Source of the DNA: Prasinococcaceae sp. CCMP 1430
Lineage: Eukaryota > Plantae > Prasinodermophyta
Length of the DNA stretch: 64,000 nt
Reading direction: 5' to 3'
Assembly (NCBI GenBank): GCA_013416795.1
Contig: RQSC01000015.1
Coordinates: 229,696-293,695, forward strand
Positions 1 to 64,000 of this stretch are shown here, one piece after another; the first letter of the stretch is position 1; the number at the start of each line of letters is the position of its first letter. A program made the translations under genes and the position numbers. The notes beneath the pieces are model-generated. The model was not told the DNA's origin, searched no databases, and saw only the letters and a program-made list of their open reading frames with translations.

Positions 1-2
1 GC

Positions 3-518
3 GGGGATGGCCGTGAGCCGAGCGGCGGCGGTGCCATGCGCTGGCAGTCAGGCAGTGGCGTGGAGAGCGTGCTACTTAAGCTCTCGTTTGGCGTTGGCGG
101 CTGCGGCCTCATCCTGCGCCGCCAGACCGCCGCGCGCATCGGCGTGGAGAGCGCAATCGAGGCGAGCGGGGTGGTGAGCGGCGCGGGCAGTGAGAGGGCG
201 CGCATGGCGCGAATCGGGCAGCCGCTGCCCGAGACCAACCGGTCGCGCGATGCAGAGCAAGGCGGCGTGAGTGCGCCCCCAGGCGTGGGCGACGAGGACG
301 TCTTCTCGACGCGCCTCGCGGCGGTCGAGTTCAAGGGCGCGACGATGCGCGGCGTGCGTGCGCTGGTGCACAAGGGGGAGCTCCCGCAGGATATCGAGCT
401 CGCCGAGGCCGCCGGAGGTGCGGCATGCGCGCAGCTCCTCGACGGGGGCACGCTCCTGTGCCTCGACGTGCCCGGGGATCGGGTGTCAATTTCGCGCTTG
501 GATAAATACTTCACGTAG
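3..518 (+). CDS. 3' end of an unknown protein (5' part outside window); weak resemblance to a degenerate retropepsin-like aspartyl protease fold
   Basis: Open frame from the window start to TAG at 516-518, convergent with COG1. GxxxLILxxxxAxRIG and a terminal LDVPGDRVSI are reminiscent of retropepsin-like domains, but there is no catalytic DTG. Confidence 0.35.
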   Translation, partial: GDGREPSGGGAMRWQSGSGVESVLLKLSFGVGGCGLILRRQTAARIGVESAIEASGVVSGAGSERARMARIGQPLPETNRSRDAEQGGVSAPPGVGDEDVFSTRLAAVEFKGATMRGVRALVHKGELPQDIELAEAAGGAACAQLLDGGTLLCLDVPGDRVSISRLDKYFT

Positions 519-531
519 TTATTAGTGACTA

Positions 532-3500
532 TTAGTTGTTGGCGAAGAGGCTCTTGCCACCGCTGAAGATGTCGCGCATGTTCGCCTGAATGTCGCTCTG
601 CAGCCCCTTGAGGTTGGTGCTCAAACCCTTGTAAACGGCCGCGGCGCCCGCGGGCGTGAAGGAGCCTCCAGTGTCACCAGCCGTTGCGGCTGCTGCGCGT
701 GCCTTGCGCTTCGCACCGCCGGCTGGCTCGGCAAACGAAAAGTGTGCATCCAGAGCGCTCGCCTCGGCAGACGGCGCAGCGGTGGCGACCTCTGGTGGCG
801 GGCCGCACGCGAGAGCAAGCGCGTCCGCCTCGGAGAGGCGGGCGTTGGCACGAGCGCCACGTAGGTTGCGCCCTTTCAAGCGCACGCGAGCGCCCGGGCC
901 TCCGCCGGGCGTGGGTACGGGCAGGTACGCGAAACGCGACGCCGGAGGCGTGCTACGCATGGTGTTGGCGTCGGTGACCGACGAGCTCGCGGTCGTGTTC
1001 GCGGTGGCCTTGCCAAGAGCGCCGCCGTCGGGATCGAACGGTGCTGCCGCCGTGGCGAGCGAGCCGTACAGGACCGCGGAGCGCTTGGCAAACCTCGCCT
1101 CGCTCTTCCACAGGTGAGGTTCGTATGTAGCCCAGTCGATAGGGTCCAGGCGCGCAGAGAGCGACAGGACCAGGGGGCCGCTGATCTGATCGTCCGCCGC
1201 GCGCGACCGGCTCCCCGCCGCTGCTCGCGCTGCGCTCGCTGCTGCCGCTGCAGCAGCGGCAGCCGCGGCAGCGGCAGCACCGCGCACGCGGGCTGACGCC
1301 GACCTAGCACCGAGTGAGCTCGGGTCGGCGGCGACAGCCATCGCCGGCGGCGCGTCTGTCGACGTATCCCGCGCCCCGGCAAAGGCGCGGCCCATGAATC
1401 GAACGTCCATCAACAGCTGCAATGCCCCCTTGACAGTTGTTGCCGCGGCGCGCTGCCGTTCTGACTTGGAGACACTCGTGCCCATTGCGGCTGAAGCCTC
1501 GGCGTCGACACGGTACGGCAGCAGCGCATGCGCGATCCGCCCACGCAGAGCGAACGCCAAGAGCTGCACGGCCTCGCGCTCAAGACTGGTGCCGGCCACA
1601 CGGCGCGCCTCGGTAGCCGTTCCAGTCAGGGCAGCGAGCAGGTACGAACTCGGCTGTGCTGGCAGTAGGAGCTTGGCAGCCTCGTCTACGCACTCCCAAT
1701 GGGCAGGGGCCACGGTCGCCACAATGGTTTCATCCGCCTCCAAGGCAGCGTCGTACGCACCACCGTGCCGCTCCGCGACGAATTCCGCCCACAGGCGCAA
1801 CACGCCCATGCCCGCATCCCACAGGGCGTTGCACGCCTCGGTGAGCTCGCGAGAAGGAGCGTCTGCCGCACCCGAGCGCGCCGAGTAATCACGCGCCCGC
1901 GTCCTCGACGATGACTGATGCTCCCCTCCCGCAGCGGCGCTCCTCTCGGCCGACTCGGGCCAGCCGCCAGGTATGCCGAGCATCCGAGGGAGCTCCTTGC
2001 TCTGTGTACGAAGCGCCCAGCAGAAGCGCCCCGCGAGCAGCGCCCTCTCGATCCCAATGCGCGCAGGCCCGCTCGGCTGGCCGGGCAAGCACACCGCGGT
2101 CGCATCCGCGATGAGGCGCTGGCACGTCTTCGTCAGAGAGGCGATCGCCCGCCCGCACGCTGCCCTCGAGTGCGCGGGAAGCACCGCGCGCCTGTGCGCG
2201 GAGCAACCCTCGATCAGTAGCCCTGCCGCGCCGTCGAAGATGCTGCCGAGCTGCTGGTCGAAGCTGGAAACGAGCTCGGCGATGCGCGCGCCGAGGAGCG
2301 GCTGGCGCTCAGAGCTACCAGGCTCATTGCTCGAATCACCAACGAGCCATGGGTCAGCCCATGGCCGGGCGGCATCGGCCTCTGTGAGCGCCTCGCATGT
2401 CGCCACAAGCTCGTCGTGACAGGCGAGCCCCTTCAGCGAGCTCTCGACTAGTGCCATCGCGCGCGAGGTAAAAGGCTCGTCAAACAACAGCGTCCAAGGG
2501 CTTCGTGCCGACTGATCGGCCGCAGAATCCGCCAGAAGCCCTTGCCGAGCAGGCGCCCACACAGGGTCGCACTCTGCGGCGATAGCGCTGATCTCGAGGC
2601 CCTCCTTCTCGACCGCGGCCAGCTCCAGCGGCGTCTCGAGCGCAGCCAGGAGTGGCCCCGCCGCTTCGCCGAGAGCGACTTTGGCCTTGCCCACAAAGGC
2701 TTCGCACGCGGCTTGAACGGCCGGCAGTTCGGGAGGCTGAAGCCTCGAGGCGAGCGCTTCGGATCGCTCGAGCAGGGTCTGAGCTTGCTCGTTGGCTGCC
2801 GGCAAGTCGACGAACGGCGCCGCGGCCACAGTCTTCACTCGAGCGGCCAGGTTGTCACCATCCGTGGCCAGCAGGGCATACGCAGACGACAGCGCCTCAC
2901 GAGTGTGGCTCGCAGCGGCGGCCAACACAGACGCGATGCCTTCCCCGCTAGCGGTGTCGGCGCCTCTCACCGCGCGAGCCGTCGCCTCGCAGCGCGCTTC
3001 GAGCCATCTCGAGAGCAGTGCCGGCGCAGTGACGGATTCGTCCATGAGCGCGAGCGTCGCCAGCGCCGCCGCCGCCACCTCGATCCCACACTCCGCCTCT
3101 GCGATGGCTCCGTCGGCGCGGCGCTCGATCTCGCCTCGAAGCTTTTGCACGAGAGGCCACTGGTGCCGCAGGAGCGGGAAGCGCGATCGGCTGGCCGCGT
3201 CCACTTTGGCGTACACGTCGCCCGCGCGCACGAAACGCTCGGCGGCCTCATGCAGCTGCCCCTCGTCGAGATGCCCCCACACTTTCTCGGGGGTGTCCAC
3301 GATGAACTTGATCCGGCAGCTGAGCGCGTACGCCGCATCTCGCTCCTTCGCCTCTGCGTCAGCATCGGCGTCCTCGCCGGCGGGCGTGGCCATGGCGGTC
3401 GCCGCCGCCGCTTCGAGCTCCAGCAAGCAGCTGTGCGTGCGCGCCGCCGCCGCACCCGCCTCGTCGCACAGCGTTCCCATGCGCACTATGCTGTCTGCGC

Positions 3501-3690
3501 TCGCGAGCAACTCGCGGTACGATCCCCCCACGAGCTCGCGCAGCTCGGCCGTCTTTTCGCCGATCTCCACGCGGGCGCGCGCCTCGATCTGGCGCACGTC
3601 GGCGATCGAGCGCGTCTCGAGCAGGCGCTCCACGCTCACCATCTGCGAGTCGCCCCCTTTGGCCGGCTTCGTGGCCATAGCCACCACCAT
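532..3690 (-). CDS. COG1: Conserved oligomeric Golgi complex subunit 1 (Vps51/COG1 family), about 1052 aa, intronless
   Basis: N-terminal ERLLETRSIADVRQIE...ELRELVGGSYRELLASADSIVRM matches the COG1 Vps51 domain. IKFIVDTPEKVWGHLDE and the late RLDPIDWATYEPHLW are also COG1-like. ATG at 3690 (alternatively 3678). Confidence 0.85.
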   Translation of the reverse strand: MVVAMATKPAKGGDSQMVSVERLLETRSIADVRQIEARARVEIGEKTAELRELVGGSYRELLASADSIVRMGTLCDEAGAAAARTHSCLLELEAAAATAMATPAGEDADADAEAKERDAAYALSCRIKFIVDTPEKVWGHLDEGQLHEAAERFVRAGDVYAKVDAASRSRFPLLRHQWPLVQKLRGEIERRADGAIAEAECGIEVAAAALATLALMDESVTAPALLSRWLEARCEATARAVRGADTASGEGIASVLAAAASHTREALSSAYALLATDGDNLAARVKTVAAAPFVDLPAANEQAQTLLERSEALASRLQPPELPAVQAACEAFVGKAKVALGEAAGPLLAALETPLELAAVEKEGLEISAIAAECDPVWAPARQGLLADSAADQSARSPWTLLFDEPFTSRAMALVESSLKGLACHDELVATCEALTEADAARPWADPWLVGDSSNEPGSSERQPLLGARIAELVSSFDQQLGSIFDGAAGLLIEGCSAHRRAVLPAHSRAACGRAIASLTKTCQRLIADATAVCLPGQPSGPARIGIERALLAGRFCWALRTQSKELPRMLGIPGGWPESAERSAAAGGEHQSSSRTRARDYSARSGAADAPSRELTEACNALWDAGMGVLRLWAEFVAERHGGAYDAALEADETIVATVAPAHWECVDEAAKLLLPAQPSSYLLAALTGTATEARRVAGTSLEREAVQLLAFALRGRIAHALLPYRVDAEASAAMGTSVSKSERQRAAATTVKGALQLLMDVRFMGRAFAGARDTSTDAPPAMAVAADPSSLGARSASARVRGAAAAAAAAAAAAAASAARAAAGSRSRAADDQISGPLVLSLSARLDPIDWATYEPHLWKSEARFAKRSAVLYGSLATAAAPFDPDGGALGKATANTTASSSVTDANTMRSTPPASRFAYLPVPTPGGGPGARVRLKGRNLRGARANARLSEADALALACGPPPEVATAAPSAEASALDAHFSFAEPAGGAKRKARAAAATAGDTGGSFTPAGAAAVYKGLSTNLKGLQSDIQANMRDIFSGGKSLFANN

Positions 3691-3727
3691 GGCGTCCGCC
3701 CTCCTCGGATAACCCTGACGGCACCGC

Positions 3728-4931
3728 GTGCGTGAGGAGCGCCCGCCCGGGGCCGCTGCCGCGCCCGAACGCGACGATGCGGCGTGGACGGCGCACGTGC
3801 CCGACTCGGTGTACGCCGTGGCGTTCCACCCGAGCGCCGACGCGATCGTCGCCGGTGGCGGCGACGAGGTCGGCCGCGCGTGGGCGCCAGACGCAGGGAC
3901 CGCGCCGGTGCGCGAGCTCGGCGGCCACACGGACTCGATTACCGCGGTCGGCTTCAGTGCCGACGGGGCGCTGCTCGCCACTGCGGGCTGCGACGCGCGC
4001 GCACTGGTGTGGGACTCGGCCACCGGGGAGCAAAAGAGCGCCCTCGAGGGCCCGGCGGAGGGCATCGAGTGGCTCGAGTGGCACCCGCGAGGGCACGTGA
4101 TATTGGCGGGGGCGGAGGTGCGGGCGCGTGGAGCCTCGCGCGACGCCGCGCCCCGCCGCGCGCTGGCGTGCGTCGTTGCATGCGCTCGCGAGCTGACGCG
4201 CTGCCGCGCGGCGCGGACCCTGCGCCGCGCGCGACTGCCGCACGCAGGATTTCACGGCGTGGATGTGGAACGCCGATACAGGCGCGTGCATGCAGGTGTT
4301 CACCGGCCACTCTGGCAGCGTGACATGCGGTGGCTTCACGCCCGACGGGCGCACCGTGGTGACGGCTTCTGCGGACGGCAGCCTGCGCGTGTGGGACCCG
4401 CGCACGGGCGCGTGCGGAGCGAGCGTGCAGGGCCACGGATTCCACGAAGGGCCCGTGAACTGCCTGGCGTTCTCACCGGACGGTGCGACGACAGTCACTG
4501 GCGACGAGAACGGCCTCGTGTGCGTGACAAGCGTCGGGGGCGGGCGCCCGCTACAGCAAATGCGCGCGCACACCGACGCAGTGGTTGCCACGGGCGTGTG
4601 CCCCGCAATGCCTAGCATTTGCGCCTCGGCTGGCTCGGATGGCAAGGTGGTTGTGTGGGATATGCCATCAGGCACCGCGCGCGCCTCGATCGACGTGGGT
4701 GCGCCGTGCAGCGCGATGACCTTCCTTCCTGGCGCGCAGGGAGCGCTCTTCGCGGTGGCGACCACGGCGGGCGAGTTGGTTGTTTACGACTCGCGCAACG
4801 CCACCGAGATGAAGCGGCTCATCGGCCACGCCGAGCCCATCTTCGACGTCAAGGCGAGGGCGAACGCCGACGGCTCCGTCACGCTGCTCACGGGCAGCGA
4901 CGACAAGACAGTGAAGCTCTTCAAACTGTAA
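3728..4931 (+). CDS. WD40-repeat protein, AAMP/SQT1 family (uL16 chaperone); exons about 3728-4117 and 4248-4931; start codon unresolved
   Basis: WD repeats GHTDSITAVGFSADG, LEGPAEGIEWLEWHPRGHVILAGAE|DFTAWMWNA and GHSGSVTCGGFTPDG are typical of AAMP/SQT1. A 130-nt GT-AG intron at 4118-4247 with branch GCTGAC at 4192 restores the frame. Confidence 0.8.
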
Positions 4932-5072
4932 CTTTAATCGGTCCGCTCACAGGGCTGGACGTATTAGCATGGGTGCGGCGGTGGTAGCGACGGCGTGGTG
5001 CGCGCACACGTGGCCGCCAGCGCTCGCAGGAGCGCACCCAGACGCGAGGCGGGCTCTCGTGCTACGAGGCAC

Positions 5073-5834
5073 TCAAGGCGTCGAAGCTGCAGCTAGCGCC
5101 TCCACCAGAAACTTGGCGCTCTGCTCGACACCGCACACGGTGTGCCCCTCAGGCGCGGTGAACGCCTCAACGCGAGCGCCAAGCGGCGTCAGGATGCGTG
5201 CTGCGCGCGCCGCCGACTCAGCGCCGAGCGCGGGCGGCGTGATTTGGTCGTATTCGCCATGCGAACAAAGCAGGGGTACGCCCGCCAGCCGCTCGCCCGA
5301 TTGCGCCGCCATCCTGAAGTCCCTTCCAAGCCGAGTCAGCGGATCCTCGACGTCCGAGAAGAGCACGCCGCTGCTGCACACAGCAGCGCTGACGAGCGCA
5401 CGCTCGGGCCAGCCGCGGCACAGAGCGGCATATGATATGGTGGCGCCTTGAGAAAACCCCCACAGGGCGACGTGCTGTACCTCGTAGGCCTCTCTCACCC
5501 ATGCCGTGAGCTCCAGCAGCGTTTCGGCGCTCTCGGCCACAGTCTTCTCGAGAGCGATGGGCTCGGGTCTGCTACTGTACCCCTCAAAGTGGCGCGCACC
5601 GCCTCCTTCTATGTCGAGCCGCCCGCGCGCGGACACGGCGCTCACAGGGAACCCCTCTGCGTCCGCCACCTTCTGAAGGAGAGAAGCTATTGGGAGCAGG
5701 CCATACTCATCGTCGCCCGTGCCGTGCAGGAAGATGACGGCGGCACGCGCGCCGGCGGCCGGCATGGCAGCGTGCGTCATCGGCGCACCCCGCTCGCCGG
5801 CCTGCACATGGCTTACACGCTCGGCAGCAGGCAT
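5073..5834 (-). CDS. Phospholipase/carboxylesterase (alpha/beta hydrolase, abhydrolase_2 family)
   Basis: IFLHGTGDDE oxyanion region, nucleophile GFSQG, acid HGEYDQIT and terminal GHTV. Start is ATG 5834 or 5780. Confidence 0.75.
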   Translation of the reverse strand: MPAAERVSHVQAGERGAPMTHAAMPAAGARAAVIFLHGTGDDEYGLLPIASLLQKVADAEGFPVSAVSARGRLDIEGGGARHFEGYSSRPEPIALEKTVAESAETLLELTAWVREAYEVQHVALWGFSQGATISYAALCRGWPERALVSAAVCSSGVLFSDVEDPLTRLGRDFRMAAQSGERLAGVPLLCSHGEYDQITPPALGAESAARAARILTPLGARVEAFTAPEGHTVCGVEQSAKFLVEALAAASTP

Positions 5835-6097
5835 CGCGAGCCGGCCACCGCCCACGTGCACGCGAACAGCGGGCGAGGGGCGGGCGCGGGCAGCGTTCCC
5901 CCACCGCCTATCAGAGGTGGCGGTCAGCAGGCGGAGCGCGCACTTGCCCAGCCCTGCGCCGCACGGCCCCATGTGCATGCAGCCCCGCGCGCGATGTGAC
6001 GCCCGCCGCGGACGCGGCGCGTGCGCCACGTGGCGCTGCCCCGCCCCGAACCGCGAAACGTGCATCCGAACGCCACTTTGGGTACACCGATAGTAAC

Positions 6098-8520
6098 TTA
6101 CAAAGTCTGCGCCCCTTGCCCCCCAGCTGCATGCAAGGCTCGCTGCGCCGCTTCTACGCGCGCACGCAGTGCGTTGCGGCGCATGAGCGCAATGCCCAGT
6201 GCGAGCGCCAAGAGGGTGATCACCAACCCCTCCCAGTCAGCGCCGTCCCAGGGCGACTTCACCGGGGGCGCCTCAACGCGTGGTGCGTCCTCACTCCCGA
6301 CAGAGTTGTCGCTGGCAACGCTATCGCTGCGTGCGTCCTCTGCGCCGTTAGTGGCCGCCTGCGCCTTGGCCTGTCCTGTGCCGGCCGCATCAAGGTTGGA
6401 AGCGACCGCGCGCGCACTCTGAGCGCTATTGGAAGCCATATCCGCCACGCCGTCGGGCCCATCGAAGAAGTCCTCCGGCTTGAAGCCATCTGACGACAGC
6501 ATCCACGTGCGCGCACGGTCCCACAGCCCCCTCAACCCGAGCGTCTCGAGCATTCCAAGGCACATACCCCGGCCGCACTTCTCCTCCACCCACTGCTCGA
6601 CCGCCAGCTTGGCGAGCGCGAGCCACGCCGGCACGTTGGCCTCGGTGCTCTGAGAGCGCGCCCTGTCAAAGAAGCGTTTGGCCAGGTGGGGGTCGCGTGG
6701 CATTCCCACGCCGTACTCGTGCATGATGCCCAAGTTGAACATGGCTTGTGGCAAGCGTGCTGCGGTGCCTGCGCGGTACACCGCCGCAGCCTGCCGCGCC
6801 GACTTCTGCACGCCACGCCCATAGTAGTGCGCGTCGCCAACGGCCAGCAGGCTCGCCTCGTTGCCCAGCTCGGCGGAGAGCCAGTGCATCTGCAGCGCGA
6901 GCTCGAGTGCCTGCGTGCGGTTTCCGCCGAACACCTCCGCGTCGCCCTCGCCCCTCTCGATCATCCACGCTACGTTCGCTTGCGCCACCTCGAAGCCCAT
7001 GAAAGCGGCCTTGAGGTAGCGCGTGAGCCCCGCGGCGCTATCACCGGCCTTGTATCGCGCGTGCGCGGCGGTGAGCTCGCCCGCGACGACATTGCCACGC
7101 TCTGCCACTGCTTTCATCAGTGAAAGCGCCGTCCTGCAGCTCATTGGCGCGCCCAGCCCCGCGGCGTGCATGATCGCCAGGTTGTAGATGGCAATGGTGT
7201 GACTCTGATGCGCGGCCAGCGAGAAGTGATAAAACGCCTTCGAGTGGTCCTTTCGAGGCACACCCACACCCGTGACGTACATCGCCCCCAGGTGGAACTG
7301 CGCGTCCGCAGACCCACGCTCGGCGGCGCGCGTGAAGTACTTCATCGCCGCCGCGGGGTCTTTCTGCACGCCGTATCCGGTGAGGTGCATGTAGCCAAGC
7401 CCATAGAGAGCGAAGGCGTTATCATTCGCCTCCACCGCCTCCCGGAAGAGTTTGAGCGCCGTGGCGTTGTCCTGCGGGGTACCCAGTCCGTTCGCATGCA
7501 TGTGTCCAAGGTGCGCGGCCGCGTCTGCATCGCCCTGCGCAGACGCGCGGCTGAGGTACTGCAGCGCGCGCGTGTGGTCGCGCTCGATGCCGTGCCCGCC
7601 GAAGTTGAAAAGCTGGCCGATGGCGGCCTGCGCTCCAGCATTGCCCAGGTCGGCAGTATACACGTAGTACTCGACCATCTGCGCGCTCGATCCCCCCCCG
7701 CCTTGCTCCGCCTCAGCCGACAAGCGCACTTTATCAGCGCCGCGCGGCGCACCTGGTGCGCGCCCCATCTCGACCACTCGCTCCGCGACCGGCTGGTAGT
7801 ACAACACCGCTGCGTGGCATTGCTTCGGCGCCCCCCAACCGACGCTGTGCCTGAAGCCCATGGCCATCTGAGGCGCCGCGAGAAGACACAGTGCGCCGGC
7901 GGCGGTCAGTACACCCGTTCCGTGTGCGCCTTGCGTCTGTGGCGCAGCTTGGCAGCCGCGTTCCCCCGCTGGCGCGCGCGGCGAGCGAGTGCATGCGCGG
8001 GCGCACGCACCTGTGCATCGACATCGCCTGCCGACGCTGCAAAGTAAAGGTGGATCCCTGCACGCGCAACGTCCGCGCCGCCGGGCGCCGTCCCCGCGGC
8101 ATACATGAATCCTATCTCTGCTTGCGCACTCGCATCGCCTTCGGCAGCGGCGGCCGAGTAGAGCGCGTGTGCGCGCTCCACATCAACGGAGTGGCCGGCG
8201 AGACCGTAGTGGTGGACGTGTGCGAGCTCGCGTGCCGCCGCGGCGCTGCCTGCGTCCGCGGCCTTCTCGAGGACTGCGACCGCCTCCGCCGGCCACTCCC
8301 CGCGCCCGAGCTCGCCGTGCATGTGCTCGTTGCGGATCGCCTCTGCGCTTGTGAAGAGCGCGTCGGCGTCGCCGCCTTCCGTGGTGGCGGCTAACCCGTC
8401 GCCCCCGCCCACACCCTCTGCAATTGCGGCGGGCACGCCAGTGCCCGCGAGCGCCGCGAGCAGCAGGGCGCCACGCGCCGCACGCCGCGCGCTGCCACTC
8501 CCCTGCCACGTGCACAGCCG
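6098..8520 (-). CDS. HRD3: SEL1L/HRD3 ERAD component with SEL1 repeats and C-terminal TM; exons about 8520-8011 and 7867-6098; 5' start unresolved
   Basis: Signal-peptide-like LLLAALAGTGVPAAIA, many SEL1 repeats (AQAAIGQLFNFGGHG, AQFHLGAMYVTGVG), LKAAFMGFEVAQANVAWM, AMFNLGIMHEYGVGMPRDPHLAKRFFD and a C-terminal hydrophobic helix. A 143-nt GT-AG intron at 7868-8010 joins DVDAQ|MAMGFRH. Confidence 0.8.
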
Positions 8521-9099
8521 CCACCGCGGCTTGTCTCGCGCCGCGCCCCAACCCCTGCGGCCCCCGCGCCCCCCCGCGGGCGCGCGGGTGTACCCAGAGG
8601 CAGGGACGTGCCAGGAGAGGGCGTCTTTGTGTGGGATGGGGGGGAGGTGGGGTGGGGGGGGTGGGTGGAGGTGTCCTTTCGCAGAGCGCGCGGCGCGCGC
8701 GCTCTGGTACGTCTCCCTCCCCCTTCCCAACTCCACCCCCTGCCCCCTCAGCCCCCTCCTCCCAGCGCGCAGCCCTCCTGCACCTGAGCGCCCCCCTGCG
8801 CTGCGCGCCGTCGATCGCGCGCTGCGCGTGGCCCGGCCCCTCGCTCCTCGGCCTCCTCCTCACCCAGCAGGTTGCGGGAGAGGGGGGTTCCTTGCTGGCT
8901 GGTGGGGTTGGCGGACGGCCATGCGGAGTGACCTGCGGACCCAACAGCCGTCCGCCATTTTCCTTTACTTTGCCTCTCTCCTTTGTTTGGCTGTTTGTGT
9001 TTGTGTTTGGTTTTTGGCGGAGCGTTGCAGGCTTTTTTTTGGTTGGGCGTTGTTGCGGCGGGGCGCGCGCGCCACAGCGCGGCGCGGGCGCGCGCCGCG

Positions 9100-11500
9100 T
9101 TACAACTTCGTCAAGCAGGACTTGGTGCGTGGCTCGCGGCCGCGCGGAGGCGCGAGGCGGCCGTGCACGCAGAGCTCGAGGCCGTGGTGCGAGGCCGGCC
9201 GGCCGTCGCGAGGGAGCTGGGCGCGCTGGCGGAGCAGGCATCGGTCGTGGACCTCGTGAGCACGGATCTGTCACACCTCACGGTCTCCGTCAAGCATGCG
9301 TCCGCGCTTGCCGACTCGATCTCCTCGAAGGTGCGGTCCGCACGCGCCGAAGCGCGTGGGGCCGCCGTGATCGAGCGGCTGCGCGAGGTGCTGCTGCCCC
9401 GCGCCGAGCAGAGCCCGCGACGCCATGCCGCGGCGCGCACAGGTCGGGCCAGACGCGACATCTCTCATCACCTGCTATCCGCGTAGCTAACCCGTTCCCA
9501 ACCTCGACGTGCGTCTCGTGCGGCGGCACGACCAGGTGCGCGAGCTGGACACAGCGCAAGAGAACGTGCTGAGCGCGGTGCGGCGACTGCAGGCGATGGT
9601 CGATCGGGCGGGCTGTCTCGAGGGCGTGTCTGCCGCGATGGAGGCCGAGGATTACGAACGCGCCGCTGCCTTCGTGGCCGACTTCACCGCGCTGCAGAAA
9701 CAGCTGGGCGGGGGCGGGGCGGCGAGTGGCGAGGGCGCGCAGCTCTCGGAGCAGGAGACCAAGATGGGGGAGGCACGCGAGCGGCTGGTCGGAGTGGTGC
9801 GCGCGCGCTTCAGCGCCGCGTCGGAGAAGCGCGATGAGGGGGGCGCGCTTCGTTTCGCCAGCCTCATGCCGCAGCTGGGCCTCCTCGAGGAAGGGCTGCA
9901 GTCGTATCTGGGCTTCCTTCGCGCCTCAGTGGCCGCAGCGGCGCGTGAGGAGTTCGACGCGCTATCTGCGTCGCTGGATCGTGCGGCGACGGCCGTCCCT
10001 TTCGTGGAGACTCTCACCAACCTGCTGCGCATTGTAGCGGTACAGGCGGAGACCAACGCCCCGGTGGTCAGGGAGCACTTTGGAGCAGCAGCGCCCCAAG
10101 CTCTCGTGCAGGAGCTGCAGAAGGAATGCGACATCCGCGGCGCGCACGTGCTGCAACGATTTGTGGAGCACCGGCGCTTGCCAGCACTGGCGCGGCGAGC
10201 GCGGACGCACAGCGCAGCGGGAGCAGCGGACGGCGACGCCGTCGACCCGCGCGAGATCGAAGGCTTCCTTGACGAGATGCTCATGCTTGGTCAACGCGTG
10301 GAGGAGTACACGGGCTTCATGCTCGCGCAGATGCGCGCTGCGCATGGCGCAACGGACGACGTCCTTCCGCCGACGGCGATGGCCATGTTCAGGTCGGGCG
10401 ACCTGAGCCAGAAGCAGCAGGAGATCTTGATGTACTATGTGCAGCTGGAGGAGTACTTCATGACCTCGAACGTTCGGAAGGCGATCGACATCGACGAGGC
10501 CGCCCAGGACAGCCTGACGAGCTCTATGGTTGACGACGTGTTCTTCATCCTGCAGAAGTGCACGCATCGCGCAATCTCATCGCGCAATGTCCAGTGTGCA
10601 TGCGCGGGGCTGAATCATGTTGGCAACATACTCGGCAACGACTATCGAGACGCGCTGTCGGCGAAGCTGGACGCCGCTCTGGTCACTGCTGAGCACGTCG
10701 CGCAGAGGCATGCGCGGAAACCGGACGACGCGAGCGCGGACGTGCTCGCCGCAGAGGCTCGGCCGGCGCTGGCAGCGAGTGTGTCGGTCGCGCTCAACAA
10801 TCTTGACGTCAGCGCTGACTACATCTCCAAACTTTTCACGGTGCTGGACGATAGCTGCGCGGCGTTCTATCCTTCGGCCGCGGATCGCGAGCGCATGCAC
10901 ACAGTGCTGGCGGACATGCAGGCGGCGGCACAGGCGCTGCGCGCACTGCTCAAGTCTGCGCTGGAGCGCGCGTGTGAGCTGGCACTGGCACACGAGTCCA
11001 TCCGTGCCGCGCTCGCTGCCTCCAAGACCTGCAGCTACGCTCTCAGTGAGGAGGCCTACGCCGCGAACGAGCGCGTCGACCCGTGGGCGGTACCGCTCGC
11101 GACGGCGCTCGAGAGTGCGCTGTCGCCTCTCAGCGACGCCCTGTCGCAGGCAAACTACGACACGCTCGTCCTCGCGTGCGCAGAGCGGGTGGCATCGGCT
11201 CTTGAGCAGGGCCTTTTCACCAAGAAATTTAGCCAACTTGGCGGCCTGCAACTCGACCGCGAGGTTCGCACGGTCGTTGGCGCCTTCTCCGCGCTTGCTA
11301 GCGGCAGCGTGCGCGACCGCTTCGCCCGACTCACGCAGGTTGCCACAGTGCTCAACCTCGAGCGCGTTGCGGAGATCCTCGACTACTGGGGCGACAACGC
11401 GGGCGCCATCACGTGGCGGCTGAGTCCCAACGAGATCAAAAAGGTGCTTGCGCTGCGCTCTGACTTCAGCGAACACTCCATATCCGCGTTGCAGCTCTGA
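9100..11500 (+). CDS. COG4: Conserved oligomeric Golgi complex subunit 4; exons about 9100-9330 and 9536-11500; start unresolved
   Basis: ALADSISSK|VRELDTAQ across a 205-nt intron (9331-9535, branch GCTAAC 9486). Also TSSMVDDVFFILQKC and the C-terminal KFSQLGGLQLDREVR...RDRFARLTQVATVLNLE...WRLSPNEIKKVLALR. Confidence 0.9.
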
Positions 11501-11650
11501 TGAGCAGCGTCTGTAAACTATTTTGCCGCGGTATGGTACAAATCCGTACTCGCCCCCTCTCGTACTTTACAGCTGGGCTAGGCAATCCTAGGTCGCGCGC
11601 CTGTATCGTCTGTTGCTACGCGCCTGGGTGCCCACGAAGACGCCGGCGCC

Positions 11651-12094
11651 CTAGTTCCTTTCCTTGCGGCCACCGCCGCCCTTATCGGCGGTATCGTACA
11701 GCTCAGCCTCGAAGTCCCACTCCTCCTCGTACGTCGAGACCTTCCCGACAGTCTTTTTGAAAAACAACAGCTGAGCAATCTTCACCAAGGGCGGGATACC
11801 GAAGAGCACCGAGGCGAAGATGGTCACTACGGAGCGCGAGCGTTGGTAGGCGGATGCGATGCGCGGTGCACGTGCGTCGTCAGCAACTGGGGCCTGCGGT
11901 CGCAGTGCGCACGCCTTTCTCGCGAGGGCGTTCGCAGCGAGGCAGGCTCGCACATCTCTCTCATAGCCCACGCATACTGAAGGAAGGACACCGCGCGCGG
12001 GCCATCGATGCGCGCTGCGCCTGCGTGCCCACGCGCGCGGGATCACTGCGCAGGGCCGCGCGTCCAACGCACTGTACATGTACACCTCCTCCAT
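11651..12094 (-). CDS. Small 65-aa single-pass membrane protein (exons 12094-12073 and 11826-11651)
   Basis: Exon 1 is ATG GAG GAG GTG TAC ATG TAC A|GTGCGT, followed by a 246-nt intron with GCTGAC branch and ...CCGTAG acceptor. The spliced product is MEEVYMYMTIFASVLFGIPPLVKIAQLLFFKKTVGKVSTYEEEWDFEAELYDTADKGGGGRKERN. Confidence 0.6.
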   Translation of the reverse strand: MEEVYMYSALDARPCAVIPRAWARRRSAHRWPARGVLPSVCVGYERDVRACLAANALARKACALRPQAPVADDARAPRIASAYQRSRSVVTIFASVLFGIPPLVKIAQLLFFKKTVGKVSTYEEEWDFEAELYDTADKGGGGRKERN

Positions 12095-12461
12095 GGACGT
12101 TGACGTGACGAGACCAACGCGAGCGCGCACCGCAGCACCGGGCCAGCCCGCCACGCGCCGTAGTAGCGTGCACGTGCGGCTCCGTCTGCGCGGCACGCCC
12201 CAACGCGCCTTAGCTCCGTCCAACTCTCCCCACCCCCCCCCTCCAGGCCCCGCGCAGGATGCACCGCCGCCCGAAGCCTGGGAGAGGGGCGCGCCGGGAG
12301 AAGGGGGGGTAGGGGGGCAACCCGCCGCGCCAGCGCGCCCGGCTCGGCCGCGCGCCGCCCCGCGGTGTGGTCAGCTCCGCACGCCCGGCTCTGCCCCGCA
12401 CCGCACCGCAGCAGCAGCGAATGCCCGCGCTCGGGGAATTTGCTGCACCCAAAATCAACAG

Positions 12462-12490
12462 GGGTTAGGGTTTATGAATTAGGGTTTAGG
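12462..12490 (-). promoter_or_regulatory. Telo-box / interstitial telomere-like repeats (TTAGGGTTT x2)
   Basis: GGGTTAGGGTTT-ATGAA-TTAGGGTTTAGG; reads AAACCCTAA on the minus strand, in the intergenic region upstream of the small membrane-protein gene. Confidence 0.5.
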
Positions 12491-12543
12491 TACACGCGAA
12501 TTGAGTGCGCACGCGTCGTTGCATCCTTCTGAGGTGTACTGTG

Positions 12544-15500
12544 CTACTTGCTCGCCGCCTCGTCGGCGAGCACCTGCGCGATGGTGGCCATCACCTTCTC
12601 ACCAGCGCCCGCGGCGGCGTCCCCCCGCCCGCGCTTCGCCTCGATGCACCGGCGCAGCTCGGCGTCGAGCAGGAGACGCAACTCCTTGCACAGCACGGCG
12701 GTCTGCGCGGGAGCCCGCACGCGCAGAATGCCATCGACGAGCACCTCGGAGGCGTCGTGCAGCACGTTGAGCTCGCCGCCGAATAGGAGCAGCGAGATGG
12801 GAGACACACACGTGACGTCCCGAATCCATGCACGGCTGGTTTGCACCTTCTCGTGGAACGCAACGAATGGAAACCTCAGGCGGCCCTCCGCCGCGGCGGC
12901 GTGCAATGCGCTCGAGGGATGCACAGCAACCTCGCCCTTCTCGTCCTTGTACGTAGTCTTGCGGCGCACACTGCCACCTTTCACCTCCACAGTTGTAGCG
13001 GCTGCCACGTTCGGGTACAGCCCGGCTACCAGCACCGCCTTCACCATCTCTGGCGTCGAGGCGTGGGCATTCCACGGAGCTCGCATGTCGTCGGCCTTGG
13101 CGTGGTCCCCGCTTGAATCGACCAGCCCAGCGTCGCGCAGCAGCGTAAAGAACTGCCCACGGAGGTCGGTGATCATGCCCAAAGCAGGCTCACTGAGCCA
13201 GTGGCGTCGGCAGACCTGGCGCGCTGCACTCGCGCCAGCAGTGCGCTTGGTGTGCCGGTAGGCGTTGTACGCAGCAGCACTCGACAGGTGGTCGCTCTCC
13301 TGACCGGCCGAGAGCCTCACGCCCGGCAGTGCGCCCGCGCTGCCCTTGGGCGGCATGCCAGACGGCGGTAGCGGCGCAGCGAATGCCCTGCGCGCACTGT
13401 CACTCGCCTCCCTGGCGTCCATGGAGCTCGCAAAGGGCGACTTGTTGCTGAGGCACGCGGCAATCGTGAGCACCGGATCCAGACAGCGCAGCAGCGCGCC
13501 GAAGACCAGCATCTTGCCCACGCGCACGTCGACTGGCAACGCCGCCAGGTGGTGGCCGAGCGGTGTGAGCTCTTCCTCTTCGTCCATCGCTCCCACCTCG
13601 CGCAGCGTCTGCAGCGCGACTGCGACGGTGCCAGCCGCCGGCGGCTCAACCGTGCGCGCGAGCACTTCCGCGCAGGAGCCCACGTTGAGCAGCTTGATCT
13701 GTAGGCAGGTGTCCGCCAGCGGCACGCGCACAATCTCGGGTTGTGTGAACTCACGCATGCGGCGCTCCAGACGAGCGCGCGTGTAGAGCGCATAGAACGT
13801 GCCGGGCTGCACACGCCCCGCGCGACCCTTGCGCTGCTGCGAGGCTGCACGGCTCACAAACTCCTCCACGAGCGCCGTCATGCGCCGCGCGGGCGAGTAC
13901 TGCATGTTCTTCACCTTGCCGGTGTCGACCACAAACACGACATCGTCGATGGTAATGCTTGTCTCCATGATGTTCGTGCCCAGCACGATCTTGCGCACGC
14001 CCTCGGGCGGTCGGTCAAAGACTCGCTTTTGTTCAGCGGGAGGAAGCTGCGAGTGCAGCGGGAGCACCCAGCGCGCGCTAGGACCACGCCCGAAGCGCCG
14101 CGTGGCACGCAGCTGATCGAGCAGCGACGAGATCTCGCCCGCGCCGGGCAGAAAGACCAGCACGGCGCCAGGTCCACACGACTCATCGATGTGTTCGAGC
14201 ACGCGCTCGATGAGCTCGTAGTCGATGCGCGACTCATCCATGCGGCGCAGCGAAAATTTCGTGACGGCAGAGTACTCTGGCCCGTAGTCATCGCTGTCGT
14301 AGTCGGGGTTGAGCGCGTCGCCGTCGATCTCGTCGTCACCCCACCCCGCGACGACGCGCTGGCGGACCTTGTCGCTGATAGCTCCTGACAGCGCGGGCGA
14401 GGAGTTTTTGTTGGCACGACGCCCGCGTATTGCCGCCGGCGAGTCCTCCCCCAGCGAGTATTCACACATCTCAATGACATCCTCGAGGTAGTGGGCCTGC
14501 ACGGGGAAAGTGCGCCCCTCGGCACTCACGTGGGGGCAGCCCCCAAAGTATCCGGAGAATCGCCCAGCGTCGAGCGTGGCGCTCATCAGCACCACCTTGA
14601 GCGGGTCGCCTCGCGCGCGTCGCCGCGCCACGACGTCGCGAAGGAGCACCAGCAGAAAATCAGACTGCAGGGAGCGCTCGTGCACCTCGTCCACCATGCA
14701 GTGTGACACTTCGTCGAGGTCAGGATCTGACGCCAGCCGGCGTAGAAGGATCCCCGTGGTGCAGAAGAGCAGCCGCGTTGAGTCCGTCGCGGCCGCGTCG
14801 AGGCGCACATGGTAGCCCACCATGCTGCCCTTGCGGCCAGGCGGCTTGTCGCAGCGCTCCTGTGCCACGCGCTCTGCCACAGAGATGGCGGCGATGCGCC
14901 GCGGCTGCGTGCAAACTACGTTGCACGCGTCTCCCCGCCCGCTGAGTAAGCCCTCCTCGAGCAGATACTGAGGGACCTGCGTTGTCTTCCCCGAGCCCGT
15001 TTGGCCCGAAAGCACCACAACGTCGTGCTCCTTGAGAGCGTCGATGATCTCCTGTCGGACCTGCGCGATCGGGAGCTTTCGTCGCTTGGACTCCATGTCA
15101 GCATAGTCCCTTCGCTTGCGCAGCGCCTCGAAAGCGCGCTTGATTTGCTGCCCCTCCCGCGGGCCCGAGCCGCGCACGTGGCGCTTGAGGCTTCCCTGTT
15201 GCCCTGCCGCACTAGGGACCCCGGTCTCGTCGTCCGCCGAACGCCCGCCGCTATCGCCGGTCGCATCAGCCCCCGCGCCAGGATCGGCGCGCGCGTCTGC
15301 GCCAGCGGCAACATCAGCGCCCACGAGCGAGTCAATGAAGTCCTGCTTCTTGTCGAATTCGCCACGAGCGGCCGCCTGCGCCTCCTCTGCGCTCCGCGCC
15401 TCGAGGCGGGACCAGAGCTCGCTATACGGTCGCGGTAGCGTCCGTGCGAGCGGCTGGTCGGGCAGCAAAGCGAAGAGAGCCACGGTCGCGGCGGCGTTCT

Positions 15501-17148
15501 GCGCAGCTTGCACCGTGCGCAGCGCCTCTATCCCACCGGCGGCAGTCTGCGATGACAGCAGCCATTCTGTGTCCTCGGAGGTCAAACCCGCCTCCACGGG
15601 CCCACTGGGGCGCGCTGAGCCCGACGCCCCCTTCCTGCGACGCTGCTGCGGCGCCGCCACGTGCGCGACGTAGCGCAGCGCCTGCGGGAACGCCAGATCG
15701 GCGTCGCGCCTCTCGAATCGCGGCGGCGGCAGTCCCTGTTTCTGGCAGTGCGCCTGTAGGACGGCCTTTGGGAGGCGCTGCTGCTCAAGCGCCTTAGCCT
15801 GCGCTGCTTTGGCGGCCAGCCGCGGGTCCGATTTGAGCTTGGAGCGTTTGCCCCGCGAGTAGTCCCCCCACATCTCGAGGCCGGGCTCTACCGCGGGCTC
15901 AGGAGCCAGACTTGGCGTCGCCTCATCGGGCAGCGAGTCCCACACATCCGCCAGGTCGAAGCCATCCTCGTCACTCGAGACTGCAGCACGGGCAGCGGCA
16001 GTGGCGGGCGCAGCAGCGCATGCACCAGAAGCAGCAGCCTCGCACTCGGCACCGCCGCCTGCCTCGAGCCCACACCCGCCTGTGCCACCGGTGGTGCTAC
16101 TGCCACCGATGTCCCCTCCGCCATCGGCACCGTCCTCCAATCCGCCATCGTCGCCATCCCCGAGCGGATCCTCAAGGACGAATTCGCTGCCGTCGCTGTC
16201 ACTGTCGCCGCCAGTCACCGCCGCCTCGGCCGCCTCTGCACGAGCCTGCGCGGCGGCAAGGGCCTTCGCCGCGGCCCTGGGCCCGAGTTCAAGTTCCTGC
16301 TGCGTCAATTTGAGTGCATCCGCCTCGGCCTTGAGCTCCCTGATCGCCATACCTGCCTCCCTCTGCGCGTCCTTCTCGCCGCGTTTCTTGGCGGCTACGG
16401 CCGCCTCCTTCGCGCGCGCGTACTCGCTTGCGATGAGCTCGCCGTGCTCGTCACGCGGCAGCGCCGCGCGTCGCGCGGCCTCGCGGCGCTCTGCTGCGCG
16501 GCGCTCGCGCTCGCGAGCATCGCCGCACACGAGCCAGTCCTCGATGCCGGCATCCAGCTCACCCTCGCTTACGTCGTCCTGCTCTTCCTCCGACTCGTCG
16601 TAGTTCTGCAGGATCCAGCGCCTCGCCGCCTGCGCGTCGTCCTCTGCCGAGGCGCCGCCTCGCCTGGCCGCGCGCGCGGGCATCGCGGCAGCCGCCGCCT
16701 TGGCAGCCTCGGCCTGCGCCGCCTTGTCGCGCGCCTTCTGCTCTTTCGCCCGCGCGGCCTCCTCGGCCTTGCTGAGCTTCTTCTGCTTGGACTTGACGGC
16801 CACTGAGCCGCCCTTGGCGGCGTTGCTGAGGTCTGAGGCGCGCACAGACCGCGCGAACTTGGCCGGAAGCTCGTGGGCGGGCACGTTCATGCACAGCCAG
16901 TCGAGCGCGTCGCCCGTTGTGGGTAGCTTGCCTGCGTACGCATCGGCAAGCCGCTCGAGCGCCGCGCGGATCTGCGCCTCCGTGAAGCCCTTCGCGGCGA
17001 GCTCGCCATAGATGGCGTCGAGCCGCTTGGCAAGCTTCTTGCCGCCCGCGCGCGCCGCGCCGCCGCCACCTGCCGGCGCATTGACTCCGCCTCCGTGCGC
17101 CGCGAGGAGCTCGCGCACGGCGTCCTCGGCACCCTCCGACAGGTTCAC
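12544..17148 (-). CDS. DExH-box RNA helicase, DHX29/DHX57 (plant DExH7-like) family, >1530 aa; 5' end unresolved
   Basis: Motifs [45 protein letters not shown] and QRKGRAGR, plus HA2 and OB-fold C-terminus. The N-terminal UBA-like ALDWLCMNVP..ELP and a dsRBD-like LPKAVLQAHCQK are present. Confidence 0.88.
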   Translation of the reverse strand: MNLSEGAEDAVRELLAAHGGGVNAPAGGGGAARAGGKKLAKRLDAIYGELAAKGFTEAQIRAALERLADAYAGKLPTTGDALDWLCMNVPAHELPAKFARSVRASDLSNAAKGGSVAVKSKQKKLSKAEEAARAKEQKARDKAAQAEAAKAAAAAMPARAARRGGASAEDDAQAARRWILQNYDESEEEQDDVSEGELDAGIEDWLVCGDARERERRAAERREAARRAALPRDEHGELIASEYARAKEAAVAAKKRGEKDAQREAGMAIRELKAEADALKLTQQELELGPRAAAKALAAAQARAEAAEAAVTGGDSDSDGSEFVLEDPLGDGDDGGLEDGADGGGDIGGSSTTGGTGGCGLEAGGGAECEAAASGACAAAPATAAARAAVSSDEDGFDLADVWDSLPDEATPSLAPEPAVEPGLEMWGDYSRGKRSKLKSDPRLAAKAAQAKALEQQRLPKAVLQAHCQKQGLPPPRFERRDADLAFPQALRYVAHVAAPQQRRRKGASGSARPSGPVEAGLTSEDTEWLLSSQTAAGGIEALRTVQAAQNAAATVALFALLPDQPLARTLPRPYSELWSRLEARSAEEAQAAARGEFDKKQDFIDSLVGADVAAGADARADPGAGADATGDSGGRSADDETGVPSAAGQQGSLKRHVRGSGPREGQQIKRAFEALRKRRDYADMESKRRKLPIAQVRQEIIDALKEHDVVVLSGQTGSGKTTQVPQYLLEEGLLSGRGDACNVVCTQPRRIAAISVAERVAQERCDKPPGRKGSMVGYHVRLDAAATDSTRLLFCTTGILLRRLASDPDLDEVSHCMVDEVHERSLQSDFLLVLLRDVVARRRARGDPLKVVLMSATLDAGRFSGYFGGCPHVSAEGRTFPVQAHYLEDVIEMCEYSLGEDSPAAIRGRRANKNSSPALSGAISDKVRQRVVAGWGDDEIDGDALNPDYDSDDYGPEYSAVTKFSLRRMDESRIDYELIERVLEHIDESCGPGAVLVFLPGAGEISSLLDQLRATRRFGRGPSARWVLPLHSQLPPAEQKRVFDRPPEGVRKIVLGTNIMETSITIDDVVFVVDTGKVKNMQYSPARRMTALVEEFVSRAASQQRKGRAGRVQPGTFYALYTRARLERRMREFTQPEIVRVPLADTCLQIKLLNVGSCAEVLARTVEPPAAGTVAVALQTLREVGAMDEEEELTPLGHHLAALPVDVRVGKMLVFGALLRCLDPVLTIAACLSNKSPFASSMDAREASDSARRAFAAPLPPSGMPPKGSAGALPGVRLSAGQESDHLSSAAAYNAYRHTKRTAGASAARQVCRRHWLSEPALGMITDLRGQFFTLLRDAGLVDSSGDHAKADDMRAPWNAHASTPEMVKAVLVAGLYPNVAAATTVEVKGGSVRRKTTYKDEKGEVAVHPSSALHAAAAEGRLRFPFVAFHEKVQTSRAWIRDVTCVSPISLLLFGGELNVLHDASEVLVDGILRVRAPAQTAVLCKELRLLLDAELRRCIEAKRGRGDAAAGAGEKVMATIAQVLADEAASK

Positions 17149-17728
17149 GCGCGCCCCACCGCCTTGTCGATCGCACGGGCGTGTGCCTGCCCGCGGGCGT
17201 CACCGGCCTCGCCAGCGGCGCCGCCGCCCTCGCCGCGGCCAGCGCATGATCCACCGAGGCGCGAATTTGCGTGTCTGACAGCGGTCGTACGCCACCGCTC
17301 GCGAGGTTGGAGCCGTTCGTTGCGCTCACACCGCCAGCGCCGCCCTCGTGCGCTTCTCCCGAAGTCAGCCGCCTATCGAGAGATGCAAGGATGGCAGAAA
17401 CTGGATCGAGGCCCTCGGCGAGCGCCTCAGGCGGNCGCGCGCCCGGCGCGCGCCGGCGCGCGTTGGCCACCCAAAGCCCCGCGCGCATCGGTCGAGCCGG
17501 GGGCGCCCGCGAATATCGCGGAAAGCGGAGGAATTCGCCCGGGCGGAAGCGGACGTTCGCGCCGCGCGACGCGCGCACAGTGGAAGGCCGTTTCGGCACA
17601 CGGGACGGCGGAGCGGCGAATTCGCGCAATCGCCAATTCGGCGCGGGTGCGGTCGTGGCGGCGCACGCGCGCGGGTGACTCGCGTGCGCTCACCCAGCCA
17701 GTGGGTGCGCGCCGCGCTGCGCCGTGGN

Positions 17729-17996
17729 AGCCGAAGCCCGTGAGATACGATCGCCAGAGCTCATCCGAGCGCTTGACCTTGCTCGGGGGGAACTGCTTCT
17801 TCATGAACGCCAGCACGGACAGGGAAGGGTCGAGCACATCGGCCGAGTGCTGGTGGTACTTGCCGAGCACCAGGTGGGGGTGGCGGCTGACAGTGCCCGA
17901 CGTGGGCAAGAGCTCGCCCGTCATGAGCTTCAGCAGCGTGCTTTTGCCGCAGCCGTTCGGTCCTACCAACGCCACGCGCGAGTCACAGTCCACCCC
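17729..17996 (-). pseudogene. Isolated fragment of an ABC-F (ABCF2/GCN20-like) second NBD; no start, no signature motif, cut at an N
   Basis: [29 protein letters not shown]...[10 protein letters not shown]...YLTGFG. Bounded by N at 17728 and a poly-C run at about 17991-18000. Confidence 0.7.
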
Positions 17997-18019
17997 CCCC
18001 TCTCCTTCCCCCGGCACTC

Positions 18020-19741
18020 GTGGCCAGTGAGGGAAAGGAGAGCGGCGCAGGGAGCGACGAGGGCGCCGAGCGAGAGAGCACCGGCGGCTCGGACGTGGAG
18101 CGTCAGGGCCGCCAGAACGGCAGCCCCGGAGCGTTGGAGAAGCTCTTCATCGCGCTGCGCTGGCTGCGGCTGGGGCGCTTCCTGCGCGTGGGGCTTTTCG
18201 TGCTGCTGGCGAGCTCACTCGTCTCCAACGTGTCCGCCATGTTCACGCGCGGGCGCCCACCTGCGCCTTCCGCCGTGCTGTACTCTCGCTTCCTGGACTC
18301 GGTGCGCGCGGACGAGGTCGACTCGGTGCGCTTTATCGAGGGCACGAAGCGGATCCAATTTGTAAAGAAGGCCGACAAGGAGAAGGCCGAGGCGATGAAC
18401 AAGGAGAGGGCCGCGGCCGAGAAGGGGAAAGAGAAGATGATTCAGAAGGTGGTCCCCGATGCGTACGTCACGCGGCGAGTCGACGACGACCGTGAGCTGC
18501 TGTCGACGCTCACGAAGCACGGCGTCGAGTACGGCGCCGAGGCGGCGAGCTTCGGGTCTTCGGTGCAGCGCATGCTCATGACGGTGCTTGCGCTTTGGCT
18601 GCCGCTACTGCCCCTGTTCTTCATCGCGCGGAGGGCCATGGGTGGGCGCGATGGCGGCAACGCCAAGCGCCGAAAAAAGGGCGACGACAACGGCCAGCCG
18701 CGCATCACCTTCAAGGACGTGGCGGGCATCCCCGAGGCGAAGGCCGAACTGCAGGAGGTGGTGAACTACCTGCGCAATCCGGGCAAGTACCGCGCCGTGG
18801 GTGCCAAGCTGCCGACCGGCGTGCTCCTGTGCGGGCCGCCGGGCACGGGCAAGACCCTGCTCGCGCGTGCCGTCGCTGGCGAGGCTGGTGTGCCCTTCTT
18901 CAGCGCGAACGCGTCCGAGTTTGTTGAGATGTTCGTCGGGCGTGGCGCGGCACGCGTGCGCGAGCTCTTCCGCGAGGCCAAGTCGAAAGCGCCGGCTGTG
19001 CTCTTCATCGATGAGGTTGACGCCGTGGGAGCGCGCCGCGGCATGGCCTCCAACGACGAGCGCGACCAGACGCTCAACCAGATGCTCGCTGAGATGGACG
19101 GCTTCGATGGCGGCGGCAACGTGGTCGTGATCTTCGCCACCAACAGAGAGGAGGTGCTCGACCCGGCGCTGTGCCGGCCCGGTCGCATCGCGAGGCGTGT
19201 GACAGTCGGTGTGCCTGATGAGGAGGGTAGGCGTGCCATCCTTGCCGTTCACCTCAGGGACGTGCCGGTGGCGCCATCGCCTGTGGGCGTAGAGGAGGGC
19301 GTGTCGGGGGCGGCGGCGGGCACGGGCAGCAGCAGCACGGCCGCAGGCACTGCAAGCGCAACCATGGACGCGACGGTCGCAGGCGCGGCCGTCTCGGCTG
19401 CCGAGGAAGCGGCAGCCAAGGAGCGCGTGATCGTAGCCGTGGCAGCCGTCACGGCAGGATTCGCCGGCGCGGAGCTTGCCAACGTGGTCAACGAGGGCGC
19501 GCTCTTAGCCGCACGTGGTGGACGCGATAGGGTGCAGCTGGAGAATTTCATGGAAGCTGTCGAGCGTGCCAAGGTCGGCGTCGGCGCCGAGGGCATCGGC
19601 GCCGATATACAAAAGGCCGCCGCGCGATGGATGGGCCGCGTTGCCACGCAGGCCACGGAAGCGCTGGACGGTGGCAAAGGCGGCCCGGGCGGTCCGGGCG
19701 GCCCTCCAGGCGGCGGTGCGCGGGCGGTGACGCTGTCGTGA
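18020..19741 (+). CDS. FTSHI3: Protease-inactive FtsH-like AAA ATPase (FtsHi3-like); 5' end probably truncated
   Basis: Two TM segments, FKDVAG, Walker A GPPGTGKT, Walker [15 protein letters not shown] and ATNR..LD.AL.RPGR. It ends shortly after the AAA domain with no HExxH M41 domain, and the C-terminal TLS resembles plant FtsHi3. The frame begins at GTG with no upstream ATG. Confidence 0.8.
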
Positions 19742-20388
19742 CCTCGACATGCTCTCCTAAGTATGATTTGCAAGTTTCGTGTGCACCCTGCGCGTGTGAT
19801 CGAACGCAGCCAACGCATACGCACTCAACCACGACCCAGAGCGCACTCGCTGCCCAGCGCCCTCCGGGCCTGTGTCCCCTTTCGTGCACGGATTGCGATG
19901 ATCTGGCTCACGAAACAGATCCAAAAAACGAAAAATAGCCATGGCCGGCGCGTCCGCCACACTGCGCCCACGTAGTGCAGCCTGCCAAGAGGGCGCGCCG
20001 GTCTCTCCGCCGTCAAATACGCGGCGCAGACAGGATAGAACGGGCAAGCAGGCAGCGCAGGTGGGGGGGGGGGGGCGACGCGCCCGTGCTTTAAGCATGG
20101 CGCGCCGCGGGCGTGGCAGTGACCGGCATGGCCGTCGGGCACTCGCTGCGTTCTCGTGCGCAGGCGTGGTTGCGTGCTTGGCTGTGGGCGGGGCCGTGCC
20201 GGCGCAAGGCCAGGGGGCGAGAGGTGCGCTGGCCAAATGACGTGCTTGCATGCCCGCGTGCTTGATGCACGCACGCGAGCGCGAGTGCATGTGTGCGTGC
20301 GCTCTCGCGCGCTCGCACGCGTGCGCTATGCGAGGACGTTTCGTTGCGTTGACACCATGTCGCCGTGGCTCCGCGAAACATCCCGCAG

Positions 20389-20786
20389 GAGACAGCAGCA
20401 GAAAGTATCGCCGCCCGCAGGGGACCGACCCGCGCGTGTTTGGCACGCCCCGTCAACCAGAGCTGGGTCGTCAGGCGAAGGCAGCATCGATGGCGCGAAG
20501 CATCGATGGCGCAAAGCGCTCACTGCGACAGGTCGAGGACGAGGGCGCAGGACTCGGTGTGCCTGTGGAAATACATCAGCACGAGGAGGTGGTTCTGGAG
20601 GGGCAGGCTGACTGCGCCGAGGCGCCCACCGACGCGTTCGATGACAGCATGCCTGTCTTTGTGCGACGCAAGGAGCTCGGTAGCGAACAGAAGAAGGAGC
20701 TAGCCAAGCGGATCGCCGCCGACAAGGAGCGACAGCGCCGCAAGCAGAGGCTCGGAGGGGAGGGAACGCTGCTGGAGACGTACTGA
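20389..20786 (+). CDS. Hypothetical protein (last exon); upstream exon(s) uncertain, possibly from ATG 19941
   Basis: Coding-like frame after a CCCGCAG acceptor, with a charged C-terminus (KKELAKRIAADKERQRRKQR), TGA at 20784-20786 and TGTAA at about 20883. No family recognised. Confidence 0.45.
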
Positions 20787-20912
20787 GAATCGCGCCACTC
20801 ACGTTGCGTCGCTGCTGGGCATTCAATGTACTGTAGACTAGTACTACTGCTACCCTGTACAAAAGCAATTGTGTTACATACATGTAAGATACGATACATG
20901 TGGGTCCGTCTC

Positions 20913-22546
20913 TCAGGGGTCAACATGCTGGCGCAAGTGCTGCTCGATGGCACTGTAGTACTGCTCTCCGCCGATGAAGGGCAGGTTGTTGTGGTCCCCG
21001 CGCGGTATTGTCACGAAGCGCTTCGGCTCATTTGATGCCTCAAAGAGCCTCCTGCCGACGTCGATGGGCACGATATTGTCGTGCGGGCCGTGCAGAAACA
21101 GCAGGGGCGCTTCCACCTGCGAACATATTGGGGGGTGGGGGGTGAGCCATGTCAGCACGCGTCGCCGGAGGCGTGGTGACGGAGCGGTCGAGCGACGAGG
21201 CCAAGGGCGAAGAGGTGAGCGCCGAATGAGCAGCCACGCTCGCACGCGCGCTGCATTTTGCGAGGCATGTCGGCGAGGGGAGGGCGGGCGTGGGGCAGGT
21301 GCGGGGCATCGTGAGAGTAATCCCCGTTGTGTTGGTCGTGTTGCTTCCCGACTGTCGTCCACATAACTGTGCTATGGCGAGCTGCCCCTGCCGACGGCTT
21401 TGGAAGGCTCCGCGAGTAAGCTCGCATCTCGGCCTCGGCGCACGAGGCGCCTCGCACGCCGGCGGTGGGGCGCGGCCCTCGCGGGCTGGCACTCTCTGCC
21501 TGCTGGCCCGGGGAATTTCGCCCAGTGCTTCTCTGTTCGTTCTCATGCGCGGCCGCCCAGCTCGTCTCCCGGAGAGAGAGCGTCGGGCGCCAGGCCGTCT
21601 GTGCACCGATGGTGTGCCTTCTCGATGCCCCGGGTCCCACAGACTACCCATTTGCTGCCGTCCCCCTCCTACCGCACACCACACAGCAGCTAGCGCGCGC
21701 GCGCGTTCGGCGCTCCATAGGAGCGGCCGAGCGGAGCACACAAGGTCGCGACCCGCTCTCGCACCCGAGCGCAGACCGCCGCGCTCTCGACACCCGCCAT
21801 CGGCGGGTCGCATGCTGGCATGGCTCAGTGCGAGGACGCACCTTATTGATCTTGCCCAGGCTGTCCCACTTGTCCCTCAGCAGCAACTTCAAGCATGGTT
21901 TGAGGAAGGGGTAGATGCTCGCGGCGACCTCGGTGATTGAGGTGAGCGCAGCGTTCAGGATGAGTGCGTCGACGCCGCCCGGGCCCTCCTCCTCGGCGAG
22001 CGCCACACTCACGCAGGTGCCGATGGACTCGCCCAGCAGCACGATCTTCTCGGGCCTCTTGGTCTCGCGCAGCCACTTGAGCGCAGCCCGCGAGTCCGCG
22101 CGCATGCCCGCCTCGGTCGGCTCGCCCTCCGAGCCGCCGTAGCCGCGGTAGTCGACGAGGCAGACTGCCACGCCGTGGAGTTGGCGCAGCTGCAGCGCCC
22201 ACTGCGCGCGATCCGCGCGTGAGCCCGCGTTGCCGTGGAACAGGAGCATGGCCGTCTTCTCGCGCGACTTTGCGGTTTCCGGCGTGACGAACCCTCTGGC
22301 ACCCTCCTGTGCGGCCCAGTACCAGAGCTTGATGCGCACGCCGTCCTCGGTCACAACCTCCACGTCCTCAATCTCGTTGTACGGCGCCTTCAGGCGCTCG
22401 GGCGGCGGGGGGATGGTGCCTGCCTGCGGGAAGTACATGATCTTCCGCTGAAAGACGGCCAGTGCCGCCACGAGCGTCACGCCGAGCGCAGCCGCCCCAA
22501 TGCTGGCCTTGACGGCGACGCCCGCGAGCGCACCTGCAACCCCCAT
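20913..22546 (-). CDS. BEM46/ABHD13-like alpha/beta hydrolase, about 302 aa; exons 22546-21842 and 21116-20913
   Basis: N-terminal TM, FQRKIMYFP, FHGNAG, DYRGYGGSEGEPTEAG, nucleophile GESIG, HGPHDNIVP and GDHNN. A 725-nt GT-AG intron at 21117-21841 has a branch GCTGAC at about 21156. Further in-frame ATGs lie upstream, to 22744. Confidence 0.88.
21302..21632 (-). ncRNA. RMRP: RNase MRP RNA, intronic and sense to the host BEM46/ABHD13 gene
   Basis: P1 is CGGGGCAUCG (21632-21623) pairing with CGAUGCCCCG (21311-21302). P3 is CGGUGC/GCACUG with an ACAGAC internal loop. CR-I GAAAUUCCCCG (21519-21509) pairs with CR-V ACAACGGGGAUUACUCUC (21330-21313) to form P4. P8 is GGCA-GAGAG-UGCC (21500-21488), the MRP-diagnostic GARAR loop. 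P9 is GCCC-GCGA-GGGC and CR-IV is AGUUA. Confidence 0.9.
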
Positions 22547-23064
22547 CGGCGAGCGCCACCTGCGCATGCGCAGACGGGTGCGGCGGGGGCGCCGCGAAGC
22601 CACGTGCGGCGGTGCCGATGACATGCGCGCGCTGCGAGTTAGCCCGCCGAAGCCGCTGCAGCGCGACTGCACGATCGCCGACGCCGACGCCGACGCTGAC
22701 GCCGGTGCCGGCGGCACAACCCTAAACGAGCTGCCTGCGTGCATCCTCGCTGGCGCGCCCGAGCCACCCACACGCGCGGGCGCGCGCTACCACCGCCACC
22801 GCGCGTGCGCCTCCTCGCACCACTCACCACGGCCGATCGGCGCCTTCCATCCCTGCGCCCCCCTCCCAAAGCCCCCTCCTTCTCCCCCCCCCCCGCCCCC
22901 CCTCCTTCCTCCCTCACGCGCCCCAAGGGGCAGGCGCTCGCGCGAGGCGCGCGCGCTGTGGCACGGTCCGCGCCGCTGGGTTCCGGGTCCGTGGCCAGCT
23001 CAACGCCCCTGCACTTTTTGCTCGGCCTTTGCCGCGGTTTGGCTGGATTTTGATCGAGGTTTGA

Positions 23065-25569
<2,505 letters not shown>

Positions 25570-25791
25570 AGATGCTGCGGTAGTGCGAATTCGTAGGAGG
25601 GGGCGACAGATAGCGCGTTAACAGCGGGCTCATTCTTTCACGGCCGCGGGCGCCGCCTGGCGCCTCCGCCTGGCGCCGCGCGCTCCCCGTGGCCCATCGC
25701 TGCCCTGCCGGCGCTCCTCCGCGCCGCCGCCGGCCGCGCCTCGACCGCGCGATCAACTTCTATAGCCTCAAGCCGGGCCAGACGCAGCCCG

Positions 25792-25826
25792 CGATGGGTC
25801 AAATCCGTTCCGGATTTGACCCATCG
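25792..25826. repeat. Perfect 16-bp inverted repeat with 3-nt spacer
   Basis: CGATGGGTCAAATCCG-TTC-CGGATTTGACCCATCG, intergenic between PRP43 and ARR-B. Confidence 0.9.
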
Positions 25827-25955
25827 ACGGCCGCGGGTGCGGGCGGGCGGTGGTGGTCGCGCGCGCGCGCGCGCGCTTCGGCAAAAAGAAAAAAAAGAAA
25901 AAAGGGGGCTTTGTTTCTTTGTGACTGATGGGGCCATCAGTCGTCGGTGACGCAC

Positions 25956-25981
25956 GGATGGATGGATGGATGGATGGATGG
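25956..25981 (+). repeat. (GGAT)n microsatellite
   Basis: About 6 GGAT units. Confidence 0.9.
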
Positions 25982-26261
25982 TGCGCCGCGCGCCCGTGTG
26001 TGCCGCGGGCCCCCGCGCGCAGGTCGGAACACGGCGAACGCGCGGCGGTGCGGGTGCTGTTCTGTACCAGGTACTGTACCTACCTACCTGTATGGCGGGG
26101 GGGCCAGGACGAGGCTCGGTCGGGCTGCTCGCGAGGGGTTGGGAAGGGGGGGGAGGGGGAAGGGGGGGAGGGCGCCATACGGTGCGCGGCGCGGGCGCCG
26201 CGCGCGGGGCGGGGGACGCAGGGCTGTGGGTCCTCGAGTGAACCCCATCCTTGGAGGCGCC

Positions 26262-26885
26262 ATGTCGGGCGAGATGAGCCTGGGGAACGACGCGCCGGGC
26301 GCGGCGGTCGCGGGCGCCGACGCGGNNNNNNNNNNNNNNNNNNNNNNNNNNNNNNNNNNNNNNNNNNNNNNNNNNNNNNNNNNNNNNNNNNNNNNNNNNN
26401 NNNNNNNNNNNNNNNNNNNNNNNNNNNNNNNNNNNNNNNNNNNNNNNNNNNNNNNNNNNNNNNNNNNNNNNNNNNNNNNNNNNNNNNNNNNNNNNNNNNN
26501 NNNNNNNNNNNNNNNNNNNNNNNNNNNNNNNNNNNNNNNNNNNNNNNNNNNNNNNNNNNNNNNNNNNNNNNNNNNNNNNNNNNNNNNNNNNNNNNNNNNN
26601 NNNNNNNNNNNNNNNNNNNNNNNNNNNNNNNNNNNNNNNNNNNNNNNNNNNNNNNNNNNNNNNNNNNNNNNNNNNNNNNNNNNNNNNNNNNNNNNNNNNN
26701 NNNNNNNNNNNNNNNNNNNNNNNNNNNNNNNNNNNNNNNNNNNNNNNNNNNNNNNNNNNNNNNNNNNNNNNNNNNNNNNNNNNNNNNNNNNNNNNNNNNN
26801 NNNNNNNNNNNNNNNNNNNNNNNNNNNNNNNNNNNNNNNNNNNNNNNNNNNNNNNNNNNNNNNNNNNNNNNNNNNNNNNNNNNNN

Positions 26886-26971
<86 letters not shown>

Positions 26972-28584
26972 CACACACATGTACACACGCGCGAGCACGC
27001 GTACACGCGCGCGCGCGGCGCCGTGCCCCGCCCACCAGGGCCCAGCGGCTGCGGCGCGCCGCTGACTCGATCCGTCGCCCGGCAGTGACGACCACCTCCA
27101 ATTCGAAGGAGGCCATCGACATCCTGCGCACGCGCCCCGACGACTTCGACGTCGTGCTGAGCGACGTGTACATGCCCGACATCAACGGCTTCAAGCTGCT
27201 GGAGATCATCGGGCTCGAGATGGACATCCCCGTGATCATGATGAGCAGCGCGGGCGACACACAGATCGTGATGGAGGGCATCACGCACGGCGCCGTTGAC
27301 TACCTGCTCAAGCCCGTGCGCATCGAAGAGCTGCGCAACATCTGGCAGCACGTGGTGCGACGCCACCAGAACCAGCAGCGCAAGATCACCGGCGAAGAGG
27401 AGGGCGGCGGCTCGCGGCGCAGGGACAGGGACAGGGACGCGCCGTCGAACAAGAAGCAGCGCGTGGTGTGGAACGTCGAGCTCCACCAGAAGTTCGTCAA
27501 CGCCGTCAACGCGCTTGGCATCGACAAGGCCGTGCCGAAGCGCATCCTCGACCTCATGCGCGTCCAGGGGCTCACACGCGAGAACGTTGCCTCCCACCTG
27601 CAGAAGTACCGCCTGTACCTCAAGCGCATCGCGCTGCAGCAGGCCGCGGTTGGGGACGCCGGCGGCGGGCAACAGCCGCAGCAGCCGCAGGACCAGGCGC
27701 CGCAGGCGCAGCAGCAGCAGCAGGCGCAGCAGCAGCAGCAGCAGTCCATTCCGATGGTCGACAACGCGATCGTTGACAACCGTCCGCAGCCGGGGGGCTC
27801 GAGCCTGGTGGGAAGCGCCTTGGTAGGCGGACCGGGTCAGGCCGGCGTCGGGGGCACATTCATGCGGGCGGGCGGACCGGTCGGTGACGCGGCCGGGCTC
27901 GGTGGTCCGTCTCTGGGAGGCGACGCGGTGGGCGGCGGCGCAATGCAGATGCAGAGCGGCGGCGGCATGTCCGGCTCGAACCCCCAGCTCTGGGGACACA
28001 CGGGCAGCTTCAACAGCAACGGTTCGGGGCAGCAGCCAGGCGCGCCCCTGGACCGCATGGGGCCCGGAGTCACAGAAGCGCCGAACCCGTTCGGAGGCAT
28101 GGGCGGCCAGGGAGCCGGCCCAGTGCCTGGTGGCCACAACCCTTTCGCCACGGAGCCCCCCGCCGCCGACATGCAGCTGCCCGGTCCGGGCTGGGGTGGC
28201 GCGGTCAACCAGCACGACGTAGCCACCGCGGCAGCGGCGCAGGGTCCGATGCAGGGCGGGGGGATGCCCATGCCGGGCGGCATGCAGGGCATGCAGGGGA
28301 TACAGGGCATGCAAGGCATGCCGGGCGGGATGCAGGGCATGCAGGGCGGGATGCAGGGTGGGATGCAGGGTGTTGGAGGGCCCATCTCCTTGCAAGGTGA
28401 CCCTTCCGGGTTCGACCCCAACCTCCTAGGAACCAGCCCGCGCACCGACAACGACATGTTTTCGATGCTCCTTGACGGTGCAGGGCCCACCGGCGGCGTC
28501 GCCAACAATCAGGGGAGCTTCTCCAATGGCGTCAACAACAGCATGCAGGGTGGCGGCCTCCCTGGCACGTCGCAGGGCTTCTAG
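26262..28584 (+). CDS. Type-B response regulator (receiver + GARP/Myb DNA-binding domain + Q/G-rich tail); exon 1 from ATG 26262 runs into the gap; last exon 27086-28584
   Basis: Receiver motifs [30 protein letters not shown] and [27 protein letters not shown] motif [16 protein letters not shown]...[18 protein letters not shown]. Acceptor GGCAG at 27085 with branch GCTGAC at 27061. Confidence 0.92.
26326..26885. other. Assembly gap (560 N)
   Basis: N run. It probably hides the start of the receiver domain and the 5' part of the ARR-B intron. Confidence 0.99.
26886..26979 (+). repeat. (CA)n microsatellite abutting the gap, intronic
   Basis: More than 40 uninterrupted CA units. Confidence 0.97.
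28249..28371 (+). repeat. Coding minisatellite (GGC ATG CAG-type) giving MQG repeats in the ARR-B tail
   Basis: [41 protein letters not shown]. Confidence 0.85.
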
Positions 28585-28779
28585 TGTACTGTATGAGCCC
28601 GAGCTGTGCTGCAGGCCATATCTGCCGTGCTCGCGCGATGGCGAGCGCAACAAGTGATATTGCTCGCCAGACGCCCCTTTTTGTTAATATTGTACCCTTC
28701 TAATGGCCGCAGAGCTGGACCACCGTTTCCTCGAGCAAGCCCTCTCGCGCGCGGTGCGCCGCACTGCTTGCTGCGGCGC

Positions 28780-29715
28780 TCACGGACGACCGGCCTTGGT
28801 GCCCGCCTTCTTCGTCTTCCGCTTTTTCTTGCTCACGCCTCCAGCCGCGCCCATGCTCGTTCTGGCCTTGCCTTTCTCTTTGCCCTCGGCCGTTTCTTTG
28901 CCCTTGCCTCTGCCCTTGGGAGGGGCTGGGGCGTCGTCTTCGGCCGACTCGCCGTCGGCGCACTCGTCGAGCTCGGCGTCGGAGGCGCTGTCCTCGCTGC
29001 AATCCGAGTCCCCTCGCATCACGTACGTCCTTCCGTCGTCCATGAAGTCGTCCTCATACCCTGGAGGGAACCAGAAGCACGGGGCCTCACCGTCGCTGTC
29101 TTGCGCGCCGTCGGCGTCCTCAGCCGGCCCATCCCCGTCGAGGTGGCCGACCCTTTCCTCGCGGCGCTTGCGGAACGTGGCAGCGCGCTCCTGCGCGGCC
29201 TTCATCTCCTTCAGCGCAGCCGCCTTGCCCTCTCGCTTCACCCGACGTGAGCGCTGCCCACGGCTCTCAGACTTGTCGACTGCGCCCTCCGCTGTCGGCG
29301 CCTGCTCCTGTTGCGCCGCGCCGCCCCCCGCCCCATTCTCCTCCTCCGTGGCCTCCTTCTTCGCCTTCTTCGCCTCCACCATCTCGAGCGCCTTCACGAA
29401 CTTCTTGCCCATCATGTGCGCCCACACGACCTCCTCCTTGCGCGGCAGCAGCTTGCCGGTGAGCTTGCACATCATCTTCTTGGGGTCGTCTGCGCTCGGG
29501 ACAATGTGCGGGGCGAATTGCGCCATCGCCGCTGCGACCTCCTTGGCCTTGCCGTATCGAGCCGAGCTGACGTGCGCACGCACCGCCGCGGCGAGCGCGG
29601 GCATCTCATGGCGCGTGTGCTCACACCTCACGCGGCCGGCCGCGGTGAGCGCAAGCGCACCACCCTCAGCGTCAAGAAGCGCCTGGAGCTCGGGGCAGCC
29701 GCCCGCGCCACCCAT
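28780..29715 (-). CDS. SURF2: Surfeit locus protein 2 (SURF2)-like, 311 aa
   Basis: GRVRCEHTRHEMP, FAPHIVPS...MMCKLTGKLLP...WAHMMGKKF (zinc-finger-like C/H pattern), PCFWFPP and an acidic/basic tail. Confidence 0.75.
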   Translation of the reverse strand: MGGAGGCPELQALLDAEGGALALTAAGRVRCEHTRHEMPALAAAVRAHVSSARYGKAKEVAAAMAQFAPHIVPSADDPKKMMCKLTGKLLPRKEEVVWAHMMGKKFVKALEMVEAKKAKKEATEEENGAGGGAAQQEQAPTAEGAVDKSESRGQRSRRVKREGKAAALKEMKAAQERAATFRKRREERVGHLDGDGPAEDADGAQDSDGEAPCFWFPPGYEDDFMDDGRTYVMRGDSDCSEDSASDAELDECADGESAEDDAPAPPKGRGKGKETAEGKEKGKARTSMGAAGGVSKKKRKTKKAGTKAGRP

Positions 29716-29997
29716 GACGCGCCACCTTCCCCCCGTCTCCCCGCGTCGCTCACGTCCAATCCCCCGCGTCGAGTCCGCCCGCGCTGCCGAGGCTGCAGCG
29801 CTCCCTGCGTCCGCGTCCGCGTGCGCTGTCGCGCGCGCGCGCGCCCTCGCCGAGAGCGGCCACCCCTCCCTTCTTCTTGTTGGCCTCCGGCTGCGTCGCG
29901 AGAGATCGCGCCCCCTCTGGCGCCGCGCGCGCGCCCTCCCCCATGACCACCCGTCGCACCGCGCACGCGCGCGCGCGCGTGCGCCCCCTCGCTCGCA

Positions 29998-31203
29998 GTG
30001 GTGCTGGCGGACCTGCTGGTGACGGCGCACACGTCGCCGCTGTACTNGCCTGCGGCAGCAGCTGCCGAGGCCGCCGCCGCGGAACGAGTGGCGCCGCGGG
30101 AGCTGCGCGTCGCGACCACGCCCGCCGGGGGAAAGCGCGTGCGCGGCACGCTGGACGCGGCGCATGGCGCGCGTCTGGCGTACGAGGTGCACGGCGACGG
30201 TCCGAACCACGCCGTCGTGCTGCATGGCGGGCCGGGCGCAGGGTGCTTCTCGCGCCACGCGGGATTTTTCGGACCGGAGTATACGGTGGTGCTGCTGGAC
30301 CAGCGCGGCTGCGGCGCGAGCCGGCCGCTCGGCGGCCTGGAGCACAACACGACCGAGCAGCTGGTTGAAGACCTTGAACTGCTGCGAGCGCACCTCGACA
30401 TCGACTCTTGGCTGCTGTTTGGTGGGAGCTGGGGGACGACGCTCGCCCTGGCGTACGCGAGCAGGCATCCGAGCCGGGTGTGGGGCATGATCATGAGGGG
30501 CGTGTGCCTGCTACGACGAAGCGAGATCGACTGGGTCTTCCGGGAAGGGGGAGCGAGCGCGCTCTTTCCACGCCAGTGGGACGAGTTTGTAGGCGCGCTC
30601 CCTGAGGACGAGCGTACAGACCCTGTTGCGGCGTATGCCGCGCGCATGTGTTCGCCCGACGCAAGTGCTGGTGTGCGCGCGGCCGCCGTGCGAGCTTGGG
30701 GCCGCTGGTCGATGGCGGTGTACAGCGGGCTGCCACGTGGAGATGAGCGCAGCAGCGCCTCCTGGGACGGAAACAAGTGGAACCCCGGGGGCGGGGGCGC
30801 GTTCGTCGAACCGCAGCAGATCGTTGGTGGGGGCGATACGCCGGAGGCGCTGCCTGAGCTGAGCAACGTGTCGGGTACTGTGTACAGCTCGGGGGAGGCG
30901 CACGCGCTCCTCGAGTGCTGGTACTGCGCCAATCAAGGGTTCGATTTGCGCGCCGAGCCGCTGCTTGAACGCGTAGCCGCGGGTGCGCTTGATGGCATTC
31001 CCGCCATCGCCGTTCAGGGTCGCTCTGATCTCGTCACGCCGCCGCGCACGGCGTGGGATTTGCACCGTGCGTGGCCGGAGATGCAGCTTCGCGTCGTTGA
31101 TGGCGGTCACAGCATGTACTCCCCTCGCGTCATGGACGGTCTTTGCCAGGCAACCGATGAGATGCTCAGGCACGCGCCACGGGAAGTGGCTGGCGGACTC
31201 TAG
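29998..31203 (+). CDS. Proline iminopeptidase (peptidase S33); 5' end uncertain around N at 30047
   Basis: LHGGPGAG, LDQRGCGASRP, nucleophile FGGSWGTTLALAYA, QGRSDLVTP and GGHS. Confidence 0.85.
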   Translation: MVLADLLVTAHTSPLYXPAAAAAEAAAAERVAPRELRVATTPAGGKRVRGTLDAAHGARLAYEVHGDGPNHAVVLHGGPGAGCFSRHAGFFGPEYTVVLLDQRGCGASRPLGGLEHNTTEQLVEDLELLRAHLDIDSWLLFGGSWGTTLALAYASRHPSRVWGMIMRGVCLLRRSEIDWVFREGGASALFPRQWDEFVGALPEDERTDPVAAYAARMCSPDASAGVRAAAVRAWGRWSMAVYSGLPRGDERSSASWDGNKWNPGGGGAFVEPQQIVGGGDTPEALPELSNVSGTVYSSGEAHALLECWYCANQGFDLRAEPLLERVAAGALDGIPAIAVQGRSDLVTPPRTAWDLHRAWPEMQLRVVDGGHSMYSPRVMDGLCQATDEMLRHAPREVAGGL

Positions 31204-31246
31204 CGAGCCAGAGAGGTACAATTGTATTGCCGATTTTTTCAAATTG

Positions 31247-32182
31247 CTATCGCACTGGCGCGTATACCCTGGTGACTATGTTCTCCAACGTCTCGTTCGA
31301 GACGCCCGCGGTCCATGCAAGGCCAACAGCCAGCTGCGCCAGCGTCGTATGCACCCAGCCCCGCCGCTCAAAGCGCCGCGCGCTCGTGCGCACGCGCTCG
31401 CTCAGCTGTTCGCACACCGCCTTGCCGCTGCGCTCGCGTGTCGTCGCATGAGCGCGCACGCACAAATCGGCATCCTCCATGAGCGCCAAGCTCGCATCGT
31501 ACCCTCCGCACGACTCGAACGTACCGACGCGCACGAATATGGACTGGTCGCCGTAGAAAACGCGAAGCCCTTGCGCGAAGGCGCGAGGCCGCAGGAGCGC
31601 CGGCAGGTAGTGCGATTTGAGCTGGTGGTTGAGCGACGCCAGCCGGAGCAACGGTCCTGTTCGACCTGCCCCGCTCTCTATATGGCATCTGAACGCGCCG
31701 ACTGCAAAGCCCTCGCCAATCCGCGCAGTCGACGCGGCGGCTGCTTCGAGCGCACCAGCGGGCAGTTGTGTGTCGGCGTGAACGAAGATGAGAATGTCGT
31801 CGGGGCGTGCTCCGACTGCCTCGACAGCGGCCGCAGCGCCGGCGTTCATCTGGCTCGCTCGGCCGCGCATCTCTCGTCCGCAGCGCACTACACGCGCGCC
31901 AGCAGCTTCTGCGAGGCGCGCCGTGTCGTCGCGGGAGCCGCCGTCAGCGACCACGACTGCGGCGGGCGGTGGGACCTGTGCGCGCAACGCCGCGACGGTC
32001 GCTCCAATCGACGCGGCCTCGTCGAGCGCAGGGATGACCGCGAGCACGCGCGGCGATACTCGCGCGCCCGCGCTTGCGCCGGCTCGCCGACCGCGCGCCG
32101 ACCGATGTACGCGCGCTTGTCTGCCACCGCCGCCACCCGCCGCGCGGCACTGGTCTTGCGCGCCCTCGCCACATCCTCCCAT
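31247..32182 (-). CDS. GT2/GT-A glycosyltransferase resembling the TIGR04283 family
   Basis: VIPALDEA, VVADGGSRDDT, GRASQMNAGA, IFVHADT, YGDQSIFV, LMEDADLC and RVRTSARRF. Start uncertain (ATG 32182). Confidence 0.8.
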   Translation of the reverse strand: MGGCGEGAQDQCRAAGGGGGRQARVHRSARGRRAGASAGARVSPRVLAVIPALDEAASIGATVAALRAQVPPPAAVVVADGGSRDDTARLAEAAGARVVRCGREMRGRASQMNAGAAAAVEAVGARPDDILIFVHADTQLPAGALEAAAASTARIGEGFAVGAFRCHIESGAGRTGPLLRLASLNHQLKSHYLPALLRPRAFAQGLRVFYGDQSIFVRVGTFESCGGYDASLALMEDADLCVRAHATTRERSGKAVCEQLSERVRTSARRFERRGWVHTTLAQLAVGLAWTAGVSNETLENIVTRVYAPVR

Positions 32183-32613
32183 CTCCGCGCGTCTTGTAGA
32201 CCCCACAACTACCTGCTCAACCGTTCGCAGTCGCCACCACTGCCGCCGCAGCGCAGCCGGACGCCGCTCGCCGTGCGGCGGCGCCCGCGAGCTTCCGGCG
32301 CCACCGCTGCGCGCGTGCGCGCCTGAGCGCCACCGCCCCGCCCCGCCCGCCGCTGGCACCCCGCGGTAGGGAGCGGCGCCCCCTGCGGTGTGGCGGGCGT
32401 GCGCGAGCGCTCGCGCGCACTTGCGCCCGCGCACTCCAACATGGAGACCCTACAGTAGCGATTCGATGTCTCCATGGAATCCCTAACTAAATACCCAAAT
32501 CAAATCAAATCGACAACCCAAACCTCAAACCCTCCTCGCGGGGATGCAGCACTCGCACGGCTGAGCTGGCGCGCGCCACAACGTCGCGCGGAGGCGGGCC
32601 TGGGCTGGGGAAG

Positions 32614-32864
32614 ATGGCGGTGGCCGCGCTCGCGCCGCGGGCACGCGCACCGATGGCGACCGCCGCGACAATCGCCGCTGCGGCTGGCAGCAGCAGCCGC
32701 CGCGGCCGTGGCAACGGGTCGCGCGGCGCGGGTCGCGGGGGTGGGAGGGGTGCGGCGGGGCGCAGTAGCGGCCGGGGAGGGCGAGGAGGCCGCACCGAGC
32801 GCGTTGGGAGAGGAGGGTCCCGGGGTGCGGGGCGCGGGCGTGGACGCGGGCGCGGGCGCAGCCC

Positions 32865-32896
<32 letters not shown>

Positions 32897-34132
32897 GACA
32901 ACGACAGCAACAGCGGAAGCGCCGCCAGCAGCAGCGTCCCTCGAAGGGCGAGCAGTGTTGTCCGATGTGTGGCCAGGTGCTCGTGGCGCGCGCATTTACA
33001 CGCCACGTTGCTTTATGCGCGCCTGAGACCTTGGATCCGGAGGGTTGGGAGGCCAGCGGCCGCGATGCGGTCGCCAACTCCGTGGTCGCGCGCCATCCGT
33101 CTGCGCGCTCGCTTCCGCGCCGGGTGCTCGCCGCACGATTCGGCCTCGCATCTGGTGGCGGCTCCCCCGCTACGGCGATGCACCCCTCTGACGTCGCCAG
33201 GCAGCTGAGCATCGACGTGGAGACAGTCGTTGGCATCATCCGCAGCGAAGTACGCGCGGTGCCGATTGTCTCGGACCAAAGCGCGCCGCTTGAGGTGCTC
33301 TTAGACGACCAGTGGCTTATGGCCGTGAACAAGCCTCCGGGGGTGCCGTGCACGCCACGCAGCCGCCTCGCGGGCGGGAGTGTCGCCAACGCGGCCGCCG
33401 CACGCATGGACGGACGCGAGCCTCATGTGCTCCATCGCCTGGACCTCCAAACCTCAGGCGTCTTGCTCTTGGGCAAGCATCGCTCGGCGGCGGCAGCGGT
33501 CATGCCGCAATTCGAGCGGCGTGCGACCACCAAGGGGTACATCGCGCTGTGCCGTGGTTGCCCCACGGCTGACGCCTTCTCGGTGGACGTGCCCATTTCG
33601 CGCGTCGATGACACTGCACGCTGCTTGCGCTCCACTCGGGGCGGCGTCGACCCAAAGCAGGCGAGGACCGACTTCGAGGTGCTGGCGCGTGCTCGCGGAG
33701 GTGGCGCGTGCCTGCTGCTGTGCCGACCGCGCACGGGGCGCACACACCAGATACGCCTGCACTGCGCGCACGTGGGCAACCCCATCCTGGGAGATGAGCT
33801 ATACGACCCCAACTGGAGCGCGGGCGAGGACGCCGTGCTCGGCGTGCGATTTGCGAGGCACATGCTGCATGCGGCCACGCTGGCATTGTGCGTTCTCGCT
33901 CGAGCGAGTGAGCGAGGCGCGCGCGGCTTGCGGCGGCCCCACACACGCATCCGCTTGAGTGCGCTGACGCGCGCGCGCGCTCGCGCGCTCGCATTTCGCC
34001 GTCCTGCCTTACCTCAGCGACCACCCGGGATCCGCCCTGCGCGTGACGGTCGAGGCGCCGCTCCCCGAGGACATGCTAGCGGCGTGCGCCCAGCTCGGCG
34101 TCGACGCGGCCGCTAACCCTGTCGAAGCATAG
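32614..34132 (+). CDS. RluA-family pseudouridine synthase with RGG, polyQ and UBZ-like N-terminus; exons 32614-33887 and 34018-34132
   Basis: VNKPPG, catalytic HRLDLQTSG, TGRTHQIRLH..HVGNPILGDELY and LHAATLAF|DHP. The 130-nt intron at 33888-34017 has a GCTGAC branch. Confidence 0.88.
32866..32892 (+). repeat. (CAG)9 coding trinucleotide repeat (polyQ)
   Basis: In frame with the RluA ORF. Confidence 0.9.
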
Positions 34133-34446
34133 ATTCATACCCTAATTCGTTGTTTCGGTATCAGTTGAGTGCAGGCCGGTCCCGGATGTGATCCTGTTCG
34201 AAATCGGGCATCCCACAACTCGGCAATTCCGATGGCCACCGGCGGGTGCGCGCGCGCGCAGGCTGTTGGCTGGGGCCACTCGGCGCGCGGGGCGCGGGGT
34301 GTTGCGGGGTGGGGCGCGGGCCGGAGGGGCGCGTGGGCAGAGGGGAAGGGCGACGGGAAAGGCGGGGACGAGGAGAGGGCTGCTGCCCGTGGCGGGCGGC
34401 GCGCGGCGCGATGGGCGCGCGCGGGCGCCTCGTGGGGGCGCCAGCA

Positions 34447-35748
34447 ATGCACGACGCAAGCGAGCGAGCGGCCGCAGCGAGCGACTTTCAGCGGCTGCTC
34501 GAGGCGACAGTGCCGACGGTGGAGTGCGAGGCGCGGGGGGCGCAGGAAGCGCAGGAGAGGCTCAGGCTGAGGGACCTGTGGGTGCGTCGCGCGGCAGGCG
34601 CCACGCGGGCCTGCGCGCATGCCGAGCGCCGGTGCGCTCTCGAGGCGACGCGGGAGGCAGTGCATGCGCCCTAAACCACCACATGCGGTCGCGATGCGTG
34701 CGCGCCGCGCGGTCCACCTCAGCCATAGCTCGGTGGGCTCCGCGGCGGGCGAGTAGGACGCTCGTGTTGAAGGCTGACGCGCCGCGCGCGCCGCGCCGAC
34801 ACTCATCCCCGCTCCCCTCCTCCACCACCACACACGTACACACGCACACAGGCCACATACGCGAACGCGTCGGCGAACGGCCGCCCCGTTGAGTTGGCCG
34901 ATGGGGGCTGTGCGTACTTCGTGCCCTACCTGAGCGCGGTGAGGCTCTTCGCTGGGGGGCGTGCGGCTGGTGGCGGCGGGCGCTCGGAGTCGGCGGGCGC
35001 GGAGGCGTTGTACGAGTTCTCAGAGACGCAGCCGCCACAGCTGCGGCCGCCGCTGTCGGAGCGCGCGGAGAAGCTCGCTGGCTCGCCGGCGGGTGCACTC
35101 GAGGAAGGCAGCGGCGGCGATTGCGCGGGCTACGAGAGCAGCGGCGGCGGGCATGGCAGTGCGCCTCGAGCAGCGAGCTCGCCCCCCCCCGGTGCCGCCG
35201 ACGCCTGCGCGCGCGACGAGGCGCCGGGCGCGCACGCAGCGGGCGACCACGCGCTGCTCGAGACGCGGCTGAGTGACGTCCACAGAGAGAGCTGGTACGC
35301 GGTCGCGTGGTACCCCATATACCGGATCCCTGAACGGCCTCTGCGTGCGTGCTTCTTGACGTACCACCAATTCATGCTGCTGCCCGGTGAGGGCGGGGGC
35401 TGGGAGCTGCCTACGGTGGGCGCGGTGGCAGCCAATACCGCGAGCGAACCAGGGTGGTTCGCGGGGGGCGGCGTAAACACGGCGGAGGAGATGGCACGGG
35501 TGCGCGAACTCGCGGCTGCCGCCGACGCCATTGCACGGCAGGGCCCCGCCGGCTGGCGGCACGCCGACTTTGAGTTTTTGTGCTCGCGCGGCACCGCAGC
35601 TCACCAACTGCCCGTGGGGGGCAAGGAGGCCGTGAAGGCCAGCGGGGCGGCGAGCGGCTCACGCAAGGCGGCTGGTGGCAGCACTCGGCGCGAGAGTGCC
35701 AGGCAGCAGCTCTCAACGAGCAGCTTCTGCAGGCAGGCGACCATGTAG
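34447..35748 (+). CDS. DUF789 plant-family protein; exons 34447-34581 and 34852-35748
   Basis: FQRLLEATVPTV, LRDLW|ATYANASANG, YFVPYLSAV, LYEFSETQPPQLRPPL, SWYAVAWYPIYRIP, ACFLTYH and HADFEF. The 270-nt intron at 34582-34851 keeps the frame. Confidence 0.88.
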
Positions 35749-36175
35749 CAGCGATTGGGCCTGGCACTCGCGCGATGCTTCAATTCATTCGTTAATAAAC
35801 GGCGCGACATTCCGCCATCTTCCTGTGTGCGTGCGGCGAATTTTCTTGCGCGCGGTGTGCGCGCACATTCGCGTCTCCATGCGATCGACGCGGTTGATGT
35901 GGGCTTGGCGCAATCTTGTGTGTGTGAAAGACAGTGGGCATGCAGTCCTCACCCGAGTCTTCAGTGGGTTGAGGTGCAGCGCTGCTTCGCTTGTTGTGAT
36001 CATGCATGCAAGTGTGCAGAGATATGACGGGGACGAGGCGAATTGGATGCGTGCAGTCATGCGAGGTAGTACGAACGGCTTCGCCGGTCGCGGTGTAGGT
36101 GGCCTGGTGGTGCTGGATCGAGCGCGAGCGGGATTCTCCATCCCATGAGGCCACGCGGCCGGTACGTGGTCTTCA

Positions 36176-38676
36176 TCAGAATGCGGCGGCAACGGCGCTG
36201 GAAGCGTTGTTGGAAGGAGCACGTCCAACCGCCGCGCTCCCAGCGTCGGGTGATTCGGCTACGTGGCCGCGAGCGACACCGCAGACAGGAGCCTCGCAGG
36301 TGCGGGCAGGCGCGGCGGCAGCGCTCATGACCAAGCTTGGAGACTGTTTTGATGATTCCTCTTGCGCCACCGCGAAAGGCTTGAAAACGTGCTCGAGCAG
36401 GGACTGGCGGATGGGCAGCATGCCCGGAAATTCGGCCCACAGCTTGCTGGCGTCCAGCTCGTTGTTGGAGCGACCAGCCTTGATGACCTTGGCCTGCTCA
36501 TCGACGGAAAAGACGGTCCAGCTGAACGAGGGGTCGACGAAGTCGCGATAGAGCTCGAGGACCTGTCCATGCGAGATGGCCCCTGGATTGGTGAAGTTCC
36601 AGACGCCCGTGCGGCCGCTCTGTGCGAGAGCGAGCGCGTACGGCAAAAGCTCCGGCAGGCACGTCATGCTATTCGGGATGTCCACCACCTTGGGGTAGTG
36701 GGCGATCTTGTAGATGAAGTTGCGCTTGTTTGAGGTGATGTCACCGTCGATGGGCATGCGCACGCGCAGCGTGAGCACGTTGCTGTAGCTGCGGAGCATC
36801 TTCTCGACGTAGCCTTTGGTCAGCGAGTAGAAAGACCCGGAGAAGTTGGCCTCGTCTTCTTCGCTGAAGGTGAGCGACGCGTCCTTTGCCACGAGCGTCT
36901 CGATATCGCGCTCCACGTCCTGGGGGTGCTGCTCATCGTAGTGGAAGATGCAACCCGTGGCGAAGTTGGTCAGGTGCACTCCTGCCCTGCGGCATGCGTC
37001 AGCGAGCGCGAGCGTGCCGACGACGTTGACTTTGATCACATCGCCCTTGTGCGTCTCGCACCAGTCGACGTTGGGCCTGCCCGTGAGGCCAGCGGCGTTG
37101 AGCACGTGGGTGCATCCCGAGCGCGCAATCTCGGCGGCGACGTCGGCGGGATTCTCTAGGCGGCTCGCGGCGTACTCGTATGCAACACCCTCCTCCTCCA
37201 GCAGCCGGCCGAGCATGCCACCGATCCATCCGGTGCGTCCGAAGACGAGGAACTTGGGACCGTCCTCGTCGGCAGCGCGCGCACTGGCGCCTGCTGCTCG
37301 AGTCACGCTGTCGGCGTTGTCGGGATCGTCGATGTCGGCGGTGCTGCGCCCACCTAGGTCGCTGAGGTGGCCAGACGACATGATCAGCTTCAGCTCGCGC
37401 TGCTTCATGGTCGCGGCGGACTCGTCCTCGGCGGCGGCTCCGGGAAGCCGCGGGTGGGCGACAAGCACGCGCTCCACACCGCCGATGCCCCAGTGGTCCT
37501 GCGCGGGTCTGCTCATGTACCAGTCGATGGTCTTCTTGAGGCCCTCCTCAAATGGTGTGCGCTGCTGCCAGCCCAGCTCGGACAGCGCGGACGTCTCGAG
37601 AAAGTAGCGCATGTCGTTGAAGGCGCGGTCCTCCACAAACTCGATCATGTCCGCCGGGTCGGCGTACGGGCACATGAGCCTTACGATGCTCTGCACGACC
37701 TCGAGCACAGTCTGCTCCGCGGTGGTGCCGATGTTGATGGTGCTCCCGGTCTTGGCGCGGTGCAGCACCACGTCAAATGCCTCCGCAACGTCTTCCACGT
37801 ACAGGTACGAGCGCTTGTTCACGCCGGAGCCGTGGATGGGCAGCTTGAGCCCGCGCGAGGCCATGGTGATGATCTTGGGGATGAGTTTCTCCGGAAATTG
37901 CATGGGGCCGAAGACGTTGTTGCCGCGCGTGATGACAGTCGGCAGTCCGTACGAGCGGGCGTATGCTTGCACGAGCATCTCCGCGGCCGCCTTGGAGGCC
38001 GCGTACGGGTTGGTGGGACTCAGCGCGGCGCTGTCCTCCTGGTTGACGTCGGACATGTCGTCGTAGCTCATGTTCTCGCCGTACACTTCGTCAGTCGAGA
38101 CGTGCACGAAGCGAAGGATCTGCGAGCCGCAAGCGCGCGATGCCTCGAGCAGCGTGTGTGTGCCAGCGACATTGTTCGCGGTGAAGGCCAGCGAGTTGCC
38201 GAAGCTGTTGTCGACGTGCGTTGAGGCGGCGAAGTGCATCACGGTGTCGATCTGCTCAGTCACGAGGACGTGGTACACTGTGCGAAGGCTCGCGCGCGTC
38301 AGCATCATCCCGAAGCCCTCCCCCGCACGCCGCGCGTTCGCATGATGTGGTGCTCGCGCATTTTTCCAGCAGAAAGCGAGAGAATTTTGCGCTCCGTGCG
38401 CGTAAATTGCCACGCACCGAGATCGCTGGACTGCACGTCGCCCTTGATGAACTTGAAGTTGGGGCGGCCGACGACAGCGTCGAGGTTGCGCGGCGACGCG
38501 CAGTAGTCGAGCTTGTCCAGCACAACCACGCGCATCTGCGGGTAGCGGGTGGCCAGCCGTGTCGCAACGTGCGAGCCGATAAAACCCGCGCCGCCCGTCA
38601 CGAGCACGCGCTGCGGCGAATACTCATTCCGCGGGGCTTTGCTTTCCGTCGCAATGGGCGCGCCGTCGTCGGCCAT
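36176..38676 (-). CDS. RHM: Trifunctional UDP-L-rhamnose synthase (4,6-dehydratase + 3,5-epimerase/4-reductase), about 786 aa; exons 38676-38418 and 38277-36176
   Basis: First domain has VTGGAGFIGSH, HFAASTHVDNSFGNS, HVSTDEVYG and YAASK. Second domain has VFGRTGWIGG, GRPNVDWCE, TGCIF, YSLTK and LRVRMP. 140-nt intron at 38278-38417. Confidence 0.93.
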
Positions 38677-39402
38677 CGTGGAGGCCGCGCGCGCAGGTCT
38701 CTTCGCGGGAGAAGGGAACCAAGGGGAACTTCGGCGAGCCTGCCGCCACGCTTGCCGGGGGAGGGTGGGGGGCGGGGGGACGCTGTGTGGCGCGGCCCCG
38801 CGGTGCGGCGGTCCTTCGCTTCGTGTGTGTCTGCCGCGCGCAGTTCCGATTCTGATTCTGTGCGGCGCGCATGCGATTTGATGGCCCCGCGAGAGAAAAC
38901 CGCGCCGGCGGCGCGCGCGCGCTTTCTCGCGCGCGGCGCCGCCGATCGATCGCGGTTTTCGAGTTTCGATCGCTCCCTCCGCCGCGCGCTCTCTCTCTCC
39001 CTGTCGCTTTCGGCTGGCTGGAAACATTGATGCAATTTGATGGCGAACGGGGCGTGTCGAGCCAACGGCCGAAAGCAACGACGGCCGCCGCAGCCATCAC
39101 AAGCGTTTTTTGAGTTGCACACTAGCAGCTGACGTGGCACTGGCGTGTTCCCTGAGCGATGATGATCGCTGCGGCAGCGCGGGACCGGGAGCGCGCCGCG
39201 TGCGCAGTACGCAAGCTGTCGATTGCGATGCCGCCGGCGCGCTGACCGTGAGCGCGCTGGAGTTAGGGAAGGGGCCAGGGGGGAGGGGGGAGGGGTGAAG
39301 CTGTCGTCGCTAATGCCTACTAGGGGTGTACCACAACGCACACGTGGCACGTGCTGCCCCTCTGTCCCGAGCGGCCCTCTCTCGGCACGCCGCGCGCACA
39401 GG

Positions 39403-39774
39403 ATGACAGACTCCGCCGAGAGGGACTCACGCAAAGCTGCCCACGACGCGCTCGGTGGCGAAGAGTGCGAACCCGACCCTGGTGCGGTGGCACCGCCCCC
39501 GTGCGATGGCACGGCGGCCGAGTGCTCTGAGAGGAGCGGGGAAGGCGTGGCCGGTCGAGGCGCAGCATCGCACAGGCTCGCAGACGACCCGTGCACCGTT
39601 TCCGGGAACAAGCACGGCGCCGAGATGCGCCCGACTGTGCCTCACAAGACCCCGGCGGAGCTCGAGGCCATGTCCGTGCACGATCTCAAGGCGTGGGTCG
39701 TCGGCAAGGGTGGGAGCACGCAGGGATGTCTCGAGAAGAGCGACCTGCTCGACGTGGCCCTCGCGTACGTGTAA
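39403..39774 (+). CDS. Small protein with C-terminal SAP-like/ARMET_C motif; possible upstream exon
   Basis: LEAMSVHDLKAWVVGKGGSTQGCLEKSDLL matches the SAP-like pattern. TGTAA overlaps the stop. An acceptor-like CACAG precedes ATG 39403. Confidence 0.55.
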   Translation: MTDSAERDSRKAAHDALGGEECEPDPGAVAPPPCDGTAAECSERSGEGVAGRGAASHRLADDPCTVSGNKHGAEMRPTVPHKTPAELEAMSVHDLKAWVVGKGGSTQGCLEKSDLLDVALAYV

Positions 39775-40190
39775 GCTGCTTTCGAGGCTCGACCCCAGTC
39801 AAAAGAGAAACGGCCGGCGCCCGGGCTAAGGAGGGCTTGGGTTCGGGCTTTCTGGAGTTAGGAGTGGTCCACACGACGACGAGTGCAAAAAGGAAGCGAT
39901 GCCCTGCGGCATGCAGCGTGAATTGCGTTTTAGAAGAGGTGTATCGCCACGGCCTGGGGCATGGAGAAGGAAAAGAAACTTTATGTGAGACGCCCTCGCA
40001 TTTATGCGTCTCTAGTGTGCATTGCTCTCGCAATGATTCAGCACCGGTCGGCGCGCGCCCCCTCTCTTGTGCCTCGCGTAGCCTCAGAAGGTACGAGGCG
40101 CGCGACACCACGGCAGCCTGGCTCGCGACGCGAGCACACTGTCGTGGCCTCGCCAAACACGAGCGAACGTTGCAGCGGCTGCTCGAGCTG

Positions 40191-41029
40191 CTAGATGTTC
40201 TCTTGGTTGTACCCGTACACGTTGGCCGCGTGCCTCTTGGCCGCCTGGCGCTTCTTGAAGTACGTGAAGCCGAAGTAGCCGCCCGCGAGCACAACCACGA
40301 TAATGAGAAGGATGATGAAGAGCCTGCCGGCGGTGAACCAGCTCGAGCTCTCCTCGTCCTCCTCCTCCTGGCAGAGCGAGCTCGCGTTGATCTTGACTTC
40401 CATCTCACCACCAGTCGAGTTGAAAAAGTCGGCATGGTGAATGCACAGGTGCTTCACCAGAGTGGCGTTGGCGCCGGTGGGCTGCGTTACCTTGATCTGC
40501 GCCAAGACGTGCTCCTTGGCCTGCGGCGGCATCGATGGCGTCGAGGTCTCGTTGGGGTTGCCAGGGAAGATGGCGCTCAGATACTCACCATCTGCAATGC
40601 CAACGGCCATGCCATCGGCGGTCGCCTGCCCCCCGTAAATGATGCCCTTGACCACTGCGATGGTGAAGTGCGCGAGGCAAATAGGAGAGGTGTCAGCGAA
40701 AAATGGCTGTCGACGAAACGCGCTCATAAAAATACATTTCTACGCACGCGCGATGGACCTCCGGGCGCACCTTCACCCGCCGTAGTGTTGCCGACGTGCA
40801 CGTGCATCTTCCATGACGAGATGGCCGCCGCAGACTTAAAGCTCACCGCGCAGGTACTGTTACCCTTGGCGGGGACGTACTTGCACAGCCCGAGCGACAC
40901 ACCCCCTTCAGGTGCGTCCGGCAGGTCGTGGTGCGACTCATTTCCCTGCTGCGCGGACGCGAGCGCCGCGCAGCCGCATGCGATCACCACGGCGAGGCCG
41001 AGGCCACAGAATGCGCGCGAGCGCGCCAT
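40191..41029 (-). CDS. Unknown type-I membrane glycoprotein, 240 aa; exons 41029-40771 and 40654-40191
   Basis: Signal peptide, multiple N-x-S/T sequons, a TM helix followed by KKR and a short tail. The 116-nt intron at 40655-40770 has a GCTGAC branch and restores the frame. Confidence 0.8.
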
Positions 41030-41715
41030 TGCCCCTAGCTTTGGGCGCAGCCGGCAACAGGAGCCTCCCCTGCGCGCGGCACGCGTGCAGAGGTTCGGTC
41101 AGCTGCATGCTCGAGCGGGACCAGAAGCGCCGCGAGTTGACCTAACTAGCTAGATCTTTTGCGCCCCCACTATCAGACCACACCCGCCTACGGCGCTCGC
41201 CTCCTCCGGAGGGGGGGGGGGGGGGCTCGCACCTCGAAGCGCGCCGGCAATGACGGTCCCAGCGGTCGCGGGGAGGGCTCTGCTCGTGCGGTGCTGCGCG
41301 AGGCGCGCCCCGTCCGTGCTGGCGCTCCTCCCCCACACGTGTGGAGTGTGGCGCGCGCGCATCTCGCGGATCTCACGGTGCGCACAGAAAAGGCCATGGC
41401 CAAAGGAGAATGAGTGGGCGCCAAAAAACACGGGCGGATCAAAAATGTGATCTTTTTCAGCCAGATCTATTCGCACGGGGGAAAAAGTCTGAGGAGTGGA
41501 TTGGGTGCGCCGCGCGTTTTTCTTCGAAGGTGGTCACAGGCATTGTGTACCGGCGCGACGGCCGTTTGAAATTTCGCTGGTCCGTCTGTTGACAGATCGA
41601 GCAATGAGAGCCTCTGGATAGCGCGGCGCGTGCCGTGGCCTGCAGGCCGGCACGGGCGCGCGAGCAGCACATCGCGCGCGCCGCGGGTGCTGCTGCGTGG
41701 CTACCGTCAGCGGCG

Positions 41716-43228
41716 ATGCCGCCACGGGCGGCGGCGCCCCCCCCCCGCGCGCTGGCGGTGGCGGCGGTGGCGCTGCTGGCAGCGGCGCGCGCGGTGGCCG
41801 TGGGAGAGGGGGCCGCAACGCAGGACGCATGGCACACCGCGGCTGTATACAACGGCACCGCTCTGAACCCCGAAGGCGCTTACGGGGCGCGCATACCTGA
41901 CAGCAGCGACCCCAGAGGATACTTCATCAGCACTGGGTACGTCGTCGACGGCCGAATGCGGAAGCACGCACCGCCCAAGGACGCGGGGCGCGCTGCTGCG
42001 CTGACCGAGTGGTCCGCGCCGAATGGGGAGGAGTGTCGCATGCGTGCGGAGTTGAAAACGGAGCTGGTCGGGCTCAGAAGAGGCCACGCTCTCCTCGAGG
42101 CCCGTGCCGATGGGCGCCCGCGGATGCTGCCCCCGCTAGACGGCCCGTGCTGCCCCCGAGACGCACTTGGCCTCTGGGCAAGGTCCGTATATTACATGTC
42201 CAACGCAAGCGTCGCCTTCGCTCTTGTTCCCAAGTCGGCGTCGAGCTCCCTCAAGGTGTTGTTAAAAACAAGCTTCGGGAGCGACCTTAGCACAGTTCGC
42301 TGCTGCAGGCAGGGCAGGCCGCCGGACGACGTTCTTCGCGCGTGCATCTTGCGCGATCCCGTTGAACGATTCATATCGGGCTTTTACGAGAGCATGCTTC
42401 GCGCGATGGCCAGAGGTGGACGAACAATCTTGAAAAAGGGCAAGCGATTCCTAGCCGCCGCGAACACCTTCCTATCCGCTCGGTGGCTATACGACGACGT
42501 GGTCGTCAAGTACGACAGCATAGACGCATTCATGCTCGAACGCAACGGCGCCGCTTTCAAGGAGGCCCTCGAGCGGTACGCCCTGGAGAACTACGACCCC
42601 ATGGACCCACTCGACGCTCACATGCTGCCGCAGGCCGTCTACGTTGCGTCGAGGTCCGATGGTCGAGGCTACGATTTTGTGGGCTACGTGGACACCCTCG
42701 ACGATGACTACGACACATTCCTTTCGCTCGCGGGGCTTCCGCCATTTGACAGGCAGAGGTGCGCGTTTCCGTGAGCTGACCCGCGTTGCCGTCCGATATC
42801 CCCACGGCGCTGCAGCAGCATTTTCTGACAGCCACGCGACCTCGCACGTCCCGCGAAATCAACGCTGCCACCGTGTTTGCCGACATTGTACGTGACTCGG
42901 CGGTGCGCGCGCACGCAGCAAATTGGATCCAGGCTCAGGCTGTGGCCAGGAAGAGGACGAAGAGTGCCACAAGCGCCACGGACAACACAACCTGACCCCT
43001 GCGGACCTGCGCCCTGAGGTCGTAGAGCGAATATGTAGGGCTCTGTATATGGTACGCCGCGATTGCGCTGCCGCGTCGCGTTGCATGAATACGCCAACTA
43101 CTGCTGACACTTGCACGGCCCGGACGGCGGTTCGCGTCTCACGCACGCGGGGCGGCCCGCAGGATCACACATGTCTCGGGTTGACGTCGAAGTGGTGCCC
43201 GCAGTGGACGCACGCGGGCAGCGAGTAG
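41716..43228 (+). CDS. Golgi-type sulfotransferase (Sulfotransfer_2 family); exons 41716-42758, 42919-43051 and 43163-43228
   Basis: Signal anchor, 5'-PAPS motif VPKSASSSLK, 3'-PAPS motif RDPVERFISG, HMLPQ, YDFVGYVDTLDDD and C-terminal ICRALYM|DHTCLG. Both GT-AG introns keep the phase. Confidence 0.8.
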
Positions 43229-43399
43229 CAACAGAGCGGCGGAGTGCACGTAAAAGCGAGGCATAGCCCCCAAACAACTCCTATCATCCGCTCCTCTTAC
43301 GCCATCGAAGTCTACTGCAGGGTTGCTCGCGTGAATTAGGCCAAGCAAAGGCCCTGCGCTCGCGGTGCAGTGCTTTGCGTGCGCGCGTGCGTGCAGTGG

Positions 43400-46102
43400 T
43401 CACCGCGAGCCGTGACGGATGAACGTGAGCGCCGCGAGCGCGAGGCACACGAACACGACCGTGAAGAGCGCCAGATACACCATGAGCAGCGCGAGCGTCT
43501 CTCCCTCCACGCCATAGTACTCGAGCACCGTCTGGCCGTCGATGACGACGAAGTCAGTGCCCTCGTACTGCTCGACAAGCCAGGACGTGAATGCAAAGCG
43601 CAGCGGGTTTATGAAGGTGTACCAGTACCAGCCTTGCGGGATTTGCGGTAGAGGAAGCAGAAAGCCTGCAAAGAAGAGGTTGAATGCCATATAGAGCGGA
43701 ACGAGCGCGTTGGCAAGCTCGAGCGCGGGCATGGCCGCAGCGGCGAGGTACGCGGCGCTGATGCTCATGATGAATGACAAGTAGTATATGAGCAAGAAGA
43801 CGCCAAAATTGCCGCGATCGCTAAAGCCGATCGACCAGAACACGATGGAGACGAAAGCGAGCGCGCCCACGATGGCAAAGCCGAACTCCTGAATGAGGTT
43901 GTAGGCTAAGTAAGTGGGTGTCCTGTAGAGGCCATCGGCGCGCTCCCGGTAGAATACCGGGCGCTCAAGGAAGAGCTGCGGCACGTATATGGCCGCGCTA
44001 AAGGCAGTGAGAGCCGTCAGCTGGAACAGCACCGCCACCGTGCTCTGGATGGACCCTGGATCTGTCCTCGCCGCCACACCCCAAAAGAGCGACATGGTGA
44101 CGAGGGCGTACACGATCTTGTCCATGAGCCGCGGGGCGATCCAGCGAGGGCTGCGCAAGTTGCGCAGGCCTCGGTAGCGCAAAAGCACAGCAATGGCGCG
44201 GAGCTGCGACGGCTGCTGCCGCTTGCTCGGATCTGTGCGCGTGCCCTCCGCGCTCGACCAATGGCCGCACCAAGGCCAGCCACTGGTCGATGGCCCGCCC
44301 GCCTGCCCCTCCTGGCCTGGGTCAGAGAGCGCACCCTCCACTATGCCCTCGAGGTCCGAATCATCAACAGGAGGCGGCGACTGGCCCTCCCTTGAACCAA
44401 GCAACGCGGATTCGTCGACGATGAGGTCTTGTTCCGCTGCGATCAAGCAGACGTCCCTGCGCACCTGCCTGCGCGCATCCGAGAGCATGTACAACGCGGC
44501 AAGATTGAGTCCACGGATCTCCGAGGGGATCCGCGCGCCAGGCAGCACCTTCGCGTGCGACCGCGCGTCACTTTCCAAGGCGGTGACCGGGGCGGTACGC
44601 GTCTCGTGTTCCGCATCGCCTGGGACACGCATCTCCTCGTCGACATTCGACTCCTCATCATCCACGGCATCGTCGCCTCCAGACTTCTCGCCGATGACAT
44701 CAGCCATCCACTCTGCTGTTGAGAGAGCGCCGGGGTCTGCGGGGAAGGGGTACCCCTGCGCCTCGAGGTAGCGGCGCACGCATGCACCACCCTCGCCGAG
44801 AGGGCCGAAGTACAGCACGCGGCCTCTGTCCCGATAGTCTGGAAGCTTGCTGTCTGAATCCTCGCTGGCTTCGGCGGTGCTAGCTCCGGCCGCCGTCTCC
44901 CTTGCGCCGGTGAAAACTTGCGCAGGGATTGCATTGACATCTCCGCCAGAGTTCCCGCCCAGGAGCATGAGCCTGTCGAACATACCGAACACTTTCGAGG
45001 TGGGCGCATGCACCGTCGCACACACAGCAACGCCGAGGGTCGAGGCGACGCTGTGCAGCGCCGCGGCCACATCAGCCGCTAACGGAGCGTCCAGTCCAGT
45101 GGTCGGTTCGTCGAGGAGAAGCACACGCGGCTCGGACACGAGGCTCAGACCTATGCTGAGCCTCTTCGCTTGGCCTCCAGATATCCCTTTCGTCAGCGGG
45201 TCGCCAACGTACACGTTCCGGCACGAGTGCAATCGCAAAGTGGCGATTACGCGCTCCACGGCGGCCCGTCGCGCGCGCTTGGTCTCTCGCACATCGCGCT
45301 TGAGCTCTGCTGTGTACAGCAGCGTCTCGGCGGGAGTGAGATTCGGCAGCAGCCGATCAAACTGCTCGACGTAGCCTACGTTCTCGGCCAGAAAACGCCT
45401 GGAGGGACGCTGCAGTCCGCCTCTGCTCGCGGCGCCGGCGACGACGCCCTCATCACCTCCCTGCCCGCTGTGAGCGTCGGCCGGGTCGACACCGCCGCCC
45501 CCGCCGTACAGCAGCAAGCCGTCGACTTTCCCGGCGGTGGCCCTCCCAGAGAGGACGTCCAGCAATGTCGTCTTGCCGCATCCCGACGCGCCCATCACCG
45601 CGCTCACCTCGCCTGCTCGGATGTAGCCCGTGATTCCACGGAGGATCTCAAAGCGACCGACGCCAGCAGTTTCCTGCTCGGTCGCGGTCGTGTGCGAGGC
45701 ATGCTGGCAGGCGTGGCCTTTCTCCTCGTCGCCCGCGTTCCGCCCCCCAATGTCGGACTCGCTTCTATCCGCGGCCGCGGCGCTGCTACCAGCAACGCCG
45801 ACGTGATCAGACGCATTGCCGCGGCGCCTCGCGGCGGACCTGCGCCATCCAGCGAAAAGGCGTGCGCACCCGCGCCCCCTCCCCGCCCCCTCCAGCCGTC
45901 GGTCGCGCACAGTGTATCTCAGTCCCACAAATACCACGTCAACAGCTAGCTGTCCACGCGCAGCGGTGGCGGCCGGGCGATGTTGCATGCCAGACGTCAC
46001 ATCGGCCGACGAGTCGGCTCGGACGGACCGCTCGCCGCCGCTGCGGTCGTCGGGGGCGGTCTCGCCGCCGCCGCCATCGCCGTCGCCACCATTCTCAGTC
46101 AT
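43400..46102 (-). CDS. ABCG (White-family) half transporter, about 900 aa, intronless
   Basis: NBD before TMD. Walker A GASGCGKTT, Q-loop GYVEQ, signature ISGGQ, Walker B LLLDEP, H-loop TVH, then an ABC2 membrane domain with FYRERADGLY. Confidence 0.92.
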   Translation of the reverse strand: MTENGGDGDGGGGETAPDDRSGGERSVRADSSADVTSGMQHRPAATAARGQLAVDVVFVGLRYTVRDRRLEGAGRGRGCARLFAGWRRSAARRRGNASDHVGVAGSSAAAADRSESDIGGRNAGDEEKGHACQHASHTTATEQETAGVGRFEILRGITGYIRAGEVSAVMGASGCGKTTLLDVLSGRATAGKVDGLLLYGGGGGVDPADAHSGQGGDEGVVAGAASRGGLQRPSRRFLAENVGYVEQFDRLLPNLTPAETLLYTAELKRDVRETKRARRAAVERVIATLRLHSCRNVYVGDPLTKGISGGQAKRLSIGLSLVSEPRVLLLDEPTTGLDAPLAADVAAALHSVASTLGVAVCATVHAPTSKVFGMFDRLMLLGGNSGGDVNAIPAQVFTGARETAAGASTAEASEDSDSKLPDYRDRGRVLYFGPLGEGGACVRRYLEAQGYPFPADPGALSTAEWMADVIGEKSGGDDAVDDEESNVDEEMRVPGDAEHETRTAPVTALESDARSHAKVLPGARIPSEIRGLNLAALYMLSDARRQVRRDVCLIAAEQDLIVDESALLGSREGQSPPPVDDSDLEGIVEGALSDPGQEGQAGGPSTSGWPWCGHWSSAEGTRTDPSKRQQPSQLRAIAVLLRYRGLRNLRSPRWIAPRLMDKIVYALVTMSLFWGVAARTDPGSIQSTVAVLFQLTALTAFSAAIYVPQLFLERPVFYRERADGLYRTPTYLAYNLIQEFGFAIVGALAFVSIVFWSIGFSDRGNFGVFLLIYYLSFIMSISAAYLAAAAMPALELANALVPLYMAFNLFFAGFLLPLPQIPQGWYWYTFINPLRFAFTSWLVEQYEGTDFVVIDGQTVLEYYGVEGETLALLMVYLALFTVVFVCLALAALTFIRHGSR

Positions 46103-46373
46103 CTGGACGCCTCTGCCCTCCTCCACCCTTTCGCCACGGTTGCCGCCAGAGCGAGCGCGCTCAACCCATCCCTCGGCGCGGAAATGACTGCCCCTGCTCC
46201 CGAAGCTGCTGGTCCTGCTGTCAGCCCCACCAACAGCCCCCTCGCCGCCGCCTCCTCCTCCGCCGCCCGCAGCGCGAGCCTGCTGGACCTGGCGGCCTCC
46301 TTCCCCTTCCCCCCCCGCGGCCGGCGCGCCGCTGCCCCCGTTCGCTCCCCGCTGCCCCCCCAGGCGCGCGCCC

Positions 46374-47012
46374 ATGGCCGCCGCCGTGCGCAGGGGCGGA
46401 GCNGCCTACATCGTCTTCGATCCGCGTGCCCTCGGCCTCGCAGGCGCCGATTCGCTGGTGCCGGACGGCGTGCCTGCTCATATGATCGCACTCCCTGGAC
46501 CATTTGCTGACGCCTACAAACTCCCATGTGAAGTGAAGGTGACAGGCGACGCCGGCGCCACTTCAGGATCTGCGGACTTCGATGCCGCACGTGAGCTGGT
46601 GGCGTCGCTCGTGCTCTTCTCGGGCAGCGCGCGCGAGGCGCTCGAATCGCTGCAGAGCGCGCGCGATACCGCGGTTGACGGCGCCGTGGGCAGTATGTCC
46701 TCGCTCGACGTGTCCATCATCAGCGCGCTCCATGTCGACGTTGCTCCGAGGGCCTTCAAGGAGGCCCTCGGGCGCGCCGCTGGCCACTCGGAGGCGATGG
46801 CACAGATCGCAATTGCGCGCGACACCTGCTCATCGTGCGAAGGGGCCTCGGGCTGGCTGGCTGCGGGTGCGGGCGAGGCGCCGCATCTGGTAGGGGAGCT
46901 CCCCCTGCCGCGGCGCTCGCGGCCGCGCGAGCGGCCGCTGCGGCGAGGGCGGCGGGCGGCGCAGAGCAGGCACGGCCGGGGCAGCAGGAACAGCAGGCTA
47001 TGGAGGAGCTGA
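46374..47012 (+). CDS. Unknown ORF, either a separate gene or the N-terminal exon of TMEM237
   Basis: ATG 46374 is divergent from ABCG, the codon pattern is coding-like, and there is an N at 46403. Its stop overlaps the TMEM237 frame. Confidence 0.45.
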   Translation: MAAAVRRGGXAYIVFDPRALGLAGADSLVPDGVPAHMIALPGPFADAYKLPCEVKVTGDAGATSGSADFDAARELVASLVLFSGSAREALESLQSARDTAVDGAVGSMSSLDVSIISALHVDVAPRAFKEALGRAAGHSEAMAQIAIARDTCSSCEGASGWLAAGAGEAPHLVGELPLPRRSRPRERPLRRGRRAAQSRHGRGSRNSRLWRS

Positions 47013-48067
47013 ACCCGTACGCGGCGGCGGCCGCCGCCATCGTTGGACCGCCCAAGGCGCGCGCGGGTGGCGACGAAGAAATGGCTGCTGCGGCGGCGGC
47101 CGGGGGAGACGCTGCTGCGTCTGCGTCGGGCGCGGAGGAGGCAGACGCGGATGGAGCAGCCGAGCCTGACGCCAGCAACACCACCTTGGGTGCTGACCAC
47201 GTAGAGGTGCGCGCACGAGCACGAAAACATGCGCGCGCCGCACGCTCGCGATGCGCGCTCGCTCCTGCGCGCCTGCTGTCGGATGCCTGTGCGTGTCTCT
47301 GACAAGGGCCTTCCCGCCCCCCGATTCTACCGTCACATGCCCGACCCGTTCGGCCTCCCTCTCCCGCACTCCTTCCCCAGGGCGTCGCCTTGGCGCATAA
47401 GATCCACCTGACGTTCGAGCAGCAGGCCCTCGGCGGCCGCTTCTACCGTGTGGGGCGAGAACGACAGGCACGCCGCGAGGCAGCGCGCGCCGCCAAGGCC
47501 GCCGAGGACGCGCCCATGCCCAAGGGCGGCGGCCTGAGCTGGCTGTCTGATGTGGTGACCAATGTGAGCCGCCTGAGTGCCACCTTCACGCGCTTTGCGC
47601 AGGGTCTGTTGGGTGGCTTCGCGCTTCTCAACCTGTACATGACCTACGCGTTCACAGGCGGCAGCGGAGACAGGTGGCTGGCGTTTTACTCGCCGCTGGC
47701 GAGCAGCAGCTCCACCACCTTCCACGTGCTGGGCACTGTTGCGCTGCTTGGAACGCTCGACCGCTACTTCCGCGAGCGCGCAGCGGGCTGGCCGCGCGGC
47801 CTCGCGCAGGCCAACAGCGTTCGCCTCATGGTCGGACTCTACGCCATGGCCTTCGTGCTGACGCTGGTGTGCAGCCACTTCGAGGAGGTCCTCTTCTACA
47901 CCAACGAACGCGTGCCCGGCTGGTGGGAGCTGTATCCGCAGACGAAGTCTTTCAAGTCGCGCAAGACCACCTACCTCACGCTCAACTTCTTCAGGGTGTT
48001 GCTCCACGGGCTGGGATGGCTGGTGGTAAACGCGTCGGATCCGCACCTCGTGCGACTGACGCACTGA
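47000..48067 (+). CDS. TMEM237: TMEM237-like ciliary transition-zone protein; exons (at least) 47000-47206 and 47381-48067
   Basis: Four-TM C-terminal domain FAQGLLGGFALLNL...YSPLA...VALLGTLDR...LYAMAFVLTL...LNFFRVLLHGLGWLV resembles TMEM237. 174-nt GT-AG intron at 47207-47380. Confidence 0.7.
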
Positions 48068-48193
48068 GGTCCCGTGGGGTACACACGCAGCGGCGCAACA
48101 CGAAAGTTGCAGCGACAGCGCTCCTCCCCGCCAAGGCATGTAGTAAGAAACGCCGCGGGCGCTCCTGCACCCCGACAAGTCAATGGTAGTCTC

Positions 48194-51100
48194 TTAATAG
48201 CCTACCTCATTAACCAATGCAGCATACGCGTGATCGACCTCCTTGGGCCTAGCGGCAGCCCCCGCGGCCTTCGCCTTGCGCTTGGGCGGCTCCACCTTGA
48301 GCTTCGCGCAGAGGGAGTCGCGCGTGGAGCGCACCGCCTCGACCTCACCATCCCAGCGCGTGTCGCCCAACATGTCCACAGCTTCGTCAAGGTCGCCTTC
48401 CTCAACACCGAGGTCGACAGGTTCCACGCACAGCAGACGCGAGTAGAGCTGCTCGGCGGTGTGACGGCGCACGCGAGGGAAGCGGTTGACAAGCAGGGCC
48501 GAGAGCTGTCGGAACGCCTGGCGCGACGCTGCGAGCTCGTCGGGCGCCGGCGCCTCTGCGCCCTTGGTCGCCGCACGGTGGCCAACCAGGGCGCAGAGCA
48601 CCGTCACGGCCGCCATGAGCTTGGGCACATCGCGCGTTCCTGTGCACTCGGCCTTCACCGCCGCGGCCACGCGCGCTGACCAGGCCGCGTCGGCGCCCGC
48701 GGGCGAGGCCGCGTGCAGCGCACCCTTCGCCAGCAGCCCCTCCACAGCCCGCATGGCTGCCGCCGCACTCTTGGCCGGGCCGCCGCCGCGCTCGAGAATC
48801 GCGGCGCATTCGTGTGCCACAGCCGAGCGCAGATCGTCACCGGCGCCAAGCATCTGCTCGGCGAGCGTTGCGCGTGCAGCCGAACCCAGGCTGTCGCCTG
48901 CGCCGCCGGCACTCGCCAGCACGCCCTCGAGCAGCATGGGTCGGAGCGCATCCACCGCTAGGACACGCGTGATGGCCGGGAAGGCGGCCGCTGGGGCCGA
49001 CCATTGGACGCCCTCGCCGCGTTCGGGGAGGAGCTCGAGCAGCTTGGCGGCGACAGCGGCTGCGTCACACACGCGCTGGTTTCCCGCGTGCGAGGCGAGG
49101 GCAACCGCGAGCGCCACGAGACGCTCCGCGGCAGAGGCACGAAGTCGGTCGATGCGCCCCGCCGCCTGCCTTGCGAGAGACCCCAGGCATCGCAGCGCGA
49201 GCTCGTCCGAAAGCTCGTTGGCGCGCAGCAGCTGCTGTGCGAGGCTCTCAAGTGACACGAGCGCCGCCTGACGCACCCAGCTGCCGACGTCGCCACGATT
49301 GTCGATGGAGTAGTCCTCCATGGCAACAAGCAAGTCATCCATCAGCGCGCACGCACTGGCCGTCAGCGAAGGGAGCGCGGCGGCCAGCGTTGCTGCTGAT
49401 CTAGCAGCCGCTGCGCGCGATTCGGCGTCGCGTTCATCGGCATCCTCCTCCAGGTGGCAGGCGGCGCCAACCGTGTGCAGCACGAGCTCGCCGCACACGG
49501 CCAGCAGCTCCGCGGGCAGAGCCGACAGGGCGAGCGCGCCGCCGCGCCGGGCGGCCACGTTCTGCTCCTTTACCATGCCCACGAACTTCTCGGCGATCTC
49601 CCTGCCTGCCTGTAGTTTGATTGCGCGGCTGTCGTCCAGCAGGCGTCGCTCGCAGAAGGTCGGCAGCGAGGCCGCTGCCGCGGCGCGCACGTCTGCGCTC
49701 GGGTGGCGCAGCGCTTCGTCGAGCGTCGACAGGTGCCCCTCGAAGGAGCGCTTGCTGAGGCCGAGCCTTGCGTTGGCAGACCCCCCGATCAGGCTGCACA
49801 CGGCTGCGCGCATGAGCTCGCCGCCCTTGCCACGGTACAAGCGCGCCTGGACGCACACGAGTGCGCACGCGGCGGGCAGAGCGCAGAGAAAGGGGTCAGC
49901 ATGCAGCACCGCCGAGGTCTCTGCCAACATGGGGGGTGAACACGGTCGAGACACGCAGCGACGGAACGCCTGCGCGCCTCACCTTCTCGATGTCGAGCAC
50001 CAAGTTCGCCGCCTGCGTGCTGACCTCCGCCGGCAACGTCGCTCCCGCTTCTGCAAGCGCCGGCAGCAACTCCGCAACGCCGAGCACCGCGCCGTGCCTC
50101 TCTGTGATCTCTCGTGAGAGTGCCCGCCCGCACAGCTCGGGCAGCGCCGTATCGATCGCCCACTCGGTATCGAGCCTGGCGATCCTCGCAAGGCAGGCGC
50201 TACCCAACGTGCGTGTGGCGGGTTCCCAATGTGGCAGCGTCACACGCAGCGCGTGCTCGAGGAGCGCCCGGCGGTACGGCTCGTGCGCCGCCGCAGCGAG
50301 CGCCACCTCGAGGTACGCCGACTGCCTCTGCCCCACCGCAAAGTAGTCCACCGCACGCACCAGCTCGAGCCCATGCGGCACGTTGCGGAGGCGCCCAACG
50401 CACTCCTGAAACGCCGCGGCCGCCGCGCGGCGGCAGTGCAGCTCGCGGTCCAGACACGCCGCCACAATGAGGGGCGGTGCGAGCGCGTTGATGTGCGCCG
50501 CCATCACCTCGGGCGCGTAGGCTCGCGCGAAGGCCCAGCAGCAGTACGCCGCCGCATCGCGCACGTGCGATCCCACGGAGTGCGCACCCCTTCGGACGTC
50601 GTACACAAGCGCCGCGCCTACCAGAGGCACGGCCTCGGGCAGGCGCGCGGGCAGCAGCAGGCCGCGGCGCGCGAGCTCGGCGACGGCCAGGCACGCGCCG
50701 TGCCAGGCGCCGTCGCCCTCGACGGCACACAGCAGCTCCAGCACCGAACCCACGACATCGTCGGCCAGGCTGGATGGCAGCCGCCCAGTGATGCGGCCGA
50801 GGCCCTTGGCTGCGCTCCACCGGACGACGGTGTCCTTGTCGCGCAGCGAAGACAGCAGCGCCTCGATTACGTCCTCGAGGACCTCACCCGCCACCTCGTC
50901 CATCTCGAAGTCCTCGTCGTCGTCATTGCACTCGGCGTCGGCAGCGTCGGCGAGCGCAGCCGAAGCGGCGCCCACCTCGCCAGCCTCTGGTGCCGACGCC
51001 AGGTTCGCCTCGAGCGAGCGGCAGCCGCGCTGGTAGCGCCACGGCGCGACTGTGGGGGCGAGCGCGACGAGCGCGACCCGCTGTGCGAGCTTGGTGGCGA

Positions 51101-51659
51101 GCAGCCGGGCCAACGAGCCGCCGCTGGCTCCAGCGCCACTGGCGAGCGCCGCCGCCGCAGCCCACGCGCCGTTCGCGTACGGCAGCAGCGCCTCGCGTCG
51201 CCCCGACTTGAAGACGCACGCGAGCGCGCGCGCGGCGCCGCACAGCAAGAAGGCGGCCTGCGGCGTCGCCGGCGGCGCGCGCGCGCACTCCTCCAGACGC
51301 TCGCGTGCCCAGCCCACGAAATCGGCCAGCGCCGCGTCCGAGCCCGGGCGCGTGAGCAGCTTGCCGAGCAGCGCGGCGCTCACGTCGCGCGCCCAGCCGC
51401 TGTCCGCGAGGTACTCCTTGCAGCGCGCCACGATGGCCAGCACGACGGGCGACGTGCCGCACCCCTGGGCGGCCCTGTCGATGTCCTCCCGCACGCCTAG
51501 CACCTTGGAGTCGACCACCGCCAGGTCGAACGGGATGAGGACGAGGATGGAGAGCCAGAGGAGTAGCACGCAGCGCGTCTCCCACAGACCGCCCGTGCCC
51601 ACGCCCGAGTCGCCGTCGCCCTCGGCGGCCGCCGCGGCGAGCGCGGCGCTGCGCGACAT
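48194..51659 (-). CDS. TBCD: Tubulin-folding cofactor D; exons 51659-49983 and 49846-48194; N-terminus appears short
   Basis: WETRCVLLLWLSILVLIPFD, DKDTVVRWSAAKGLGR, AWHGACLAVAELARRGLL, HVRDAAAYCCWAFARAY, DRELHCRRAAAAAFQECVGR, DYSIDNRGDVGSWVR and YAALVNEVGY. 136-nt intron at 49847-49982. Confidence 0.92.
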
Positions 51660-52062
51660 GTACCTCGAGCTTGAGCGCGCCGAGGCGGGCGCCGAGGCGA
51701 GGGAGATCGCATGCGTTGCCGCTGCGACGAACGCCGCGCAGGCAGCTGCGTGTACCGCCGAGTATCTGGACGCCGCCGACGCCGTGGAGGGCGCGCGCCT
51801 CGCTGCCGCTGCCGCTGGCGCGTCCACCGGCGGCGAACGCGCAGCGGCAAACGCGGCCGTCATGGAGGTCAACAAGGCCGCGCGCGCGCGCGTGGCCGCC
51901 GCGCAGGAGCGCGAGCTCGCGTGCATCGAGCACGGAGGCGGCGCGGAGTGTACGGTGGCCTTTCTGGCCGACGCGGACGCCGCGGAGGCCGACGCCCGCG
52001 ACGCCGTGCGCCGGTATCGGAACATACTCCGGCGATGGGTGTCAGTGCACGGAAGTCCGTAG
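51658..52062 (+). CDS. Unknown Ala/Glu-rich helical ORF (134 aa from ATG 51658), head-to-head with TBCD
   Basis: Strong GNN codon pattern, stop TAG at 52060-52062 and TGTAA at 52083. May be only the 3' part of a gene. Confidence 0.55.
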   Translation: MYLELERAEAGAEAREIACVAAATNAAQAAACTAEYLDAADAVEGARLAAAAAGASTGGERAAANAAVMEVNKAARARVAAAQERELACIEHGGGAECTVAFLADADAAEADARDAVRRYRNILRRWVSVHGSP

Positions 52063-52089
52063 CGACGCACTCCACGATGATTTGTAAGA

Positions 52090-54051
52090 TTACCGCCGCT
52101 TGCGGACAGTTTCGCCCTCAGACGGGCGCCCTCTGCTATCCTGCGGCGTATCCACATCCGCGGCGCCTGCGTCGCCTCCCCCCTCGAGCGCGGCTTGCCC
52201 TGATGCTTGCGGCCCCACCTCCACGTAGCCGAACTCGTTCACGCGCTTTTTGTCCACGCCGTACAAGTACCATTGCACGAGGAAGACCAGGAAGACAGCG
52301 TCGTCGCGGAACACCGAGAGCCTGTGCAGCGGCGGCATCTTGATGCAGAAGGCGAAGAGGTCATCGATGATGGTGTTGAAAAACTTGTACGAAAGCTGTT
52401 TCCATGGAAGATGAGCGACGGAGCGCAGCTTGTAATTGATGTAGAGCTGCGGCACCATGTGCGTGAACCCGAGCGCGTATATTCCGCGCACGAGCGCCGT
52501 GAGCACCCAGCTCCACCAGGACGCAAACTTGGAATAGATCAACGACTGCACGGCGAATCCCGCCACCATCGGATAGAGGAAGGTGCCGCAGTATGCGGCG
52601 GCGACGCGGTCGTGCGTCATGGTCTCGTCGTGGACGTAGCCTTCGCGATGGGCGAGGCGCACCCACGGCACGTGCAGCGCACCACCGAGCAGCGCGCGAG
52701 AGCAGAAGCGCACGTGGACGGCCTTGGTGACCTTCCACGCGTCGATGATCAGCCCGAGCCCATTGGACATGAGCACCATCCAGGACGTGTCATTGTCGAG
52801 AAGGTATAGAAAAATGATGCCGTTGCATGCCGCAGACGAGACCACGCTCCTGACAGACAGCCCACGCAGGCTGCGCCTCTTGCGCCAAAAGCTCACGTCC
52901 GCCGTGAACGCAAGCATGTCGAAGAGCGAGTGCAGCAGCGAGACCGTCATGGTGACCGCCAGCAGGTACGGATTGGTCTCGACGAACAGACGCTTGAAGG
53001 TGTCCTCCTCGCCCTCTCGCATGGTGCCCATGGCCTGCTGCATCTTCCAGCTCTCCTCCATCTGCACCTCGAGCTGCCACCACCAGTTGCTCGTGAGCTG
53101 GAGCCTCACCTGCGTCGGCAGCTCCTCTGTGGACGCGTTAATCTCGATGAGATGGTCGCGCAGCACCCAGAAGTCGGCCACCTCGGCCACGGGGAAGTAC
53201 TCCCCCAGCTCGTTTGGGCCCGGCACTGGCCGCACGCGCTTGGCCACCGCGGGCGCCATCGAGCGCAGCGGCTCGGCCATGCCGTGCACGAGCGCCAGCG
53301 TCAGGTTGGGCCGCCAGTGGGACACCAGCGCGTCCTCGGAGCCGTCAGCCACCACCTCGGCGGGTGCTCCCTCGTCAACCTCTCCTCCACCCTCCTCCTC
53401 ACCACCCCCACCACCCAGCAACGACTTGGTCCCGCGCGCTCGCCTCCGCCGCACGCGCCGCGTGAGCTCGGCGCGCACCCGGAATGCCTCGTCCGCCTCG
53501 AAGCGGCCGGCGCCGGTGGCGCCGGCGGCAGTGTGTGGCGACCCGCTCGTGCGCGATACGAATGCGTGCAGGTACAGCGTCGCGTTGCGCAGGCGCACGG
53601 CGTCCGATGGGCGGTACGTCCACTGCGCGGCGTACTCTGTGTCCGTAGCGGGCGCGACGCCTGTGGCGTCCTCATCGAGGGCGTCGCGCAGCGCGCCCAG
53701 CGAGAGAGCTCCCGCCGCACGGGGGGGCGCCTCGAGCGCCACGTCACGGAAGCTCGCAACGCGCTCGCCTCGTGTCGCGTCGTCGTCCTCCCACGGCGCG
53801 AAGCTCTCCTCCTCGCTCGCCCACAGCTCGACGTCGACGTGTGTGCCGGGCTCAAAGACGCACGCGCCTCGTTGCACCACACGCGCAGGCACGTCATTGC
53901 CTCCGGGCGGCGGCCCGAGCGCACCGCGGATGATTGCGTTCAACCCCAGCCACATGACACCGTAGCGTACGAGCGTGCCGACGCTGTAGCCGCCACCCCC
54001 GCCGCCCTCGCCACTGCCAGCCGCAATTGGCCGGGCTGCTGGGTCGGCCAT
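52090..54051 (-). CDS. CLPTM1: CLPTM1-family ER membrane protein, 653 aa
   Basis: HWRPNLTL, ETNPYLLAVT..VSLLHSLFDMLAF..DVSFW, PQLYINYKLRSVAHLPWK...KFFNTIIDDLFAF.IKMP.LHRLSVFRDD and VDKKRVNEFG. Confidence 0.93.
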   Translation of the reverse strand: MADPAARPIAAGSGEGGGGGGYSVGTLVRYGVMWLGLNAIIRGALGPPPGGNDVPARVVQRGACVFEPGTHVDVELWASEEESFAPWEDDDATRGERVASFRDVALEAPPRAAGALSLGALRDALDEDATGVAPATDTEYAAQWTYRPSDAVRLRNATLYLHAFVSRTSGSPHTAAGATGAGRFEADEAFRVRAELTRRVRRRRARGTKSLLGGGGGEEEGGGEVDEGAPAEVVADGSEDALVSHWRPNLTLALVHGMAEPLRSMAPAVAKRVRPVPGPNELGEYFPVAEVADFWVLRDHLIEINASTEELPTQVRLQLTSNWWWQLEVQMEESWKMQQAMGTMREGEEDTFKRLFVETNPYLLAVTMTVSLLHSLFDMLAFTADVSFWRKRRSLRGLSVRSVVSSAACNGIIFLYLLDNDTSWMVLMSNGLGLIIDAWKVTKAVHVRFCSRALLGGALHVPWVRLAHREGYVHDETMTHDRVAAAYCGTFLYPMVAGFAVQSLIYSKFASWWSWVLTALVRGIYALGFTHMVPQLYINYKLRSVAHLPWKQLSYKFFNTIIDDLFAFCIKMPPLHRLSVFRDDAVFLVFLVQWYLYGVDKKRVNEFGYVEVGPQASGQAALEGGGDAGAADVDTPQDSRGRPSEGETVRKRR

Positions 54052-54436
54052 GGCGCACGAGCGCGCGCCAAGCGCACGGTGTGACACGCACACGCACACA
54101 TATGGGAACGCCACACACACGCGCCACTGTGCGCGCGCGGCGTCTCGCCCCCCCCCCACACACACACCCCACCCTCCCACCCTCCCCCCTCTCCGGGCGT
54201 CGGGAGAGGAGGGCACGCGTCTTGGCAGGCAGAACGCCTGCGAGGATCAACGCGCCGCCCGAGGACGCAGCGCGTCGCGGCGCGACGGGACGGGGTGGGG
54301 CGCAGCGCTGGGCGGGGCGGGGCGGCACAGGGGGCGTCCAACCGCGTCCGCCATGGGGCGAGGCAGGCGCGCCACCCACGGCAACAGCCGCGCCGGCTGC
54401 GGCGGCACGCGGCAGCGTGCACCGGCTCTCGCCACG

Positions 54437-57367
54437 ATGGCGACCGTGGCGCTCGCCGCGGCGCTCGCGATCAGTGCGCCGGCGCCTGCGGCAGGAGCGC
54501 TGCCCTGGTTGCCCGCGTGGCTAGGCGGCGCCCCGGGCTCAGACGGGCTCGCCATCGAGACTGTGTACACCTCAAAGAATCACTTTGGAGAGGGCTACCT
54601 GGCGGCGATCTTGGATGCTGGGCCCGAGGCAGTGACGCCGCGCGCGGCGCCGGGGGCCGGCTGGCGCCTGGTCATTCGCGGTGTGGAAGCCGCGCGCATC
54701 ACGGTGCCTGTCAACGTGGTGCTGCTGGGCTTTCGCGGGGATGGCAACGCCGCCGAGCGGCTGAGCGTCGACGAGGAGGAGACTGCGGCGTGGCTGGAGG
54801 CGCTCGACGTCGATAGGCCGCACGTCAGAGTGGAGCGTGGCGAGGGCGCCGGCGCTGTCGGCGACAGGGCGGTCGCGCGTGGGAGCCCTGTGCATCTCAA
54901 CTTCACCGTACATGCCGTAAACCTGGGCTCGCGTGCCACCGGCGTGATCGAGCGCCTCATCGCCGCGGCCTCGCGACCTGACGACCCGGAGGCGCCGCCG
55001 ACGGCCAGGCAGACCTACCAGGTAGACCGACACGAGCTCGCGCGCGCGCTCGACTCGCTGACCGACGAGCTGCGGCTGGGCGAGCACGGCTACACCATCT
55101 TCGTGGCCAACGTGCACCGGCAGCGCGGCATGCCGCGGTACGGCTACCGATCCGGGCCATCACCGTCCGAGGTGGAGGCGCTGCTCGACAACGACCTCCT
55201 GGCGCAGGCGCGCTCCGAGCTGCTGAGCGAAGCGGGCGAGGTCGTGCGGCTGGGTGCGGCTGGCGACAAGACGCGGGACCCTCTCGCGCCGCCCTCGTTC
55301 TTCAACGCGCACCTTCGCGATCGGCCGGCGCCCAAGCTTCAGGCTCGCGACCTGCAGTTTGAGGCGAGCGCCTGGGCGGCCGCGCACGAGAAGGATGTGG
55401 AGCGCATGGAGCGCGCGCGCGTGCAGTCGCAGATGGAGAGCGACCCCGATCCGCTCTCGGCGGTGTCGTCAGTGGCCGCGGCGGTGCTTGCTGGGAAGCA
55501 CGGGGATGCGGCTGCGGAGGGCCTCGCTCAGGCCATGGTCGAGCGCGCGCGCGCGGGTGGTGGATCGACCGAGTCGGTGGAAGGCGCTCCTTCCCTCTCG
55601 GAGTGCCTGACCGACGTGGTCTTCGGTGAGAAGCGCTGGATGTGGATCGACCTCACGGCCGGGCCCTTCTCGTGGGGGCCGCTCGACCCCGAGCGCGCCT
55701 CGGCGTTGCGATCGACGGGCTCGCTGCCCAGCGTGGAGACGATCCTCGGTGAGGGTGCGAAAAGCAGAGACCCCCGCGAGGCCGCGCATGAGGCCATGCT
55801 CCTCGAGCAGGAGCTGGAGTCGATGACCGAGTCGCGGTTTGCAGAGGTGGAGAGTGACGACGCGCACGACCTCGAGCTGATGGCCGCCGAGCTGGACGTG
55901 TACGAACAGTTCGCCAGGCGCCACTGCAACGGCTGGAAGACCGCTCCACCGACGTGCGTGCAACTTCACAAGCGCGTGGAGGCAATGGAGCGAGAGTACG
56001 CGTCGCTCAAGTCCGAGCTTGCGAGCGCTCCCAGAGACTCGCACCTCCACAAGGCGGTCGATCCCCTGCGCTTCAAACGTGTGCGCGCATTGGACCTGTT
56101 CGGCGTGGGCAGGCAGGCGCAGCGTGCAATGCACGGACGCGCCACGCTGCTGTCACGCGTGGGTGCGACCGTATCGCACGCGCTGCGCCACGTGGTTGCG
56201 CCGCCCACCGCCACGGGCGGTCGCTTGGGGTACTACGACCAGGCGCACATACACTTGTACCTGATCGAGCAACCGGGCCTGCCCATGGTGCTGCGCGCTA
56301 CCGCCGAGCGCGAGGTCGAGGCCGTGCAGCGCGCGCTCGAGTCGCTTTCGCTGCCGGCACAGGCATTTCAGGTCACCATCCACAAGCTCTCCCTGGCGGA
56401 CGACCCGGTGCTAGCGGTCGCGTACTCGGCCTCTCTGCGCTCGGCGAATGTGCCCGCACCAGGCGGGCCTGACGACGACAGCGCGGTTGCCCCACGCCAC
56501 TACCTCGACACTGCAGCGTTGCGCAAGCAGCTCTCTGCGGTGGACGAGGCCGCGCGCTCGCCCGCGAGCAGCGACGCACGCGCGCGCGCAATCCATCGCC
56601 GCACTGCGGAGATACCGGTGTTCCTCTTCGCCCTTGACATGGATCATCCGGTGTTCGTGGACAACACCGACCACACCGCCATGGCCGTTGGCGACATGGT
56701 CATCGGCGTGCAGAGCTCCGCCGGCATCGTGCCCACCGGGCTCGCGTGCGGCGGGCAACGCGTGGCATCTGACGTCGGCCGCCCCGCCAAAGCGCTGGTG
56801 GCCGCCACGATCGAGCAGCTGTCGGGCTTGCTGCCCCCGCATGTCTCTGCACCGGTGCTGGGGAGCGATGTGGAGGAAGACTGGCTGTGGGCGACGGCGA
56901 GTGGCGCGATGGGCGCGCTCTCGCCCGAGAGCGACGTCTACGAAGTGCACCGCGACGCCGTGCGCCGAGCTGCGATGATCCACGAGATCGAGGACGCGGT
57001 GGCCGCCGCGAACGAGGCCTACGATACCCTGGACGCGCTGCCGCGTCACGCGACGCACGCGTTCGCGCCCGGCGCCCTCGTGCGCGCGTATCGCGAAACC
57101 CTCGAGGGCATCGCCTCTGTGGGCAAGGCCGCGGGCGAGCTCGACTGGGAGGGTGCCGCGCGCGCGGTGGCGCCGCTGCGCGCCGCCGTCGCGGCGCTGC
57201 GTGCGCGCGTGGCTGAGGTCGCCGAGGCGGCCGATCCGGCGGCGTGCATGCGTCGCAGGCGGCTTGTGCTCGGCTGGCCGGCGCTGCTCGGCCTCGCGAG
57301 CGCTGGCGTGGCGCTCACCATCCTCTGCCTGCTGCGTAGCAAGCCGCACAAGGCGCATATCAACTGA
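54437..57367 (+). CDS. Conserved uncharacterised type-I membrane protein similar to plant At5g58100, about 976 aa
   Basis: Signal peptide MATVALAAALA, VPVNVVLLGF.GDG, CLTDV...RWMWIDLTAGPFSWGP, IPVFLF, then a C-terminal TM and KPHKAHIN (compare plant ...KPKIN). Recognition is from memory. Confidence 0.7.
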   Translation: MATVALAAALAISAPAPAAGALPWLPAWLGGAPGSDGLAIETVYTSKNHFGEGYLAAILDAGPEAVTPRAAPGAGWRLVIRGVEAARITVPVNVVLLGFRGDGNAAERLSVDEEETAAWLEALDVDRPHVRVERGEGAGAVGDRAVARGSPVHLNFTVHAVNLGSRATGVIERLIAAASRPDDPEAPPTARQTYQVDRHELARALDSLTDELRLGEHGYTIFVANVHRQRGMPRYGYRSGPSPSEVEALLDNDLLAQARSELLSEAGEVVRLGAAGDKTRDPLAPPSFFNAHLRDRPAPKLQARDLQFEASAWAAAHEKDVERMERARVQSQMESDPDPLSAVSSVAAAVLAGKHGDAAAEGLAQAMVERARAGGGSTESVEGAPSLSECLTDVVFGEKRWMWIDLTAGPFSWGPLDPERASALRSTGSLPSVETILGEGAKSRDPREAAHEAMLLEQELESMTESRFAEVESDDAHDLELMAAELDVYEQFARRHCNGWKTAPPTCVQLHKRVEAMEREYASLKSELASAPRDSHLHKAVDPLRFKRVRALDLFGVGRQAQRAMHGRATLLSRVGATVSHALRHVVAPPTATGGRLGYYDQAHIHLYLIEQPGLPMVLRATAEREVEAVQRALESLSLPAQAFQVTIHKLSLADDPVLAVAYSASLRSANVPAPGGPDDDSAVAPRHYLDTAALRKQLSAVDEAARSPASSDARARAIHRRTAEIPVFLFALDMDHPVFVDNTDHTAMAVGDMVIGVQSSAGIVPTGLACGGQRVASDVGRPAKALVAATIEQLSGLLPPHVSAPVLGSDVEEDWLWATASGAMGALSPESDVYEVHRDAVRRAAMIHEIEDAVAAANEAYDTLDALPRHATHAFAPGALVRAYRETLEGIASVGKAAGELDWEGAARAVAPLRAAVAALRARVAEVAEAADPAACMRRRRLVLGWPALLGLASAGVALTILCLLRSKPHKAHIN

Positions 57368-57597
57368 GCGCGGTCGGAGGTGGTTGCGCGGTCGTAAGGT
57401 GAGCTTTGGGGGGGGACGAAGCACCAGTGCGCGGACGCACGCGCGCGCGCGTGCGCAGGCGCAGTGGCGAGCGCAGGCCCCAAGCGGACGCGTCGCGCCA
57501 CGTGTTTTCCACCGGCTGAGCGAAATGAATGGCTACGGTCGGCTGTGGCACCGGCGGCGCACGTGCGCGTGCGCGCCGCGGGGCGCGCCGCCGCGGC

Positions 57598-58985
<1,388 letters not shown>

Positions 58986-59183
58986 CGCTCCTCCTCCCTC
59001 CCGCTGCTCCTGCTGCTGCGCGCGCGCGCGTGCGTGCGAGGGGGGAGGAGGGAGGGGGGGGCTGGGCAGCACTGCCTCTCGCGCGCGCTGTGGCGGGAAC
59101 GGATGCGATGCGCACAGATGCCGTTATCGAACCGCACTTATCCTCGCCATAATAACGGTTTTCAATGTAGGGTTATTTTATAT

Positions 59184-59210
59184 CCCATCAATGAGACTCA
59201 TTTTGATGGG
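59184..59210. repeat. Imperfect palindrome in the AT-rich region upstream of ADK
   Basis: CCCATCAA-TGAG-A-CTCA-TT-TTGATGGG. Confidence 0.7.
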
Positions 59211-59700
59211 TATTTTCGGTGTGTTTGTGGGGGGGCGATGTTTGGGTTTCGTCGTGCGCAAACTTCGCCATGCGAAGTTTATCGGCATCCAGGCTGTGAA
59301 GCAATGCATAGGCCCAGGGCTGACGTGCGTCCCCCGCGTGCTGACGTGTGCCGCGGCGTGGCAGGCCCGCGGCGCGTGCTCAAGGCCGCGCGCGGGGCAG
59401 CGCTCGCCGCGACGCCGTCCAGCCGGCCAGGCAGCGACCGTGCCGCGCGGCCGCCGCCCGACCGCCAGCACGCCGGGTGTGTGTGCGTCGGCCGCGTGCG
59501 TGTGTGTATTTTGTTTTGTTAAAGAGCCGCCGCGGCACGGCACAGCCGCGCCCCCGTGGGGCATTGCAGGGAGGGGGGCGGTGTGTGGCCGCGGGCGGCA
59601 CTGCCCGCGCTGCGTGTGAGCACGCGCGCACCAGCCACCACGCGCGCAGGGGTGGTGCGTTCATTAGATGGGCGGCACGCGTGCTCTGATCGAGACCGAA

Positions 59701-60745
59701 TTAGTCCACGTCGACCATCGCAGCCACCTCGCTCTCCGAGAACTTGCCCGCCGCCTTGCCGTCCTGCGCGGACTTGTTGCGGCGCTCGAGCAGCGCCTTC
59801 CTGTCCTTGTCAAGCTTGATCTTGGTGATCTCCACCTTGGAGGGGTCGAGGCCGACCGAGACCGTAGCGCCGTTGACCTTCTCGCGCGTGATGCGCTCGA
59901 CGTGGATCACCCACTTCTTGCGGTACACCGTGACGACCTTGCCCTCGCGGCCCTTGTAGGTGCCGCGCACGACGCGCACCTCATCGTCCTTGCGGATGGG
60001 CACGCAGCGCACCTGTGATGTGATGTTTGTGTGTGTGACGGAAAGGGGGGCATCCGCACGCACGCTAGTCAGCATTCGCGCACAGCGTGCCAGCGGCGAG
60101 CGCCCCCGAGCGCCCCGGGCACACACAAGAGAGAAGGAATGCAGCGAGCGGGACTGGCTGGGAAAAGGTCCGCGGAGGCGTGCGACGGGCGGCAATGCGC
60201 ACGGCAGCCGTCGCCCGCTCGCCGCGGTCATCGCGAGGGCAAGAGGGCAGCCCGGCGCCCATCGCACCCCTATGCCCCGCGCATGCTCACGATCCGTCCG
60301 CGAAAGGAGCGCGGGCGATGCACCTGGCTTCGCTGCTTCCCGCACCCGCGAGCGGCAGCGCGGCCCGGCGCTCGCGGCGCGAATCCTCACGGGCGGATGG
60401 TGGGTGGTGGCGGAGGCAGCGCGCAGCGCGGCGGCAGCCTCGCAGCGCGCATCGTGAGCGCCACGCCGGTGGCGGTGCCAGCCATCACGCTGGCCTTCGG
60501 CTACATGATCGTGTTCAACACCGACCTCGCACCCTGGCTGGGCTCGATGCCGCTAGCAGAGCGCCCCCACACGCCCGCGAGCCGCCGCGCCGCGGCGCGC
60601 CGCGTGCGCGACGCACGTTGTACTTCTGCTTGAGCTCGTTGGAGAGCGGCGTGGACATGCGGCGGCGGCGCTCCGACGAGGGCGCGTCGAAGTGCGCCTT
60701 GCGCTGCTTCCTGCGCGACGAGGTCACGTTCGCCGAGAACTTCAT
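59701..60745 (-). CDS. RPL26: 60S ribosomal protein uL24/L26, 146 aa; exons 60745-60617 and 60012-59701
   Basis: [23 protein letters not shown]...KYN|[17 protein letters not shown]...[19 protein letters not shown]. 604-nt intron. Confidence 0.97.
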
Positions 60746-61355
60746 GGCGGCTGGCGGGGGTGGGGTGCGTGCGCGCACTGTGGCGCGCGGCAGAGAGGAG
60801 CGACCGCGCGCAGCCGCCGCCCCGAAAACCAAAAAAAAAGAAAAAAAGGAGTGCAACGCATTTTCGGTTCCGTCGGACGAAATGAGCATCTTCGGCCCGT
60901 AATTAAATGACGATAATCGTACACAACGCGGCTTCGAGGAACGTTAAATCCAATCCGACGGGTTTTTTTAATGGTTTGTCTTTGTTTTTTGTTTTTTTCG
61001 GGGGGGTGCGGCGGGCGGCGTCGCTGCCGAGGCACCGTCGCAAAACCAACAAATAAATCAAAATCAAAATGTTCTGCTCTTCCGTATGTTTTGATAGTAT
61101 TTAAGATCAATGCATTTGGGAGGTATTTGGGTCGCACATCCGAAAATATTAGAGGTTCGCGGACAATAGGATGGCGCCACACGAGAGGTCTTTCGTAATT
61201 GTTATTTTGGACGGCGGGTGAGCGTGCGCACAGCGCACGGAGCGTGTGAGGGTGCTGTGTGCGCGCGTGCGTGCGTGCGAGCGTGGGGGGGTGGGGGGTG
61301 CGTGCGTGCGTGCGTGCGTGCGTGCGCACGTGCGTCGGTGCGCGCGCCGCGCGCC

Positions 61356-62487
61356 ATGTGTTCCCTGCGGTGTACGCGGTGGTGCGCGCGGGGGGGGGCG
61401 CGCACCACTCGCTGCGTCCGCGTCGCGCGCGCCGACGCCGACGCCGTCGTTCTCGCGCGGCTTCGCGGCGGCGGCGGCCTCTTCCTCCGCTTCGGCCTCC
61501 TCGCGTCGCGACTACTACGAGGAGCTCGGCGTCCCGCGCGGCGCCGACGCCGCGGCCATCAAGAAGGCGTACCACGCGCTCGCCAAGAAGTACCATCCCG
61601 ACGCCAACGGCGGCGACGCCGAGGCGGCCGCGCGCTTCCAGGACGTGCAGCGCGCGTATGACTGCCTGAAGGACCCGGCGAGGCGGCGCGAGTACGACGC
61701 GGCGGGCGGAGACCCGCGCGCGTACGAGGAGGGCGGCTTCCGCGCGGGGGGCGCCCAGGGCTTTGGCGGCGGCGGCGCGCAGGGCTTCGGCGGCTTCGGC
61801 GGCGGGCGCGTGGACATGGAGGACATCATGCGCGAGTTCTTCGGCGGCGGCGCGTTCGGCGGCGGCATGGGGGGAATGCGGCGCGAGGACGGCGCCACTG
61901 TGCAGGTGGAGGTGGAGGTGAGCCTGCGCGAGGCCGCCAAGGGCCTGCGCCGCACCATCAGCCTGCCCGAGGTGGACGCCGCCGGCAGGCAGACGGGAGG
62001 GGTGAGGCAGGTGGAGCTTGACATCCCCGCGGGGGTGGGCAGCGGCGTGCGGCTGCAGATGAGGGGTATGGGGGGGCCGCCGAGGACGGGGCAGGGGCGC
62101 GCGGGCGACCTCCTCGTGCAGGTGCGCGTGCGGCCCGACCCCACGTTCGAGCGCGACGGCGACGACGTGCACGTGGAGGCGTCGGTGCCCTTCCCCACGG
62201 CAGCGCTAGGCGGCAGCGTGCGCGTGCCCACGCTCGACGGCGACATCTCCATGCGCGTGGGCGCCGGCACGCAAGGCGGCGCGCAGCTGCGCCTGCGCGC
62301 GCGCGGTATGCCGCGCCTGCGCGGGGGCGGCCGCGGCGACCAGTTCGTGCACCTGAAGGTGGACGTGCCCAGGCGTCTCACGCCGCGTGCGCGAGAGCTG
62401 CTTGAGCAGCTGCAGGAGGAGCTCACCGATGGGGCCGCGGGCGACAGGGCGGGCGGCAAGCGCGCCCGCGCGGCAGGGGCCTACTGA
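61356..62487 (+). CDS. DnaJ/Hsp40 (J domain + G/F region + DnaJ_C, no zinc finger), probably organelle-targeted; apparent 1-nt frameshift in the G9 run at 61390-61398
   Basis: DYYEELGV...KKAYHALAKKYHPD and RDGDDVHVE...AALGG.V.VPTLDG. ATG 61356 joins the frame if the G9 run is G8. Confidence 0.88.
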
Positions 62488-63094
62488 GCGCGCCTCCCCG
62501 CGTGCCGCCGCGCGCACGCGCGCGCGCGCGCGCACACACACACAGAACCATTATTTTGTCGCCGCATGGGACTGCACCGAGGGGCACAGCTGCGCTGCAC
62601 GTGCCCGCGGCGCGCCAAGGCGTTGCGAATGTGAGAGAAAGGCTGTCGGACCTGCCCCCTCACGCAAACCAGCGCGCGAGCGAGCGAGCGCTCAAAGCGT
62701 ACAGCGCGTTCGCTCACGCACGCACACGCGAGCGCAGCCCGTCGCGCGGGCGCGAGCGCGTTGAGCGCGTGTCGCACAAAAGCTGCCGGTCTGCACAATA
62801 TTACGACAAACATCCCGGCCTGTCCCTCGCGTGGGCGCTGGCTGCAGCAATGGTAGCGCCCAGTTGTGGGGGAAGTCGGCGCGAGGGCGGGCGGGCGCGT
62901 CGAGGCGCTGCAGCGCGAGCGCCGGCCAGTGCGGGGGAGGCTCCGTGCCTCCCCTCCCGCTATGTATGCCGGCGCCTGCCTCGAGTGCGTCGCGCGCGCG
63001 CGCGCCGTGCGTGGTGGCACGGCGGCGGCGCGCGCGGCGCGCGGCCCGTCCCCCCTCCCCGTTCCCTTCCGCCGATCGCCTCTCGCGCGCACGC

Positions 63095-64000
63095 TTAGGC
63101 GATGGTGGAGCGGCCCACGACGTACACGCGGATGAGGTTGTCGGTGAAGCCAGTGAAGAGGGTGGAGCCGTCGGCGCTCCACGCCATCGACACGCAGTAG
63201 GGCGCCTGGGCCTTCTTGCCCATGGGCGGGAACTCCGGGCGGAGCTCGTCCACGATGGACTTGGACTCGAGGTCCCAGATCTTGATGACCGACTGGGTGG
63301 CCGCGCACAGCCAGTAGCGGTTGGGCGAGAAGCACAGCGAGTGGATGATGTCGCCGGCGTCGAGCGAGTACAGGCGCTTGCCCTCGGCGAGGTCCCACAG
63401 CATGGCGACGCCGTCCTTGCCGCCCGAGGCGCACAGCGAGCCGTCGGGGGAGACGGTCACGGTGTTGATGTAGCCGGTGTGGCCCACGAGGTTGGTGCGG
63501 AGCTTGCAGTTGGTGAGGTTCCACACCTTGACGAGCTTGTCCCAGCCGCCCGACACGATGATCGGGTTGGAGGTCACCGGCGAGAAGCGCACGCACGACA
63601 CCCACTCGGTGTGGCCCTCGGGCTCCTGGATGGTGTACTTGCACTCGCCGAGGGTGTTCCACAGCTTGATGGTCTTGTCGCGCGAGCCCGACACGATCTG
63701 GCGGTTGTCCACCGAGAAGGCCACCGAGAGCACGTCCTTGGTGTGGCCGAGGAAGCGGCGGGTGGTCGCGCCGGTGTTCAGGTCCCACAGGCGCAGGGTG
63801 CCGTCCCACGAGCCGGAGAGCGCGAACTGGCCGTCCGAGGAGATCACGACGTCCTCGACGAAGTGCGAGTGGCCCTTCAGCGCGCGGCGCGCATGGCCGT
63901 AGTTGCCCTCCTCGCGGGTGAGGTTCCACAGGATGACGGTCTTGTCACGCGACGACGAGATGAGGGTGTCGCCGTTGTCCAGCGGGCAGGCGATCGAGGT
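63095..64000 (-). CDS. RACK1: RACK1 (G-beta-like WD40 ribosomal protein), 5' part outside window
   Basis: [63 protein letters not shown] and [12 protein letters not shown]. Confidence 0.97.

Follow-up and report, generated by a model that had tools for sequence, protein, structure and literature searches.

An RNase MRP RNA gene hosted by an intron of a hydrolase gene in a deep-branching green alga

In the prasinodermophyte alga Prasinococcaceae sp. CCMP 1430, an RNase MRP RNA gene lies inside an intron of a protein-coding gene, on the sense strand of its host, without Pol III signals and in an arrangement that is conserved in a second species. The segment concerned (21302-21632, minus strand, within the 64-kb stretch of DNA analyzed here and hereafter called the window) is almost certainly a real MRP RNA gene, and its RNA is quite probably matured from the intron of its host. 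Textbooks present RNase MRP RNA as a product of Pol III. The RNA described here is in itself an ordinary member of the MRP family, and it is the organization of its gene that is new.

Identity and anatomy of the RNA

In a sensitive scan of positions 20900-22000, the Rfam model of RNase MRP (RF00030) matched positions 21305-21629 of the minus strand with a score of 58.8 bits and an E-value of 1.2e-15, for a curated gathering score of 50 bits. The match spans model positions 2-266 out of 266, untruncated, and the next-ranked Rfam matches in the same scan are noise (E > 3). When the models of the RNase P/MRP clan (CL00002) compete, that of MRP alone is retained; since, in addition, the GARAR loop is present, the RNA does not qualify as a nuclear RNase P RNA (RF00009). 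The first-pass annotation had called this segment an RNase MRP RNA and had proposed to set the MRP covariance model against that of nuclear RNase P: the identification is borne out by a full-length match above the Rfam cut-off, and the comparison of models turned out in favor of MRP.

The score exceeds the threshold by only 9 bits. In the covariance-model alignment, the RNA carries a 62-nt insertion in P3, its P2 and P12 regions align poorly to the model, and two pairs of P2 are non-canonical, features to which we attribute the modest score. A scan of the whole 64-kb window in the gathering mode of Rfam returned no match, when the same mode restricted to positions 21100-21850 recovers RF00030: the speed filters drop the match once more sequence is scanned, and it is in this sense that the MRP gene is hidden. 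Folded without constraint, the RNA recovers P1, P8, and P9 in its minimum free energy (MFE) structure, whose energy of -147.9 kcal/mol (z = -2.6 relative to shuffles) is matched by no shuffled sequence.

All of the motifs that had been listed for the segment were found, namely P1, the P3 loop, the CR-I and CR-V strands of P4, the P8 GARAR hairpin, the GNRA-capped P9, and CR-IV (table 1). All of them lie on the minus strand, the strand having been left out of the first-pass annotation, and the ends proposed at the time, 21302 and 21632, coincide exactly with the outer ends of the 10-bp P1 helix. The proximal stem of P3 and its ACAGACG internal loop are aligned to the model at high posterior, and the distal part of P3 consists of the 62-nt insertion, which is unmodelled and lineage-specific; the helix-internal loop-helix domain of P3 is the binding site for Pop6/Pop7, i.e. 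Rpp20/25. Both blocks of the P4 pseudoknot, CR-I (GAAAnUCCCCGG) and CR-V (GGGGnUUA), are present, and the 13-mer of P8 occurs only once in the window.

A covariation alignment, which had also been suggested at the outset, was assembled from 24 diverse MRP RNAs (alignment A2), and RNAalifold, run on it without prior structure, found P1, P4, and P8 de novo. CR-I is paired with CR-V, the pairs of P1 show 5-14 double-sided changes each across the 24 sequences, and the GARAR hairpin of P8 is invariant in 24/24 RNAs. At one pair of P4 (columns 146/418), 18 sequences have G-C and three, among them the window and the marine contig L001 presented below, have U-A, which is, as judged from the alignment, a compensatory change. 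Compared with the RNase MRP RNA family at large (human RMRP, yeast NME1, plants), the window RNA has the same P1/P2 closing helices, P3 internal loop, P4 formed by CR-I and CR-V, P8 GARAR loop, P9 GNRA loop, and CR-IV, whereas it is long (331 nt), with its P3 insertion and an expanded P12 region, and has U-A in P4 where most members have G-C.

It would be extremely improbable, given these features, that the segment is a nuclear RNase P RNA or a GC-rich structure that arose by chance. P1-P4 and CR-I/IV/V are common to MRP and P RNAs, and GC-rich sequence inflates covariance-model scores (the composition bias is here of 20 bits), but the MRP model is kept within clan CL00002 with an E-value of 1e-15, the P8 GARAR loop that is invariant among the homologues is specific to MRP (it is diagnostic in PMC4287351), and the RNA is conserved in an orthologous locus.

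Table 1. Features of the RNase MRP RNA and of its host gene, in window coordinates.
Feature	Position	Strand	Basis or remark
RNase MRP RNA, 331 nt, from P1 outer end to P1 outer end	21302-21632	minus	RF00030, A1 conservation block
P1, 5' strand CGGGGCAUCG	21632-21623	minus	pairs with CGAUGCCCCG
P1, 3' strand CGAUGCCCCG	21311-21302	minus	10 Watson-Crick pairs with CGGGGCAUCG
P3 internal-loop motif ACAGACG	21602-21596	minus	aligned to the model's ACAuACG
CR-I GAAAUUCCCCGG, 5' strand of the P4 pseudoknot	21519-21508	minus	covariance-model alignment
P8 hairpin GGCA-GAGAG-UGCC, GARAR loop	21500-21488	minus	MRP-specific signature
P9 hairpin GCCC-GCGA-GGGC, GNRA loop	21486-21475	minus	covariance-model alignment, MFE fold
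CR-IV ACAGUUAUG	21370-21362	minus	covariance-model alignment
3' hairpin between P2 and CR-V, stem GUCG/CGAC	21352-21335	minus	covariance-model alignment, A1
CR-V ACAACGGGGAUUAC, 3' strand of P4	21330-21317	minus	covariance-model alignment
Host exon 1, alpha/beta hydrolase, GESIG nucleophile motif, ends GKINK	21842-22546	minus	Pfam
Host exon 2, VEAPLLFLHG..., catalytic Asp and His motifs, stop codon 20913-20915	20913-21116	minus	Hydrolase_4
Spliceosomal intron, 725 nt, phase 0, GTGCGT...TTCGCAG	21117-21841	minus	sequence, L005, L001-L004
Candidate zipper helix, 5' strand, intron nt 16-33, core GAGCCAUG	21826-21809	minus	pairing with 21161-21144
Candidate zipper helix, 3' strand, intron nt 681-698, contains branch-site-like CUGAC (21155-21151)	21161-21144	minus	pairing read by eye

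The host gene and its orthologous marine locus

The two exons that flank the RNA match consecutive parts of a single Pfam domain: exon 1, which also matches Abhydrolase_1 (6.5e-15), covers positions 3-130 of the Hydrolase_4 profile, and exon 2 covers positions 191-233. The start codon of exon 1 is uncertain, position 22546 being the Met of the gene-caller protein P0001, a read-through ORF that is the sole protein-database entry for the host gene. The predicted splice junction finds support in a contig (L005) that encodes a 51%-identical homologue and has no intron at this place: there, the sequence matched by exon 1 ends at nt 787 and that matched by exon 2 begins at nt 788, precisely where the junction had been predicted. 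From the GTGCGT at 21841 to the CAG ending at 21117, the intron has the 725 nt that had been announced for it, and the RNA does lie, as had been claimed, within this protein-coding intron, the only one visible in the alpha/beta-hydrolase gene, in sense orientation to the host. It occupies nt 210-540 of the intron, which extends beyond it by 209 nt at the 5' end and by 185 nt at the 3' end. The overlapping ORFs of the intron were considered as coding sequence and rejected, since gaps of 1, 4, 5, and 8 columns in the alignment with L001 (A1) break the reading frame and rule out a conserved ORF, in keeping with the earlier remark that no convincing ORF explains the segment.

As for the surroundings of the locus, the GC content of the window is 64-74% outside about 26.3-26.9 kb, a region where GC is 0 and then an (AC)n array follows, and which we take as an assembly gap rather than biology. 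Among named sequences, the closest relatives of a neighboring DHX15/Prp43 helicase, at 71-75% identity, are spread across streptophytes and chlorophytes, which indicates a deep-branching green alga.

Searched against proteins, exon 1 retrieved two orthologues of the host, P0002 (60% identical) and P0003 (51%), the first of which is encoded on the marine Logan and TARA contigs L001-L004. These contigs have an intron at the position matching the host intron, through which the gene caller read the ORF of P0002, and RF00030 matches within it on the host strand, both in L001 (nt 1451-1799, 59.0 bits) and in L004 (nt 1550-1898, 60.7 bits). In A1, the block of conservation begins and stops at the ends of P1. 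Nucleotide identity between the window and the orthologue is 80% in the MRP RNA, 71% in both exons, and about 60% in the two intron flanks, which makes the MRP RNA the most constrained element of the locus; exon 2 by itself is 70% identical to its counterpart in L001. A compensatory change from C-G to G-C separates the two species in P1, and another one in the stem of the 3' hairpin, which is GUCG/CGAC in the window and GUGG/CCAC in L001; the insertions of P3 and P12 are common to the window RNA and its orthologue. Upstream of the RNA, the flank has diverged in L001 except for 8 nt adjoining P1.

These observations bear on the possibility that the segment is a decaying or redundant MRP copy, with the functional gene located elsewhere in the genome. 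Our RF00030 search of the source genome covered the 64-kb window only, and the score of 59 bits is low compared with the 80-147 bits of most environmental MRP RNAs, both of which speak for such a copy. However, at the nucleotide level no segment of the locus is better conserved than the RNA between the two species, which have host proteins of only about 60% identity, the motifs of the catalytic core are all intact, the changes in its stems are compensatory, and its lower score is due to P3 and P12 insertions that the orthologue also has. We regard a decaying or redundant copy as very unlikely on this account.

The mid-intron arrangement in the hydrolase gene is documented in two species only. 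Homologues of the host in Pedinophyceae sp. YPF-701 (L114) and on the marine contig L115 have no MRP, which indicates that the association with this host is narrow, and the hydrolase gene is found in none of the 108 metagenome loci recovered with a CR-I/P8 pattern.

The two ends of the host intron may be joined by a helix of their own, here called the zipper. When both strands are read against each other, 17 of their 18 positions pair, and the sole mismatched base is the A of the branch-site-like CUGAC. The 8-bp core of the zipper (GAGCCAUG with CAUGGCUC) recurs unchanged and at the same relative position in L001, where TGACATGGCTC, in the 3' strand, is conserved and the surrounding intron has diverged. 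Since 234 out of 5000 shuffled sequences (about 5%) contain an 8-bp complement by chance alone, this conserved helix is, taken alone, suggestive only.

Transcription signals and a proposed route of maturation

Type-3 Pol III genes have a TATA box about 25-30 nt upstream together with a PSE/USE, and a run of at least 4 T as terminator. Over the 725 nt of the sense strand of the intron, there is neither a run of at least 3 T nor a TATA. Upstream of the RNA, no TATA is found within 468 nt, and downstream of it, the first T4 comes at +438 nt, past the host stop codon and in the host 3' UTR. In L001, there is likewise no T run downstream of the RNA within the intron. The TATA and T4 terminator of a type-3 gene are thus missing by a consensus that comes from other lineages and may not be that of the host, and the absence of TATA, USE, and T-run counts as negative evidence. 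A tRNA scan of the window found none, hence no internal Pol III comparator. Compared with the MRP genes of animals, which are free-standing Pol III units (PMC4287351), the window gene is intronic and devoid of TATA, upstream element, and T-run.

A likely route to the mature RNA is transcription by Pol II along with the host, followed by splicing, debranching, and exonuclease trimming back to P1. Computation establishes what the RNA is, where and on which strand it lies, that its arrangement is conserved, and that Pol III signals are lacking; what we infer is that Pol II makes it, which nucleases trim it, and where exactly its mature ends fall. The MRP gene would then have no transcription unit of its own, and Pol II would transcribe the RNA within the host pre-mRNA. 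The host intron would be spliced out, possibly aided by the zipper, which, by pairing nt 16-33 with the branch-site region, would bring the branch site near the 5' splice site across the 331-nt structured insert. After debranching of the lariat, the 209 nt of 5' flank would be degraded by a Rat1/Xrn2-type 5'-3' exonuclease and the 185 nt of 3' flank by an exosome-type 3'-5' exonuclease, and trimming would stop at the 10-bp P1 helix and the Pop/Rpp proteins bound to the RNA. The resulting RNP, whose protein subunits (Pop1, Pop4, and Rpp proteins) are encoded outside the window, would do the usual job of MRP, namely the cleavage of pre-rRNA in ITS1.

Alternatively, a genuine MRP RNA might be expressed from an independent unit nested in the intron, with a Pol III or Pol II promoter of its own that goes unrecognized. 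Precedents exist for such independence: Pol III makes MRP RNA in all animals examined, in contrast to RNase P RNA, which is intronic in insects and crustaceans (PMC4287351), and the MRP RNA of Ostreococcus tauri (Ot-MRP), reported to lack a cap and to come from an intergenic gene with a T-stretch behind it, was read as a Pol III product (PMC7671301). The absence of motifs is, moreover, weak evidence when the promoter motifs of the lineage may differ from the known ones. Nevertheless, besides the lack of T runs in the intron, the distance of the first T4, and the lack of an upstream TATA, the flanks diverge between the two species, apart from the few bases beside P1, so that no conserved promoter block is seen; the sense orientation is kept in the orthologous locus; and MRP RNAs of other algae have been shown, or appear, to be whole introns. 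An independent unit thus seems unlikely to us, and maturation from the host intron is the reading that we prefer.

Intronic snoRNAs have long been known to be produced by splicing of the host intron and exonuclease trimming. Among RNAs of the P/MRP clan, the only well-studied move into a Pol II intron is, to our knowledge, that of RNase P RNA in insects and crustaceans. The box C/D and H/ACA snoRNAs that introns encode are, as we propose for the window RNA, sense-strand ncRNAs of ribosome biogenesis that are trimmed to a protein-protected terminal stem, but they are guide RNAs of 60-150 nt, whereas the window RNA is a ribozyme-type RNA of 331 nt with a pseudoknotted core. The arthropod case may offer the best mechanistic model. 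There, as in the window, an RNA of the P/MRP clan without Pol III signals lies in sense orientation in a Pol II "recipient" intron, away from the ends of the intron, and its flanks need to be trimmed (PMC4287351; PMC6797745); in Drosophila, the 5' flank is removed by Rat1/Xrn2 and the 3' flank by the exosome, and the RNA itself is shielded by Rpp proteins (PMC6797745). The two cases differ in that RNase P RNA is concerned in arthropods and MRP RNA in a green alga here, which is clearly an independent event, and in that the Drosophila route is experimental and that of the window is proposed from its sequence.

With regard to MRP itself, an intronic RNase MRP RNA is mentioned, in one sentence, for the red alga Cyanidioschyzon merolae and its 39 introns (bioRxiv 10.1101/2025.12.01.691491); the details are deferred to a later paper, and no host gene or architecture is given. 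In a search of the literature on RNase MRP in connection with Micromonas, haptophytes, Prasinoderma, and stable introns, in which subscription papers are thinly covered and a prior description is possible, no report of an intron-borne MRP RNA other than this preprint came up. The kind of gene found here is therefore already known from the intronic RNase P RNA of arthropods and, as a brief notice for MRP, from a red alga.

Intron-borne MRP RNAs in other algae

A metagenome scan with the CR-I...P8 pattern recovered 108 loci, and the analysis of their flanks, taken from the covariance-model coordinates, was made on 37 non-redundant representatives, all of them matches to RF00030 (51-147 bits). 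A T4 is found within 40 nt of the 3' end in only 21 of 110 MRP copies. Within 11 nt upstream of the RNA, an AG/GT is present, at a distance of 2-9 nt, in 21 of the 37 representatives, for a background of 2.4% in the same loci, an enrichment to which a binomial test gives a P of about 6e-25 on sequences that are phylogenetically non-independent. All 21 AG/GT loci have a pyrimidine-AG within 37 nt downstream (within 26 nt in 19 of the 21), and the 3' strand of P1 contains CUGAC in several environmental groups. From these signatures, 21 of the 37 environmental MRP RNAs are apparently co-extensive with whole GT-AG introns. The length of stop-free stretches was not counted as evidence in such GC-rich DNA; a Pfam search on ten of those flanking environmental MRP RNAs returned only an Endonuclease V, at the locus L083, and a sub-threshold match to a GDSL lipase.

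At L083, the Rfam MRP match spans nt 84-344. Two contigs from the same JGI sample series (L116 and L117) match this locus at 100% upstream and 98% downstream and lack exactly nt 81-353, with a junction that reads ...GAACGCAG joined to GTGCTCGG..., from which it follows that the MRP RNA of L083 is co-extensive with a spliced intron of 273 nt. This intron is located about 20 nt upstream of the ATG of the Endonuclease V gene (Pfam 6e-41). Haptophytes are the closest named relatives of this Endonuclease V, and for this reason an assignment of the "GUGGGGCACCGCC" group to Micromonas was rejected. The arrangement of L083 is repeated, with covariation in P1, in a 77%-identical species (L118). The window RNA, being mid-intron, would need about 200 nt to be trimmed on each side, whereas the RNA of L083 fills its intron.

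A different context is found in four loci from lower-GC lineages (L060, L016, L012, and L085), where a snoZ159/U59 box C/D snoRNA lies 300-450 nt upstream, on the strand of the RNA. At L060, a SNORD33-like snoRNA is also found downstream of the MRP RNA. This suggests a host transcript shared by snoRNA and MRP RNA in the four loci. Since an AG/GTAAGG stands just before the RNA and a CUGAC, a pyrimidine tract, and a UUUUAG just after it, the T-stretch of these candidate relatives of Ot-MRP may be the polypyrimidine tract of an intron. Ot-MRP is, like the window RNA, green-algal and found with RF00030, and it is abundant by northern blot (PMC7671301).

The survey suggests that marine algae commonly carry their MRP RNA in an intron, in at least two architectures. 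A joint reading of these data, which we put forward tentatively and hold to be slightly short of an even chance, would make of intron-borne MRP RNA a widespread and possibly old algal mode. In the first architecture, the excised intron of many lineages, once debranched and rid of a 3' tail of at most 26 nt, would itself be the MRP RNA, and P1 would result from pairing of the 5' splice site with the branch-site region CUGAC, the A of which appears bulged or mismatched in several groups. In the second architecture, that of the window, the RNA would sit mid-intron and a separate conserved helix would join the ends of the intron.

Provided that the polymerase is Pol II, as we infer, the locus described here shows a switch of MRP RNA from Pol III to a Pol II intron in a deep-branching green alga, when the papers on the RNase P RNA of arthropods stress that MRP RNA did not undergo such a switch. 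It would thereby constitute an independent natural experiment in which a large catalytic RNP is assembled from an intron, and an intronic MRP RNA also offers a reason to retain particular introns. On the practical side, it comes with a warning, as such a gene can escape genome-scale Rfam annotation and would be thrown out by filters requiring Pol III signals. For the haptophyte-like L083 at least, the MRP RNA is a whole spliced intron. If intron-borne MRP RNA were indeed widespread, published "intergenic Pol III" calls, such as that made in Ostreococcus, may need to be re-examined, and the dosage of MRP RNA would be coupled to Pol II host genes and to splicing.

An MRP RNA that fills an intron of an Endonuclease V gene

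On the environmental contig L083, whose source appears to be haptophyte-like, an Endonuclease V gene has in its 5' UTR a GT-AG intron that the RNase MRP RNA fills. The same locus is found on two contigs of the same JGI sample series, L116 and L117, with precisely this intron missing. The arrangement recurs on a contig of a related species (L118; 77% nucleotide identity), where P1, the helix that joins both ends of the RNA, carries compensatory changes. L008 is a further environmental contig of this set.

Positions of the features discussed in the window and on environmental contigs
Feature	Location	Strand	Note
RNase MRP RNA	L083, nt 84-344	+	Rfam, 128 bits
GT-AG intron, 273 nt	L083, 81-353	+	comparison with L116 and L117
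MRP RNA with snoRNA neighbours	L060, 700-1600	+	snoRNAs on both sides
MRP gene, then tRNA-Sec array	L028, 555-1305; L070, 180-1004	-	AT-rich lineage
Intron-end helix	window, 21809-21826 with 21144-21161	-	strand pairing
Extra helix outside P1 (GGCGGUG with CACCGCC), 7 bp	L001, 1433-1448 and 1803-1809		
(AC)47 microsatellite	window, 26886-26979		after the GC = 0 stretch

Splice-site flanks and tandem copies

Among 37 representative loci of environmental RNase_MRP hits (L006-L113), an AG|GT donor junction lies 2-9 nt upstream of the RNA in 21, against a background of 2.4%, and all 21 of these have a pyrimidine-AG within 37 nt downstream of it (within 26 nt in 19). P1 is itself formed by the 5' splice site and the branch-like motif CUGAC in several groups, where the A of CUGAC looks bulged. 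AG|GT is absent from the L040 and L059 groups, which have AG|GC at the donor position (GCACGA, GCAAGG) and may represent GC-AG MRP-introns. Pol III-like T runs were found in only a minority of the 37 loci (L021, L036, L063 and L103).

Tandem MRP-introns separated by short repeated "exons" occur on four contigs, as two or three copies spaced by about 460-470 nt (L071, L079 and L108, with scores of 122-129 bits for each of the three copies on L071) or three spaced by about 535-580 nt (L049), and such arrays may constitute a dedicated multi-intron host gene. In the AT-rich lineage, at least three tandem tRNA-Sec genes follow the MRP gene on the same strand.

Helices around the window MRP RNA and its detection

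In the window, the 5' end of the intron can pair with the branch-site region, leaving the CUGAC adenosine mismatched, and the orthologous intron on the marine contig L001 has an identical core for this helix. The extra L001 helix is separated from P1 by a 5-nt bulge; about 3 bp of its counterpart are left in the window (21633-21642), and GUGGGnCC, the 8 nt directly upstream of P1, is conserved between the two. This flanking helix and the conserved 8 nt may represent a processing stem or a relic.

When a 751-nt slice (21100-21850) was searched at the Rfam gathering threshold, the MRP gene was found, but the identical search over the 64-kb window (1-64000) did not return it, so that genome-scale annotation would probably miss this gene. 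Elsewhere in the window, GC content falls to zero at about 26300-26880, which, judged by composition only, is taken for a presumed assembly gap.

snoRNA neighbours

In four divergent lineages (L060, L016, L012 and L085; GC 0.42-0.56), a snoZ159/U59 box C/D snoRNA (52-80 bits) lies upstream of the MRP RNA on the same strand, and in L060 a SNORD33-like snoRNA lies downstream. This arrangement resembles a host gene for snoRNAs and MRP RNA, and is relevant to the Ostreococcus tauri MRP gene, which the published account reads as "intergenic, Pol III".

Follow-up and report, generated by a model that had tools for sequence, protein, structure and literature searches.

An RNase MRP RNA inside the single intron of a Prasinoderma coloniale hydrolase gene, probably matured from that intron and enclosed by a stem formed between its flanks

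The RNase MRP RNA of Prasinoderma coloniale described here is embedded in the single intron of the alpha/beta hydrolase gene PRCOL_00002900; it probably has no transcription unit of its own, being made within the Pol II pre-mRNA of the host gene and matured from the intron. The two flanks of the intron pair with one another in a long stem which encloses the RNA and takes in the branch-site sequence; a flank-to-flank stem of this kind around an MRP RNA is a new observation. RNase MRP RNA, without which pre-rRNA processing fails, is regarded as the product of a Pol III gene in vertebrates, insects, and plants, and in the only green alga studied, Ostreococcus tauri. The locus was studied within a stretch of 64,000 nucleotides, referred to as the window; a preliminary description of this DNA had proposed that the RNA is processed from a Pol II intron, and the features relevant to that proposal are collected in Table 1.

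Table 1. Positions in the window of the host gene, the intronic RNase MRP RNA, and the paired flanks; ranges written high to low follow the RNA strand.
Feature	Position	Strand	Remarks
Host exon 1	21842..22546	(-)	CDS, 235 codons; alpha/beta hydrolase, Prasinoderma coloniale PRCOL_00002900; from ORF and translation
Host intron	21117..21841	(-)	725 nt, single, GT-AG (GTGCGT...CAG); phase 0, between Lys235 and Val236
Host exon 2	20913..21116	(-)	67 codons and stop; conserved C-terminal hydrolase motifs LFLHGPHDNIVP and GDHNN
Local hairpin holding the 5' splice site GUGCGU	21828..21841	(-)	GUGCG-UCCU-CGCAC; predicted from minimum-free-energy folds
5' arm of long flank stem	21638..21827	(-)	G-rich
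Outer zipper box, 5' strand	21809..21827	(-)	UGAGCCAUGCCAGCAUGCG; pairs with 21161-21143
RNase MRP RNA	21302..21632	(-), sense to host	331 nt; Rfam RF00030
P1	21632-21623 with 21311-21302	(-)	10 bp; terminal helix closing the MRP RNA
CR-I	21519-21508	(-)	GAAAUUCCCCGG
P8 with GAGAG (GARAR) loop	21500-21488	(-)	GGCA-GAGAG-UGCC
CR-IV, MRP-type	21370-21362	(-)	ACAGUUAUG
CR-V	21332-21317	(-)	ACACAACGGGGAUUAC
3' arm of long flank stem	21143..21301	(-)	C-rich
Outer zipper box, 3' strand	21143..21161	(-)	CGCGUGCUGACAUGGCUCA; branch site inside
Branch-site consensus CUGAC	21155-21151	(-)	Read from the sequence and the pairing diagram, both species
C-rich unpaired tract and 3' splice site	21117..21142	(-)	…CCCCCCACCCCCCAAUAUGUUCGCAG
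First T4 downstream of the MRP RNA	20861..20864	(-)	RNA strand; 438 nt away, past the host stop codon

Exon 1 of the host gene encodes an N-terminal hydrophobic segment and a GESIG nucleophile motif, matches the Pfam families Abhydrolase_1 and Hydrolase_4 (profile positions 3-130 of 239), and has a translation identical to proteins P0257 and P0258. Exon 2 matches Hydrolase_4 profile positions 191-233, and its reading frame (21116-20916) is 62% identical to residues 250-315 of the contiguous homologue P0003; the catalytic Asp and His are putatively those of the two exon 2 motifs. The donor reads AAG/GTGCGT at 21841 and the acceptor TTCGCAG/GTG at 21117, and the resulting junction, GKINK/VEAPLLFLHG, is present in the annotated P. 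coloniale protein and in an MMETSP transcript ORF. An RNA-derived contig (L031), 100% identical to the window, has exactly this intron removed; the minus-strand intron of the preliminary description is therefore confirmed by exact splice sites, alignment of the homologue, and an intron-less contig. A further contig (L032), also 100% identical to the window, joins exon 1, intron, and exon 2 with the intron retained, and in the MMETSP ORF P0230 the reading frame continues past the end of exon 1 into intron sequence; L032 is taken to derive from RNA because the intron of a neighbouring gene has been removed in it. The transcriptome contigs are unstranded and merged with the transcript of the convergent neighbour, so that L032 could in principle result from antisense read-through or from DNA carry-over. 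The probable branch point is A21152, 35 nt from the 3' splice site and 150 nt past the 3' end of the MRP RNA, in agreement with the distance first suggested.

Judged by its sequence, the intronic RNA is a genuine RNase MRP RNA with all family hallmarks intact. It lies 209 nt from the donor and 185 nt from the acceptor, and when 21298-21636 is scanned alone it matches RF00030 with 58.8 bits (gathering score 50), in the sense orientation that had been claimed for it. A regional scan gives 46.4 bits only and misplaces the 5' end, and the default whole-window Rfam scan at gathering thresholds returns no MRP RNA match; the absence suggested by the latter was rejected as an artefact of alignment and filtering in light of the isolated scan. 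CR-I, CR-IV, and CR-V are invariant across P. coloniale and a relative from TARA Oceans, and pairing of CR-I with CR-V can give the P4 pseudoknot; P8 carries the GARAR pentaloop which separates MRP RNA from RNase P RNA (PMC4287351). P1 shows a compensatory C-G to G-C change in the relative (contig L001), although this covariation is drawn from three sequences in two lineages only; compensatory pairs occur in other helices of the RNA as well.

The relative (contigs L001-L004) has a host protein 60% identical to that of P. coloniale and an intron at the same position, spliced in vivo (contig L030), with a sense MRP RNA inside; this answers the proposed check of host introns in related algae. The two RNAs are about 78-82% identical, and that of the relative scores 59.0-60.7 bits with RF00030. 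A conspecific TARA variant, 98.5% identical, has the same arrangement; it differs at 1 of 331 positions in the RNA and at 11 of 394 in the flanks, a nine-fold lower substitution density in the RNA (Fisher p 0.008). The MRP RNA is far more constrained than the sequence on either side of it. In Pedinophyceae, the homologue of the host gene contains introns but no MRP RNA at the locus; a protein search with exon 2 only, length-filtered for split genes, returned conspecific variants only, which were used in the substitution test. Matches to a CR-I/P8 pattern in metagenomes (18 loci, G+C 32-57%) all belong to unrelated taxa and were set aside as uninformative for this lineage. Among gut-metagenome sequences, Blastocystis-like MRP loci seemed intronic at first, as a pyrimidine-rich stretch ending in ACAG follows the RNA; this assignment was rejected since a divergently transcribed class II aldolase-like gene begins in the DNA upstream, and these loci are treated as independent genes with a degenerate TGTTTGTT end.

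The stem formed by the flanks has ~126 inter-arm pairs and is imperfect, being composed of 32 helices of which the longest is 9 bp; its folding energy is -212 kcal/mol vs -180 +/- 5.8 for shuffled sequences (z -5.6), and the equivalent stem of L001 has a z of -6.6. It starts 14 nt past the donor (intron nt 15) and ends at the branch site, while its innermost pair, 21638/21301, directly abuts P1; folding is more favourable by 7-10 kcal/mol for the sense strand than for the antisense. The outer zipper boxes are 19 nt long and 89% complementary by repeat search and pairing diagram; the 5' box is 78% conserved between species vs ~46% in the flank interior, and the outer helix shows compensatory changes. 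In the pairing diagrams of both species the branch A is placed opposite a C, between two 9-bp helices. The donor hairpin has a predicted equivalent of 4 bp in L001. The zipper box was also considered as a repeated intron or introner motif and rejected, as matches elsewhere in the window occur at chance level only. None of the 11 flank substitutions in the 98.5%-identical variant breaks a pair (0/11, permutation P 0.0065); the flank pairing is under selection. Selected pairing from intron nt 15 to the branch site implies that the whole intron is one RNA. [quoted passage not shown] They are reportedly the subject of work by Goguel and Rosbash in 1993 and by Rogic et al. in 2008.

Canonical type 3 Pol III genes have an upstream USE/PSE with a TATA near -30, and a run of at least four T shortly after the 3' end; neither was found around this RNA. 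In P. coloniale neither flank has a T run longer than 2, and the longest in the 3' flank of the relative is 3; the 185 nt between the MRP RNA and the 3' splice site contain no T run of three or more, in keeping with the preliminary description, which had noted no run of at least four. No TATAWA, plant USE (TCCCACATCG), or B box is present within one mismatch in the intron of either species, although these motifs may not be those of Prasinodermophyta; the lack of a TATA in the ~210 nt after the donor, reported earlier, was reproduced. At ~70% G+C a missing T4 or TATA in ~200 nt is statistically unsurprising by itself; it carries weight through its implications for Pol III and because the relative shows it too. 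Neither in the window nor in L001-L004 did ARAGORN find a tRNA which could serve as a Pol III control from the same genome. Since the interior of the upstream flank is only ~46% identical between the two species, it contains no conserved promoter block; in the ~12 nt just before P1, conservation is 75%. A plant-USE-like GTCCCACAG at 21634-21642 was rejected as a promoter element, as it lies on the other strand and directly adjoins the 5' end of the MRP RNA; it forms part of the ~12 conserved nt.

The proposed origin of the RNA may be outlined as follows. During transcription of the intron, the flanks (~190 nt and ~160 nt) would zip into the long imperfect stem; this would present the MRP domain as an apical, independently folding module, open to the proteins shared by RNase P and RNase MRP, and would put the 5' splice site beside the branch site. 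Because the branch-site sequence lies inside the outermost helix with the branch A opposite a C, U2 would have to compete with the stem, so that splicing would be expected to be slow; slow splicing fits with the fact that transcripts with and without the intron were both assembled. Once the intron is spliced out and debranched, 5'-3' and 3'-5' exonucleases would trim the flanks to the protein-protected P1, as is modelled on intronic snoRNAs and the Drosophila RNase P RNA. In this outline we infer which polymerase is at work, in what order the steps follow, which nucleases take part, and how the stem affects the kinetics. Counted against a Pol II intron origin were the nature of the host, an ordinary hydrolase and not a highly expressed translation-related gene, and the clearly independent protist MRP genes (Blastocystis-like) that also have no clean T4. 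It is possible, although doubtful, that the stem is a dedicated maturation device and not a passive aid to splicing, which, by locking the branch site in a helix, holds the intron unspliced until the MRP domain is folded and protein-bound or the stem is cut, and so partitions transcripts between hydrolase mRNA and RNase MRP; if true, the supply of a ribozyme would be coupled to a structural splicing checkpoint.

Release from the same Pol II precursor by another route is considered somewhat unlikely: an RNase III-type or other endonuclease would cut the stem without any need for splicing, in pre-mRNA that is still unspliced or in the lariat, and the ends would then be finished by exonucleases, each transcript then giving either host mRNA or MRP RNA. 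A stem of ~126 bp that directly adjoins P1, is under selection, and has an architecture conserved in two species would suit such cleavage; however, with its 32 helices none longer than 9 bp it is very imperfect and would be poor for canonical RNase III or Dicer recognition, and no cleavage signal was identified. The hidden branch site and an intron-retaining RNA abundant enough to be assembled are consistent with release ahead of splicing, although the intron is demonstrably spliced in both species. Yeast intronic snoRNAs that depend on Rnt1 have a splicing-independent release route. One is likewise documented for a Drosophila RNase P RNA reporter (PMC6797745 discussion).

It is improbable that the RNA is transcribed from an unconventional promoter of its own inside the intron, whether of Pol III type 3 without a recognisable USE or TATA or of a Pol II snRNA type, with 3' end formation free of a T run. 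The conserved ~12 nt before P1 could belong to such a promoter, and Prasinodermophyta motifs may differ from those scored; yet no TATA, USE, or B box appears within one mismatch, the remaining upstream flank has diverged, and green-algal type 3 promoters are reported to be TATA-rich (PMC8287931). An independent Pol II gene for MRP RNA has a precedent in yeast NME1 (PMC7277114), and a degenerate 3' end has one in the protist MRP genes that have no clean T4; downstream of the present RNA, however, no terminator occurs for 438 nt, whereas the MRP gene of Ostreococcus tauri has its T-stretch (PMC7671301). The selected pairing between upstream and downstream flanks, which extends to within 14 nt of the donor, requires that the transcript start at or before the donor. 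Very unlikely is the reading of the intronic copy as a silent or decaying duplicate of a canonical Pol III gene working elsewhere in the genome. A blastn search found no second copy within the 64-kb window, which is the part of the genome it covered, and the default Rfam scan of the window misses even the intronic copy; however, the hallmarks are intact with a score above the gathering threshold, the substitution density is nine-fold below that of the flanks, and the relative preserves the RNA, with compensatory changes in P1 and other helices, while identity in the flanks has dropped to a near-random level. Maturation from the Pol II intron remains the preferred reading, supported by the same intron in the relative, the constraint on the RNA, the flank pairing, and the contigs joining exon, intron, and exon.

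The likeness to insect RNase P RNA drawn in the preliminary description is apt. Intron-embedded RNase P RNA is found in insects and crustaceans; the arthropod RNA, as in the ATPsynC intron of Drosophila, is likewise of the P/MRP family, sense to a Pol II host gene, without Pol III promoter or terminator, and kept across relatives (PMC4287351, PMC6797745). The P. coloniale RNA is wholly intronic in the orientation of its host, has no Pol III signals, and is conserved in relatives. The arthropod case differs in concerning RNase P RNA in animals, and no long flank stem enclosing the branch site has been described for it; MRP RNA has Pol III signals in the 26 insect species surveyed, as was found earlier for Drosophila. 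Maturation of the intronic RNase P RNA involves splicing, Rat1/Xrn2, and the exosome, with protection by Pop1, Rpp20/25, and Pop4; weak splicing signals have been proposed to aid its assembly (PMC4287351, PMC6797745). In SNORD2-EIF4A2 an RNA is also matured from a host intron, and a conserved intronic duplex conceals the branch point and affects host splicing (PMC10324135); there the snoRNA itself pairs with the intron, whereas in P. coloniale it is the flanks that pair with one another, over their entire length, and the intron hosts a ribozyme RNA of 331 nt. The flank stem of P. coloniale may have a comparable effect on splicing.

Within the Archaeplastida, a stable linear intronic RNA of the red alga Cyanidioschyzon merolae was identified as RNase MRP RNA in one sentence of a December 2025 preprint (bioRxiv 10.1101/2025.12.01.691491); it too comes from a spliceosomal intron in an intron-poor genome, although the preprint defers details, and host gene, flank structure, and promoter analysis are not given there. 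This case supports the idea of rare retained introns persisting as hosts of essential RNAs. O. tauri is also a marine green picoalga, with many intronic snoRNAs; its RNA of the same family, however, is intergenic, uncapped, followed by a T-stretch, and assigned to Pol III (PMC7671301). Yeast NME1 shares with the present RNA that MRP RNA is not necessarily a Pol III product, but it is not intronic (PMC7277114). The novelty claimed in the preliminary description therefore holds in part: for the green lineage only the opposite arrangement was found described, whereas an intronic MRP RNA in a red alga and Pol II transcription of NME1 were already known.

A conserved, evidently functional MRP RNA that probably has no transcription unit of its own is thus placed in a lineage branching at the base of green plants; together with the arthropod RNase P RNA and the red-algal note, this suggests that P/MRP RNAs entered Pol II introns several times independently. 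In practical terms, this MRP gene escapes a standard Rfam scan at gathering thresholds, and annotation pipelines requiring Pol III signals would discard it. The selected stem around the RNA, burying the branch site, provides a testable model to reconcile a large structured RNA with a spliceable intron. The finding supports the idea that intron-poor genomes retain certain introns for the RNAs inside them; if the proposed origin is true, P. coloniale, intron-poor like C. merolae, would be a tangible example of an intron that survives because of the essential RNA inside it.

The preliminary description had placed a 725-nt intron at 21117-21841 of the window, and it proves to be an exact GT-AG intron of the hydrolase gene that hosts the RNase MRP RNA. 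Exon 1 matches positions 3-130 of Pfam Hydrolase_4 and exon 2 positions 191-233 of the same model; residues 250-315 of an unsplit 315-aa homologue are 62% identical to exon 2. Cluster look-up with the exon-2 ORF returns the 302-aa EukProt protein EP00793_Prasinoderma_coloniale_P003526 (PRCOL_00002900-RA) and an MMETSP transcript ORF (UniRef A0A7R9TBZ0), in both of which GKINK/VEAPLLFLHG spans the predicted junction. A single JGI sample supplied a pair of contigs that match the window at 100% identity. In L031 (1897 nt) precisely the segment 21841-21117 is absent, while L032 (2622 nt = 1897 + 725) keeps it. The 162-nt intron of a convergent gene is missing from both, so they come from RNA rather than DNA; each is an unstranded fusion of two convergent transcripts that overlap, and so does not fix the strand of origin. 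In the original MMETSP assembly, likewise, a spliced ORF (P0258) occurs beside one (P0230) that continues past exon 1 into intron sequence. L031 and P0258 show that the intron is spliced in vivo, and L032 and P0230 that exon-intron-joined RNA is frequent enough to be assembled. The convergent gene's transcript overlaps the hydrolase 3' UTR, since assemblers fused both into L031 and L032.

Features of the hydrolase locus and its neighbours (window coordinates)
Feature	Position	Strand	Description	Basis
RNase MRP RNA	21632-21302	minus (host sense)	331 nt	RF00030 and alignment with the relative
Alpha/beta-hydrolase host gene	22546 (ATG)	minus		reading frame
Host intron donor	21841 (G)	minus	...AAT AAG/GTGCGT, end of exon 1	reading frame
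Host intron acceptor	21117 (G)	minus	...TTCGCAG/GTG GAA GCG, frame resumes	reading frame
DHX15/PRP43 helicase gene	23404-25569	plus	721 codons, single uninterrupted ORF; ATG at 23404	
Convergent gene	20071-20915	plus	ORF end 20786; 162-nt GT-AG intron 20225-20386	L031/L032

A comparison with host-gene introns of related algae, as the preliminary description had suggested, finds the same arrangement in the nearest relative by protein, P0002 (60% identity to the host protein; from assemblies of TARA Oceans and Logan). Its ORF enters an intron where that of the window does, after ...GRIHK; in its locus L001 this intron (1253-2002) carries a sense MRP RNA of 59-60.7 bits, and the L001-type intron is spliced out in a cDNA-like JGI contig. 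In the window, a scan of 20700-22300 gives RF00030 at 46.4 bits with the whole model covered and poor P1 pairing; alignment with the relative places the true 5' end 39 nt further upstream, and 21298-21636 scanned alone reaches 58.8 bits, against a gathering score of 50. The RNA has a 10-bp P1, CR-I (GAAAUUCCCCGG), CR-IV (ACAGUUAUG), CR-V (ACACAACGGGGAUUAC) and a P8 hairpin whose GAGAG loop is diagnostic of MRP. The default whole-window scan at gathering thresholds gives no hit at all, so routine annotation would miss the gene. Directly 5' of P1, a stretch of 12 nt (21633-21644, GUCUGUGGGACC) stands out from the remaining flank by its 75% conservation with the relative; it may belong to the mature RNA, serve as a processing signal or form the apex of the flank stem described below.

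The RNA is 82% identical between window and relative, the flank interiors only ~46%, and the intron alignment contains no promoter-like conserved block. Two short conserved boxes lie outside the RNA, one 15-33 nt past the donor and one across the branch site; they are mutually complementary (19 nt, 89%), pairing in the window as 9 bp, a C facing the branch A (21152) and 9 bp, while the relative adds one compensating G-C pair and has G-C where the window has U·G. In predicted foldings the boxes are just the outer end of a stem that spans both flanks entirely, an addition to the preliminary description. The arms form 126 pairs with each other in the window; for the relative the count is 127. The stem's energies lie 5.6 and 6.6 SD, respectively, below one-arm dinucleotide shuffles (matched by 0/100). 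The stem is imperfect, with a longest helix of 9-11 bp and 12-14 G·U pairs, and the sense strand is predicted to be 7-10 kcal/mol more stable than the antisense. By eye, the window's 5' arm (21638-21827) is G-rich and the 3' arm (21143-21301) C-rich; the excess pairing persists under composition-matched shuffling. In a conspecific variant (TARA contigs, 98.5% identical), no pair is broken by any of the 11 flank substitutions, against 3.1 breaks expected (permutation P = 0.0065): eight lie at unpaired positions, and the other three exchange one pair for another (U·G to C-G, G·U to A-U and C-G to U·G). The predicted stability of the stem is higher still in this variant.

As previously claimed, the 3' flank lacks a T4 (longest T run 2 over the 185 nt to the acceptor) and the 5' flank a TATA element: the 209 nt from donor to MRP RNA contain no TATAWA, plant USE or B box (≤1 mismatch), in a search that had no same-genome Pol III gene as positive control. 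The first T4 on the RNA strand is at 20864, 438 nt downstream of the RNA and past the host stop codon. Such absences are expected by chance at this G+C content, and their meaning is functional, not statistical. Among unrelated metagenomic MRP loci, one pair has a textbook T5 8 nt downstream; others, clearly independent genes, finish in TGTTTGTT, so a missing T4 is by itself no proof.

The MRP RNA is probably made from the host's Pol II pre-mRNA. A promoter within the intron that escaped recognition is rather improbable: a selected RNA-level structure beginning 14 nt past the donor implies a functional transcript starting at or before the donor, i.e. in the host gene, and selection on the stem is the strongest sequence-based argument against such a promoter. 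A silent duplicate is very improbable, as the conspecific variant differs at 1/331 RNA versus 11/394 flank positions (Fisher p = 0.008), which indicates purifying selection on the RNA rather than decay. Endonucleolytic release from the stem, independent of splicing, is a live though somewhat unlikely alternative.

For a pre-mRNA-derived RNA, the favoured release route, by the analogy with insect RNase P RNA drawn from the outset, would be the one known for intron-encoded snoRNAs and for the RNase P RNA of Drosophila (PMC6797745): splicing, debranching, then trimming by Rat1/Xrn2 and the exosome to the protein-protected P1. With the stem formed, the 331-nt ribozyme domain could fold independently, and donor and branch site would be drawn together; because the stem buries the branch sequence, U2 binding should slow, which fits the presence of intron-retaining RNA. 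The buried branch site has two parallels: in Drosophila, weak acceptor sites have been proposed to promote RNase P RNA assembly (PMC6797745), and for SNORD2-EIF4A2 a concealed branch point has been shown (PMC10324135).

Other arrangements are seen elsewhere. In two unrelated metagenomic eukaryotes (L009:555-1305 and L016:180-1004; G+C 32% and 48%) three selenocysteine tRNA genes in tandem begin ~25 nt past the MRP RNA and share its strand. In L009, the one locus whose flank was examined, MRP RNA and first tRNA are not separated by a T run, and the layout suggests co-transcription and separation by tRNA-processing enzymes. Nine Blastocystis-like MRP genes from human-gut and other metagenomes (L006, L010, L023, L021, L022, L007, L011, L013, L015; 82-88 bits) share TCA(A/T)CG...TGTTTGTT immediately downstream and mostly lack a T4, with TTTT 18 nt downstream in L011 and L015; the L010 gene lies ~100 nt from a divergent class II aldolase-like gene. 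The pattern may reflect a degenerate terminator or a shared bidirectional promoter.

Insect MRP RNA genes have Pol III signals in every species surveyed (PMC4287351), and in yeast NME1 is transcribed by Pol II as a gene of its own (PMC7277114); intronic members of the P/MRP family are established for arthropod RNase P RNA. The claim of novelty stands for the green lineage, where the literature searched (few subscription journals included) contains no description of an intronic MRP RNA; for intronic MRP RNA in general, a preprint of December 2025 precedes it with the sole mention found, a single sentence about the red alga C. merolae. What is new is the combination of RNA and lineage, together with the previously undescribed flanking architecture. 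No MRP RNA was found at a Pedinophyceae homologue of the host gene, and the MRP RNA of Ostreococcus tauri is intergenic with a T-stretch (PMC7671301), so the arrangement appears, from sequence comparison among these green algae, to be confined to the Prasinoderma lineage.

The DHX15/PRP43 gene is divergent from the host gene, with 857 nt between them (22547-23403); with its 5' end at 22857, L031 places the start of the host transcript there or further upstream. The best named matches of the helicase gene (70-74% identity) are spread evenly across streptophytes and chlorophytes, which fits a deep-branching green lineage, and the helicase gene's lack of introns fits an intron-poor genome in which the kept hydrolase intron stands out. 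PRP43 functions both in ribosome biogenesis and in the disassembly of lariat spliceosomes; a promoter region shared by host and helicase, at this stage hypothetical, would be a neat coupling.
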